The notes under the pieces were generated by a model. The model made no database searches, was not told the origin of the DNA, and saw nothing but the letters and a program-made list of their open reading frames with translations. Made by a program: the position numbers and the translations under genes. From Ophelia neglecta (Eukaryota): 64,000 bases of DNA. Positions 1 through 64,000 of this stretch are shown one piece after another (the stretch's first letter is position 1; every line of letters starts with the position of its first letter). Location of the stretch: positions 44,330,001 to 44,394,000 of the forward strand of contig OZ260667.1 in assembly GCA_965285935.1 (NCBI GenBank), in the 5' to 3' direction.

Positions 1-1
1 T

Positions 2-523
2 AGGATCTGTCACGGGTTTTCCAGGATCACCGGCCACATTGGCTCCCGTCGCCGGTGCCACGGTCTGCTTCTCACCAGATCCGTCGGCAGGAACCCCTGT
101 AGATGTACCCTTGGACTGCTCATTGATATGTTTGCGGGATTTTATTGCATCACCATCGGGATATAGGCCTGAAGTAGGGGGCTGATATTCAGGCCTGACG
201 CGGTCTCCGCCACCGGGACTTGGCAGGGAGACAGGCTGCGGACTGGCTGGGACGATGTTGATGTTGGGAAGGGCGTCAGCGCGTGCCTGTTGTACCTCGC
301 CTGCTTGTTGACTGGGCGAGGGAAGGGGCTGTTCGAGCCAGAATTGAACTGTGTCGTTCCGCCCGAGGGGCCCTTCAACAGGCTCGTTGCTGTCCTCACT
401 ATACTCAGAACTACCAGAAAGCCACTCCTCCCAGCTTTCCTCGGAAAATGTCCGATCCCTTGGTGACACACGATCCCGCAAATTAGCCGACAGGGACTCG
501 TTGGCATCCGTTCCACATGTGCT
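2..523 (-). CDS. Open +1 frame continuing the TRIM gene past its stop; at least 174 codons, runs off the window
   Basis: Hand translation STCGTDANESLSANLRDRVSPRDRTFSEESWEEWLSGSSEYSEDSNEPVEG...ALPNINIVPASPQP...GDPGKPVTDP has no stop. The frame is open from 823 to 2. Composition is GC-rich and coding-like. It is absent from the ORF track because it has no stop inside the window. Confidence 0.55.
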
Positions 524-2300
524 AAAGACGATTCCCGGTTGCCCGGGGCGTTTGGGCGTCGTAGAAGACATCATCGCCCTGGTCGAAGCTGTAATGGCCA
601 GACTTCCTGACCCAGGAGGGTTTGTTGTCTCCGTCGCCGGCGTCCAAACTCTGTGTCTGATCCTGGGCACGCTCCCGTCGCCGACGCCTCCTCGCCGCCA
701 AGCTGTTGTCCTCGTCTGCGGCTGAGTCAGTCGACCGACGGACACCACCCGCCGGTGGCACTTGCTGCTGCAGCGATCGGGAGCGCGTGTTGATGCCGAT
801 ATCCGCGGTCTGTATTTTATCGGTCATCGTGCCGGTGTCGGTCATCTCTGGTCCCTCGGAATCTGAGTCTGAATCCGAGTCCGAACTGCTGCTGCTGCTG
901 GACTCAGACGAGTCCATTTGCTTCTCCGTCTGCACGCCGAATTCTCTCACCTCCGGCTTGCTTTTCTCGTCGTCGTCGTCAGATTCGTCGGAGTCACTCC
1001 CACTATCGCTATCATCGTCATCCTCGGAGCCTGAGCTATCGCTCTCGTCGTCCTTGTCCTTGGTCGTCTTCTTGCCGAGCTTGGTGATGGCGGTGTCCGT
1101 CTGGGTTTGCTTGTGGTTGAGATTGACGGTGATTTCCTGCATACCCGTGCCGTCTGCCCGCGTGGTCAGACGTGAGGTGCTGAGGGGACGGTCCGAGTCT
1201 TGGATATGGCCAAGGTTTACCATGCCCGGAAAGAAGTTTACGACTGTTTTTATCGTCTTCGGCAAGTCTCTTACATTCACCGAGTTCAGTGTGGTCAGTT
1301 TCTCTTGGACATCTTTTTTGAGAAGCAATAATTCGATATCTTTTCCTTTGAGAATCACTTCGGTAAGGTTACATGTGTTACGCAAACTGTCAACTTGTGT
1401 CGAAAGGTCCTTTTTGTTTTCTATAATATCCATGCATTCTTTTCCGTAGATATTCTGCAGCTCTTCTACTAATATTTTCTCGCGGTTTCTTATATCCTGA
1501 ATCAATTTGATGGCGTGATCGTGTACGTTCTGTTCGACGGTTTTTATGATGTCTGCACAGCTGTTAAGCGAGTCCAGTTGGGTGTCGAATTTGGTGATTT
1601 TGTCTTGACAAGAACCAAGTAGGACTTCGATGTTCTCCTTGTATTTGGAGACAGCTTCTCCAAATTGGCTGATCTCGTGGTCCTTGTGCTCGTTGAAGGT
1701 GCACAGAACACAGATACATGTCTCGCAGGGCTCGCAGTAGAATCGTACCACCTCGTCTTGGTGCTCTTTACACTCGATATCCTTCTCGATTTCCACGTCG
1801 AAAATACTGTGGTTGGCGGTGACTTTTGTCTCCCTGTGCATCTTGACGCATTGGGAGCACAACAGCTTGGCACAATCCAGACATTTACTGCTGGCGTCTT
1901 TGTGCTTACGGGTCACCATCTTACAGATATCGCAGAACGGGTACTTGCTCGGCTTCTGGCGCTGCACAATCTCGGACATGGCGGACACCATGAAGTTGTC
2001 CGGCAGCTTCTTGACACCGCCAATGGGCAGCTGGGTCCTCTTGCGACATAGCGGGCAGGTAAACTCGCGGTAGTCGCTGTACTTCTTGTAGGTCGACTCG
2101 GACATCACGTGCTGTTCGATACATTGCTCGCAAAACGTGTGGAGGCAGTTGAGACTTTTTGGGCTTTTGTAACTTTCTAGGCATATCTTACAGGTCAGAA
2201 ACTCTTCATGAATCTCCTGGGCCAGCTTGCCCGAGGACGTCGCGCCTGCCATGGTGAAGTTGCTGGACCGTCCATGAGGACTCGGTGATCTGTTCATTCC
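522..2300 (-). CDS. TRIM/RBCC E3 ubiquitin ligase (RING, B-box1, B-box2, coiled coil, acidic disordered tail), main coding exon; TRIM2/3/56-like
   Basis: 591-aa ORF with RING CKIC...CLHTFCEQC...CPLC, the linker GGVKKLPDNF, B-box1 CDIC...CLDC...LCSQC...H, B-box2 CKEHQDEVVRFYCEPCETCICVLC...H and a following helical region. Splice acceptor tttcttttcctcatcag|GGA ATG at 2300. No NHL or filamin domain in frame 0. Confidence 0.95.
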   Translation of the reverse strand, partial: GMNRSPSPHGRSSNFTMAGATSSGKLAQEIHEEFLTCKICLESYKSPKSLNCLHTFCEQCIEQHVMSESTYKKYSDYREFTCPLCRKRTQLPIGGVKKLPDNFMVSAMSEIVQRQKPSKYPFCDICKMVTRKHKDASSKCLDCAKLLCSQCVKMHRETKVTANHSIFDVEIEKDIECKEHQDEVVRFYCEPCETCICVLCTFNEHKDHEISQFGEAVSKYKENIEVLLGSCQDKITKFDTQLDSLNSCADIIKTVEQNVHDHAIKLIQDIRNREKILVEELQNIYGKECMDIIENKKDLSTQVDSLRNTCNLTEVILKGKDIELLLLKKDVQEKLTTLNSVNVRDLPKTIKTVVNFFPGMVNLGHIQDSDRPLSTSRLTTRADGTGMQEITVNLNHKQTQTDTAITKLGKKTTKDKDDESDSSGSEDDDDSDSGSDSDESDDDDEKSKPEVREFGVQTEKQMDSSESSSSSSSDSDSDSDSEGPEMTDTGTMTDKIQTADIGINTRSRSLQQQVPPAGGVRRSTDSAADEDNSLAARRRRRRERAQDQTQSLDAGDGDNKPSWVRKSGHYSFDQGDDVFYDAQTPRATGNRL

Positions 2301-3021
2301 CTGATGAGGAAAAGAAAGAAAAAATAAACCTTAGTTTCTGCTGATGGCATGTGGGTATCTAAAATTTATACATGTGCTTATTATAGACAATTAACCATTA
2401 GCAAAATCGTGTATCATCACTAATCTTATGTCTCATTCTAAGAAAAATGTCTGATAGTGAATGTATCGGAAATCGATGCTTCCTATTAACATTTGTTTTC
2501 ATTTACTTATTTATTTAGAAGTAGCCGCGTTGACATCTGTCTGAGAATGAGTCAATGAAGTTTAAATGTTTAACTGAGACATAACAAGTTGAACTTTGTA
2601 TTGATAAAATAGGAGTGATATCAGTTCTGCTAAGAAGGCTATAGTCTCTCAGCACAAGTGTTCAGGATTATCATTATCTTTGTTTATCTTATCGTGCAGT
2701 GCAGGAGTTTTGGCCAGAAATCTATGTCTCGATTTCAACAGCCAAAAGGTAATCAAGCGGATTCTAATGGGGCGAAAGAATGCCGGAGGTATGGCATATC
2801 TAAAGCTATTTTAAGAGCTTTATAAGTAACGCTGGTATGAGAGTTTTACAGTAGACAAGAACACTAAATCAAAACATACATCATCTTAACACACATGCTG
2901 AATACCACCAAAAACATTGTACACTAGTGCTAATGAATGCTGCCTCGAAACTCGTCCTTGCTGTTTCGAGGCTGACATGCGGTAAAAAGAAAAACATGCT
3001 TTAGTAACCAAGCCAGCTTAC

Positions 3022-3075
3022 TCCTCTTTCATCGTCGTAACTTCGTCCAGGGCTCAGGCGATTTGGTGAATGCAT
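3022..3075 (-). CDS. Candidate alternative first coding exon of the TRIM gene (MHSPNRLSPGRSYDDERG)
   Basis: ATG at 3075 with an in-frame upstream TAA, 18 codons, then donor GGA|gtaagc in phase 0, which matches the phase-0 acceptor at 2300. Confidence 0.6.
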
Positions 3076-5205
3076 TTTCTCAGTATTAATCCACAATTAT
3101 GAATTTCTATCCAAATTGAAATATCAATCTGCTCAATAGGCGGGCTGTGATAAATATTTCCTTGTTATAAATGTGAGCTGCCTATGATATACTGTCACTT
3201 TTCTGCCAAGATGCTGTGTTGTTTTTCTCGTTCAGGATTCTATGAAATGCTGCGTATTCCTTGCTTCTCTAATGATCGGTATTTGAAGACGCCGAGCTCA
3301 AGGATCGGCAACGGCGATGGCTTGATTCTGGGGAGAAGTGTATAACAATGGTGAGAGTATTCCGAGGAATCTGCGCTATTATCCTAATTCCACTCTATGA
3401 TGATTTTAAACGCGGATCACTTTAAACTCCAGTGGAATAAACGGCACATGGGCGGAGGCCGACACGATCGAACTTCTCCGGCAGTTCTTTGATTGGTGAG
3501 TGCTCCAAGCGCAGTGCAGAAACATATCTATAGCGTTGGCTACTTCGGTGAGGTGTTGCTCATGCAGGGGGAACTTCTTACTTGTGCGTTTGACTCATTC
3601 TACACTCGGTGTGTTGGTAGAATGCTTTCCGTATAGTCTCAAGTATTTGTCCGCCAATCAGAGAATTTATCTACATCTACATATTCATCGGAGCCGAACA
3701 AAAACAATCACTGGATAACAGTTTACAAATGCACAGTTGCTCATCGCAGGCTTATGACTGGCTTATGACTGGCAGACGGGGGCATCTTTCTCGCTGACAT
3801 GGATGATGAGGCCTGACTCCCCCTGGCATCCAATAGCTTAGTTAAATACACGCGGCTGCCTTACGATCCTGAGGGCGGGAAAGGGCGAGGGGGGGGGGGG
3901 TGCAGCCTTTTATTATTGGTTTTGTTGGCTCCACTGGGGCAAAAAAGAACACAGCTGATTCCGTCATATTATTATAAATTTAATGTCAATCTGTGCGCTC
4001 AGCTAAAGTCAAGGTATGTTAAATAATATATAGTGCATTGATTTATTAAAATACTGCATTGTTGGTGAGTCGAAACATGGTTTAAACCATTGCTGAGAAC
4101 ACTCAAATGGGGTCATAATCGTGTAGCTAATATACCCGTAAATCTGCTGAGTTCCTCCCCAGGCCAACCCAACGTTAATCAGGGGATATTTTTCGTTGCT
4201 TCGTACAAATAGTTTGGCAAGTTGTCCCTCAGTGAATTATGAATGGATCTATTTTTAACCGAGTCGACCGAGTCTCCCCAGCTAACTGACAACCCCCTCC
4301 ACTTCTGGGTAGAAGTCCTGAGATATAGCGAGTAATATTTCCGTGGTAACTTTGACCCGGCAGACTCATGTGGATGTGGGCGATGCGTGTCAACAGAGAT
4401 GCCAAGAAACAGATGCCTGAGCTAATCCAATCCAACTTCTTAAACTCACGGCTTCTAACTATTTACAGATTACAAATGTAAGGCTGAGGCGGAGATTATC
4501 ATTTTCGGGCTATCTAAAACAAACCAATGTAAATCAGTGGCCAAAGCCGATAGATTCGCTACTCAGGTTCCGAGTTCCCATACTTCCTAGTAATTAGATA
4601 GTTAGAGCCCCAGCTGAGGATGAGACTCCTCTCGTTGTGCGAGCCAGAGGAAAACCTATTCGTGGTTTATTGGTATCAAAACATTTCCAGAACCTACGTC
4701 AGGCCTGGCGCTGGGATGTGTTGTATACGTCTGCTCGCCACGTCCCGTTCACCTCTTGTTTATCGGTTATCCATATGCCGAAATATACCACAGGCCTGTA
4801 TGATCAACGTTGTATCTGGCTTTCAACCAGGTCAGTGTTTATGTTGACCGGAAACGCGTATTAATTTTTTTCAATATAGTTGGGGCTCGATTTTCCTCCG
4901 ACTATGTAATTATTCCAGATTATGTAACCATTCACTTTGGTTTTAATCAATGTCATTGCCAATCATTATTTATTTGTGTAATGAGAATAACTGCCAAATC
5001 TCGCAGAGGCGAGTAAATGTATATTTCTTGTGGGAATCATACTTTTTCATGAACTGATCTGTTTTTTATTTTTATTTACCAACCCAGTCGTATTTTGTTA
5101 TACTTAATAATAAATATCCGGCTATTTACTGCCCATCATAGAACAGAAAGCCAAATCAGAATACAGTTCCGGTAATAGATTATTGTCGTACACGTCGCAA
5201 CTTAC

Positions 5206-5239
5206 CGTGTGCGTTTTGGTCTTGTTGCTGGCTCTAGAA
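5206..5239 (-). CDS. Candidate 34-nt cassette micro-exon of the TRIM gene (SRASNKTKTHT)
   Basis: ctctttgtctccag|...CACACG|gtaagt. Length 3n+1, open when entered in phase 2 and left in phase 0. Confidence 0.55.
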
Positions 5240-5613
5240 CTGGAGACAAAGAGGGGGAATATTTACGCCAAAAACGCCGAGCAATAAGAAATAAATTCTG
5301 AAACAACAGGTAGTTAATAAAAACAGGCATGCAATAAAATTTAGTTAGTTTTATTAATAAGCAAAATCATACATGCTTTAAAACAAACAAAGTAATGAAC
5401 TAAGTGGGAATGGGAAGCAGTACGGGTAAAGATGAATGTGTTGGTGTGTTCTTTTCGCTTTTAAATTCCGATTATGAAATAAGCGCCACAGTTGCGCATG
5501 GCTTCCTTTGTACGGATAGCTGAGCGTCAAACTTCCGTTGTATGTATAGCAGTATAGCAGATTATTATGAGAAGTCACGGGACAGGCATGGGTAAAATGA
5601 TTGGCTATGATAC

Positions 5614-5740
5614 CTTTCCAGTGGATTGGCGCCCGGATGAGGATTCAGATGAAGTATCGTCTGCGTCGTCTGACTCGTTCTTATCTAGTCCCCACCGACG
5701 AGTGCGGTAGGACAAACCGGAAGACATGACCTGTCCAAGT
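5614..5740 (-). CDS. Candidate 127-nt exon of the TRIM gene (LGQVMSSGLSYRTRRWGLDKNESDDADDTSSESSSGRQSTGK)
   Basis: tttctattttcctag| acceptor and AAG|gtatca donor. Open frame, GC-rich relative to the intron, exits in phase 0, contains its own ATG. Confidence 0.6.
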
Positions 5741-7417
5741 CTAGGAAAATAGAAATTAAACATGCAACTATCCAATTAATATGTCAAATTAAAAAAGAAG
5801 GATTCAACGTCAATGTCGGAGTAGGTCGGCATAAAAACGTCTTATTATTAGGAATTGAGCAGCAGGGGACGTACATTTACATACATTCCATAAAGAACTG
5901 GCGAACAAAATTTCCACCAACAAGGGTTAAAGCGAGGAGAGGCGGGGATAGCATTGTCACAGTAAGATGCAAGTTTATCAATAAACTTTGCTAGTTTATC
6001 AATAAACCGAATGTACGCAAATTGACCTGTTACCACATACGAGTGTGCGCTTTCCTATCATAACATATTTAATGGTCAAGGGCATTATTTGAAACCAATA
6101 TAGATTCAGGGTTACGCTGAATAAAATATATAACCGTTTTAACAACCGAGGCCAATAATGTAACCTAACAGACGTCTTCAGTGGTAATTTGCCTGTAGAA
6201 AGGCGAAGAAATAGACCAAACAAGTTCGGTAATAGCTAGTGTGCTTGGGACCTCTTTCTCGAGAACAAAGAGCTGATAAAGAGATACCTACACTTTTGAG
6301 GAGTTCAGCTCAGATACTCCGACCATGAAGCATATAGGTCACATGTGATCTATCATGGCGCCGCGGCCAAGGAATATAAACTAACTGCCAGCTTGTATGT
6401 GTGAAACAAAGACATGTATTACCCATGTAGATGTCAAACACAAAAACGTGTAAAAAAGCGGCAGCAATGACCTTTATCACATTTATATTTTTAACAGCCG
6501 GGTCTAGGCTTATATTGTATGTGACATTGAGATATCACTTCGCAAGAGGTATAGATAACATGAGACATACCATCGAGTATAATTTTTACTAATACTACAT
6601 AGACGAGTATAATGTTAACCGCCGTACTATACAAGGTAACTTCCTGTTTCATGAAATGTTTTCTCGAACAACCTTGCACCATCCTAACAAAGATGGACCG
6701 GGGCCTATTAAACAAGCGGCTAGATTTAGTTCAAGCTAAGCATTTCAGGCATTTCTGATTTCGAAACAATTAACAACAATAGTTTTATTCCTAAATACAT
6801 GAAGGGGGAACTTCTCACTGAAGACTGTTTTAGAGTGGTGCTGTAAAGTCGACCGGCAAGTTCTAGAACTAGTTTAAAAACATCAGGATGGTACTCCACA
6901 TGCCAGATATGACGTGTTTCTACCGGAAGTCGAGTGTTATGGCGGCCATGCCGGTAGTAGACACAGAAGCTTCTACAGATCATGGTATTGTTTATGTATA
7001 GTCCAGATTACTTGGCAATTTGGTCCTAAACTCCTAAGCTATTGAAACACAGCAAATAGCAGCTGCGGAAACATGCCTAGAAACTTTGTGCCCCATATCA
7101 TGCTAGCTGCTATAAAGAAAAGCATCAGAAACTACATGTTCAAAGTACACGGCTTTAGAGACAACAGACGAAAATAAGCAACACGGATTAAACATAGTTT
7201 CTAAAGTATAAAATCAATCACCTACAAAAAAAATGTGCAAAGCTAGTTCACTACAGTTATACTTACATAATAAATTGGCTTGGTAACTCAACCAGACACT
7301 TCTATTTTAGTTATAAGTGGCAACCAGTCAATTTCAGACATTTCGACTCGTGATAACAATCCCACATCAGACCAAAGCCGGTTAAGTATTTAAAAGAATT
7401 TTCAATTCTGTACTTAC

Positions 7418-7524
7418 CGCTTTTTCCCTCATACGAGGAGTGTTTTTTGGCGGTTTTCAACTGTTCCTGCTTGGTTTATTTGTCGTCTTGAAGTTTAGAC
7501 ACTTCACGAGTTATTGCACTGTCT
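7418..7524 (-). other. Candidate mostly non-coding 5' exon of the TRIM gene, ending ATG AGG GAA AAA GCG (MREKA)
   Basis: tctctctatgtttctag| acceptor and strong GCG|gtaagt donor. In-frame stop upstream of the ATG; phase-0 exit. Confidence 0.45.
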
Positions 7525-9749
7525 CTAGAAACATAGAGAGACAGAATCCGAGTTAAACGAATCGGCAGCATGCACACAGATATCCAGACGTTAGCCTGTC
7601 TATTTTAGTACCATGGCTTGCAGACACATCAAGTAAAACCTCGATCTTATTACTGGTAGATGGCTTCTTGGGAAACCAAAGACGGACGAACTATTCCATT
7701 TCAATATTGGTTCTCAACCCCTTGCTGATGAATCTCTGTAATGAGTGGCCTAAATGCTCTGGTGTTCAGTAAAAAAAAGTCAGTCCGCATATATCATATT
7801 ATTTTTACCTCAAACGATAAATTAGCAACTATTTCGACAGAGTTCCTTTCAAACGGTTATACAAAAAATCGAATCGAAGCTCCTTCTATGTGGTGGTGTG
7901 CGTAGTAGTACGGCACAACGTGCGAAAAGACTGAATCGTATACCATTGCATTAATATTCTGAAACGTAAGTATTGCGAATTTTAGGTCAATAGTGGGGAA
8001 AACAGTACACGGTATGAAGAAATCTAGGTGCCGCCATCTTGTTACTATTATCCTACCGGCAAAATATGTTGATGTGGTGCTATGACTATAGGATTTCATG
8101 TCTACACGTGTACATCATTTGTAGACTCTTTGTTCAGAACTGGAGATCTGTGCAGTGAAGGCAACGGAGAATGTATTGGTTAAAGTGGCCTGGAAGTTTC
8201 CAATACTGAGCCCCATAGGTGCACAGCTTTGCGCAGGTGTCCTATAGTAAAATAAAATCGCTACTCAAAATAATCCAAGTCTTAAAACATTAAAGTTTAC
8301 GGTCTTTGCTATTATCTCAGCTATCATGTGATTCTGTGTTTGATAAAGCCTCGAAGTCAAATCGACAAGTATTTGACCTGTTAAACTTTCTGAACTAATG
8401 GAGGCTGAAAGTCTTTGTTTCGTGATTGTTTTTTACTTGAATAGTTGTCGGTCTTTCGAAGGGTCACTTCAGGTGAATATTAGATGGACTGGCTCTGAGT
8501 TAAGGGTCAATTTAGGAAAATTGATATGCTCCGCGATGGACATATTTCTACACAAAACAGGTGGTGAATGAATGCCAGGTTTTCACTAAAGAATGCGCAT
8601 TCACCAATTTGTACCGAAGGTTGTGTTGTGGCATATAGAAAATAGGCCCCAAGTCTTATCACGGGGCTTTGATTTGAAGTGCAGCCAGTAAACAAGTTCC
8701 TGAACTGTTAAGCCCACACGAAACACCAAACATACAAACAATCACTGAACAATATTGAAATATTGTGTGCCAGACAGACTAGGCACCCCTGCATTTTGAA
8801 ATATGTATTTTATCTGTCAGTCTGAGTAAAGTGAAAATGAAATTTAGGGACAACAAATCTATGTAACCTGCCTCATTACTAAACAGGTTGATTTTGTTTC
8901 GTGTCGACAGATGAGTAGCAGTTAATAAGGTCGTTGTTGGTATACGATTTAGAAGCAGACGAGGGAGAATGCTATCAAATAGATAAACACTCTCATGTGG
9001 ATGGTATTTAGAGTCAAGATGTCATCATCAAGACCTCTATCAAGGAGAGAGGTAGAGCACGACCTCCAGCCGTCAGGCGGCCATGAGCTCTTGTCTGGGT
9101 GCAGAGGGATCCATGGGAGCTTTAGAAATAACAAGTATTTTTGACATCACTGCATGGTCTGTAGGTTTGAATCCGAGACATATCAACTATATATGATCGA
9201 ATTTAATTTACAATAACAAAAAACAACAGACACTAAGCATTAAGATTCCCCCTTTTGACTGAGGATTTCTTGAACGGTTTTAGCCAAGATGCTCCAAGTA
9301 AAATCTGTAGTATATACAGGTAAAGAGAAAGGAGCATGCATATGGTATTTCATAAATCTCATCGGGAATAAAGGTATCGTAAGGCCACCAGCAGTGTCCA
9401 AGAGTCTAATATTTACAGCACCATGAGGCAAATTTCAATATAGTAAAATAGCTTGAGTTGGTGGTGCTGACATTTGAGCGCCAGTGGCCAGAACTTCTTG
9501 TTCCACCTGTCTATTTTTGTAACAGTTAGTATTTAGTGTACTGTCTAAGAAGAACCTGTAAGCAGGGCCATGTTCACTGACTGTCCTGGCGGAGTATTTA
9601 GAGCTCGCGAGTAGTTAGGGTACGGTCTTTATTGATAGGGGGGGGGGGGTCAAACCAAATCAGCATATTAGCAGAAGTTGAAACACTACTGCAATGCCTA
9701 CATTATACCAAAAGGATGTTATGCAATAAACAAACAAAAAAAAACAATA

Positions 9750-10250
9750 TCTCGACCGAGAAAATTAAAGATCAAGAAGTACGCAACCGAAAATTCTATT
9801 GTTTCTCGTTTGAAAAAAGAGCCGAAGCAAAGCCAGGAAGCTCTTGGAAGCTCCTCCGGCATTGTATGTATTGCTCAACACAATCCACTGTTGCAGGTCA
9901 ATGTGAGGAACATGGTGTCATTTTCCTCACAGTATAACCCCCTGTATAACAGGCATTTGTGTCTTGTGCCAAGACAACGATATAGGTCCATTAGCACATA
10001 TGATGTGTGAGGGAGGTTGCCACATTCTGAACGAACTCCGTAGTAGGCCTACATTTTGGGAAGAAATGGTTGACCTGTTAGATCACGTAGACTTTGTACA
10101 ATTATATAACTTATCAGACAACAAGAAATTAGTTCCGATACTCTTGGGAAATAACATGGACGATAAATTCAAATGTAATTACCCAGAATTAACAGAGCTT
10201 GTCAGCTCTACGTTTAGGTCATGTTTTCATTTGAATATAGGTTGAATAAT
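9750..10250 (+). mobile_element. Decayed 3' end of non-LTR retrotransposon ORF2 (CCHC knuckle)
   Basis: GICVLCQDNDIGPLAHMMCEGGCHILNELR...FWEEMVD...ILLG has the CxxC-x9-H..C..L..R layout of LINE ORF2 C-termini. Upstream sequence is frame-broken. Confidence 0.55.
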
Positions 10251-23100: not shown

Positions 23101-26100
23101 TTAAACCATTAAATGTCCATTTCTCTAAAACGCTCTATCACAAAGGCCAATTGCGTGCCACGATCGATTCCGGTTAGAAGCCAATAAATATCACTTTAAT
23201 GTGTGTAACCCATTTCGAGAGGCAATAATCAAAGGATCACAGTAATATCAATATTGTGGACATTTATCTTAAATTTAAATTAACGATATCAGTGAATTCA
23301 TTTGAAAAGTCGATTATGTACATAAACTTATACACACACTGAGAGAAACCGCTAGCATACTATCAAAAATAACGGCTAAAATAAGCATAACTAACATCAC
23401 TATATATAGTCAAATGAAATATAAATAGCAAAGTATAATCATTAACTTGTTACCACATAGCTAAAGTATCCTATATATATATATATATATATATCCTTAA
23501 ATAGACTATTACTCACAGCTCTTTAAAATGTACTTTTCAAATTACCATGTCTTCTCAAATATTCCCATCTCATCCACATATAATTGATACTATATTGTGG
23601 CACAAGGCATATAGGCAAAATAAACTAAAACAAACTGGTGGGACTGGCCAACTATGCGACAGCATTTAATGTTAAGAGTTATTTTCTCAAATATCAAAAA
23701 GCCCATTGCTATGTACTAGCTTCTAAGGCATGATCTCAGTAACATGCGCAGCTGTTAGAGCGAATAGTGGTTAAATGGAAAGCAATGTTTAAGTAATGCT
23801 ATGATATTAATCACCTGATTTAACAGTTCAAATGAATTGATAAGAAAATGATTATATAAGATCGGTGTCGGATCCAGGAATTTTACAGCTGACTAGGAGC
23901 TTGTTTCTTGAGCTCACCCCGCTGTATAGCTGAGAATGTATGAACAAGACCCCCCACCCCTCACCCCACCCCCACGCCACCTCCCAAGAAAGGTCCGCCC
24001 TCCTCCGCCCTCCTCTAGTTAGCATACAATTTATAGTCAAGCATTTTACCTAAAGTGGTTAATTGTTATGGCGAATCGGCCCACCTCCAAACTAAAAGTA
24101 GTGAAGACTTTAAACCGTCTCTCTTCACTTAAAACCTTCCTTACTTTTAGTTGGGAAACGTGAAGATTAGTAACCTCTATTAACTAAAATAGCGAGCGTT
24201 TAATAACAATATCAATCTGCATACATTCGTTATTAATATAGGCCTATATGTGTTATGAAATATCAATACCTAAGCAAGTACAAGTAAAATATCCATTTAA
24301 GATTAGTTTGCCTTATATGGGCACACTTCCGGTTCCGCTGATCACTCAGGTAGACTGTTCCACTGACAATGATGTACATCTCTGCGTTCAACTCAAATTG
24401 TTTGGAAAAAAGTCTGGACGCAGATATATACACCAACGTACAGCTGGAAGTCAAGAGAAAGATCCCACGTGTATATATGAGAGGCGAACTATCCTCGATC
24501 TTATCTTCACCGGCTTATAATCCTGTAGCACCAAAAGGGGAAAGTACCGTGTGGTTCTCTTCTACCTGCAACAAATAAAAGAACTTGGGTAACTAAAGGG
24601 GTATACACGAGAACTGCAGACGTAAAACGATATTATGGAGTGATCCGTCGAATAAAAACCGCGGCAGCAAAGCAGACGCCAGATTGAAGAGTTTTTAAAG
24701 CATAAAGAATGCCCTGAAGCAGACGGCTGATGAGAAGGGGGTGCGTGCTGGACTCTACCTCGAGACTGGAGCTCGAACTAGAAGGACTGGATCGGTGTCC
24801 CGACTAGTTGCCCTGTGTTTTATTACGGCGCCGAGCGCAAACAAGCTCTCAACGCTTCTTTGAAAGCTGCATTTATGTATTAAAATATGAGCAAGTAATT
24901 GTGATTGAATTCGTAATACACGCAACGGCACATTCTGTAAGGTGCGGCGCCGAGGTAAATATGAATCCAATATGCCGATAGCAACACACAACAGAATTAA
25001 TGCATTTCCCCTGTGAATAATCCTGGCCGCTCTAGGAAACGTGGGAACTAAATTAAAGCCTGCCAAACAGTAGCGAGCATTTTGGCTCAGCAAGAATGAA
25101 GCACAAGAATCGGTCTGTGGCTATAAAGCTGCTTGATTTCGGAATTAGACAGAAACGCTCAGGCCTGCAATTAAAGTTTTAATCGTTCCTATTGTGCACG
25201 GTTGTTTTGTATGATGCACATCGATCGGTGGCATTCAGTTCACAGGAAACTGGCTGCACTCGTGTGAGAGAAGCAATGCCTATACAGAGCTCTGAATACT
25301 TCTTGAACATTCTGAGAGGGCCGGTTAATCTTGTGGGACAAAGGTGGGTTCGATCTCCTGGGTACCAATGGAGAGGGCACGTGGCCAGTTATTGAAGAGC
25401 ACGGCTGGTGGTGGAATATACCGGTCGGTCTAACCTCCTCGCCTCCGCAGCCAGCCTTCCGGCGAGGCATGCGTCCCACACGGGCACGGCTTGGGCTTCA
25501 GCCAAAAGTACTTGTTTGCCTCCAGAACAATAAGCAAGCGCAGAAAACCTTATAACATATTAAATAGAACAACAGACTTGATATCAGATTCGGAAATGAA
25601 CACCTTGAAACTAAACCTTCTGACTAGATTTCTAGATGAATCGTTCATTATTGGTTATCTGTCAGTTTTCAATTAAATTCTGACGATTTGGTTCGCAAAC
25701 GCTCTCTCCTGTGCTTCATTTTTTTTCTCATTAATACAACCTCGTCGCCATTTTATTCTCGCTGGTTCTGCCGGTGCCTAGGTCGAGAATTCACCTGACC
25801 CTGTGCACCAACTTTAAGGCAGAGCATAGCTGCATGTGAATTTTATTCTTCTGAAAAGCCTCAGAAAACTGGACACAAAATCACAGACACCTAAAGCGGT
25901 GATCATTGCGATAGAGATAAGTACACATAAACATAAATGTGGTTATGCTTGGCCTCAAACCACCACCCTGAACGCCAATGTATATCGATCTCGCGTGTCA
26001 TGCTACCAACGACAAGTCTGCAAATTATACCAACCATGAAAAGAGCCCATCAGCGTGCCCTGCTCGGCCACGGTTAGATGAGTCAGCCGACAACTGGGCC

Positions 26101-29100
26101 TATATGCTCGGGCAAAGTAACGCCGATATGGATCAAATTCCTTTCAAAGGGCCGGTGGAAAATGGTTTGTGCGCCGTGCTAGAATGCGCATTCCAATGAT
26201 CTGCCATGACCGATCCATGATTAAAAACTATCTAGCTTAACACAGATTCTAATTTACAGAAAAACATCAAGAGTTAAGCAGATTAAAGTAACTGATTAAT
26301 CCCAGTATCCTTGATAAATGAAGAAACGTATCTGTACCATTTATGAGTAATCGTAGAGGTCTTGGAGTAGACTAAGAGATCATCAATATAATGTAAGAAA
26401 ACCGCTGTAAGTTGGGATAAACTCACCAGGAATCCATTGATCCGTGTCACCCGTAGGAAACGTGCCAAACGATGACAAAATACTATTTCAGATCAAACAT
26501 TTAGTTAGTTAAGCTAGTAAATAAACCAGCTTAAAGTCTACAGTGTTCTTTGCTATCCATATGGCAGCGCCCCATAGACCCCTGAGCGGTAGTCTTCTAG
26601 TCTCGATCCGTGGTGTTCAAAGGCCAGTACACTTCTGTCAAACCGATGACCCTTGGTTCCCTTTATAGGCCTACCTTTCTGTACAAATATCACAGTCGAT
26701 GTCGGGTGAGACCTGTCCAATCATGTCTCAAAACGAATGTGCAATAAAATAATCGACTTGAATCCAAAACGCCTCCACTAGGCTTTTACGGAATCCATCG
26801 AATTCATCCTCGGATGAATACATTTAACCAAATCTGATGACCTGCCTCATTGAATTAGTAAATCCGACGCGCTTGAGCGACATGTGTTCAGAGACCGAGG
26901 TGAAATGGAATTATATGGCTATATCGTAGGCATGGAGAACTGATCAAAATAAGTACCGTCCTTTTTGGTATCGATCAAAAGACGACGGTTGAACGTTAGC
27001 GGCGTATTAACAGTTCTATAGCCGGATGATCTGCCTGGCTGCCTGGCTATAGACAGCCCGCCGGGAGCTCGGAATACTGCCTGCCAGAATACAAACCCAT
27101 CTATTATCTTACAGAACATGTATCAGCCTGGTGATGCCTCGTGCGATGAGTTAAAACATGTTGAGTGTTTCTATTCAGAGAAATAGATATAGGTGCAGTT
27201 TCACGCCATGATTATAATCTATAAAACGGTTGATAAAAGCACCCAATCGTGACAAAAACTCTGCAGCATGCCTTCGATGTGGAATGCTATCCTATAGAAA
27301 ATATTAAAATCTCTATAGGCCTATGTTGTGAAAGAAATCCATAGGTTAGACCGTCCGATATCTATTGTCAGTTTTTGAGGTTGAACACGGAGGTATTCTG
27401 TGAAGTAACAGCCACGAGAATAGCCAGCGTGCTCAAAGAGATTAATTTCGAACTCAAAATCAAATTAGCCACCGCAGGCAAACCTTTACATTTCGTTTCC
27501 AAATTGCATATTGACATCATGCCAGGTTAATTAATCGATTAACTGGAACCAATTAGCCATAGTGTAATTTCTGTAGTCACACACGTGCTCCCTTTTTGGA
27601 TATCAAACAGTCAAGAAGATAGATCAAATTATGAATACTAGATATAGAACTTATGTTTATAATATAAAGTAGGTACACTGAATAGTTTATACGTACTTGA
27701 CTGTTATGTTTATTTAAGGAAAATTGTAGGCATCAGTATGTTTGCTGCGCCAGGTCGTCTTTTAATATGCTTATTTGATTTCTTTAATAACAATTGTGGA
27801 CGTTTCTTCAACAGCCAGACAGATCGAGGTTAGCCTTGACAATTTACGAGACTCTGATCGTGGTTATTCCGAGAAAGCTAGCGTTCCAGGTCCCGGTTAT
27901 AATATCAGTAATACCAAGAGATTATCACGCCAATCAGGTAACTTATGTAATGTTACTTTGACGATTATATTGGATCATACCATATGTGTTACACCACTTT
28001 CCATAACATCACTCCTCGCATGGCCAGCAACAATGGGATTTCCACTGCACTTTGTTTAAGCCTACACCTCATAATACTCATGCATTATTTGTACGTACCA
28101 ACCAGCCACAAAAGTCATAGATAAAACTGAAAATCGACGCTTTGCATTGTTTAATTACTGGTTTTACTGTCCGCCCCAATAAACAGATGATAAAAAAGAA
28201 CAATGCGTCCCAAACAACCGAAGTTTGTCTCTCTTGTTTACAGTGGTTAACCTTCTGCGTGTAGCTAGCCTCTGGGAAAGTTTGCATGAAATTGGGGAAC
28301 ATCAGTGTAAACATTTTAAAGAAGAACTGCTAATCTTTGCTTTGTTTTCTCACAAAATTCACCCATTTTATTCGCAGGCTGTGTTGCCTGGAGCTGTATA
28401 TACTAGCAGGAGAAACTTGGCGGTAAATGATCAATGTAATGACAACGTTTGTGTTTATTGACATCAGCCATGGAGAATCTCAGGGGTGGGTTGGATACAA
28501 TTTTCGATAACTACTTTCGACTTGGCAAACATGTCCTTAGAAGAAGGATAAATACAGGCGCCTATCTATTTATCCGTCTTTGGTGCATAAACTTTTAGCC
28601 TAGGGATAATTAGACTTGTATTCTTAATATATATATCAGATCTAATAACTAAAACTTGAATTTCCATTTTTGACTTTTATATTTATACTGGTTGATTTAA
28701 ACGCGGCGTCAGATCGAGGTAACTGTAGAGGCAGCCGACATGAACTTAGCATGCAGGGTAGTCAGAGCCTTCTCAATACCGATTGTGGTTTGACGACCAA
28801 CAGCGAGTCAAGGATCGATTGGATCATCAGGGGGTTTACAGGGGACACACATGGCACCGAGTCCGGCGATGAATGCTGGCCGAGACTCGACCAGGCTAAA
28901 ACTGCCCTTAAGTGTACGTAAAGAATCCCTATAAATGGCATCAACGCATTTTAAAAAACCGGGTGTAGGGTCCTACCAGCCTGAAGAGTCGGTCGAGATA
29001 TAGAAAAACACAAAATGGCGGTTTGGATTTATGAACGGAGGCAAACAGCAAAAAATCGTCTAAGTAATCAACGACTCATGCAAGCCCACGCCCACGTTCA

Positions 29101-30826
29101 CACGTTGCTGTTTTGATCCATTGAATTTTCTTCATTATACCTTGCGTCTCAGGTTCTTTCTAAACATTATGGTACATTTAGCTTTTTGCGACTGTACAGG
29201 ACATGTCATAGCACAGATACAGCATTGGAAACAGTTCTAATTTGAAGTAACTGTTTAACATGCACGCGTCATCTAGATTCTGTACAAAATCATGGAACCT
29301 ATAACCGTAAAAATACATTAATTTCAGGTTTATGTCTTTTGTATTGTGGCATGCTTAAGTCTAATTCATTCAGCCAAGCATTCCCAAATTAAACCTGAAG
29401 AAAGGTAGCGCGGTAAACGGGTACGCTTGGCTTCCCATGATCAATCGAATGCACCACCACCGGTGCAACATTAGTCTCGATCCTGTCACAAATACCGTTC
29501 TTTTAGACATAAATATTAGATTATTTATGAGACTTCTCCATGATTGGCAAACATGGGTGTACATGATTAACTGAGACATAATGGCCAATCGCCGGTTTTC
29601 TATTCTGTGACAACGGAAAGCAGGTGGTAATATAAATATAAAGCTTGTTCAGAAAATAATGGCGGTTCCCTGGTGGCAAAATTTCCATTATATGGCTTTA
29701 TATGGGATTGAAGGCAAACGCGTGCCGCGTCGGTATGCCAAAGCAGGCTGCCTCTTGCATAATTAACGAAGTACGCTCATCTAGTGAAAATTTCATGGCT
29801 TGCCTTATGAACCATGTCCACTTTTGGGACAGGTTCTCTATTCACCTCGATTGTTACGCTGTTGTAGCGTGGCACAATCTGTAGAGCGAGGCGGCAGCAG
29901 CTACAACAGAGTCAAGAACAACAGCGAATCAATGCAGGTATTACAAACAGCGTTCTCGATGGTGGCTCCTGACAACTGAAACTACATCAATCATGCATAA
30001 GTAAAGCAGCTCTTTGTTAAAAGAAGACAATTGTGGACAAAGGGGGGCTCGGGATGAGCCGTCGAACGGGACATTCTGTGTTTGATGGCAATTATCCGAA
30101 GCAAAAGTGTGACATTTATGGAACAAAGCCCATTTTTTTTCCATAAAACAATGCCAATACAAACAAGTATAGCTGTGAGCATACATTTCAACTTACTTTT
30201 TTTGGCACATAGGCCAGATCAAAAGAGTATAGAAAATGGCCTAAGGTACACAATGAACCAATACCTTGTTCTGAAAAGCAATCATATTCCGGATCCCGGG
30301 AAATCAGAGTTAAACACATTTGGTGCGTGACTGGACGGCCACTAATTCTAACATGTTCAGAAGAACGTTGATTAATTCTTCCCCGAACTGGCCGTTCTAC
30401 CACGCACCTGTCCAATTTAAGCCACTGCCAACTTCAATATTCACGACATGCATAGGCCTACATTGAGACAAATTATCCCTAGTCACTCTTTCCATATAAT
30501 TATTGTTAGAAAGTAAAACGATGTATAAACACATAAGAATCTATAGACAATATAGACAAGTATATATATATATAAGAAACCTGATACAAATAAACACACG
30601 GTATGATTCTATATTGGGACAAGACTTGGATCGTATATACATGTATATGGACTTTACTGTGTGCCTCTGGTTCTCCCCAGTTCAACCGGTCTTATCCCAG
30701 ACGACAGAAGCTCTCGGCTGGAGACTTTGTTTACTGAGTTGTAGAGGACACGCTGTGATATTTTGATTCCACGATTAAGCAAATATGGCAGTGGACCAGA
30801 TATTGGTCCTTCTAAGATTGACTCAC

Positions 30827-31140
30827 CTGCCTCGAGAGCTTTCCGTCGTCGGCCTTTGGAACTGTGTACCTTGTTGTCTCGGGTCGATAGTGTCGGTTGC
30901 TGGGGAGTTTGATGCGAACATGGTGAAGTTGATCTGGGTGTGGGGACACATGAGGGCCCGGTCCAAGCATGCCCTGGGTCCAGGGATCTGGAGACAGCCT
31001 CTCCCCCCACCGACAGGCCGCCTTCTCCGCCGACAGCCCGTAATCATGACCGTGTCGGCTGCTCTCCTCTCACGGGCCAACTCACACGGGCCGCTGGCTT
31101 TCTAGGCATGCGTCGACGGTCTATTGGCGTTGCCATGGCG
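30827..31140 (-). other. GC-rich candidate distal first exon of the TRIM gene; 5' end uncertain
   Basis: CpG/GC-rich island ending in a consensus donor CAG|gtgagt at 30827. The ATG at 31047 gives 73 codons plus 2 nt (phase 2). No other minus-strand gene was seen between here and the TRIM exons. Confidence 0.5.
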
Positions 31141-34100
31141 ACATATTAAAACAGACTGTAGCCGCCAGAGGACTTGATGGACGCAGTCGATATATCGAAT
31201 TTACCTGCCCGAGTGAATGACAGAATCATAGCCAATATCGGTGCCATTTTCTAATAGTCTAAACAATGCCGTGGAATTACTCTTGAATTGTCACGTGGCC
31301 ACAATATTATTTGTGCTCCACGGTGGAAAATCTCCAGGCAAGCTGTAAGCCTATTATGTTTATAACTTTTGATCGGTTTGCTTGGCGTTTAGAAAGGTGA
31401 AAGGTCTATTTGTGTGGATATACCACCGGCATCGCTTTACATTTTCAATCCTTTTTAGACAAGGCCTAATGTATGGTTAGGCCTTTGGGGTCTACCAGGT
31501 GGAAATGCAGAGCGAATGGTTTAGATCATTTTAGACATTGGAGTGTTCCAATCTTTCACCTCAGCTCACTTCATTTGGCACGTAAAATGCTTGTCAATCG
31601 AACTGAGCGCCATCTATCTGACGTTAATCGCTAAACGATTTCGAAGGGGGGTTAAATTTAATTTCAAATGATTTCGCTTTGAGTTCTTTGAAGCCTCTCT
31701 CGGAAACATCGAGTACAGACGCCATTATTGTCGCCAAGAGTAGCTTGGAATCGACTTATTGAAATTTATTTTCCATTTAGCGAGTGATTTCCATGGGGGA
31801 GACCTGTATACCCTCGTAATACGTCGGTAGATCAATATTCTGCATTGTTAATGCCTCATACTCTCGACGGAAGTTTAATGCTTGCCCAGAATATGCAATT
31901 ACGCCTTAGTTTGAAAGTATTAGCCCCGTGAAGGGCCTTTCTCTCAGGGATCGGGTAGCCTTATTGACGTTAGCACAAATAAAAACAGTTGGGGGCAACC
32001 ATGCAATATAGATGTACAGTACCACGAACCAAGCATTGACCGCTGCCTGCAGCCGCCTTTAACTGTATATTGTACACTGAAATACGTTTGTCAAAGAAAA
32101 CGTGTGAATGATAAATGCCATTAAAATGAGCGTGGTCGTTGTGCTGCTTGGTCGCATGCGGGCTTGTGTTGAATTTGATTTCTTTTTTGTATTTGGGAGC
32201 AGCATACACGTAAGTTTGACAGGCCTATGTCGCACGTATACCTGTCCCATCCTATAGGACTATCTATACTTGTTTACAAAAAGCTAGTATTTCATAGTAG
32301 TTTACTTATAACAGCAAGCCTGTTCCTCCCACGCATGTGTCTTGGTCGACAAATACATACTGTTTTTCAAGTAGCCTCACCATCACTTACACTGAGATAC
32401 TGACTTTTGACTACCCTAGTTAGCATATAGGCTAACATTACTTAGGACACCGGTAGATTAGCAAAAGCTTGGTCAAACCTTTCCATTTATTAAAGTGGAA
32501 AGTAACGTTATTATATTAATGAAACAGCAATAAAGTTATTTACAAATGACCAACAGGAAAATCAAGCAAAAACCACGCTTAATGGGAGGGGGGGGGGGGG
32601 GGCGACATTTTATTCAATATGGTTACTTTTATGTATTACTAGCTATAGGCCTAGAACAGGCTTCAGCAGGATGGATTTTTAAAACAGTATTTTCCATTCA
32701 AAGTTCATTACTGGTGTTGTTGATTTCGCTTCTCTTTCTCTGCGTTTTACATTGACGCTAAGGGCTAAAAGTACTTCAGATGAAAATTATGACACATTTA
32801 TTAAGTATAGAAATAACAGTTAGTTTGCAGAGGCAAATTACTAAATCATCCACTCTATGCTTTATTAAACTGTATGCATAATTTTCAGCTCGGAATAAGA
32901 GATAATATGGAGATGAAAATCACATCCCTAGATCATATAGAAAAAAGGAAGAATATGGCGTATTTGTAGCCGGTTTGTTGCACAGGTGCGCCTGCCAGCT
33001 TTAACAAAGTTATAATTATCATTTTGCCTTAGAATTACCCCTCCGACCATCTGGTCAGCCCTACCCATACTTTATGACCAGCCAACCGTACTATCGTAAA
33101 TAACGTATGGCCGGTCGCACAGTCATATGCAATTTAATAGGTGAAAATATCAAAAGTCTTTTGTGATCTAGTTGATGCTATCAAAGTATTGTTAATGTGA
33201 TGAAATCAGGGTTTATTAAAGGCAATTTGGGCATTTTGATCATTGTTACCTAAAGAACTTTTTAAAAGGTAACATATGGCCAACTACACTCCTTTGTCGT
33301 GAGGCTTCTGATGTTGAGTTAGTGTAGAACAAAGTTCTTTTTAAGTTTTCGAGGCATTATAACTTTACATGAATTAATGTCGATTAAATTATGATCTAAA
33401 TCAATTCTCATGCAGATAAAAAAATAGAAAAGAAAACGCAATAACGGAATGGATTTGGTAACTCACGGACACCAACATTTTCTCCCCCCTCCCCCCCCCC
33501 TCCCCCCAACTTTAAATCTATAGAACTCCACTTCCCGATTATATTCTTAAGATTATTTTCACAGTTGTTCACTGGGATGGGGGAGATCCGAAATTACAAA
33601 AATGCATTTTATTTCAAATTTCCTGAAATGGGACGAAATCGTTCTGAGCCCAGACTTGACTTGAGGCCAAATAATATCAAATCAACACTCAACCGTTGGA
33701 GGATTCATCTGGACCACATTTTGTTCAAATTTAAAACAGCCAATAAAACTACAGTTGTTTGGAATCTTCTAAAATTGCGCATTTCTTTAATATATTCGAC
33801 TATTCGGTCTAAAAAGTCTCATTTTGTTTCTAATCGGTGAAATCCCGTTTCCCTGGGTTTTATTCTTGTATTTTGTTGTAAAAAGTCAAAGGCAAATTAA
33901 AAAAGCGACCAGCGAACCAATCGACCAAGAAATCATATTGGCGTGACCAGGTATGCCCGTCGACACCGACACATACACCACACATACAATTTCAGTCCCG
34001 GCAATGGCTCCTTTTCCTGAGTGTTGCTCTGATTTGCATGCATATTGCATACCCCTTGTCGATGAAAGGCAGATGATCCATTCTCGTTAAAGGCAGGTTG

Positions 34101-36862
34101 CTCATAAAGCTATATCCACACATCAGGGGAACACATCCTCCAGCACGACCCGGGTCAATCCCCGCCCCACACAGAAACCAAACAGCCGCTGATGATATCG
34201 CATAGTCGTGTCTCTATCGTATACTTACCTTCTGCTGATGTCAACAACAAGTACTTATGTGCTCATCAAAAGATGGTTATGTCGGACTGTTATGTCGGAC
34301 GGTTGCGAACCGCGATAACATCATCAAGGTGTTAAATTAATGTAATAAATAAACCGTATTGGAGGTAATGATGATGTACAAGTACGGCTAGGTTACCAAT
34401 AAAAATAATGATTTAAAGTATTGCTCCATCAAATTAAGCCCAAAATTCCAGTTTTTTACATATCGTATGACACCTTGAAATATATACTAGCTGTCATCAC
34501 ACCACTTCTAGTTGACCATGTATGCTTGTAATAATATTAATAATTTTAACTGAAAGCATATTTGAACATTATTGAATCTTCCTTCTTTGTTTATGTATCC
34601 AGTGACCAGTGTGGTACAATGCCTGCTGTGAATTACATCACGGTGTTAATTGTTGTGAAAATGAGCAGCACGACGTCGAGGCTATCATCAGCTCGACTAG
34701 TTACTAAAACAGACCCAAAGACAAGTAGGAACTAAATTCTGATTCCAAAGAAATCACACAATTTGAGTTGCATGTGACTAACAGTTAGCTGTTGTCTACA
34801 ACTTCGAAACAAGAAGGCCAGTCAGTAATGTAATGGGTATTTCATGAAACCATATCATGTGCCGCACAATATAGATAAGAAATAGTCAATGTTTCCGCTC
34901 CTTTATTTTATGTGTCAATTTTTCAGTTATTATAAATTGATATAGGCCCCTAAAGCATTATATCATATTATGCAAAAATGTAGTTAGTTACACAAAAACA
35001 AGACCTATTATATGACACCGAACCAGTTATCAGAAATTTTTAAGTCGACGATTTGCCAGTATTGCATATTAAGTTGTCCAATACTGCTTATGCGAGCAAG
35101 TGTAATATATCTTAATTTTACCTCCGCGAAGCAAAGAGCAAGATTGAGAAAACTACATGGGCCGGTCTTATGATTATCAAAGTTGTGTAGCTGACGAGTT
35201 AACCCCCCCCCCCCGCCAGTAACTGTTGTTAACAAGATGACACCTTCCTGTGAGGCAAAAATCACACTCCCTGCACGGAATTAGCAACTGAGTTAAAGGC
35301 GAAATCACAGCTGACCAGTAAACAAGTATCTAGGGGAGTGTTGACCAGATCATTCCTGTGAAAACCGGCTCGATTATTTATGTAAAAGATGAATGGTTAA
35401 ATTTTCAGAGGTCTTTGCTTACATTTACCCTGTATCATGTACTACCAAAATGAGAGGGACAGTACTAGGTAGTTGGGTCGACAACTAAAACGCAAGACCT
35501 TTAAAAACTGTTATAATTAAAGTATTTAAATAACAGTCTTTAAATAAATGTTATTCGGGGTAAGATGTTCTTCTTCTAAAGTTACTACCCGTCTTCGGTC
35601 GTTTTTCATTGCTTTATGTGTCGCCATTATTCTGAAGACCGCTTTTTGTGAGGCATAAATTACCCAGGGCTTTGTATTGATCTGCGAAAATACGGCAGCT
35701 GTCGATTATTGAGAAGGGCAGACAGCGCTGGCTCATATTTTTAGGTGTACCTTTGTTATGTTGCTTGTTTTAAAGGTATTATCAATTGTAAAGATGACGA
35801 ATAGCAGACCAATACGTTATCAGCGGGGTTCCACATCCATAGTTTCTCGCTATTATTCTTTCTCGTATTATTCTGCCTAGGGTTTTTGGCTAGGGAATCC
35901 CACCGGATTTTCAATTGATTATTTCAGGTGCGAATTATTATCCTGGTTACTTAGGTATAGTACAGAACAATGTAGTTGACAATGAAAAGTCCCGAATTCA
36001 ATCAGATAAAACGACAACATGTCCGTTGATTGTTTAAACGAAACATTATTATAATGACTAGGATCTGGTCCACAAGAGTCCCGTGGAGAACCACTATTGC
36101 TCCCCCAATCATCGGCTTCAATACTGCTCTGTTCTCCTGACAAACCATACCCACAACAATTTTGTATTGCCGGCAATAAGTTTCCCATAAAATGCGCTCG
36201 ATTACATTGACAGGGCTTAGTCCCCACTATTATAGTCAGACACGGTATTCTGAGCTAAGTCCTTATTGAGCGTTATTAACCAGCACGAAAGGCGGCTACC
36301 TCACAGCCAGAATTAGCCTCGTGTAGTAATTAATTAATAATAATTTACTGCAGCTACGACTCGCCCCGCTTTTCATGCTCCTGTGCCTTTATTTTCACCG
36401 TCACGCATGCCTGAATCCGTCACGGAAGGCGGCCTCGAGCAATAATGGCCCCTGCAAGAGGTTTATCCTGTAACAAGGAGGGGTCAGTATTGATTATCGA
36501 TTATTGCTGATCTATTCACCGGGATTATGCAATAAACTGCTGGATTATTTATCTTCATGCAACTCAATAAGCGAGGTATTCCCGATACCTGATAAGAAAA
36601 CTGGCTGCCAATTTGAAATGAAAAGGGAACGATAATTATATCATCCATTTGTAACGTATAGGCACATTTTTTTTTGGTGCTGCCCTTCCTGGGGCACAAA
36701 TTAGCCTTTCAACTAGACCAGCTTGATTAAGAAAGAGAAAGTACTCGCCTTAAGACCATTCATGTAAGACTATCAATAACTTAATTCAAAGAAATACATA
36801 AGCTTTTTTGGTCGGACAAATAAATATTAACATTCCACTGAGGGTTTATCTACAATTTAGAC

Positions 36863-36933
36863 GAAATGTGTGTATCATAACTTAATTGTGAACCTTGAAA
36901 TGTGTGTATCATAACTTAATTGTGAACCTTGAA
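36863..36933. repeat. Perfect 34-bp tandem duplication
   Basis: gaaatgtgtgtatcataacttaattgtgaacctt occurs twice. Confidence 0.95.
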
Positions 36934-38170
36934 CGCACATAGTGGTGTAATTTTACATGGTTAGTAAGTCATTATTTTAATTCTAAATAATTTAATGATT
37001 ATCTCAAAATGTCATTTATGCACATTAGAAATTTTGATATTATACCGACCATACGCGAGTTCTGTGAAATCTAATTGTTTAAAGATTCACGTTACTTATA
37101 AAAACACGGAATGTGTTTAATTTGAATATGATTGGTTAAATAAAATTAATTTGAATTCAAATAGGACACCAAAATTACATTCTATGTGAAAACGTGACAT
37201 ATTTTACGCCCTGTGAAATGCTACAGATCTATAGCAAAAGAATAATTACAACAAACAACTAACTTGAACTTGGGAAGGCTTACCAAAATTCAAAATAGTC
37301 GCATTCAATAAGGAAAGTTTGCAAGAAAGTGTATGTTGAAGGCCCTGAGCAAGGGTTATTATTATTATTATCATTATCTTTATTCCTCCAAGAATTGAAG
37401 AGCATTGATGATACATAAGTATGGAAGTAGACAATGAATATAATTGAAAGCACGCACTTAAAAGAAAGGAAAAACAAAGCAATTAAGTTACATTTTCGTC
37501 AGTAGACATATATATGAAAAAAAAAACATCTTGCTTAATTTATCTGAGCACGTTTGCTGTGAAAAAGCTTGCTCAAGAAGCCGGTCAGCATTTAAAGAGG
37601 TGTGGCTTTAAGGGGCCCAAAATAGGACCGAGAACTTAGTGAAGGCTAATTTGTCCAATTGGTCTTCGTTGGCGATGTCCATACATTGTAACTAACATAG
37701 CATTCGTTAGATTGGTGTCGTCCATATTTGATAGTTCTGTACTTGCAATGACTGGTGATGTTGAAATCACCTTACTTCCGTTTCTACTTGTAGAGGCAGT
37801 TTTTGCACAAACGAGGGGGGGGGGGGGGCGGCATGTTTTCACCTTAAGATCCTTACACACACCGTTATCACCACACTGTGTGGTTCCTAATCAGCATTTC
37901 CCACTCCCCACATCACATTGCCCATATATCTGGTCTCCTGCCAAATCGGTTTTTTCCGATCGTTTGTTTGCGCTCTTTTCTCGACCATACCTAATATGTG
38001 TGACATCTCATTCTTAAATTTTACCATTTCTAATAGCAGCTTCCCCGATCTTACACATATATTCCTGGTAATATTGAGCAGACAAGTTGTGCTTAAGCGA
38101 TCTATTAAAAGTGCTAATTGATGCACTGCATATATACACGGCCATTCCCTAAGCAATTTCAGACACTGCG

Positions 38171-39346
38171 ATGACTAGCCAGGTAAGAGAGTCGTTACTG
38201 CCCAGCCTTCCTTCGTGGGTATGGTGTGCATTGCTCATACTGATTTTCATCGGCCTGATTGTCCGTGTCTATGACTCATTAGACGAAGTGGAAGAAAAGC
38301 CAACAATTTTTTGCAAGAAGAGCCCCTTCACCAGATTTATCATTCAAAAGTGCCAGATGATGAACCAGCCTTTTTTTCCTCCCTTGCTAGTCAGGAATCG
38401 ACATATACAGACCTTGCTATCGGTTATCTTCTCAAGGGCCGATGTTTCCTTCAACCGAGAGTTCCTTCGCGTTCCCGACCAAGGACTGATTGCTCTGGAC
38501 TGGGGGATCAACGAGAAGCAGGCCCTGTGTAAGACGGGGACCGTCTTGATCATAATCCCGAGCCTGACCGGCGACGCGCAGCAGGTGAGCTTTCTCTGTC
38601 AACAGGCCATGAAACAGGGCTTCCGTCCAGTGGTCTTCAATCGTCGAGGACACGGTGGCACTCCACTCCTTAGTCCCAAACTCCAAAGCTTCAGTGAATC
38701 GCAAGACGTGCGACACGTCATCAAGTACATCCGAGGCCGATTTCCCTGTACCAAAATAGTGGCAGTTGGGATCAGTTTAGGCACCTCAGTTCTCATGTCT
38801 TATTTAGGTGAATACGGCTCCTCCTCACGTATACAGTCGGCAGTGTGTATTTCCCCGGTGTTTGATCCCCGGTCGGTCCTCACAACCACACTGCCACCCC
38901 TGTACCAGTCCCTCGGCACGTATTACATGAAGAAGACAATTTGCTCACACCCATTGGTACTGTCAAATGTCATGGACTTGGACGCAGTATTGCAGAGCAG
39001 GTCCTTGTTTGAACTTGAGTGCATTGTACAAAAGATTCAAGACGGAAAGCAAGATCGTGAAGAATACTGGGAAGCAAACAACCCCATAAAGGCTGTTGAT
39101 GAAGTTGTAGCGCCTGTTTTATTCGTCATCAGTGAAGATGACCCCCTTGTTCCTTGGAACACAGTTCCAAGGGAGTTATTTGATACATTTATAAATTTCA
39201 TGTTGGTGCGGACTAAAAGAGGTGGCCATGCTGGATTTTTGGGGGACACTAATCTGGAGCCTTGGGCTGATAAACTGAGTATTGACTATCTGACAGCTAC
39301 ATTTGAATTCCTAAAAAGAGTAAACAAACAAGAGCCCCAACTTTAA
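38171..39346 (+). CDS. ABHD15: Alpha/beta hydrolase ABHD15 orthologue, single coding exon, N-terminal TM anchor
   Basis: 391 aa with HIQTLL, ALDW, VVFNRRGHGG, SYLGEYGSSS...AVCISP (recalled ABHD15 signature SYLGECGSSS...AACISP), VDEV..PVL..SEDDP and GGHAGF. The acceptor tttcag| 8 nt before the ATG implies an upstream UTR exon. Confidence 0.88.
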   Translation: MTSQVRESLLPSLPSWVWCALLILIFIGLIVRVYDSLDEVEEKPTIFCKKSPFTRFIIQKCQMMNQPFFPPLLVRNRHIQTLLSVIFSRADVSFNREFLRVPDQGLIALDWGINEKQALCKTGTVLIIIPSLTGDAQQVSFLCQQAMKQGFRPVVFNRRGHGGTPLLSPKLQSFSESQDVRHVIKYIRGRFPCTKIVAVGISLGTSVLMSYLGEYGSSSRIQSAVCISPVFDPRSVLTTTLPPLYQSLGTYYMKKTICSHPLVLSNVMDLDAVLQSRSLFELECIVQKIQDGKQDREEYWEANNPIKAVDEVVAPVLFVISEDDPLVPWNTVPRELFDTFINFMLVRTKRGGHAGFLGDTNLEPWADKLSIDYLTATFEFLKRVNKQEPQL

Positions 39347-40108
39347 GTAAACACAACAATACGAAATAGTTCGAAAACTACATATACCTAGTATTTATTT
39401 TACATGTCCCTTGATATTATTGTAATGGAAAAATGTGACTTACTGTCATACAATTATAAATCCGTATTAAAACACATGTGAGCAAGTCAACCGAGGAATG
39501 CCAATAAGAGAGAAATAATAAGCAGTGGTATTGTAATATGTACTATGTATAAAAAGATATATATATATATATATATCTAATTATATAAATGTAATATGTC
39601 ACTGGAAAAATAAACATGTATTAGCATTATCCTTATAAATAGTGTCATCATCGTTAGCTTACATCGTGAAAGGAATAATTTGATTTTTGCCAAATTACGT
39701 GACTCAACATTTGCACTTTCGCTAACTCCTAATGATGAAATCCGTATTATATGATTTAACTCCAATGACATTATGTGCACTAATTGGCACTGGGTACCCA
39801 AACCCAAGTTATGACATTTCTCAATTGTTTTTCAGTTATCATTATGGTTAGTGCGAATTGTACGAAACAAATAAAATCTGATACAGTGATATTGTTCAGA
39901 GAAATTCTGAAACACAATAAACTGTAACACTGTGACTTTAACTGAGAATCTTATCATTAGTGGACAAAATAAATTTCCTGCATGACCGACTAAAGGGTAC
40001 GAAAGACTAAGTTTCAACAATTTAACGGTAGAATTTATGCATAAATGAGGTAATGAAAGAAAAACAAGCCCTTGACTAGTGATCATTAACGTTATCGTGT
40101 ATTTCATC

Positions 40109-41989
40109 TCAGCTTTGATGTTTTTCATTAGAGACATCCGCCACACCGCTGGTTAAAACTCCCATAACAGCGTCAGTCAGAGCCTGACGATCGAAAGGTG
40201 TCTCGGCGGAAATGTCTTTGACGCTTTTATCGTCCGAAGGAACGACGTGCCCACCTGTAGCTGGTTCTTGGGCGCTAGTCTCGGGCCCCATTGCTTCACC
40301 AGGCTCGCTCTCGGCAGTTGATTCTTCTTCTATATGTTCCCTGATTGCAGAAGCAACCCCGTCGGCTAGTACGCTCAAAACCGTATCAGACAATGCTGCT
40401 TTCCCTTCACTTTCCTCCATATATGTTCTCAATTGTGCAACACCCATGGGAGTTTCCTCGGGCACTGATGGTTCCTCGATCATTGAAGGTTCTTCGACGC
40501 TTTCTTTTATAATTGCTTCGCTAACTCTTTCGGAGATGGTTTCGGCAAGAACATTCAACACAGACTCTGCCATGTTATCTTGATCTGGCAAGACTGTGTC
40601 TTCTGGTTTTGGTTTCTCAGTCATATAGTTTTCTTGTTGCTCGTCTACCATTTCCTGCAACATTTCCTCGTTTTCTCTCCCATCTATATCCGTTACTTTC
40701 TCAATGAGAGATGACGCCACCTCCTCGGCTAAAATGCCCAGAACAGCTTCGGCCAGGGTAGTTTGTCCATCTTCTGTAGGAACAGCGGAAAGTGCATCTG
40801 AAATCGTTGCTTCCTCGGGACAGGATTGAATCCTTACCATTGGAGGCCCTTCAACCATCGCAGGTTCGACGATCATTGTTTCGTTGTCAGAAAGTTGCGA
40901 CCCGGCAATCATCGGCTGAACTGTGTCCCTATCTTCCTCCACTAACTCCTCCGCTTCCTCTGCAATAGCCGAAGCAATTCCCTCAGCAAGTACACCTAAG
41001 ACAGCTTCGGCCAGGATAGTTTGCTGATTCTCGCTGGCCGAAGAGGGGTTTTCCCCTGAAGATACCCCTATCGGTTGCTCTTCCACAAAAGGCTTCGTGG
41101 CTTCTACTAATCCGGGTAGCTCTTCTACCTTCTCCAGCTCTGCTGGCTTTTCGACGACAGATGCTGTTACGCCTTCGGCAATAATTCCAAGCACTGTCTC
41201 TGCAAGAGCAGTACGCTCGCTTTCGAATTCAACAGGCTGAGCCTCTTCTTCTACCCTTGTTGATTCCTCCTTCAATTGTCCTGCAATTATCGGTTGTTTT
41301 ATTGTAGACATATCATCTTCTTCTTCAAGTCTTTCTTCAATGGCCGAGGCAACCCCATCCTTCAAAACATCAAGGATAGCTTCAGCAAGTGCTTCCTTGT
41401 GCTCATCTGTGGGTTCTAATTGCCATGCTTCGTTCTGTTCTACTTGCTCTTCAACCGTGGTCGGTATTTTAACTTTTTCCACTGAGGGTTCGGACTCTTC
41501 ATTGAGAGTTGCCTTTTCTAAGAGACTTTCAGTGACGCCATCAGCTATCGCAGTTAAGATCTGTTCAGCCAACGCAGTTTGTGCCTCCTCTGCACTTGGT
41601 GGATCCTGCAATAGAGACTCATGTTCGAAAGCGGCATTTAAGTGACCTTGGTGTGGACTTGTGCTAGAATTCTGTAAGCCGTCTTCTTCCGCCGCTATTT
41701 TTTCCTGGAGAGCTTCACTCACTCCTTCAGTAAGTATGGCCAACACGGCTTCAGCAAGCGGGCCCTGCGCTGGTTCCTGACATTCTTCACTTGGTTCATC
41801 AGAGGCATTTTTCGCTTCCGGAGTTGCTATTTGTTTGTGCGGTGTGGCATACCGCGGATAGTTGGTCTCGCTTGTGATGACTGCCGATGTGTAAGGAGTG
41901 ACTGGGTACATTTCACAGCAGTCGCCGTATTGTTGGCCTCTGGAAGTGGTGAAGATGTGGTGATGGTTGTCCGGTTGGAACTCAAGGGC
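40109..41989 (-). CDS. K2P channel terminal exon: 626-aa acidic tail with nine helical repeats
   Basis: Acceptor aatttccag|GCC at 41989 is in phase 0 and in frame with ORF 40109-41911. It lies 156 nt from the phase-0 donor of exon 4. Confidence 0.8.
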   Translation of the reverse strand, partial: ALEFQPDNHHHIFTTSRGQQYGDCCEMYPVTPYTSAVITSETNYPRYATPHKQIATPEAKNASDEPSEECQEPAQGPLAEAVLAILTEGVSEALQEKIAAEEDGLQNSSTSPHQGHLNAAFEHESLLQDPPSAEEAQTALAEQILTAIADGVTESLLEKATLNEESEPSVEKVKIPTTVEEQVEQNEAWQLEPTDEHKEALAEAILDVLKDGVASAIEERLEEEDDMSTIKQPIIAGQLKEESTRVEEEAQPVEFESERTALAETVLGIIAEGVTASVVEKPAELEKVEELPGLVEATKPFVEEQPIGVSSGENPSSASENQQTILAEAVLGVLAEGIASAIAEEAEELVEEDRDTVQPMIAGSQLSDNETMIVEPAMVEGPPMVRIQSCPEEATISDALSAVPTEDGQTTLAEAVLGILAEEVASSLIEKVTDIDGRENEEMLQEMVDEQQENYMTEKPKPEDTVLPDQDNMAESVLNVLAETISERVSEAIIKESVEEPSMIEEPSVPEETPMGVAQLRTYMEESEGKAALSDTVLSVLADGVASAIREHIEEESTAESEPGEAMGPETSAQEPATGGHVVPSDDKSVKDISAETPFDRQALTDAVMGVLTSGVADVSNEKHQS

Positions 41990-42145
41990 CTGGAAATTAC
42001 ATAATCAAGTCAATTATTCATATCTAAAGTCCATTAAAAAACACCCATCAATGACCACCATAAAACCGTTCAGCTAATACGTTGTCGTAAAATGTTGTTT
42101 TATGTATAAAAGGTAGAGTTAAAACTTTGGGCACGAACTATATAC

Positions 42146-42324
42146 CTGAACATTTCCGTTTTCCTCTTTCCATTTTAGTTTCCGCTCTTTAACTTTCTTT
42201 TCCTTTGTGACGACGGCGTCAATGACGAGATTGACGCCAACGGACAGCCACATCAGAGCGATCAGGATCCAGAATGCTAACACTATCCTGTACCACTTCC
42301 GGTTTCCCTCACTTGCCATCTTTC
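42146..42324 (-). CDS. K2P channel exon 4 (M4 and basic proximal C-terminus)
   Basis: WYRIVLAFWILIALMWLSVGVNLV...KEKKVKERKLK; tttacag| and CAG|gtatat. Confidence 0.9.
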
Positions 42325-42600
42325 CTGTAAACAAATAACGGACTTAATTTAACTGCTGCAAAACAATACGATTTCAACCACATCTGCCCTGGCGCCCTGT
42401 CACATTTAGATGTTTTCTTGAATACACCATACAATGGGAGGTCCATCGTTATTGATATGGGCCAATGACAAGGGAGAGGAAATGTATATAGTTTTCATCA
42501 GTTCTGTGTATAATACATCTTCAAAGGCGCGTGTACGTAAAATTCATTGTTAGGAAGTGAAGAATATTAATCGTTGATTTAATATTTTGCAAACATTTAC

Positions 42601-42921
42601 CTGGGACCTCTCCGAGCCCGACCGTGGTGACCGAGAAGAAGCTAAACCACCAGGCATCGGCGAAAGATCTATTCTCCACCCGATAATACATCAAAGATGG
42701 CAGAGTGATGATAAAACCCAGTCCCAACACTATAATCATCAGTCCCTTGAGACAGATACAGGTACAAGACGTCCGAGAGCAGCCTCCCGTCCTCTCCCCG
42801 AGCCGTGCCAGTCTGCGGCCTACCCCTGATATCACAATCAATGTCAGGGGGATGCCGATCAGGGCGTAGAACACGGCGAACACTCTCCCGGCTTGGGTCA
42901 GAGGCTCAGCATTACCGTACC
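42601..42921 (-). CDS. K2P channel exon 3 (GYG filter, M2, M3, pore 2)
   Basis: GYGNAEPLTQAGRVFAVFYALIGIPL...SFADAWWFSFFSVTTVGLGEVP; canonical splice sites, phase 1 at both ends. Confidence 0.95.
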
Positions 42922-43247
42922 CTGAAAACACAAAAGAATATTCTTAAACATGTACACACCTGCAGGCCCAAGGAAATCCCCCAAGGATACGCATAAATTA
43001 ATAAACGCTCATACAATTAATTATCCTTGCTAAGATAGAAAACTCACATATATACAAATGTATGAAGTTGTCATTAATACTAAGAAAAAAATCTGTAACA
43101 TGTTGACCAATTAATTGTTGTCATAGACTGTATATGGATTGTGAATTTTCGTGAGGGGGATTAATAAAACGGTTGTTCTATCTCACGCAAATATTCTCAT
43201 CGTAATTTAAATTAAAAACACTGTAGACTATGGTTCCACTTATTTAC

Positions 43248-43409
43248 CTATTGTTGTTACCAAATTGGTAGCAAAGAAGAATGAGCTGGCAAAGTCCCAG
43301 TTGGGCGCTATCGTCTGGTTGGAAGGTACCATCACTCCCTTGGTGTAGTCCTCTATCAGGCGGTCGACTAGATGCCAAAATTCCTTCTCGGTTACACACG
43401 GATAATTGT
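43248..43409 (-). CDS. K2P channel exon 2 (cap Cys, pore helix 1)
   Basis: NYPCVTEKEFWHLV...NWDFASSFFFATNLVTTIG; tttcag| and G|gtaaat. Confidence 0.93.
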
Positions 43410-44079
43410 CTGAAAGTGTTGGAAAATCCACTGTATCATAAACTCAATATAAACTGGATTATCATATAAATCCCAAACTGCTGAAAACTGATGTTTACAA
43501 ACATAGAACTTATTCCTGTATTCGATAATTCTTTTTAATTCGAGTTGCATAGCAGCCGATATTCATAAAGTTAACAACTATCGACATGGGCACAAAAGAT
43601 TTCTTCTGCTACATACACTAATCTTTTTTTATATGAGTTCGGCAGCTTGTTTTGCAGCAAGTTTTACCGAGTACGAAGTGACATTGTTAAAAAATTGGTA
43701 TTTCATATACTCAATTGATTTTCAACTATACAGAACTAAAATTAATCATGTTGGATCATGTTTCTACTTTATATGCCATACCTAATGACATTTGATCTGC
43801 TGGTCTGACATTTCTAGATATTTAATTTGCTTTAAAAGAAAAAGGCAGGCTTAGACACCCCTCCCTTTAATTTTACATTGTAACGTTAGTGTTATGGCTC
43901 GCCGTTTTTCTAGACTTTTCTAGGGGGGGGGGGGGGGGGGGGGGCGGGGGTAGGAGAGAAGTTACTTATATATGTAATAGCCGGGATTTCGAGAATTTTG
44001 TTAGTCATAGCTCAGAGGTAAACTAACACTGTAATTTACCAGGTTCGTTAATTAGTAATTATTTAATTATTAGACTTAC

Positions 44080-44214
44080 TGAGCCAGTCTCTGTTCTTGT
44101 GCAGATGCAGTGCCCTGTTTGTGTCTTCATTGTCTCTTTCCACGAAATGAAAAATAACACCACCAACAATGTGATGATCAGCAGTGGTATCAGAACTTTC
44201 CAGTTCAGAATCAT
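44080..44214 (-). CDS. K2P channel exon 1 (M1 and cap helix); contains an apparent 1-bp deletion
   Basis: MILNWKVLIPLLII in one frame, then IVGGVIFHFVERDNEDTNRALHLHKNRDWL in the -1 frame. The donor A|gtaagt is phase 1 only in the second frame. Confidence 0.8.
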
Positions 44215-45016
44215 GATGCTGAATTTAATCCAAAGCGTTTTAATAGATAATAACCGAATCTGTAGACACTTGCTGTCTTTCCTTCTAAGATTCAGCCTCT
44301 TCTGAGCTCGTTTTTTATTTGAGAAAACCTATACTGACAGAAAGTTAATATTCTACCAGTCACACCTTCATATCTGATAAAATATAATCAATTCAGTCAT
44401 ATTTGCTGGATGTTGGAAGAATAATTATCTTCTCAAAAGTTATCATGGTAATTAAATGAATCACAGCTGTGTCTTCAGGTAGATAGCACAGGATTAAACA
44501 ATATTTGTTGGTGGGCTTGTCATGTGGACATTACCTCCGCCTACAGTTATATGTCACAATTGTGTAAATTCTAATCTCTGTAAATAATAACTATACATAG
44601 AAGGCTAATAAGGCCCACTGCTGACCAAAGGAACTTTTCATATCCGGAGCATCATGGCCAAATATATTAAGTTTATTACAACTACAGACACACATGTTCT
44701 TTCAGAATTTGACACAAGTAAAATACCGACGTGTGAGTGATTACATTCACGGGTGTTTTATTGATAATCAGCATTACATGTTTGGTTGATATGAGATCAT
44801 ACACTACAAAATATATAGCACTGAAACAGGCCATTACAATGTGAAAATAAATTCGACCAGCTTATGTATCTTTGTATGTATATAGGGGTTAAAAACTAGG
44901 TACTTTAAATAATACATGTTTATATAGTAATCATTCAGCAAGTATACATTGTTAATAAAGTTCAGGAAATCTCACATACATAATCATATCTTCATCATTT
45001 AGCACAGTATACGACA

Positions 45017-45153
45017 TCAATAAAGTTCAGGAAATCTCTTCATATGCTCTTGTTTGTCAATAATAGACTGCTTGCGACAGTCTTTGGCGGACTCAAATGT
45101 GGGGTGTATACTTAGGCATTTCTCCATATCTTTTATTGCCATGTCAAATCGAG
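45017..45153 (-). CDS. TTC32: TTC32 coding exon 3
   Basis: RFDMAIKDMEKCLSIHPTFESAKDCRKQSIIDKQE...Y stop; acceptor ttttatttcag|, phase consistent. Confidence 0.9.
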
Positions 45154-45341
45154 CTGAAATAAAACATATATTCTTCACTGAGGATAACAAAATTAGCACA
45201 ATAAATTCATAGAACACATAGATGTTCAAAAGACCAAGAATAGAAACAAAATAATCACGCTGCCACCTAAGGTATGGTAACTTAATGAGTTTTCTGATTA
45301 TTTTGCTTGGTAAAGAACTTGGAAAGCTGTCTGTTTCTTAC

Positions 45342-45499
45342 CTAATCTATAATGAATGAGGCCCCTGTTGTAATAGGCTACTGCCATGTCAGGGCACAAT
45401 GATATGGCTGTGGTGAAATCCTCTACAGCCTCCGTAAAGGCAACTTGTAAATACTGCACCTGGCCTCTCTCATTGTACATCTCAGCCTGCCTCTTTCTT
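45342..45499 (-). CDS. TTC32: TTC32 coding exon 2 (TPR motifs)
   Basis: AEMYNERGQVQYLQVAFTEAVEDFTTAI...AYYNRGLIHYRL closely resembles recalled TTC32 (AYNNRGQIKY...YYNRGLILYRLG). Confidence 0.92.
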
Positions 45500-46130
45500 C
45501 TAAGAAATTCATAAAAAAGATTATTGAAATAATTCAAATACACCTAAGAATCAAAAATCGTTATTCTCAAGTATTGTATAAATATTCCTTTCCGTTTTTT
45601 TATTTAATGACTTTCAGTACAGGATATGTTATTAGCAGTTTAATTTTGATACTAACATGACATGATCAGCATGTGACAACCAAGTCATTGCTGATTATAT
45701 TCTTTGTGGAAAAATCATTTGTGTTAATAGAGGGGTATTAATCAGAGTACGCTCCTCTGGAAGCCCCACTACTATAGTCAGCATTCCTTATAATTGTTCA
45801 AAACAACCTTACAAAATGAAAAAAAATGATATATGGTATAAACAGAGATTATCTAGAAATATCATTTAGCCCTGATAATACAGCTAACATGTATGCGACA
45901 GGAAAAGCCCACAATTTCAGATTCAGCCATAAATTAGCATAGGTAATTTAATGTTTAGAGATTGGCCTTTACCGTCAAATGACCTTAAATAGGAACCTTT
46001 CCTTAAAGTTTAATGATTGCCTTGGAAATGTTCGCAAATTTTTGGCCAGCTGCAAAAATTTGAACGTTTTTAGCAGGCGAGCATTTTTTGCGTTGATTAG
46101 AGTAAAACCAGAGTATGGTTAGTCCCTTAC

Positions 46131-46279
46131 ATTTTAGGCCTGTCTACATCATTGAGACTGCTGTCCAGTGTTTGCTGGAGTATAGTGATAACCTGATCAT
46201 ATTTTGATTCAGAGTCTTTGTGCAAGCCAGCAGATTTCAAACGTTCTGCTTCCCTCTGTATGTCTTCCACTGCATCCAT
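46131..46279 (-). CDS. TTC32: TTC32 coding exon 1
   Basis: ttttttaattag|ccttcaccATGG, MDAVEDIQREAERLKSAGLHKDSESKYDQVI..., donor AT|gtaagg in phase 2 matching the next exon. Confidence 0.85.
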
Positions 46280-46833
46280 GGTGAAGGCTAATTAAAAAAA
46301 ACCGTCGAATTGTGATACTCGTTTCTCAATCTTGGTTTGAAACAGTGCAAAATGAAATTGGAAATATTTCTCAGTGTTTTAATATAGAAATTATAGATGT
46401 GGAATGAATAACATCTGCCCGTGGAGCATATTATTCTTTTTAGTAAACAGGATTAGTAGAACGTATCAACTTTACAAGCAAATAAAGTCATTTGATAGGG
46501 ACACTCTTGAGGAAATTACAGTAGTACAAGAACGGCACTTGTCAGAGTTTTTAAGATATGCATCGTTTTGTAAACAGCCAATAACAATTACAGTAGTAGT
46601 TATACGTTCGCTGCTCAACAGTTATCAGTAGTGCAGCATCGCTGTTTCTGCTCTGAAGGCACCAAATACTTCTTCACTGTTAAGCAAAAGCCTTATCTAC
46701 CAGTATGTTTATTCACATACTCACTAAAGCGAACGTGTGCACTAATGATAAAACAGTTTTGTCGTCTATGGAACTGCAATATTCATCTCCCTGTTCAGTT
46801 CGGACACAGCCAAACCCATTCCTAAAACCTTAC

Positions 46834-46960
46834 CCTAACCGTTCTACAAACCTGTCGACTGCTCGCCAATACCGCTAGATCCGGGTGTTACGCCAACTAA
46901 GTAGTATCGCTTTATAGTTAGCGGAGCAAACTGGTGGCGTACTGACCGCGGCTCAACAAT
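46834..46960 (-). promoter_or_regulatory. Probable TTC32 5' UTR exon and CpG-rich promoter
   Basis: AGG|gtaagg donor at 46834 inside a local CpG-rich patch. The first coding exon needs an upstream donor. Confidence 0.45.
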
Positions 46961-49900
46961 GCGTGGAGTTTCATCTGGTATATAAGAATCTGGTTTCTTA
47001 TATCCCAGATTTCATATAATTATAATTGTAGTTAGAGCGTGAAATTAAAGGGCAGCTTGTTCCTACAAGTTTGCTACATGTTCAGTTCCTCTTGCGCTTT
47101 ATAGTTCTACTTTTAAGAAATCAATTTAAAAAAATTCTTGAAATAGATTAATATATAGAAGAAGATTACCGTTTGTTTAAAAAGAACTGTTTACAGTGGA
47201 CAGTAGGCCCATGTTTATAGTATATATTTATCTCCGCTTTCCGGAGAGCTACATATTATTATTATGTAATTTCTTTGTAAGAGCTGTAAATCACCCACAT
47301 ACAATTACACTGTAAACACAAACACACATGCAACAAAGACAAGAAATGATACTTATAAAGTACAGTTACGTTATGTACATGTCATGGAACTTTTGACTGA
47401 TTTCTTTTAGGAAAATGGCCACAGTACACCTACAGTCTATTTGTATTTTATTGGTTGCAGCTTATGTAATGGGGTAAGTCCCAGTACAATAAATCTCACC
47501 ATGGCCAACACCATAGTTCGGGTATCGAATATGAACAAAAAAGAAACATAGCTCCAGTCTGGTTAGAGCGAGAAAGTCACCATACGACACCTTACGAAAC
47601 CAGTATCGAAGGGTGAACCTGTGCAAGTTCGTGCATATAGTTTCCTTTTTTAATAGCGTCACGAGCATCTGTTAAAAGTGATGCGTGCGTACAATTTTTA
47701 TTATTTTTTTTTTTCAATATTTTTTTTACCAAATGTGCCTCTTTTCAAGTATTACACCTGTATTTGTTAGTAATAAATCAATCATAAAACTACTGGGAGT
47801 TTTCAGTCCAAGTACTTGCCATCAGGTATGACAATTAACGGATATTCTGCGAGCAATGTGTATACCCCATGTATGTGGTCACCCAACCAGGCCCTCAGTA
47901 AAGTTTAAACATACAATTAATTGAAAATGTGACGGGTAAATTTGTCCATTATAATGGACGGCCAACTTTGGATTATACTTTGGCAGTAGTCTGCATTTAA
48001 GGCAAACTAGTGTAAGTTTTAGAACAGAATTTGTGCTAAAACACTTGGCTAACCCAATATTGAGCCCCTTAAAAATAACATGATATATCCTTAAGTAAAT
48101 ATCAAAAGAGGATTTCTTAAATTTCTAAGGCGCCCGCTCGCCTGCCTTTTACTGTCTGTGAATCAGTTACATGTAATTAAAGGTCAAGCCTTTGCAATTA
48201 CATAGTTTGAAAGCTTTCTTGACGAATCCCAGCCATGGTTGATAGTGGCAGACCTATACATCATGTGTACATCCCTCCTCCGCTGTTCCACATGATTATA
48301 TTGATGACGGTACATGGAGGGCAGCTAGCCAAACGATAAACCCCCTGGTAGTCAAGCCTTTGCCGTCCGTCCGTCAGAGATGTTTATTAATGAAACTGTA
48401 CTATACCATCCTATTGTAGCTAATGCAGTAGGAATTTCAAATTTACATTGACAAAACAGTGATCCGTAATAGGTTCATAAACGTGCCCATAGCTTACGCT
48501 TGGCAAGGTAATTTCATCCATGATCGTACATGTATGCACACGTGAGCACAAGACGCGACATGCCACTCGTGAGCAGTGTGGCGGTCAACTCCCTATAGGG
48601 TCAACCATATGCCTTAATAAATATATAGAGGCTTATATACATCATATGGGCCTATGTATTCAGTCGAGTATCGCCTAATATACTGTATTTCATGCTTTTA
48701 TGGTACATATCAAAACAAATAAATATTATTATTCTCAGATTGTCAAAGAACTTACAATGTATAGTAAAGATAAAAATAGAAATTAGTGCATTGACTAATT
48801 TTAGAAGTGATGCGCGCGTATTGGGAAATAAGTTTTGGTGCGCGGTCCTTGAAGGTGGTGCGCGCGCTGACGCTAAACTAATACCTTTTTTAGGCATAAC
48901 AAGGATTTCCCTAAAAATCTGTTTTAATCAAATTTTTTTTGCATGCACCTTTTCATATGATGGACTATTATCGAAATACTATTAGTAATCAAAACAGCGT
49001 CCAGGTAAAAAACTTGGTAGGAGATTTCCTTCCATCCGAACATGATTATATCGTTTTGAGGATTAGCGCACTTGCAACCAATCAAGCAAAATCAGTGCTT
49101 ACTTTTTAAATTCACATTTTGTGTAAAAAAAATACAACACATCCGCGTCTATCAAGTTTAGCGATTTCAAGAACTACTTTAAAGAAAGTTCATTGAGTCC
49201 CCTGTAGAATTGATGACATTTGATACCGGGGAAGAGCTTATATCATTTAGTATCTTCTCCATAAATACCCTTTTTGAAAAAGGCCGTTTCCAAGAGGGTA
49301 TAATCGGTCATATCATTTTATAAGCTTTTTCAAAATCTAATACTTCAGACCTAAATATTAGTGTATAGGCCTACTTGCTGACCATAAAAAATAGGCTTCT
49401 TTTCGGACGTAAGCCCAATGTTCTTCTTAAACAGGAACTAATCACAAAGAGTGCAATTAAGCCATTGGTCACTTCTAAATTAATTCAAGGCATTTCATTT
49501 GTAAGTTATAGGCCTTTATAATTTCTATTGCCTGTATGCAACACTCTTTATCAAGGATTTGTATTACAGTCTTAACTTTATAATACTTTACCCTAAATAT
49601 ACCCCTCCAACGCAACTGGCAGTGTCTTTCTCACCAGCACCGCCCACCTTAACATTTATGCGGTGTGGCTTGTGCGGAGATTATCAAATGTACTGCTTAG
49701 TGTCTGGTCAAATGCTAATGGCCTGAGTTTATGCATTAGCCTCTTTACAGCGGGTGTGTGAAGAAAATAGTTCACTCGATTTTATTTGATACAATGAGAT
49801 TTGAAACAAACCTGTTCCTATTTTGTAGTGTATTCTAGCCATCAATATTTTGCATTGGACTTTTTAATTATAAAACACCAAATATACTGATATATAGCAA

Positions 49901-50116
49901 TGACTTTTAGTTGATGGTTCGTAGTCTGCGGAGTGATACAAAAGAAGTGCGTGTACTCATCGGAGAAGACTTGATCCCGTCTAAGACTATGTGCTTAACA
50001 TAACCCGTCAATGCGGTTGTGTATCAAAATCTGGCGGATTTCGGCAGCACAGGCTCGATAGGCGGAAAATATGTTATCTGTTTTGTAAATGTAGTTGATA
50101 ACAGAAGGAAGCCGAA

Positions 50117-50168
50117 ATGCAGAGAGGGTGGGTTTTCGGCGCAATATTCCGGGTCCTGGCTCTGCTAG
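50117..50168 (+). CDS. TMEM132: TMEM132-family exon 1 (signal peptide MQRGWVFGAIFRVLALL)
   Basis: gaaATG, hydrophobic stretch, consensus donor TAG|gtgagt in phase 1 matching the acceptor at 59513. Lies in a CpG-rich patch. Confidence 0.75.
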
Positions 50169-53100
50169 GTGAGTACTAAATGTCACCACCATCTGATTCC
50201 ATGTTGTGTTGCAGCAGCATCCCAGATAATTGATCCCAGAACCTTCTAACCCTCCGTAAATACAAATATTAGGCTTCAAAACGTCTGACTCGTACGGATG
50301 ATTCTAAAATGCATCTAGTTACATGCATGATTCTGTTTTTAAAGCAGGTGTTGCGTTGGTCGGGAAGCTAATAATTTGACAGTTCTTGGAAGGTGGCCAG
50401 TAGCATTTTATCTCCTTAACCCTCTGCTACTGTTAAGGGTCATTTGATAATAATGTAGTGTGGCAATTGCATGTCTGGTTCTAAAGTTTGTCATATCTGT
50501 TTATAATTAGTTTTTATTAAAATATGGCTGGGCTTGTAATGATGTATTTAATTGGAATATAGCCACTGTGAAATTAGGAGTGATTATTGAAACCATGTGG
50601 GCCCTTGAATCCAGTAGTACTGAAGTAGAACATAAACTTAAGTGATTTATAACCAGAATTCTTATACTTCCCATGGTATGCCATTGTAAAAATATGTGAA
50701 ACAACATGTTAGCTTCCTTGAGGAATGGTTTCTAGATTATTTTAAATGTTTCATTTTGTAAAATATCAACCAAATAATTACCCATATTATTAAAATGCAT
50801 CTTAATGTAACCTTAATAATTTGTTACATTATATATTGATGTGCAACATTTGTCCTGAGATTACAGAAGTGTAACAATTGATTAAAGTGAATCAGATCAG
50901 AAATTTTATGACAGAAGTTTATTTGGAAATTAAATGATCACAGATTTATTATATTCTAAAATAGCTTTGAAACTTAAATGAATTTATTTCAAAAAATTTA
51001 AGGCATTGAAGGTCTTAAATCACAAAATCTAAATGAAACTCATTATTGGTTTCAGTAAGTTCAGGAACAGGAAAAAGGCAAATGCCTTGAAGTCATATTA
51101 TTATTTAACTTGATGTGGTAAATATCTTGTAGTTTTATTTAGTAATACCATTTAAAAACACTGGCTCTGTGTACATGTAAGTGCAGGATGGGTGTCCCCT
51201 CCCAAATATAAAAGATTTGAAGGAGATGGCACCATGGACGAAATAGGGCATCCAAAGACTAATGTTGTCCCCCCTCCCCCTCCCTCCACCCTGAAAGTCT
51301 GGTCTGAACCTGATCCACAGACCCTGGTTAGCTATGCTTGGTTTGTTGACCATAGCCCCAGGTAGTTGGTATCCCTTGTATGTTGAAATGCCAACATTGA
51401 TATTAACACAAGTGGTGTGGCAGATATTACATCACAGGAAAATAATTGGTTCACACTGCTGGATAGCAAGCTCCCCTATAGGCCTTGTGTATTGACTCAG
51501 TTGTTAAAATATAGGAACATGTGTCAGCAGGCCTTTGATTTTAATTCCCCAATGATCCTTGACCAATTGATGACCCCTTAATGACAACTGATTACTACCT
51601 GTTTTCAAGATTAAATTGTAATATTTGCCAGAGAAGTGTGGATCATCTATGTGAACAACTTCTTAAGTAAATACTTATTATGTAATTAGGGTTCTTACTT
51701 TACTGGACTGAAGGATTATTTAAAGCAGTTAAACTCACACTGAATATAATTCACCTATATCATCTAAAATTAAATCTTGAAATTATTACCAGCAACATTT
51801 CTCATAAAAAGACATTCAAAGTTATTTGGAAAACCCGATGAATGCATTTCATCATATTGCATATTGCATGAACTCATCTACATAGAAATATCTATAGAAA
51901 AGAAAAAAAAAGTTTGTAAAACACCTGAAATATATGCACTGATCTCCTATATATTCATTGAGGCAGAAATGGGAATATCTGAAATCAGATTTATATCAAA
52001 ACAGTTACTTGGTATGGTGCTTTGTCTGCTAATTAACCTCCATTTTTATAACATTCTTGTTTGAAAAATTAACATAAATGTAGAAAAAATGGAAGCAAAA
52101 TTAGGACTGCAAAGCGTACCATGTTCCTATAATACCACTGGGACTAAAAATGTGCATCCATGGCATATGTTGCATCCATGGAGCTTTGCTCGCGATAGCC
52201 CTGGTAATGTGTCCAAAGGTTGCAATATTGCCAGGCCTGCTTCAACCCATTGTCTGTGTATTATCTAGTATTATCTGTACACCCGGTGTTTCTAATCAAG
52301 GAACTATATTTAAGACATGTTATTAGAATTAGTTATTTATCCTGACCTGGGTTAATGTCTTTTTTACTGTATAATTTTTCATGTTTAGTGCTGCAATGCA
52401 CAGATAGAAACCGCTAGTTCTTTCCTAGTCCATCTTCATCCATCCGGTCATAGAACAAAAGCTGTGGGTGCTGTTTGAGGTCATGATCGTCCATGCATTG
52501 TTTGTGTTTGGCACTGAGTATTCCCATCTGTGACAGATACTGTCCAGGATACCCAACACTGACATTAGCTGATTGGTTGCACTTAAAGTCAGACTCATAA
52601 TTATTCCAGTCTGTTAATGTGGCAGTGTAATTAGTGCAAGGTTATTACAATATTGTCTGGCAAATCAATTTCTTCCCTGGATACATGTGCATCTTGACTA
52701 ATGTTTCTCAGCTGATCTGTTTGTTCATAAAACATTGGAAGATGCCAATTGCCTTGTTTAATTTTGTTTGTGTGTTCGTTAGCAGCAAAATACATACGTG
52801 TACATAAACATGTATATACTGTACATTGGCTTGGTGTGAACGGAGACAGGGTTTAGTAACAGATTTTTTTTCTTTTTAAAGACAACTTTTACAAACATCT
52901 GATGATTATGGGGTACATCCTTCTCTTTGAATCGATATGCATTACCGGTAGTTCATCAGACAAAAACACAGCCATTATGAGAGTTGTGTGTCATCCTATA
53001 CTCTTGGTTCTCGGCTCATCTTTGATGTTTATTTTTGTTTATTACCTTTTTTTGCAAACAGCACAGGGAAACTCATTTTCCCTGTAAAATATCAATATAT

Positions 53101-53799
53101 TTCTAATTTTGCTCACCAGCATTTTATGCAAAGTAGAATCATAGCATTAACACATTGGGAGAGTTAACGATATGCTTGTGGCAGGAAACATGTTTGGCGG
53201 GAACTGCAAAAATGAGTCATAACAGCAATTTAGCTGGTTTTAAATTCAAACGTAACTCCCTAGACCATGATGCCAGCCACTAGGTCAGCCTTGGCACATG
53301 GAGCAAGTGGAAGGGATTGATATTCAAGTGGCCAGCCACCACTGTTTAAGATCAGATTCTAATATAAACTTTGTATCTCTGGGTGTCACTGAAGGTATGA
53401 ACACAGCAGCTGTGGCATGAGCCACTGCTGACATCTACTGTACAGGCTTATTTGAAAATGTCATGCACTGGAACCAGATGACAGTTATTATAACCAAAAC
53501 TCTATACCCCTTCAAATCTCTAAATATAAAATCTCTTAGACAATTATGGGTAACAAAATTTCAAATTTTAGGGAATGAGAGTGAATGAAACTAGAAGAGG
53601 TAATTTTAGCATAAAATTCCCCTCTTCAAACAGGTTTGCTCCCACTTTGATACAGTAAACCATACATTTTTGTGAGCTTGCAATTTTCCCAGATTTTCGC
53701 AATAATCGAAATTCACAAAACAGCCTGCTTGTGAAAATGTCCTTTATGCTATTCTTTAATACGTAGCCTTAGTTTGCATAAGAAACTGTGGGCTCTTTA

Positions 53800-53999
53800 A
53801 CATTACTAAACCATACACTAACATTACTAAACCATGCACTCTCTTACATTACTAAACCATGCACTCTTTTACATTACTAAATCATGCACTTTGTTACATT
53901 ACTAAACCATGTGCTCTCTTACATTACTAAACCATGCACTCTCACATAACTAAACCATGCCTTCTCTTACATTACTAAACCATGCACTCTCTTACATTA
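53800..53999. repeat. Minisatellite, about 25-bp unit, about 8 copies
   Basis: acattactaaaccatgcactctctt repeated head to tail. Confidence 0.95.
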
Positions 54000-54167
54000 T
54001 TTAGCAGTGATATCTCATGTGAACAATAGACATTTGTGGTGAAATATGATTTGTGAAATTTTCATGCATTTGATGATATGGCATGGCTGTAGCTACATGA
54101 TGATATTGCACTATTACAAGCTATTTGATGAAATTGCCTGGCGATTTGACGATATTTCATAGCTGTA

Positions 54168-55423
54168 CTCTCACATTCCGAATACCCGTACATGTACGGC
54201 TATTTTTTGTGAGAAAAAAATCCACCCTATACGATCTTATTGGGGCCTGTACGCTTATAAGAAATCTGGTTTAAACACCCCTTCTATACGACAATTCCGG
54301 ACTGTACGCTGCTCGCTGTCCGCCTGCAAGCATCCGCGATCGCGTTGTTTTGAAACTGTTTGCGCAAACTAGCTGGACTGTTTCCATGTTCATGCCGTGT
54401 CCGTGGGAGCTCCTTGTATTTGCGAATGAACTGGTTACTGGTTACTACTTACTACGGCAAGCCTGGAATTTGTGAGCAAGAAATCGCGGGAATCGGGTCG
54501 TGTGCGTACTAGTAATTGTTGCGGGACGTGTGCAAAATCTGCTATCTGCTGGTGGACTTTCTCGTGAGTTTTCCAAGTAATTTTTACCATGTATTAATCT
54601 GAAAGGAACCACTGATAAAGTCTGACCTATTATCTTTTGGCAGAGCCATATTTCTGATTACATTGGTGAAAAACTATTGAACAATGATCGATAATGTTAG
54701 TGTTGTCAGCAAGTCTCAAAAAATCCCCCACCTCGCCCTCCATGCCGATGAGTTTCCATGTCTAACCAAAGTAAATAAACAATGTATAGCCTAAAGATTG
54801 ACTTGACATTGTTTTCTGCACTTTATTTTCCACTTGGCATTGATGAAAATAGAGGCCGGTTGCACAAATTTTAGGTCCGAAGAAGGGAAACAGGGGCGTT
54901 TCCAGCTTTCCACAAGGGGGGGTTCACTTCAGTTTGTATAGATTTTGCAGTTCGAACTATAGAACAATTTTTTTGACAAATCAATTTAATTCAGCTGAAA
55001 AAGGGGGGTTCGGACGAACCCCCCCTAGTTACGCCCTTGAGAAATTTCGCGGCCGATTTGGGCGATAATAGGGCAGAATCACGTGGTTCGATTTGACATT
55101 TGCTTTTGAATAAAGAAGTGTTCATACTACTGTGTTTGTGTTTGGTTTTCAACCCTATAATACTGTTATTCCTGATATTGTAATTACATCAACTGGATTC
55201 TAGTAACACAGGACTATAGGCCTATATTGTCTTATTCTGGCTTGTACAGTTACAAGTTGAAGAATTTTCCACCCTATTCTCTTATTCCGCCTTGTACATT
55301 TATTAGATTTTGGAGAATTTTCCACCCTATTCTCTTATTCCGCCTTGTACAGTTATTAGATTTTGGAAGATTTTCCACCCTATTCTCTTATTCCGCCTTG
55401 CGCAGGTATTCGGAATGTGAGAG
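54168..55423. mobile_element. Non-autonomous TIR DNA transposon with TA target duplication (Tc1/mariner-superfamily-like)
   Basis: TA|CTCTCACATTCCGAATACC ... GGTATTCGGAATGTGAGAG|TA, perfect 19-bp TIRs. Three subterminal repeats of about 53 bp at 55260-55400 and a related ccaccctat..cttatt motif near the left end. No transposase ORF. Confidence 0.92.
54891..55039. mobile_element. Small nested MITE-like insert
   Basis: Ends CAGGGGCGT...ACGCCCTTG (8/9 inverted match) with an internal hairpin ggggggttcg-ga-cgaacccccc. No clean target duplication. Confidence 0.55.
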
Positions 55424-55427
55424 TAGC

Positions 55428-55595
55428 TATTTGCTGATGTTGCAGCATATTCGATGATGTTGCAGCATATTTGAAGCACATTTGATGATGTTGCAACATA
55501 CTTGATGATGTTGCAGAATATTTGAAGCATATTTGATGATGTTGCAGCATACTTGATGATGTTGCATGGCCAAAGCTTTTTGGTGATGTTGCATG
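55428..55595. repeat. Minisatellite, about 20-bp unit (atttgatgatgttgcagcat); degenerate copies also at 54060-54165
   Basis: Seen directly on both sides of the transposon. Confidence 0.9.
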
Positions 55596-58500
55596 ACTGA
55601 AGCCTAGCTATGCTAGTTAGTTGTTCATTTATATTAGTTGGTCTAGGGAGAAGAGTGTATCCAATTTACATGAACTATTGGCAGAGATTCAAGCTGTTTG
55701 TGCTCTTTGATATCAAACTTCCACTGTTCATATAAACAAGTCACTAACTGTCCTTGCCAACTGACCCATTACTCAAGAGATGGTATAAAAAAGGCAAAGA
55801 AATGCCAATGACTTTTCCTTATCCTATTTGCCCAGGTTTTTGATAGTAAGCAATGCCTACAGATATTACGCATTGTTCACAATTTGACTAGCAGCCTTCT
55901 TTATGATTGCCAGTTTAGACATTTCCCTTGTTTCTGGACCTGTAACAGGCAGTCAATTCAATTTATTACCTCATTTAAATTTAAGTATTGGGCCCTCCGG
56001 TGCACTCTGTAGACGGTGTCTGAGACCAGCTGAATCAATGAGACACAATAGGGATGGAGTGCTCACATCGCAAAGACAGTTGATATTGATTTTGCCCTCT
56101 TAGTAGTCATTGGTGGCTGATCGTAGCCAGTTGTAGCACATCCTTTGGAAAATTGAATCAACTGTAATTGGACAGCCAAATTGCCAAGGCCATACGGGTT
56201 AGCACTTGTGGACTTAGGGGCGAACAATTTCTTGACATCCAATGTCATTTCTCAAGTGTCTGTAAGTGTAGAATACACACTGATTACCATGTACTCATGT
56301 ACATGTGGAGCTAGCTGCCTGTGTCTAGGGGTGCAAGAATGTGCAATTTTGATTTTCTCCACTACCAACTTTGTCATTCAGTTGGCTACCCTTAAAATTA
56401 TTTAGGCAGTTGACAACCGCATTGGCTGTTAGCCTTGACGAGAAAAAATAGAATTTAGGTTATCTGCCAGTATTTCTGATAATACAAAAAACCTTAGGGA
56501 GTTTTTTTGTGAACCAGTTCTCTAAAGCTTAGTAATCTGGCATACATGTGCTAGTATGTGTTGAAGTTTTGGAACTTCAGTGCACTGTATTGAACTTCAG
56601 ACAAATTGCTTAAATTGTCTGGTGTTTGATGGAGGAAACAGTTTCTTTACAAATTGATTGGTGTTGACACGCAGGGCTGGGCTAAAGCCTAAAGCTGTTA
56701 TCGGGTTGGTTTAGAATATGTCTGCGTAACCAGTACACCAATTTGAATTTATTAGGTACAGCTTTTTAAGAACTTTCAGTTGATCAAGCCTTTTCCTAGC
56801 ACCAGTTTCCATCCTGTCCAAAGTGCCAATGTATACCACTGTAATATTAAAGAAAAATGAGTTAAGATAAAGCCAAGCAAGCGAGCCAAGCTTTTCGCCT
56901 AACACAGACCAACTTGGCTGCTGTTTTCTGTACAAATCTAGACCAGATGTTTGAGGTTTGTATATATGTTTTAACCTCTCCTAGGTACAGGAGGTTGGCC
57001 AATCAGGGAAACTTGCCACTAAAACACTATTTGAATGTGATAGCCCGGGCTTAGTGTCAGAAAACACTATTTCTATTTTTTGCGCAGTTAAACTTGAAGG
57101 GACACTTTCTTGGTAGGTTAAGTTGTGAGACCAAACAGTAGCTAACATGCCTACATCTAGTAGTAATGTCTGTCATTTCTCCTGCTGGCTAGGTGGCTCT
57201 TGACAAGCAGCATTTGTTTACACCGCCCATTATTTCTCTAGCATCAGGGAAAAAGCTGATTAGTTTGGTACCCATTCAAACTAGTGTAGGTCTGAAATAT
57301 TCACTTATAGTCTGGGTGCAATCATCATACACATGTAAATCTAGAAATACGGATATCTATACAGTGAGACAAGGCCTGTAGAATCCATCTAGGCTTAGCA
57401 TCCCCTGTAAACACACAGTATCAGTCAGCCAGTACCTTTCCTTTGTGTACATGCACTTGGACAGCAAATCTCTTGTTTACCCAGTTCTGAGCCTTGCTCA
57501 TCCTTGGTTTTCTGATTCCTCCCTGCCGTCTCTCTGTGTTGGGTAACCCAGGTCCCCTGCCACCTACATAGCACCCACTCTAAGGGTCAGCAACTGCCAA
57601 AAATTTATCTCCAAGGCAAACCTAGCAATGATAACTTGATCTGGCTCCTCCGCCATGCTTCATGCTCTACCTCTGTCTTCCACTGTTCTCTCCTCCGTCT
57701 GCTGACTTGCCCTTAGGCCTTCGGAAATAAGGCTGTCTGTTGTTCTGTGCTAATAAGCTTTCCTTCTCTGAATTGAAAACACTGCTAGTCAGAATAAGTC
57801 TGATTCAAGTCATATATCTGCTAAGTTCTCAATTTACCTTAAAAACAAAATTAATGGTGTAGGTATAAGTCTGTGAGAGGGCTGTAATAGAAAATGTAAG
57901 AAAACATACTTGTAGCTTCTACTATATACACTTGTGTGAGTTTTGGTTGCTTTTTCGGAATTCATTTCAACATAAACCTTTCATAATTAATAAGCTATGT
58001 CAGATAGTTATAAGGTAATTCATGAATGATGTTTAAGCATTTGACAAAGCCACTTCATGTTTGGTAAATATCATGAAAGTTGATCTGTATGTTCTAGAAC
58101 AAGAGCAGTCTCAGGTTGCAGTTCATATCTTATTCAATAAACACTATACAGAGTGCATTGTTTGGTGGTAATATTAATAGACATGTGCTGTCAAATGATG
58201 GCGTAGAGGTCAGCGCCAATCATACAGCATGTTACCCTGTATTAGAGCATGGTGGGTGCCCGGCCCAGCGCTCTCCCCTGACATTGCTTTACCTCCATTG
58301 GTCTGATTGATAAAGCGGAGGCTGGTGGTCGGAGGCTGATAGATGGTCTGTCCCGGGGGACTAACCCCATCCAAGGCTGCCCACTCCTGTATTCAGTCCC
58401 TGACTCCCCCTTATAGAGCTCTGCCGGCCTCAGACACAGATATAGGCCCTGAGATGAGGCTCTCATACTAATCCTGGCACACCCTCCTGTAGAGATATAT

Positions 58501-59512
58501 TTCTTTCTGTCTTTGGTGTTTATATCTTCTAGGTTTTCTGTATCTTCTCTCACCCATACATGTTAAGTTCTGTGGGCTTGCTTGCAGGGAATGCCATCAG
58601 CGTGGTCTTTGCATTAGGACTCAAATTGGTCTCTACATCGGCTGCATATAAACTAGGACTGCAGAGAAATCTAATGAAACTTTCATGAAGGATAAAAACA
58701 TGCAAGCTCGCCTAAACATGAATTTTCAACAAAGGGCATTCATCCACAAAGAAAAAACGTTGGGCGTCAAAACGTCAAGCTTTCTCCTGACTTATTTGTT
58801 TGTAATAGGGAGGGTACAGCGGCTGACAGGATTTCTCTCAGCATTCTCTGATAAACAACAGCGCCTTCCAATCTGCAGCTCGGCCGCTGGAGCTTTCCTA
58901 CGTACATGTACATGTACATGGGGATCATTCAGATTACACAATTCTCATTCAGTGGCAAGCCAATGTATCGATCCTAGACAATCCATTCAGCGGTTGTAAA
59001 CCCACACTAAGTGGTATCCTATAAATATTTATCCTTGTTGATACATCGGTCATTGTTGCATGCTTGTGGCTTAATTATAATGTGTCAAACTCATTAATTT
59101 CCCTTATCCTGCATAGAAGCTTATATATACAATACATGGCTTTTTTCACCCTAATTTATATGTAGGAATTATTCTTCCATCACATGCTTTAGATATATAT
59201 ATACAAAAAAATTGCAAAGTTAGTTCATGCTAATTATTTGACAGTGCCTGTTTGAGTTATTGATGTGAAATTCCAGATAACTCTAGGAATAGCTGGAATA
59301 TTTTACTCTGAACTACCTTGAAACAATTAGTATCAGACTTTTACCAGTAGCTTAAAATAAATTTAGTTTGATGCAAGCTTGAAAAATGAGGAACATAAGT
59401 GAACATTCTGGCTTGTCCAAAAAAATCAACTTGTAGTTAACCATTGAGATAACTTAAATCATGGTACATGTAATTTGTCCTCTATAAATAAGCTTGTAAT
59501 TTTTGTCTTCAG

Positions 59513-60317
59513 GACCCTCCTATCAGATGGATGTTACAATAGAGAATACAAACAGTGGATTTTTCCTGAAGCCTTTGTTTCATGGCCAGGAGGTGTTTAT
59601 TTTGAACACGGAGGAGAAGCATTTAGCGGTGAGCCAGCTGGGACATGCGGCTTCGGTGAGAGCCAGCTTCGGGGCGTATTCCGACTCGGAGGAGGTATCC
59701 CGGAGCCTGCTGCAGGGTAACATCTCCCAAGCCCTCAGCTCCCTGGTGGTGGGGGGCCAGGAGGTCAGTGCCCACCTGGTGACCCGGACAGTCACCCAGG
59801 AGCGGCCCCTCCTACAGGTGCTTTATCACGCTAGTCAGATACCCAAAGGAGGAAACACCATTCGCAATGCCAAAATAGAAAACCCAAAAAGGGACGATGA
59901 TACACGGTGGTGCATGCAGATGCACGTAGAAAAAGATGGACAGGAGTTGACCTCCGTGTGTGTTCTCGGCGGTGTTGACAATGTGTGTATTGCCGAGCTG
60001 ACTTTGCCCTCGTCTTGGTGGGATCCTGTCATAACCCAAAGCGCACAAGTGTTTTTCTCGCTCTACGGTATAGACCAAAATTTACAGTGTTCCAGTGCGA
60101 CGAGCACTATAGAGGAGCACGCCGCCAACTCTTCAGAGAGGGTGAAAAACTATGTCTCATCAATTACCCTGACTCACGGCCAGATGGCCTACCAGGAACT
60201 GAAGGAAGACCAGCACATTCTCATCTACGTACCTCAGAAAAGCTTCTACCCGGGGTCGAAGTTCAGGGTGCCTGTCAAACTTCAGGCCGAATCCGACTTG
60301 CAGATTTTTGTCATCAA
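59513..60317 (+). CDS. TMEM132: TMEM132-family exon 2
   Basis: FFLK, VRASFGAYS, VSAHLV...PLLQVLYH, WC...SVC...VCIAELTLPSSWW, typical of the TMEM132 N-terminal domain; ttcag| and AA|gtaagt. Confidence 0.92.
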
Positions 60318-60701
60318 GTAAGTAAACCAAGCTATGAACTTCCCGCGGGCTGTTGATGAACAAAGCATGGTACTCAACAGTTAGTGTTAGTTGTATAGAT
60401 CTTATCATTAAGAGTGCGCTATGAATCAAATTATGAAGTGTTTATAGCTGTGTTTTATTTGATTATATCTGCTGTGAGCTAAGTACTTCACTCTGAACTT
60501 CTCTATGTACCGGTGTTCTCTCTTGGCAGCAGATGTTAACATGATTTATGAATGAAGTGCACTTCCCTATCTGACAATACATGTATAAATATTTGCATTG
60601 ATACAATAAATATAAGTTCTTGGCACCATTTTCATACTCTACTACCATAGCAATCACTTTTGGATAATGGCCATAGTAATGATCTTCTGTTATGTCCACA
60701 G

Positions 60702-60851
60702 GCTAAAGACCCGACATGGGATCAGCGTGGTGGGAGCAGAGGCCGCTGACGCCACCAAGTGGCGAATCTCAGTCGACCTCAATCACAAACAGCAGGGGGC
60801 AATGGTCACCGCATTTGTGGCGGATCGAGAAAACTACAGAAAAACTGACAG
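60702..60851 (+). CDS. TMEM132: TMEM132-family exon 3
   Basis: LKTRHGISVVGAEAADATKWRISV...; phase 2 at both ends, canonical sites. Confidence 0.88.
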
Positions 60852-61173
60852 GTATTCCTCACTTGTACCCTGTTCTTAGCAACATGGTAGGCACAGTGGC
60901 TGGCAACTTAGCCATGTTAGAGAGATTAACATTCCTTGGTAATCAGAGTGCTTCACAACTATGTCTGTTATGTACCGCCGATTATTATTTCACCTTAAAG
61001 ATAACATTTGGTAGAAAAAAGATGTCTCTAGTTCCCTAAATCTGTAACAGTGCGTGTTCTCTTTGTTTCCCCATGTACAGTTTAATCTAGAGTGTGTTTT
61101 TAGCGTCTACCGTATATCCCACCCTGTTTATGCACTCACTCAGCAGTGAATAAGCATGATGTTTTGCTCTCAG

Positions 61174-61369
61174 GATCCAAGATATATTTGAGTGGATATT
61201 TGAGGTGGAGGATGATGCGATAGAGGAAGATCGAGGCCGTATCACCATGGTCTTGGAATACGAGATGAACCAACAATTTAAAGAGAAATACGGCTCGGTT
61301 GAAAACAAGGTGGTTGCCAGGGTGCAGATTCAGCGGGACAACACATACAGCATTGTACCTGTCATCAAG
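61174..61369 (+). CDS. TMEM132: TMEM132-family exon 4
   Basis: IQDIFEWIFEV...YSIVPVIK; phase 2 in, phase 0 out. Confidence 0.88.
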
Positions 61370-61672
61370 GTTTGTGTCTATCTACTTGTACAATACGTAC
61401 AGCATTGTTTCTGTCATCGGCAATAAAAATAGTCAAAGAAAGTTTGTGATAACATGATTATAAGATGATAAAGATCCAATATCCGTTTATAGTGAAGAAG
61501 AAGATAGGAAGAATTATCTGTAGGAAAAATGAGATGTTACGCCATTAAAAGGATGTTTAGCTATTTAAAAACAGAAAAGGGATGTTTATAGCTTGTTAAA
61601 AGGTGGGGAAAGAATGTTTAGGTTATAGATATTAACTATGGGGTTGATGTATCAATGAGCTTTATTCTTCAG

Positions 61673-61816
61673 AATACTGAGATTATCAACACTGCCATTT
61701 TGACTGGAAAGATCCAGAACTTCTCTATGCGCGTTTACTCTGTGAGCCAAGCAGGCAAGATCGGGGACATCACTTCTCAAACCACATGTCATTCCGGAGA
61801 CGAGGAAGTATTAAAG
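61673..61816 (+). CDS. TMEM132: TMEM132-family exon 5
   Basis: NTEIINTAILTG...CHSGDEEVLK, a conserved TMEM132 Ig-like segment. Confidence 0.93.
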
Positions 61817-62217
61817 GTGAGGATACTGGTATTGAAAGATATGGGGGGGGGGGGGGGGGGGGGAAGGCCCCCATTAAAGGAAGGTACTTATATATTGATG
61901 ATCTGGATATACAGCTGGGTCAGGATGGCTCTATTAGGAAATTATCTATAGCTAACGTTACATGAATGTTTAGTTTATTTGATAAAGCATATAGTCACTC
62001 ACCATACAGTAGCTAGTCAGAAATATTTTCTGCTGCAATTTGTAGTGTTTGGGCATTTGATTTAAAATTACATGTACATGTAAATAGCAATTGTTGTGGC
62101 AATGTTAAAAAAAGGAGCTGAATAAAAATAGTGTTTATGTACATATGTAAATCTATAAAGTAATGTACTAAATCTTGGCAGATTTCTTAAATTTGGCTGT
62201 CAATATTGGTCTCTCAG

Positions 62218-62420
62218 GTTTCTCAGTCCTGTAACCTGGTGTACCTAGATGGGTCGGAGTCACGAGGTTCACCCAGCGTCAGCGTTATTGCCAAGTATGG
62301 CCGTCATACAAAGTTCCTGTTTTTTCGGGTGTGGACGCCCGAGATGCCCCTGGAGATTGAGATGTCAGACTCCAAGCTCAGCCAGATCAAAGGATGGAAA
62401 GCCCCCAAACATCTCCGCAG
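62218..62420 (+). CDS. TMEM132: TMEM132-family exon 6; gene continues beyond the window
   Basis: VSQSCNLVYLDGSESRG...VWTPEMPLEIEMSDSKLSQIKGWKAP, a conserved TMEM132 motif. Confidence 0.93.
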
Positions 62421-63177
62421 GTCAGTCAAAGATTAGTCAAAAAACTTTTAATCAAAAATTTCAATTGCTTAGAGCTTACCAGGAACAGAAAACTTAGTGC
62501 TTTTATTTAAAAAGTTATTTTCATTAGAAAATATGTTTCATCAAGGCCACTTTACAAAAGAAAATCTAAGCACTAGTCAGTTTGAAAACCATAACTTATG
62601 TTTAGGGTAAACTGGTAGAATAGTAGTTTTATCTCATTGGTTTGTTTGATCAGTGTGACTGGTGACGGGACTAGCTCTCCAAGGTTGTAGCTAACAGTTT
62701 ACAGCCTTGGGCCTCCTCTTTGCCCCCCAGCTGTCTCCATGGCTGAAGGCCCTCAAAGGATCAGACTGGTTAGCTTTTATCTTCGAGGGCACGTTTTTTA
62801 GTGGTAACTGTTTGCCGTAGGTCTATGCTAGATCACGTCATCTTGTGTTATGCATTTAACAACGTTGTCCTGGAGTAATATTGTACCCCGTAAAACAAGA
62901 GAGTAATCTGAAAGTTAAATCAGACAGCTGGCGAATTGTATGTCAGAGTGCTTCACTGGATCATGTCTAACCGTGTAAAACTATCTGAATATTGGGCTAT
63001 CCTTCTAGGCTAGTCAGAAGTATTACATGTCTATTAGGCTTTTTTGAAGCCGGAGTGAAAAAAACCCACAAAAAGTGGCTGTATGTCAATCAACCACATC
63101 CCCTCCTGATTGCCTACTACATGTAAGTTTTGTCAGCTCACAAATCTCAGCTGTGGTCTAAAAACTAATGTTCTGTT

Positions 63178-63491
63178 CTGGTCTGGGAGCTCTGGTAGGT
63201 CATAGAACTCAGCAGGGGCTGATCTAGGATTGACCCGACGTGGACTGGGAGCTCTAGTAGGTCCTAGAACTTACCAGGGGCTGATCTAGGATTGACCCCG
63301 GGCTGGTCTGGGAGCTCTGGCAGGCCAGGCCATAGAACTCAGCAGGGGCTGATCTAGGATTGACCCCGGGCTGGTCTGGGAGCTCTGGCAGGCCAGGCCA
63401 TAGAACTCAGCAGGGGCTGATCTAGGATTGACCCCAGTTTAATATAGGAGCTCTGGTAGGCCAGGCCATAGAACTCGGCAGGGGCTGATCT
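63178..63491. repeat. Tandem repeat, 62-69-bp unit, five copies, plus a degenerate copy near 63942-63990
   Basis: ggagctctgg.agg..catagaactcagcaggggctgatctaggattgaccc repeated, in a TMEM132 intron. Confidence 0.95.
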
Positions 63492-64000
63492 TAGATTTAC
63501 TCAGGTCAAGACCATGGTCCGGTGCGCAGACTCTATCATCACATTTTCATTGAAAACTTTTTCTTTTCCATTTATGATGTTATCATAGTAAAAACAAGAC
63601 AGATATGTGTGGGAGCTTCTAAAGTCAGTCTGCATTCTAAATGATTTAAAATAGTCCTAGGAAAATAATCTGAAATGAAAATCTCAAACAGTGCTACACA
63701 TAAAACAGGGGACAACTTTATCCCACCCACTGAACTATTTATATTACTCTTTCAGGTTAGTGCATGGTAGCAAAAAAATAACTGCATAAATAATGTCTGG
63801 CTGTATGTTGACCAACTAGAATTTGGCTTTCAGTGCAGAGACTGTGTAAATAGATGGAGTAGGCTCTAATGTTCATTGATACTAACTACCCAACCATTAT
63901 AACAGTAGAAATGGAGTGCTCAGCTACAAAACACCCAATGTCAGGGGCTGATCTAGGTCACACTGGTCTGCCTTGGAAGTTCCAGTAGGCCTTGTGAGCT

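Follow-up and report, generated by a model that had tools for sequence, protein, structure and literature searches.

How could a gene whose reading frame closes at an ordinary stop codon give rise to a protein that continues for another two thousand codons in a different frame? This question is raised by a TRIM (ubiquitin-ligase) gene of the marine invertebrate Ophelia neglecta, which lies at the very start of the window, that is, the whole stretch of 64,000 nucleotides analyzed here (GCA_965285935.1, contig OZ260667.1, 44,330,001-44,394,000; positions below follow the numbering of the window), and which was followed past the window edge into the flanking DNA (L002) in order to extend the +1 frame. 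A sequence-only reading of the window had proposed that some ribosomes shift by +1 where the gene ends in CUU UAG C, so that a short protein and a longer trans-frame isoform are made. All the sequence statements behind that proposal hold on re-examination and, the layout being conserved in five other species, the long protein would most likely come from a one-base ribosomal slip. The prior for such a reading is low, because programmed +1 frameshifting is extremely rare in animal nuclear genes; to our knowledge, antizyme is essentially the sole well-established case, and a literature search found no earlier report of frameshifting in the TRIM gene family. Even so, on the strength of sequence comparison, we regard programmed +1 frameshifting, which would yield a soluble short TRIM protein along with a giant, probably farnesylated isoform, as the moderately probable explanation.

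A TRIM gene with two long overlapping frames

The gene, which is single-copy in the Ophelia neglecta genome, has a short coding exon at its 5' end, followed by a giant exon of ~7.8 kb (Table 1). Exon 1 was located via its similarity to the N-terminus of the product of a related contig, L014, and via the matching exon in L004, whereas the intron that follows it, the acceptor of which has an equivalent in all eight genomic loci examined, served as the reference for genuine splice sites in this gene. The frame-0 part of exon 2 appears in the open-reading-frame list as a minus-strand ORF of 591 aa (2297..522). It encodes a RING domain (PF00097, 36.8 bits in a Pfam search, cut-off 21), two B-boxes (PF00643, 44.8 bits, cut-off 24.1, in two stretches), a helical region after the B-boxes (residues 201-284, with a weak SHE3-like match in the same search), an acidic Ser/Asp-rich stretch, and the motifs RRRRRRER and DDVFYDA, and its product is 79% identical to that of L004.

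Table 1. Features of the TRIM gene in window coordinates (a slash marks an exon-intron boundary or a candidate one)
Feature	Positions	Strand	Remarks
Coding exon 1	3022..3075	-	18 codons, MHSPNRLSPG...ERG; then donor GGA/GTAAGC
Intron 1	2301..3021	-	721 nt; GTAAGC donor, long polypyrimidine tract, then CAG/G
Frame-0 part of exon 2	525..2300	-	last sense codon CTT at 527-525
Candidate 82-nt GT..AG interval, AA/GTCTGG...TTTAG/C	522..603	-	rejected as constitutive intron
Conserved block C GGG AAT CGT	528..537	-	directly 5' of shift codon; columns C-GGG-x-ATC invariant in six species
Proposed shift site CUU UAG C	521..527	-	TTTAGC invariant in six species, preceded by C, G or A
First 174 codons of +1 ORF	1..523	-	continues outside window to L002 3906, 2,006 codons in all
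Frame-0 closing TAA	483..485	-	twelve codons past UAG

Frame 0 ends in CGT CTT TAG C, as the sequence-only reading had it, with the TAG at 524-522 on the minus strand, and in-frame readthrough is indeed short, reaching only the TAA listed in Table 1. The +1 frame had been described as free of stops up to the window edge; with the contig extended, it stays open for its full length to a TGA at L002 3905-3903, which chance cannot explain, and on the upstream side of the TAG it is free of stops for another 101 codons. The exon-like GC content that had been claimed for this region persists throughout the +1 ORF (0.47-0.57), falling to 0.38 only past that ORF's own stop. The AATAAA at 141-146, previously taken as a possible sign of a plain untranslated region, is present but is located within the +1 open frame.

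The further suggestion that the +1 frame leads to the C-terminal domain missing from frame 0 turned out to be half right: there is a long +1 extension, but its product would be disordered over a long stretch and end in CaaX, instead of forming a globular TRIM domain. A Pfam search of three tails recovered no family, and NHL, filamin, and SPRY domains were found by Pfam in neither the head nor the tail of the Ophelia neglecta protein. Among representative proteins, nothing matches the C-terminal 330 residues of the +1 ORF; a word-indexed protein search with residues 1-500 retrieved P0001 as the sole match, and one with the first 400 residues alone retrieved nothing. No fused or spliced protein model joining head and tail was found in the word-indexed protein searches with the start of the +1 ORF.

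The +1 ORF of Ophelia neglecta terminates in KMKKDKDCVVQ, a polybasic CaaX sequence, and four +1 ORFs among the species compared finish in KDK[D/E]-C-x-x-[Q/M] (CVVQ, CVIQ, CSVM, and CSMM). A CaaX box consists of a Cys at position -4, two mostly aliphatic residues, and a terminal X, and a polybasic stretch upstream is common; judged by its letters, the tail is of this pattern. Because it ends in a polybasic CaaX box, the long isoform is probably farnesylated, and probably membrane-bound. Annotated isoforms of Octopus and Patella have the same RBCC head joined to a CaaX end, which argues that head and tail belong to one protein; the trans-frame junction peptide predicted from the sequence of Ophelia neglecta is ...ATGNRL-STCGTDANESLSANLR.

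Conservation around the stop codon

The expectation that orthologs would preserve CTTTAG was borne out in part, five other species having NTT TAG C with a downstream ORF in +1, but the shifty codon is NUU, not strictly CUU. Across the six species, with [C/G/A]TT TAG C at the site, the +1 ORF spans 941-2,060 codons, or at least 104 up to the contig end, and ORF1 and ORF2 overlap by 37-101 codons. UAG reassignment or readthrough is rejected for the clade carrying NTT TAG C because frame 0 closes within 2-13 codons. The six species represent three deeply diverged lineages, between which the tails show no BLASTP similarity, and synonymous sites are saturated, with a pS of 0.77 in the closest pair and 0.77-0.83 within lineages. 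Where the sequence is complete, the +1 ORFs of the orthologs contain neither a stop nor a frame-breaking indel, the very features that would have spoken against the proposed shift. The anticipated switch of selection from one frame to the other is seen as well, the excess of third-position differences moving from frame 0 to +1 at the stop; in the FYDA block, the substitutions leave the frame-0 residues unaltered but are radical in the +1 reading. Taken together, the third-position pattern and the changes in this block place the frame switch at the UAG or within ~5 codons of it.

Recoding signals typically betray themselves by synonymous conservation near the site that exceeds the coding need. 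In the six species, 3.8% of all frame-0 codons have an invariant third position, compared with four of the last five before the UAG, and these five codons are the best of 443 windows for third-position invariance. In the comparison of Ophelia neglecta with L004, the third base is unchanged in 19 consecutive codons for the same residue (-15 to +11), where the background is 0.45, and no other window of the gene scores higher. Dual coding was rejected for codons -15 to -6, where the species differ by changes that are synonymous in frame 0 but radical in +1; in the last five codons before the stop, the constraint could fit either an RNA element or conservation in both frames. The ten-base block directly 5' of the shift codon, CGGGAAUCGU, is a candidate 5' stimulator. 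On the 3' side, no stable RNA structure emerged when the 126 nt starting at the shift codon were folded for the six species (z-scores of +0.5 to +1.8), which counts against frameshifting. No homopolymer run longer than 4, as might allow transcriptional slippage, is present at the site.

Other routes to a long protein

The two frames might be joined by an exitron, with the removal of 3n+1 bases, for example, the 82-nt interval in Table 1, producing the long protein and the unspliced mRNA encoding the short one. The weak donor to which the sequence-only reading had already pointed does exist, at 603 and in phase 2, but the intron that it would delimit is rejected as constitutive. As for optional removal, which we consider unlikely, a phase-2 GT occupies the matching place in L004, TTTAG is acceptor-like, no AG occurs for 60-74 nt before the TAG in Ophelia neglecta and L004, and the mollusc orthologs have many splice isoforms at the same end of the gene. 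However, this GT is found in Ophelia neglecta and L004 only and is missing in three lineages; even in these two, the donor has C at +3 and differs at +4, and among the loci with GTT-TAG, L005 and L010 lack a donor-like phase-2 GT near the stop, whereas those of L009 are all very poor. Nor does the CGGGAAT block, rich in purines, resemble a polypyrimidine tract, and the 82 nt are kept as frame-0 coding sequence despite the saturated synonymous sites. With splice-site matrices of generic values, which undervalue the gene's own donor and from which only the acceptor comparison was counted as evidence, the candidate acceptor at TTTAG scores -5 to -9 vs 10-12 for the genuine acceptors of the gene. 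No acceptable GT..AG pair was found at the site in any species examined, no alternative pair scores well or holds its position, and U12 intron signals are absent around the site.

Splicing can also be followed in L014, where exon 1 is joined directly to exon 2 and where GTT TAG C and the subsequent +1 ORF are retained, such that this contig is unspliced at the stop, against an exitron. L014 is probably an mRNA because intron 1, present in all eight genomic loci, has already been removed from it; the assignment is based on this missing intron, not on library metadata, and an mRNA that encodes nothing but the short isoform would look the same. SL trans-splicing at TTTAG/C was dropped because the tail lacks an early in-frame AUG and because molluscs join head and tail.

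Alternatively, the tail could be translated separately, either from an internal promoter and a +1 AUG located 16-17 codons before the stop or by reinitiation, so that the overlapping ORFs would specify two proteins. The presence of a +1-frame AUG 12-20 codons upstream of the TAG in six of the six species would suit this quite improbable scenario, as would the five codons before the stop, which are readable as conserved in both frames. Such AUGs are, however, expected by chance because GAT-G codon pairs in the Asp-rich motif generate them, and from the AUG to codon -6, the substitutions spare the frame-0 residues but are radical in +1. The first Met of the +1 ORF downstream of the TAG comes only at codon 430 in Ophelia neglecta, L014 appears to be one mRNA extending from exon 1 to past the stop, and single annotated proteins of Octopus and Patella contain both the RBCC head and the CaaX end.

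It is highly improbable that the downstream frame is not expressed at all, the long ORF being a decaying relic in the 3' UTR left by a real frameshift mutation. Short RBCC-only products do occur in relatives, as in the polyadenylated L013, but stop-free ORFs of 1,371-2,060 codons are found in three lineages with saturated synonymous sites and with tails beyond BLASTP recognition, the CaaX end is retained, and the third-position excess continues in the +1 frame. An error of one base in the assembly of the Ophelia neglecta genome, in favor of which only the general assembly error rate can be adduced, is scarcely conceivable, given that the same frame relation and TTTAGC recur in five independent assemblies of other species; with the layout shared in this way, neither an assembly indel nor a recent mutation is tenable.

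A putative shifty stop and its parallels

Under programmed +1 frameshifting, ribosomes would read the RING/B-box/putative coiled-coil part in frame 0 as far as CUU UAG C, where most of them would probably terminate at the UAG and release a soluble protein of ~610 aa. A fraction might pause at the poorly recognized UAG-C, with the ten conserved bases 5' of the shift codon acting as a stimulator, and the peptidyl-tRNA(Leu) could then slip from CUU to UUU, making AGC (Ser) the next codon, with 2,006 codons to follow. The long product, of ~2,600 aa, would combine the same E3-ligase head with a long disordered tail and a polybasic CaaX box. What the sequences show is the arrangement of the ORFs, its conservation, the nucleotide constraint specific to the site, and the absence of splice signals; we infer the slip and its efficiency, and likewise the prenylation and a division of labor between soluble and anchored forms. 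Evenly balanced, in our assessment, is the broader proposition that this is a conserved, non-antizyme, cellular animal +1 frameshift at N-UUU-AGC that makes a soluble TRIM ligase giant and membrane-anchored, and that the C-terminal boundary is a recoding hot spot where the mechanism was exchanged in evolution, with apparent readthrough in sister lineages and splicing in molluscs.

As in antizyme, a stop closes ORF1, and ORF2, in the +1 frame, overlaps it and lacks its own initiation. The shift in antizyme likewise takes place at the codon preceding the stop, with UUU, GUU, and AUU among the P-site codons (the natural sites are UUU-, GUU-, and AUU-UGA), and a conserved primary-sequence block is found just 5' of the site in what is also a eukaryotic cellular gene (PMC1874602). 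In COS-7 cells, CUU-UGA is as efficient as UCC-UGA, and UAG nearly equals UGA (PMC1874602). Each of the P-site codons found before UAG-C in the TRIM gene (CUU, GUU, and AUU) allows re-pairing in +1 and is of a type that works in eukaryotes. Unlike antizyme, the gene belongs to the unrelated TRIM/RBCC family and has UAG in place of UGA; folding in six species revealed no 3' pseudoknot or stem-loop; ORF1 is predicted to be a complete functional protein, whereas that of antizyme is a short leader; ORF2 encodes a disordered tail 2,006 codons long; and no link to polyamines is known.

The bacterial prfB (RF2) site, CUU-UGA-C, is similar in its CUU, stop, and C, in re-pairing on UUU, and in a G-rich block a few bases upstream, but its stimulator is a Shine-Dalgarno sequence, a pairing that eukaryotic ribosomes lack, and prfB is an autoregulatory RF2 sensor with UGA, in contrast to the UAG of the TRIM gene, which has no known regulator. 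In the yeast Ty1/ABP140 site, CUU-AGG-C, tRNA-Leu also slips from CUU next to a slow A site in a eukaryotic host; there, however, the slow codon is a rare sense codon, whereas the TRIM clade has a stop and CUU, GUU, or AUU in the P site. The mollusc TRIM45-, TRIM56-, and TRIM2-like proteins resemble the Ophelia neglecta protein in having RING, B-boxes 1 and 2, and a helical region, and some of their isoforms end in CaaX (RBCC identity is 50-68% to mollusc, annelid, nemertean, and brachiopod proteins), but their alternative C-termini are produced by splicing, whereas in Ophelia neglecta, head and tail share one exon in different frames.

If true, programmed frameshifting in this gene would be a second, phylogenetically conserved animal +1 frameshift, in a gene unrelated to antizyme, and would imply that shifty-stop recoding is more widespread in metazoans, where it sets how much of each of two isoforms is made. 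It would also supply a 5' stimulatory sequence that is new and open to dissection and, for annotators, a concrete argument against truncating such genes or calling them disrupted, and the optional lipid-anchored tail of ~2,000 residues on an E3 ligase head may control the site of action of the ligase.

It speaks against the frameshift reading that the gene family has other routes to varying its C-terminal end. In sister lineages, a stop in the corresponding part of the gene seems to be overcome by UGA-CAA-CCA readthrough, and in molluscs, there is ordinary splicing, with many splice isoforms, at the same end of the gene; mollusc splicing and the apparent sister-lineage readthrough thus offer a natural experiment on replacement among recoding mechanisms. 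In the related lineages represented by L008, L011, L012, and L015, no long ORF directly follows the stop, and the polyadenylated transcript L013, with its short RBCC-only product, enters an AT-rich UTR right after the stop.

A TRIM gene followed by a long open frame

The window corresponds to G000:C12:44330001-44394000, and the TRIM locus is present as one copy. All coordinates of the sequence-only reading, which had proposed a programmed +1 ribosomal frameshift at the end of this gene, proved correct on re-reading. The frame-0 product carries a RING finger and two B-boxes, both over the Pfam thresholds, followed by a helical region, then a Ser/Asp-rich acidic stretch and the motifs RRRRRRER and DDVFYDA; past its UAG, frame 0 meets a TAA twelve codons on. 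The exon/intron arrangement is the same in L004, the contig of the closest relative, and the closest named protein relatives come from molluscs, annelids, nemerteans and brachiopods.

Features of the TRIM gene (forward-strand window coordinates)
Feature	Position	Strand	Remarks
Exon 1	3075-3022	minus	18 codons; GTAAGC donor
Intron 1	between exons 1 and 2	minus	721 nt; long polypyrimidine tract and CAG at 3' end
Exon 2 start	2300	minus	directly behind polypyrimidine tract and CAG
Frame-0 ORF	2297 to 522	minus	ends CGT CTT TAG C

The +1 frame runs without a stop to the window edge; once 10 kb of flanking DNA (L002) is added, its open stretch past the UAG comes to 2,006 codons, and a further 101 are open upstream of the UAG. 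Its product, in which a Pfam search detected no domain, contains Pro/Thr/Val-rich repeats and ends in ...KMKKDKDCVVQ, a polybasic stretch with a CaaX box. The exon-like GC content noted downstream of the stop extends over the entire +1 frame (0.47-0.57, the coding level), falling to 0.38 only beyond the TGA that closes this frame, which is followed by poly(A) signals. The AATAAA at 141-146, once considered a sign of a plain UTR, therefore consists merely of codons. Residues ~900-1250 of the tail (L002 roughly 6100-7200, minus strand) hold a long array in which a Pro/Thr/Val-rich unit of 14 residues (TKPVAPVPTPVTPV-like) recurs almost unchanged; L004 has no array so regular.

The frame break in six species

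Searches with the frame-0 and +1 pieces, each on its own, led to L004, and assemblies from ENA, NCBI, Logan and JGI supplied further relatives. One layout is common to six species, in all of which frame 0 closes 2-13 codons after the stop.

Stop context and +1 frame in the six species
Sequence	Context	+1 codons open after stop
This genome	CTT TAG C	2,006
L004	CTT TAG C	1,499
L009	ATT TAG C	2,060
L005 (identical in L006, L007)	GTT TAG C	941, interrupted by scaffold Ns
L010	GTT TAG C	1,371
L014	GTT TAG C	at least 104, to contig end

The CTTTAG expected to be conserved among orthologues is thus retained as TTTAGC in all six, the preceding base being C, G or A. The RBCC product of L004 is 79% identical to that of this genome (its +1 product is P0001). 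The tails end in CVVQ, CVIQ, CSVM or CSMM, each preceded by KDK[D/E], and BLASTP between the tails of the three lineages into which the species fall gave no similarity. Given that synonymous sites are saturated (pS 0.77 between this genome and L004, 0.83 between L005 and L010) and the tails so diverged, the shared frame break must be old and real. An assembly indel, which had been an alternative, is ruled out by the same observations, as is a recent pseudogene by the long maintenance of the +1 frame across three lineages. Judging from these comparisons, the downstream frame is held open independently over a very long time. In an RBCC tree, the six species fall into one poorly resolved group, apart from a large mollusc clade, and the layout may have a single origin.

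The anticipated switch of selection between frames is apparent at the stop. In the FYDA block, variation lies at frame-0 third positions, where it is silent for frame 0 but radical for the +1 frame (e.g., S/F/C, T/M); over the last 12-15 codons in the GTT lineage, such positions account for 5 of 7 differences between L005 and L010 and 7 of 13 between L010 and L014. Past the stop, the third-position excess is in the +1 frame (position 1, 24 differences; position 2, 30; position 3, 47), which places the switch at the UAG or at most ~5 codons upstream.

The site itself is constrained at the nucleotide level. Across the six species, the third base is invariant in 3.8% of 447 gap-free codon columns, compared with four of the last five codons before the stop, the top of 443 windows, with C-GGG-M-ATC-R-K-N-TTTAGC as the invariant core. 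When this genome is compared with L004, the third base is unchanged in 19 consecutive same-residue codons (-15 to +11) against a background of 0.45, ranking first in a comparison of ~2,000 codons. Recoding signals as a rule leave a trace of this kind. The part extending ~11 codons past the UAG in +1 (window 432-521; L004:10063-10152), which includes the palindrome ACATGT, is confined to these two genomes and could be a lineage-specific 3' stimulator.

Frameshifting, splicing and separate translation

Programmed +1 frameshifting, with a short soluble TRIM protein and a giant CaaX-ended isoform as products, seems to be the best explanation and a reasonably probable one; that frameshifts of this kind are a priori improbable in animals is counted toward the remaining doubt. 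Ribosomes at CUU UAG C would slip +1 into the giant isoform or otherwise terminate as the short protein. Folding predicted no 3' RNA structure after the site, and +1 sites commonly lack one. The C directly after the stop, a weak termination context, is invariant across the six species. Natural antizyme shift sites include UUU-, GUU- and AUU-UGA, CUU-UGA equals UCC-UGA in efficiency in COS-7 cells, and UAG and UAA are almost as good as UGA (Ivanov and Atkins, PMC1874602). The CUU, GUU and AUU of the six species, all able to re-pair on UUU, belong exactly to this NUU-stop class. Our literature search found no prior report of frameshifting in this TRIM family.

An alternative exitron joining the head and tail frames is unlikely. 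The 82-nt interval suspected to be an internal intron (AA/GTCTGG...TTTAG/C) does have a counterpart in L004 (CG/GTCAGG), but both donors carry C at +3, the last 48 codons of L005 lack any phase-2 GT, those in L009 are all very poor, and in L010 one that could pair with the TAG acceptor is no nearer than -163, with a poor score. Under a simple matrix, the real intron-1 acceptors reach 9.9 and 11.9, against -5 to -9 for the TAG acceptor and at most 4.9 for any other candidate; no candidate pair is conserved in position. Neither U12 signals nor slippage-prone runs are present at the site. In L014, the exon-1 peptide is joined directly to exon 2, a junction that is interrupted by an intron in each of the eight genomic loci, so L014 is probably a spliced mRNA; it nevertheless retains GTT TAG C followed by an open +1 frame, which argues against constitutive splicing here, a minor spliced isoform being possible.

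Separate translation of the tail is more doubtful still. Independent initiation downstream of the UAG in this genome is excluded, the first +1 Met being at codon 430. All six species have a +1 AUG 12-20 codons upstream of the stop, but it derives from GAT-G codon pairs of an Asp-rich motif, and the following codons show no sign of +1 selection. Moreover, annotated Octopus and Patella isoforms combine the RBCC head and CaaX end in one protein, implying that head and tail are one polypeptide in this gene family.

The gene boundary in other lineages

Those isoforms (P0071 and P0073) end in CLLQ and CVVA behind basic residues, so different phyla share the CaaX end; the scallop and Lineus isoforms, which may be truncated models, place Cys at -3 (CMQ and CVI). 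In two related species (L018:1892-1969, L019:4424-4501), the RBCC ORF ends ...TAC ATG TGA CAA CCA, a context matching the stop-CARYYA readthrough motif, and continues in a 24-codon frame-0 extension in which all five nucleotide differences are synonymous, similarity ending directly after the second stop. L011:11849-11923 has ATG TGA CAT, and its extension, 23 codons long, carries an [FY][ML]RY motif resembling theirs. All three look like stop-codon readthrough at the same boundary.

In L013, a polyadenylated transcript from a more distant relative (2239-2759), the RBCC ORF ends TGT TAG C. The next 518 nt are an AT-rich UTR carrying a poly(A) signal and tail, and +1 shuts after 9 codons; that lineage thus has an ordinary mRNA for the short isoform. 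Two other lineages (L008:2296-2310, L012:11825-11840) have TGA as the stop, with AGTAAA or AGTTAT immediately behind it and hence a donor-like GT one base past the stop (TGAA/GT), where a +1-frame exon end would be phase 0. Upstream of the L011 orthologue (1-734) lies a LINE-type element with reverse transcriptase and endonuclease Pfam matches.

What the first reader, a model, noticed from the sequence alone, without database searches (positions are those of the whole stretch)
40121..41758. K2P channel tail with nine regularly spaced amphipathic helices, a possible built-in multivalent scaffold
Seen: nine copies of roughly LAEAVLG(I/V)LAEGVASAIxE (LAEAVLAILTEGVSEAL, LAEQILTAIADGVTESL, LAEAILDVLKDGVASAI, LAETVLGIIAEGVTASV, LAEAVLGVLAEGIASAI, LAEAVLGILAEEVASSL, MAESVLNVLAETISERV, LSDTVLSVLADGVASAI, LTDAVMGVLTSGVADVS). 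They recur about every 60 aa, separated by diverged Glu/Pro-rich linkers, so selection acts on the helices. Known: the AxxVLxxLAxxV spacing fits the AKAP PKA-regulatory-subunit (D/D domain) binding consensus and resembles vinculin-binding helices; mammalian TREK channels recruit a separate AKAP150. Inference: a channel-scaffold fusion I do not recognise from characterised KCNK proteins.
Basis: partly seen in the sequence, partly recalled or inferred. Interest (0 to 1): 0.75.

Follow-up and report, generated by a model that had tools for sequence, protein, structure and literature searches.

The report
Potassium channel with nine-helix acidic tail
An invertebrate-type leak potassium channel gene ends in a very long, acidic, floppy tail carrying nine copies of one short helix kept by selection, most likely repeated docking sites for a still unknown partner protein.

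Summary
A five-exon K2P channel gene lies on the minus strand (44214-40109). Its last exon (41989-40109) joins exon 4 through a canonical, in-frame GT/AG intron and encodes 626 residues with net charge about -106. It holds nine copies of a 20-23-residue motif, mostly 60-64 residues apart.

Each copy is recovered by a profile built from the other eight (13-36 bits, against at most 6.2 in 1000 shuffles). Codons at identical residues match no more often than codon usage predicts (124 of 360, 118 expected), and linkers are unalignable. So the duplications are old and selection kept only the helix. AlphaFold gives helix plus disorder.

No relative of the tail was found in any database or elsewhere in this genome. 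The databases hold no close kin of this animal, so that blank is weak.

The motif fits the hydrophobic register of AKAP helices in 62 of 72 cells, but any amphipathic helix shows that register. The vinculin-binding consensus is not met. No RNA data exist. The partner is unknown.

My verdict is a lineage-specific multivalent helical-motif tail. PKA docking is a minority possibility. In passing: the reference lacks 13 bases in exon 1 that read contigs carry.

The parts
44080..44214 (-). K2P exon 1: start codon, M1 helix, start of the cap. The frame is broken in the reference window, which lacks 13 bases that the contigs of two runs carry behind 44164.
   Evidence: An ATG-led hydrophobic ORF is seen. 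The M1-end motif lies in the other frame from 44164 on. The 13-letter insertion appears in X1 and X2 (table 4). The donor GT is at 44079-44078. With the 13 bases the five exons sum to 2688 nt, or 896 codons.
43248..43409 (-). K2P exon 2: cap helix with the apex cysteine, and the pore helix 1 up to T-I-G.
   Evidence: It aligns to residues 66-117 of solved TWIK-1 at E 1.2e-5. Pfam Ion_trans_2 gives 0.0027. Splice sites were read.
42601..42921 (-). K2P exon 3: the G-Y-G filter 1, M2, M3, pore helix 2 and the G-L-G filter 2.
   Evidence: Pfam Ion_trans_2 matches at 3.2e-16 in two stretches. There are 43 hits to solved K2P/K-channel structures, the best 5.5e-12. Seven SNPs fall here, 6 of them synonymous.
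42146..42324 (-). K2P exon 4: M4 and a basic post-M4 stretch. The donor GT is at 42145-42144. Reading through the donor meets a stop after 8 codons, so a short-tail isoform is possible.
40109..41989 (-). Exon 5: the 626-codon acidic tail plus the stop codon (40111-40109).
   Evidence: The AG acceptor is at 41991-41990 and the frame continues from exon 4. It holds 139 D+E against 33 K+R. Contigs of three runs show no indels. It is unique in its own genome.
41708..41758 (-). Helix motif copy 1
   Evidence: 36.3 bits when left out; inside predicted helix 79-101.
41522..41572 (-). Helix motif copy 2
   Evidence: 25.5 bits; helix 133-162.
41339..41389 (-). Helix motif copy 3
   Evidence: 29.1 bits; helix 195-222. 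In one search the helix has pLDDT 92-93 when the nine-unit alignment is used.
41156..41206 (-). Helix motif copy 4
   Evidence: 36.5 bits; helix 258-280.
40964..41014 (-). Helix motif copy 5
   Evidence: 36.1 bits; helix 320-351; 8 of 8 register positions aliphatic.
40706..40756 (-). Helix motif copy 6
   Evidence: 32.7 bits; helix 406-433; 8 of 8.
40523..40573 (-). Helix motif copy 7 (degenerate)
   Evidence: 13.3 bits; helix 470-498.
40343..40393 (-). Helix motif copy 8
   Evidence: 32.2 bits; helix 527-556.
40130..40180 (-). Helix motif copy 9 (degenerate, six residues before the stop)
   Evidence: 15.9 bits; helix 601-621; 5 of 8.
39394..39399 (-). The only AATAAA in the 762 nt between the tail's stop and the convergent neighbouring gene. 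It is a possible poly(A) signal, 709 nt after the stop.
   Evidence: This is a pattern match only.

Best explanation
This is a divergent, invertebrate-type two-pore-domain (K2P) potassium channel. Its last exon adds a 626-residue cytoplasmic tail that is strongly polyanionic and mostly disordered.

An old internal repeat of about 61 residues has decayed everywhere except in a 20-23-residue amphipathic helix. The helix has the form basic/Gln-x-Ala, then a Leu-Ala-Glu start, aliphatic pairs every 3-4 residues, a conserved Gly at position 12, and an invariant Glu at position 19 usually followed by a basic residue (6 of 9). Nine copies survive.

I read them as nine equivalent fold-upon-binding docking helices on a flexible tether, which gives 18 per dimeric channel. 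Each would place its aliphatic face in a hydrophobic groove of one kind of partner, so the channel is anchored or clustered with high avidity, or concentrates many copies of that partner at its mouth.

Shown here: the gene structure, the repeats, selection confined to the helix, and helix-plus-disorder predictions.

Inferred: translation as one protein with the channel, binding, and the identity of the partner. The most specific candidate is a dimerisation/docking (RIIa-fold) domain such as that of PKA regulatory subunits. I put that sub-case at about 0.2.
For: - Gene structure. There are canonical in-frame junctions. The exons carry K2P signatures. The 626 codons are open at P about 1.6e-15.
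- Repeats. All nine copies pass the leave-one-out test. The profile built from them, so a circular match, scores each copy at 40-45 bits, E 1.6e-8 to 3.4e-7, in a six-frame search of the 762-Mb genome.
- Selection on the helix only. Of 360 sites with identical residues between copies, 124 share the codon, against 118 expected from codon usage. Third-position identity is 0.32. Linkers do not align.
- Structure. The single-sequence AlphaFold model has mean pLDDT 38.7 and pTM 0.22, yet 9 of 9 motifs lie inside predicted helices. With the nine units as the alignment, the motif is a helix at pLDDT 92-93 and the linker sits at 51-56.
- Helix face. Aliphatic residues fill the register 2, 5, 6, 9, 10, 13, 14, 17 in 62 of 72 cells. 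Acidic residues fill columns 3 (9 of 9), 11 (8 of 9) and 19 (9 of 9).
- Candidate partners exist. Five exons over the Pfam RIIa cut-off are in the same genome.
- Precedent. AKAPs arose many times independently, and two of them hold more than one PKA site (passages of PMC12083921). Paxillin LD motifs are acidic-flanked amphipathic helices used as repeated docking sites (passage of PMC5316197).
Against: - No RNA evidence exists that exon 5 is spliced to the channel, or expressed at all. The three holder runs are genomic DNA contigs from one sample.
- No orthologue could be examined, so conservation between species is unknown.
- Within the sample the tail carries 11 nonsynonymous and 4 synonymous differences (pN/pS about 0.8), against 1 and 8 in channel exons 1-3 (Fisher p 0.009). 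Four of the 11 fall inside motif cores. Two of those four are residues seen in other copies, and two lie in the degenerate last copy.
- The hydrophobic face is wide, because columns 1 and 8 are also aliphatic. That would equally suit self-association.
- The conserved Gly at position 12 is unexplained.
- Against PKA docking in particular: no [RK][RK]x[ST] site in the tail or in exons 3-4; nine sites far exceed the AKAPs with more than one PKA site named in the passages read (AKAP220 with two helices, SKIP with tandem helices); the profile finds no AKAP peptide among solved structures.
Confidence: 0.55

Rival explanations
1. Built-in multivalent AKAP. Each helix docks the D/D domain dimer of a PKA regulatory subunit (or another RIIa/Dpy-30-fold protein), so one channel dimer carries up to 18 kinase holoenzymes. 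This is a sub-case of the best explanation.
For: - The register 2, 5, 6, 9, 10, 13, 14, 17 is aliphatic in 62 of 72 cells, and two copies meet it 8 of 8, against a mean of 0.118 such windows per shuffled tail (register from passages of PMC12083921).
- Side chains are small aliphatics with no aromatics. The aromatic first residue of the RI-type 'FA motif' is absent (Leu/Met at column 1), which would point to RII-type or unspecialised docking.
- Five RIIa-domain exons lie in the genome.
- AKAP helices evolved repeatedly.
- Mammalian TREK-1 is regulated through a separate AKAP.
Against: - The register is generic for amphipathic helices.
- No basophilic PKA site was found in the cytoplasmic parts scanned.
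- There is no precedent for nine sites.
- The conserved Gly 12 and the invariant Glu 19 are not features named in the passages read.
- No sequence hit to any solved AKAP peptide.
- Binding was not testable here.
Confidence: 0.2
2. Self-association or intramolecular docking. The helices pair with each other, within a tail, between the two tails of a dimer or between channels. Alternatively the acidic helices dock on the basic post-M4 stretch. The outcome would be channel clustering or autoregulation with no outside partner.
For: - The hydrophobic face is wide: columns 1, 5, 6, 8, 9, 13 and 17 are all aliphatic.
- Mean hydrophobicity is high (0.16-0.62) with a modest hydrophobic moment (0.19-0.42).
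- Small residues (Ala, Gly, Ser) on the other face allow tight helix packing.
- The motif occurs in no other gene of this genome (9 matches, all in this exon, from 10 candidates). That is expected if the helices bind each other.
- A basic cluster lies right after M4.
Against: - AlphaFold packs nothing with confidence (pTM 0.22, pLDDT 38.7).
- Net charge of about -106 opposes compaction.
- Linkers of about 40 proline-rich residues argue against a folded bundle.
Confidence: 0.12
3. Docking onto helical-bundle cytoskeletal adaptors, in the manner of paxillin LD motifs or talin/TarP vinculin-binding sites. This would tie the channel to adhesion or cortical actin structures.
For: - The architecture resembles paxillin: short acidic-flanked amphipathic helices separated by disordered linkers (passage of PMC5316197).
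- Vinculin-binding sites are single amphipathic helices that embed in a bundle (passages of PMC6001692 and PMC10990152).
- The motif's wide hydrophobic face suits deep burial.
Against: - The vinculin-binding consensus is not met. In the motif's register there are 1-3 identities and 4-6 aliphatic matches of 9. The conserved Gly sits where the consensus has Val, and the best offsets are inconsistent.
- The column that would carry the first Leu of an LD motif (consensus recalled, not from a call) is Ala, Ser or Thr in 9 of 9 copies.
Confidence: 0.08
4. The tail has no specific docking role. It is a fast-evolving polyanionic spacer or cation sink, and the helices persist for a physical reason such as tail dimensions or solubility. 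Or the exon is not part of the channel protein at all: a separate or unexpressed ORF, or a gene that is dying in this lineage.
For: - pN/pS is about 0.8 in the tail.
- There is no RNA evidence.
- The reference copy has a frame-breaking 13-base gap in exon 1.
- An in-frame ATG at 41911 could start a stand-alone 600-residue ORF.
- No homologue was found anywhere.
Against: - Residue identity at the motif persists despite saturated synonymous sites, which requires long-term selection in this frame.
- The open frame reaches back to within 5 codons of a canonical acceptor that is in phase with exon 4.
- The 13 bases are present in the contigs of both runs that cover the site, and the nearby SNP at 44150 is synonymous in the restored frame.
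- Channel exons show 8 synonymous to 1 nonsynonymous difference, so the gene is under constraint.
Confidence: 0.15

Closest known systems
K2P (KCNK) two-pore-domain potassium channels, for example TREK-1 with its regulatory C-terminal tail and separate AKAP150 partner
   Same: The core matches: filter 1 G-Y-G, filter 2 G-L-G, a cap with an apex cysteine, M1-M4 and a cytoplasmic C-terminus with a basic post-M4 stretch (signature as given in PMC6470294).
   Different: - Exon 3 matches all solved subfamilies about equally (5.5e-12 to about 1e-9).
- The best paralogue in its own genome is 38% identical in that exon.
- It is therefore not an orthologue of a named mammalian KCNK.
- 626 of 896 residues are tail, and the tail holds a ninefold helix repeat that matches nothing found.
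A-kinase anchoring protein (AKAP) helices, including the multi-site AKAPs SKIP and AKAP220
   Same: - A 14-18-residue amphipathic helix with aliphatic residues at 2, 5, 6, 9, 10, 13, 14 and 17, set in a disordered region of a protein that supplies the targeting.
- AKAP helices arose independently many times.
   Different: - Nine sites, against the few AKAPs with more than one PKA site in the passages read (AKAP220 with two helices, SKIP with tandem helices).
- Gly at 12 and Glu at 3, 11 and 19 are conserved.
- Extra aliphatics sit at columns 1 and 8.
- The host is an ion channel itself.
- Binding is untested.
Paxillin LD motifs
   Same: Several short amphipathic helices with a hydrophobic patch flanked by acidic residues, separated by disordered linkers, and used as multivalent docking sites (passage of PMC5316197).
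   Different: - The position of the first consensus Leu is Ala, Ser or Thr in all nine copies (the consensus is recalled).
- The helices are longer.
- There is no sequence relationship.
Vinculin-binding sites of talin, TarP and IpaA
   Same: Repeated single amphipathic helices rich in Ala, Val and Leu. TarP carries three in a disordered region (passages of PMC6001692).
   Different: The published 19-residue consensus is not met in any common register.

Membership tests
K2P (two-pore-domain K+ channel) | Two pore domains with G-Y/F-G in P1 and G-L/F-G in P2 | tested here: met
   T-I-G|Y-G spans the exon 2/3 junction and T-V-G-L-G lies in exon 3. Pfam Ion_trans_2 matches at 3.2e-16 in two stretches. 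The signature is as stated in PMC6470294.
K2P (two-pore-domain K+ channel) | Extracellular cap between M1 and P1 with an apex cysteine | tested here: met
   Exon 2 aligns to TWIK-1 residues 66-117, and the cysteine is aligned.
K2P (two-pore-domain K+ channel) | Four transmembrane helices in one intact reading frame | tested here: inconclusive
   M2, M3 and M4 are read in exons 3-4. M1 in exon 1 is split over two frames in the reference, and these join only with the 13 bases carried by contigs of X1 and X2. The exons were never joined for a search.
AKAP (functional class) | A 14-18-residue amphipathic helix with a conserved hydrophobic face at 2, 5, 6, 9, 10, 13, 14, 17 | tested here: met
   62 of 72 cells are A/V/L/I/M/F. 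Per copy the counts are 6, 7, 7, 7, 8, 8, 7, 7 and 5 of 8. All nine are predicted helical. The feature is not specific.
AKAP (functional class) | Direct binding to the D/D domain of a PKA regulatory subunit, displaced by helix-breaking changes | not testable with these tools
   No complex modelling or assay is available. The genome does hold 5 RIIa-domain exons.
AKAP, RI-selective subclass | Aromatic residue then Ala ('FA motif') at helix positions 1-2 | tested here: not met
   Column 1 is Leu in 8 and Met in 1 of 9 copies. No copy has Phe or Tyr there (criterion from PMC12083921).
Vinculin-binding site | The 19-residue consensus quoted in PMC6001692 (L, AA, VA, V, LI, A at positions 1, 4-5, 8-9, 12, 15-16, 19) | tested here: not met
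   In register there are 1-3 identities of 9. The best offsets range from -7 to +5 across copies. Gly sits at position 12.
LD motif (paxillin type) | Leu-Asp start, then leucines at +3, +4 and +7 (consensus recalled, not from a call) | tested here: not met
   When aligned on the acidic column 3, the leading position is Ala in 7, Ser in 1 and Thr in 1 of 9 copies. The later positions are Val/Ile, Leu/Met and Leu/Ile.

The most novel reading that the evidence does not exclude
The channel is its own signalosome. It is a K2P pore fused to a ninefold array (18 per dimer) of D/D-domain docking helices, which concentrates PKA or other RIIa-fold proteins directly at a leak channel. Vertebrates achieve this with a separate AKAP. 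It would be by far the most multivalent natural kinase anchor known, and an independent invention of the AKAP helix inside an ion channel.
Probability: 0.15. Interest if true: 0.75.

Novelty: new variant of a known kind. Interest (0 to 1): 0.45.

Why it matters
K2P channels set resting potential, and in mammals they are tuned through short cytoplasmic tails and separate scaffold proteins. Here 70% of the protein is a tail that selection has reduced to nine identical-purpose helices on disordered spacers.

This is a clean natural example of multivalent short helical motifs fused to a channel. If the partner is found, it would show how an invertebrate lineage solved channel anchoring or local signalling by fusion rather than by adaptor proteins. 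The nine natural variants of one helix form a ready-made specificity series for binding studies.

If no partner exists, it is simply a lineage-specific disordered tail of modest interest.

Tried and rejected
**Homology of the tail.** All of these were blank:
- Pfam.
- The 5.8-billion-protein word search, in which the 8000 best candidates were scored.
- phmmer over 1.84 billion representatives.
- Solved structures, searched with the tail and with the motif profile. The only hits had E 0.14 or worse, to designed repeat proteins, INTS3, KIF20A and PDCD10, which I judge to be chance.
- ESM Atlas, on the whole tail and on residues 190-350.
- Its own genome: the tail finds only itself among 11 candidates, and the motif profile finds only its nine copies among 10 candidates.

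**Control for database coverage.** The intronless neighbour gene (ABHD15-like) finds nothing closer than 41-42% identity. The nearest named hit is a nemertean at 38%. The blanks therefore say little about related species.

**Rejected readings.**
- A recent tandem duplication is rejected, because synonymous sites are saturated and TRF finds no array.
- A vinculin-binding site is rejected.
- A calmodulin-type basic amphipathic helix is rejected on charge. The motif has acidic residues and no conserved basic residue within the helix. This rests on general knowledge.
- A transmembrane or membrane-binding helix is rejected, because each 17 residues hold 2-3 acidic residues and the tail is polyanionic.

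**Literature.** A search for the published AKAP pattern by a letter string found nothing relevant, so I used the register described in PMC12083921. Searches for K2P tails with repeats or intrinsic AKAP function listed nothing of this kind. Only titles and abstracts of those listings were seen. I did not ask for supplements. The AKAP helix alignments in the supplementary figures of PMC12083921 might sharpen the AKAP test.

**Other steps that led nowhere.**
- Earlier findings of the scan gave one unrelated note at 2-530 and none by words.
- Fold searches were not run, because the tail model is low-confidence.
- The third protein search and the listing of cluster members were left unused.
Full report
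**What is there**

The window is animal DNA with small introns. On the minus strand between 44214 and 40109 lies a five-exon gene. I searched and read it exon by exon only. I did not build, search or fold the joined protein.

- **Exon 2 (43409-43248)** aligns to residues 66-117 of solved TWIK-1, including the cap cysteine (E 1.2e-5).
- **Exon 3 (42921-42601)** matches Pfam Ion_trans_2 at 3.2e-16 in two stretches. It matches 43 distinct sequences among solved K2P/K-channel structures, the best at 5.5e-12, with TASK, TWIK, TREK and TRAAK types all within about three orders of magnitude. It carries Y-G of filter 1, M2, M3 and a T-V-G-L-G filter 2. This fits the K2P signature quoted in PMC6470294 (passage).
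- **Exon 4 (42324-42146)** encodes M4 and a basic stretch.
- **Exon 5.** The donor after 42146 is GT and the acceptor before 41989 is AG. A complete codon ends exon 4 and a complete codon starts exon 5. Exon 5 then runs open for 626 codons to the stop at 40111-40109. The open frame reaches only 5 codons upstream of the acceptor (open frame 631).
- **Chance.** An open frame of that length has P about 1.6e-15 from composition, and the other two frames hold 38 and 39 stops.
- **Short isoform.** Reading through the exon 4 donor meets a stop after 8 codons, so a short-tail isoform is conceivable.

**The repeat**

The tail has 139 Asp+Glu and 33 Lys+Arg.

- **Copies and spacing.** Nine copies of one motif start at tail residues 78, 140, 201, 262, 326, 412, 473, 533 and 604, with spacing 62, 61, 61, 64, 86, 61, 60 and 71.
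- **Column profile.**
  - Leu/Met at column 1
  - Ala in 7 of 9 at column 2
  - Glu/Asp in 9 of 9 at column 3
  - Val/Ile in 9 of 9 at column 5
  - Leu/Met in 9 of 9 at column 6
  - Leu/Ile in 9 of 9 at column 9
  - Glu/Asp in 8 of 9 at column 11
  - Gly in 7 of 9 at column 12
  - Val/Ile in 9 of 9 at column 13
  - Glu in 9 of 9 at column 19
  - Lys/Arg in 6 of 9 at column 20
- **Leave-one-out test.** Profiles built from eight copies score the left-out copy at 13.3-36.5 bits. The best score in 1000 shuffled tails is 5.2-6.2 bits.
- **Conservation stops at the helix.** In the alignment of whole units no column beyond about 23 reaches 70%. Linker pairs have a mean z of 0.34 against shuffles. One exception is linkers 3 and 5 (z 5.8), which share a short Gln-Pro-x-Ile-Ala-Gly stretch.

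**Old duplication with selection on the helix**

Between copies there are 360 sites where the residue is identical (excluding Met and Trp), summed over the 36 copy pairs. The codon is identical at 124 of them, against 118 expected from the tail's codon usage alone. Third-position identity is 0.32, and mean nucleotide identity of the 72-nt units is 0.51. TRF finds no long-period array.

So the copies are not recent, and the residue-level identity has been held by purifying selection in this reading frame.

**Structure**

- The single-sequence AlphaFold model of the tail is not a fold (mean pLDDT 38.7, pTM 0.22), but all nine motifs lie inside predicted helices.
- With the nine units as the alignment, the unit model has a helix over residues 2-30. 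pLDDT is 92-93 over the first 20 residues and 51-56 over the linker.
- The helix is amphipathic but rather hydrophobic: mean hydrophobicity 0.16-0.62 and moment 0.19-0.42, against tail means of 0.01 and 0.20.

**Population data**

No RNA run holds the locus. The three holder runs come from one sample and one study. Their contigs cross the introns without joints, so they are genomic DNA.

- **Tail exon.** They show no insertion or deletion in the tail exon, and 15 single-base differences there. Eleven are nonsynonymous and four synonymous, giving pN/pS about 0.8.
- **Motif cores.** Four of the eleven lie in motif cores.
  - Two change to residues that other copies already carry (Ile to Val at column 5, Lys to Thr at column 10).
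  - Two lie in the degenerate ninth copy.
- **Channel exons 1-3.** These show 8 synonymous and 1 nonsynonymous difference. The contrast with the tail gives Fisher p 0.009.
- **Reading.** The channel core is tightly constrained and the tail as a whole is close to neutral now. This tempers the claim of strong selection and fits a disordered tail in which only a few columns matter.

**Exon 1**

The ATG-led hydrophobic frame (44214-44165) and the frame that carries the typical M1 end (from 44164 to the donor at 44080) differ by one base in the reference. The M1-end pattern is recalled.

- Contigs of X1 and X2, the only two runs that cover the site, carry 13 extra letters behind 44164 (table 4).
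- With them the two frames join, the donor phase matches exon 2, and the five exons sum to 2688 nt, or 896 codons. Without them the sum is not a multiple of three.
- The SNP at 44150 is synonymous in the downstream frame.
- I take this as an assembly slip or a null allele in the reference copy, not as evidence that the gene is dead.

**Relatives**

Nothing resembles the tail. The blanks were:
- Pfam.
- The word-indexed 5.8-billion set.
- phmmer over 1.84 billion representatives.
- Solved structures.
- The Atlas.

In its own 762-Mb genome the tail matches only itself, and the motif profile matches only its nine copies. The best K2P paralogue is 38% identical in exon 3, out of 11 matches.

The control matters. 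The neighbouring ABHD15-like gene finds nothing closer than 41-42% identity.

**Comparison with known helices**

- **AKAP helices.** PMC12083921 (passages) describes AKAP helices as 14-18 residues with conservation at 2, 5, 6, 9, 10, 13, 14 and 17.
  - It gives an aromatic-Ala start as the RI determinant.
  - It reports independent origins of AKAPs.
  - It names SKIP and AKAP220 as multi-PKA anchors.
  - Here 62 of 72 register cells are A/V/L/I/M/F, and two copies are 8 of 8, against 0.118 such windows per shuffled tail. Column 1 is never aromatic.
  - The register is that of any amphipathic helix, so this is compatibility and not identification.
  - No [RK][RK]x[ST] site occurs in the tail or in exons 3-4.
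  - Five RIIa-domain exons exist in the genome.
- **Vinculin-binding sites.** The consensus quoted in PMC6001692 (passages) is met at 1-3 of 9 positions in register, with inconsistent best offsets.
- **Paxillin LD motifs.** These are acidic-flanked amphipathic helices used as repeated docking sites (passage of PMC5316197). They are the best architectural analogue, but the leading Leu of their consensus (recalled) is Ala, Ser or Thr here.
- **Talin.** The talin paper (PMC10990152, passages) shows that one aliphatic helix class can serve either vinculin or PKA. This warns against naming a partner from sequence.

**Verdict**

The tail is best read as a lineage-specific array of nine fold-upon-binding helices on an acidic disordered tether fused to a K2P pore (confidence 0.55). 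The partner is unknown.

- PKA/D-D docking: about 0.2.
- Self-association: about 0.12.
- Cytoskeletal bundle docking: about 0.08.
- No specific role, or not part of the channel: about 0.15.

It is a new variant of known kinds (K2P channels and multivalent helical motif arrays). It is moderately interesting and would become more so only if a partner or transcript evidence is found. Literature searches (listings only) showed no description of such a K2P tail.

Noticed in passing
window 44080-44214 (minus), at 44164: The reference lacks 13 bases in K2P exon 1 that contigs of runs X1 and X2 carry. Only with them do the start-codon frame and the M1-end frame join, and the CDS then becomes 896 codons. 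This is an assembly slip or a null allele.
   Followed up: partly
window 43914-43958: There is a long C/G homopolymer run in intron 1 of the K2P gene. Read contigs break there, and run X3 has no depth over 43869-44162.
   Followed up: no
window 38171-39346 (+): This is an intronless 391-residue alpha/beta-hydrolase ORF (Pfam Abhydrolase_1 at 1.3e-14), ABHD15-like, convergent with the K2P 3' end. Its best database relative is only 41-42% identical, and the nearest named hit is a nemertean at 38%.
   Followed up: partly
window 45017-46279 (minus): Exons of a tetratricopeptide-repeat gene lie just upstream of the K2P gene on the same strand (TPR_1 at 3.2e-11 for 45298-45543).
   Followed up: partly
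window 42146-42119 (minus): Retention of the intron after exon 4 would end the protein 8 codons later, giving a possible tail-less isoform of the channel.
   Followed up: no
window 41920-41925 (minus), tail residues 22-23: A Cys-Cys pair sits about 20 residues into the tail exon, before the first helix. It could be a lipidation site. This is seen in the translation only.
   Followed up: no
G000 contigs C1 (98.27-98.30 Mb) and C9 (21.80-21.82 Mb): There are clusters of K2P paralogue exons, three within about 30 kb on C1 and three within about 20 kb on C9. This suggests tandem expansions of the family in this genome.
   Followed up: no
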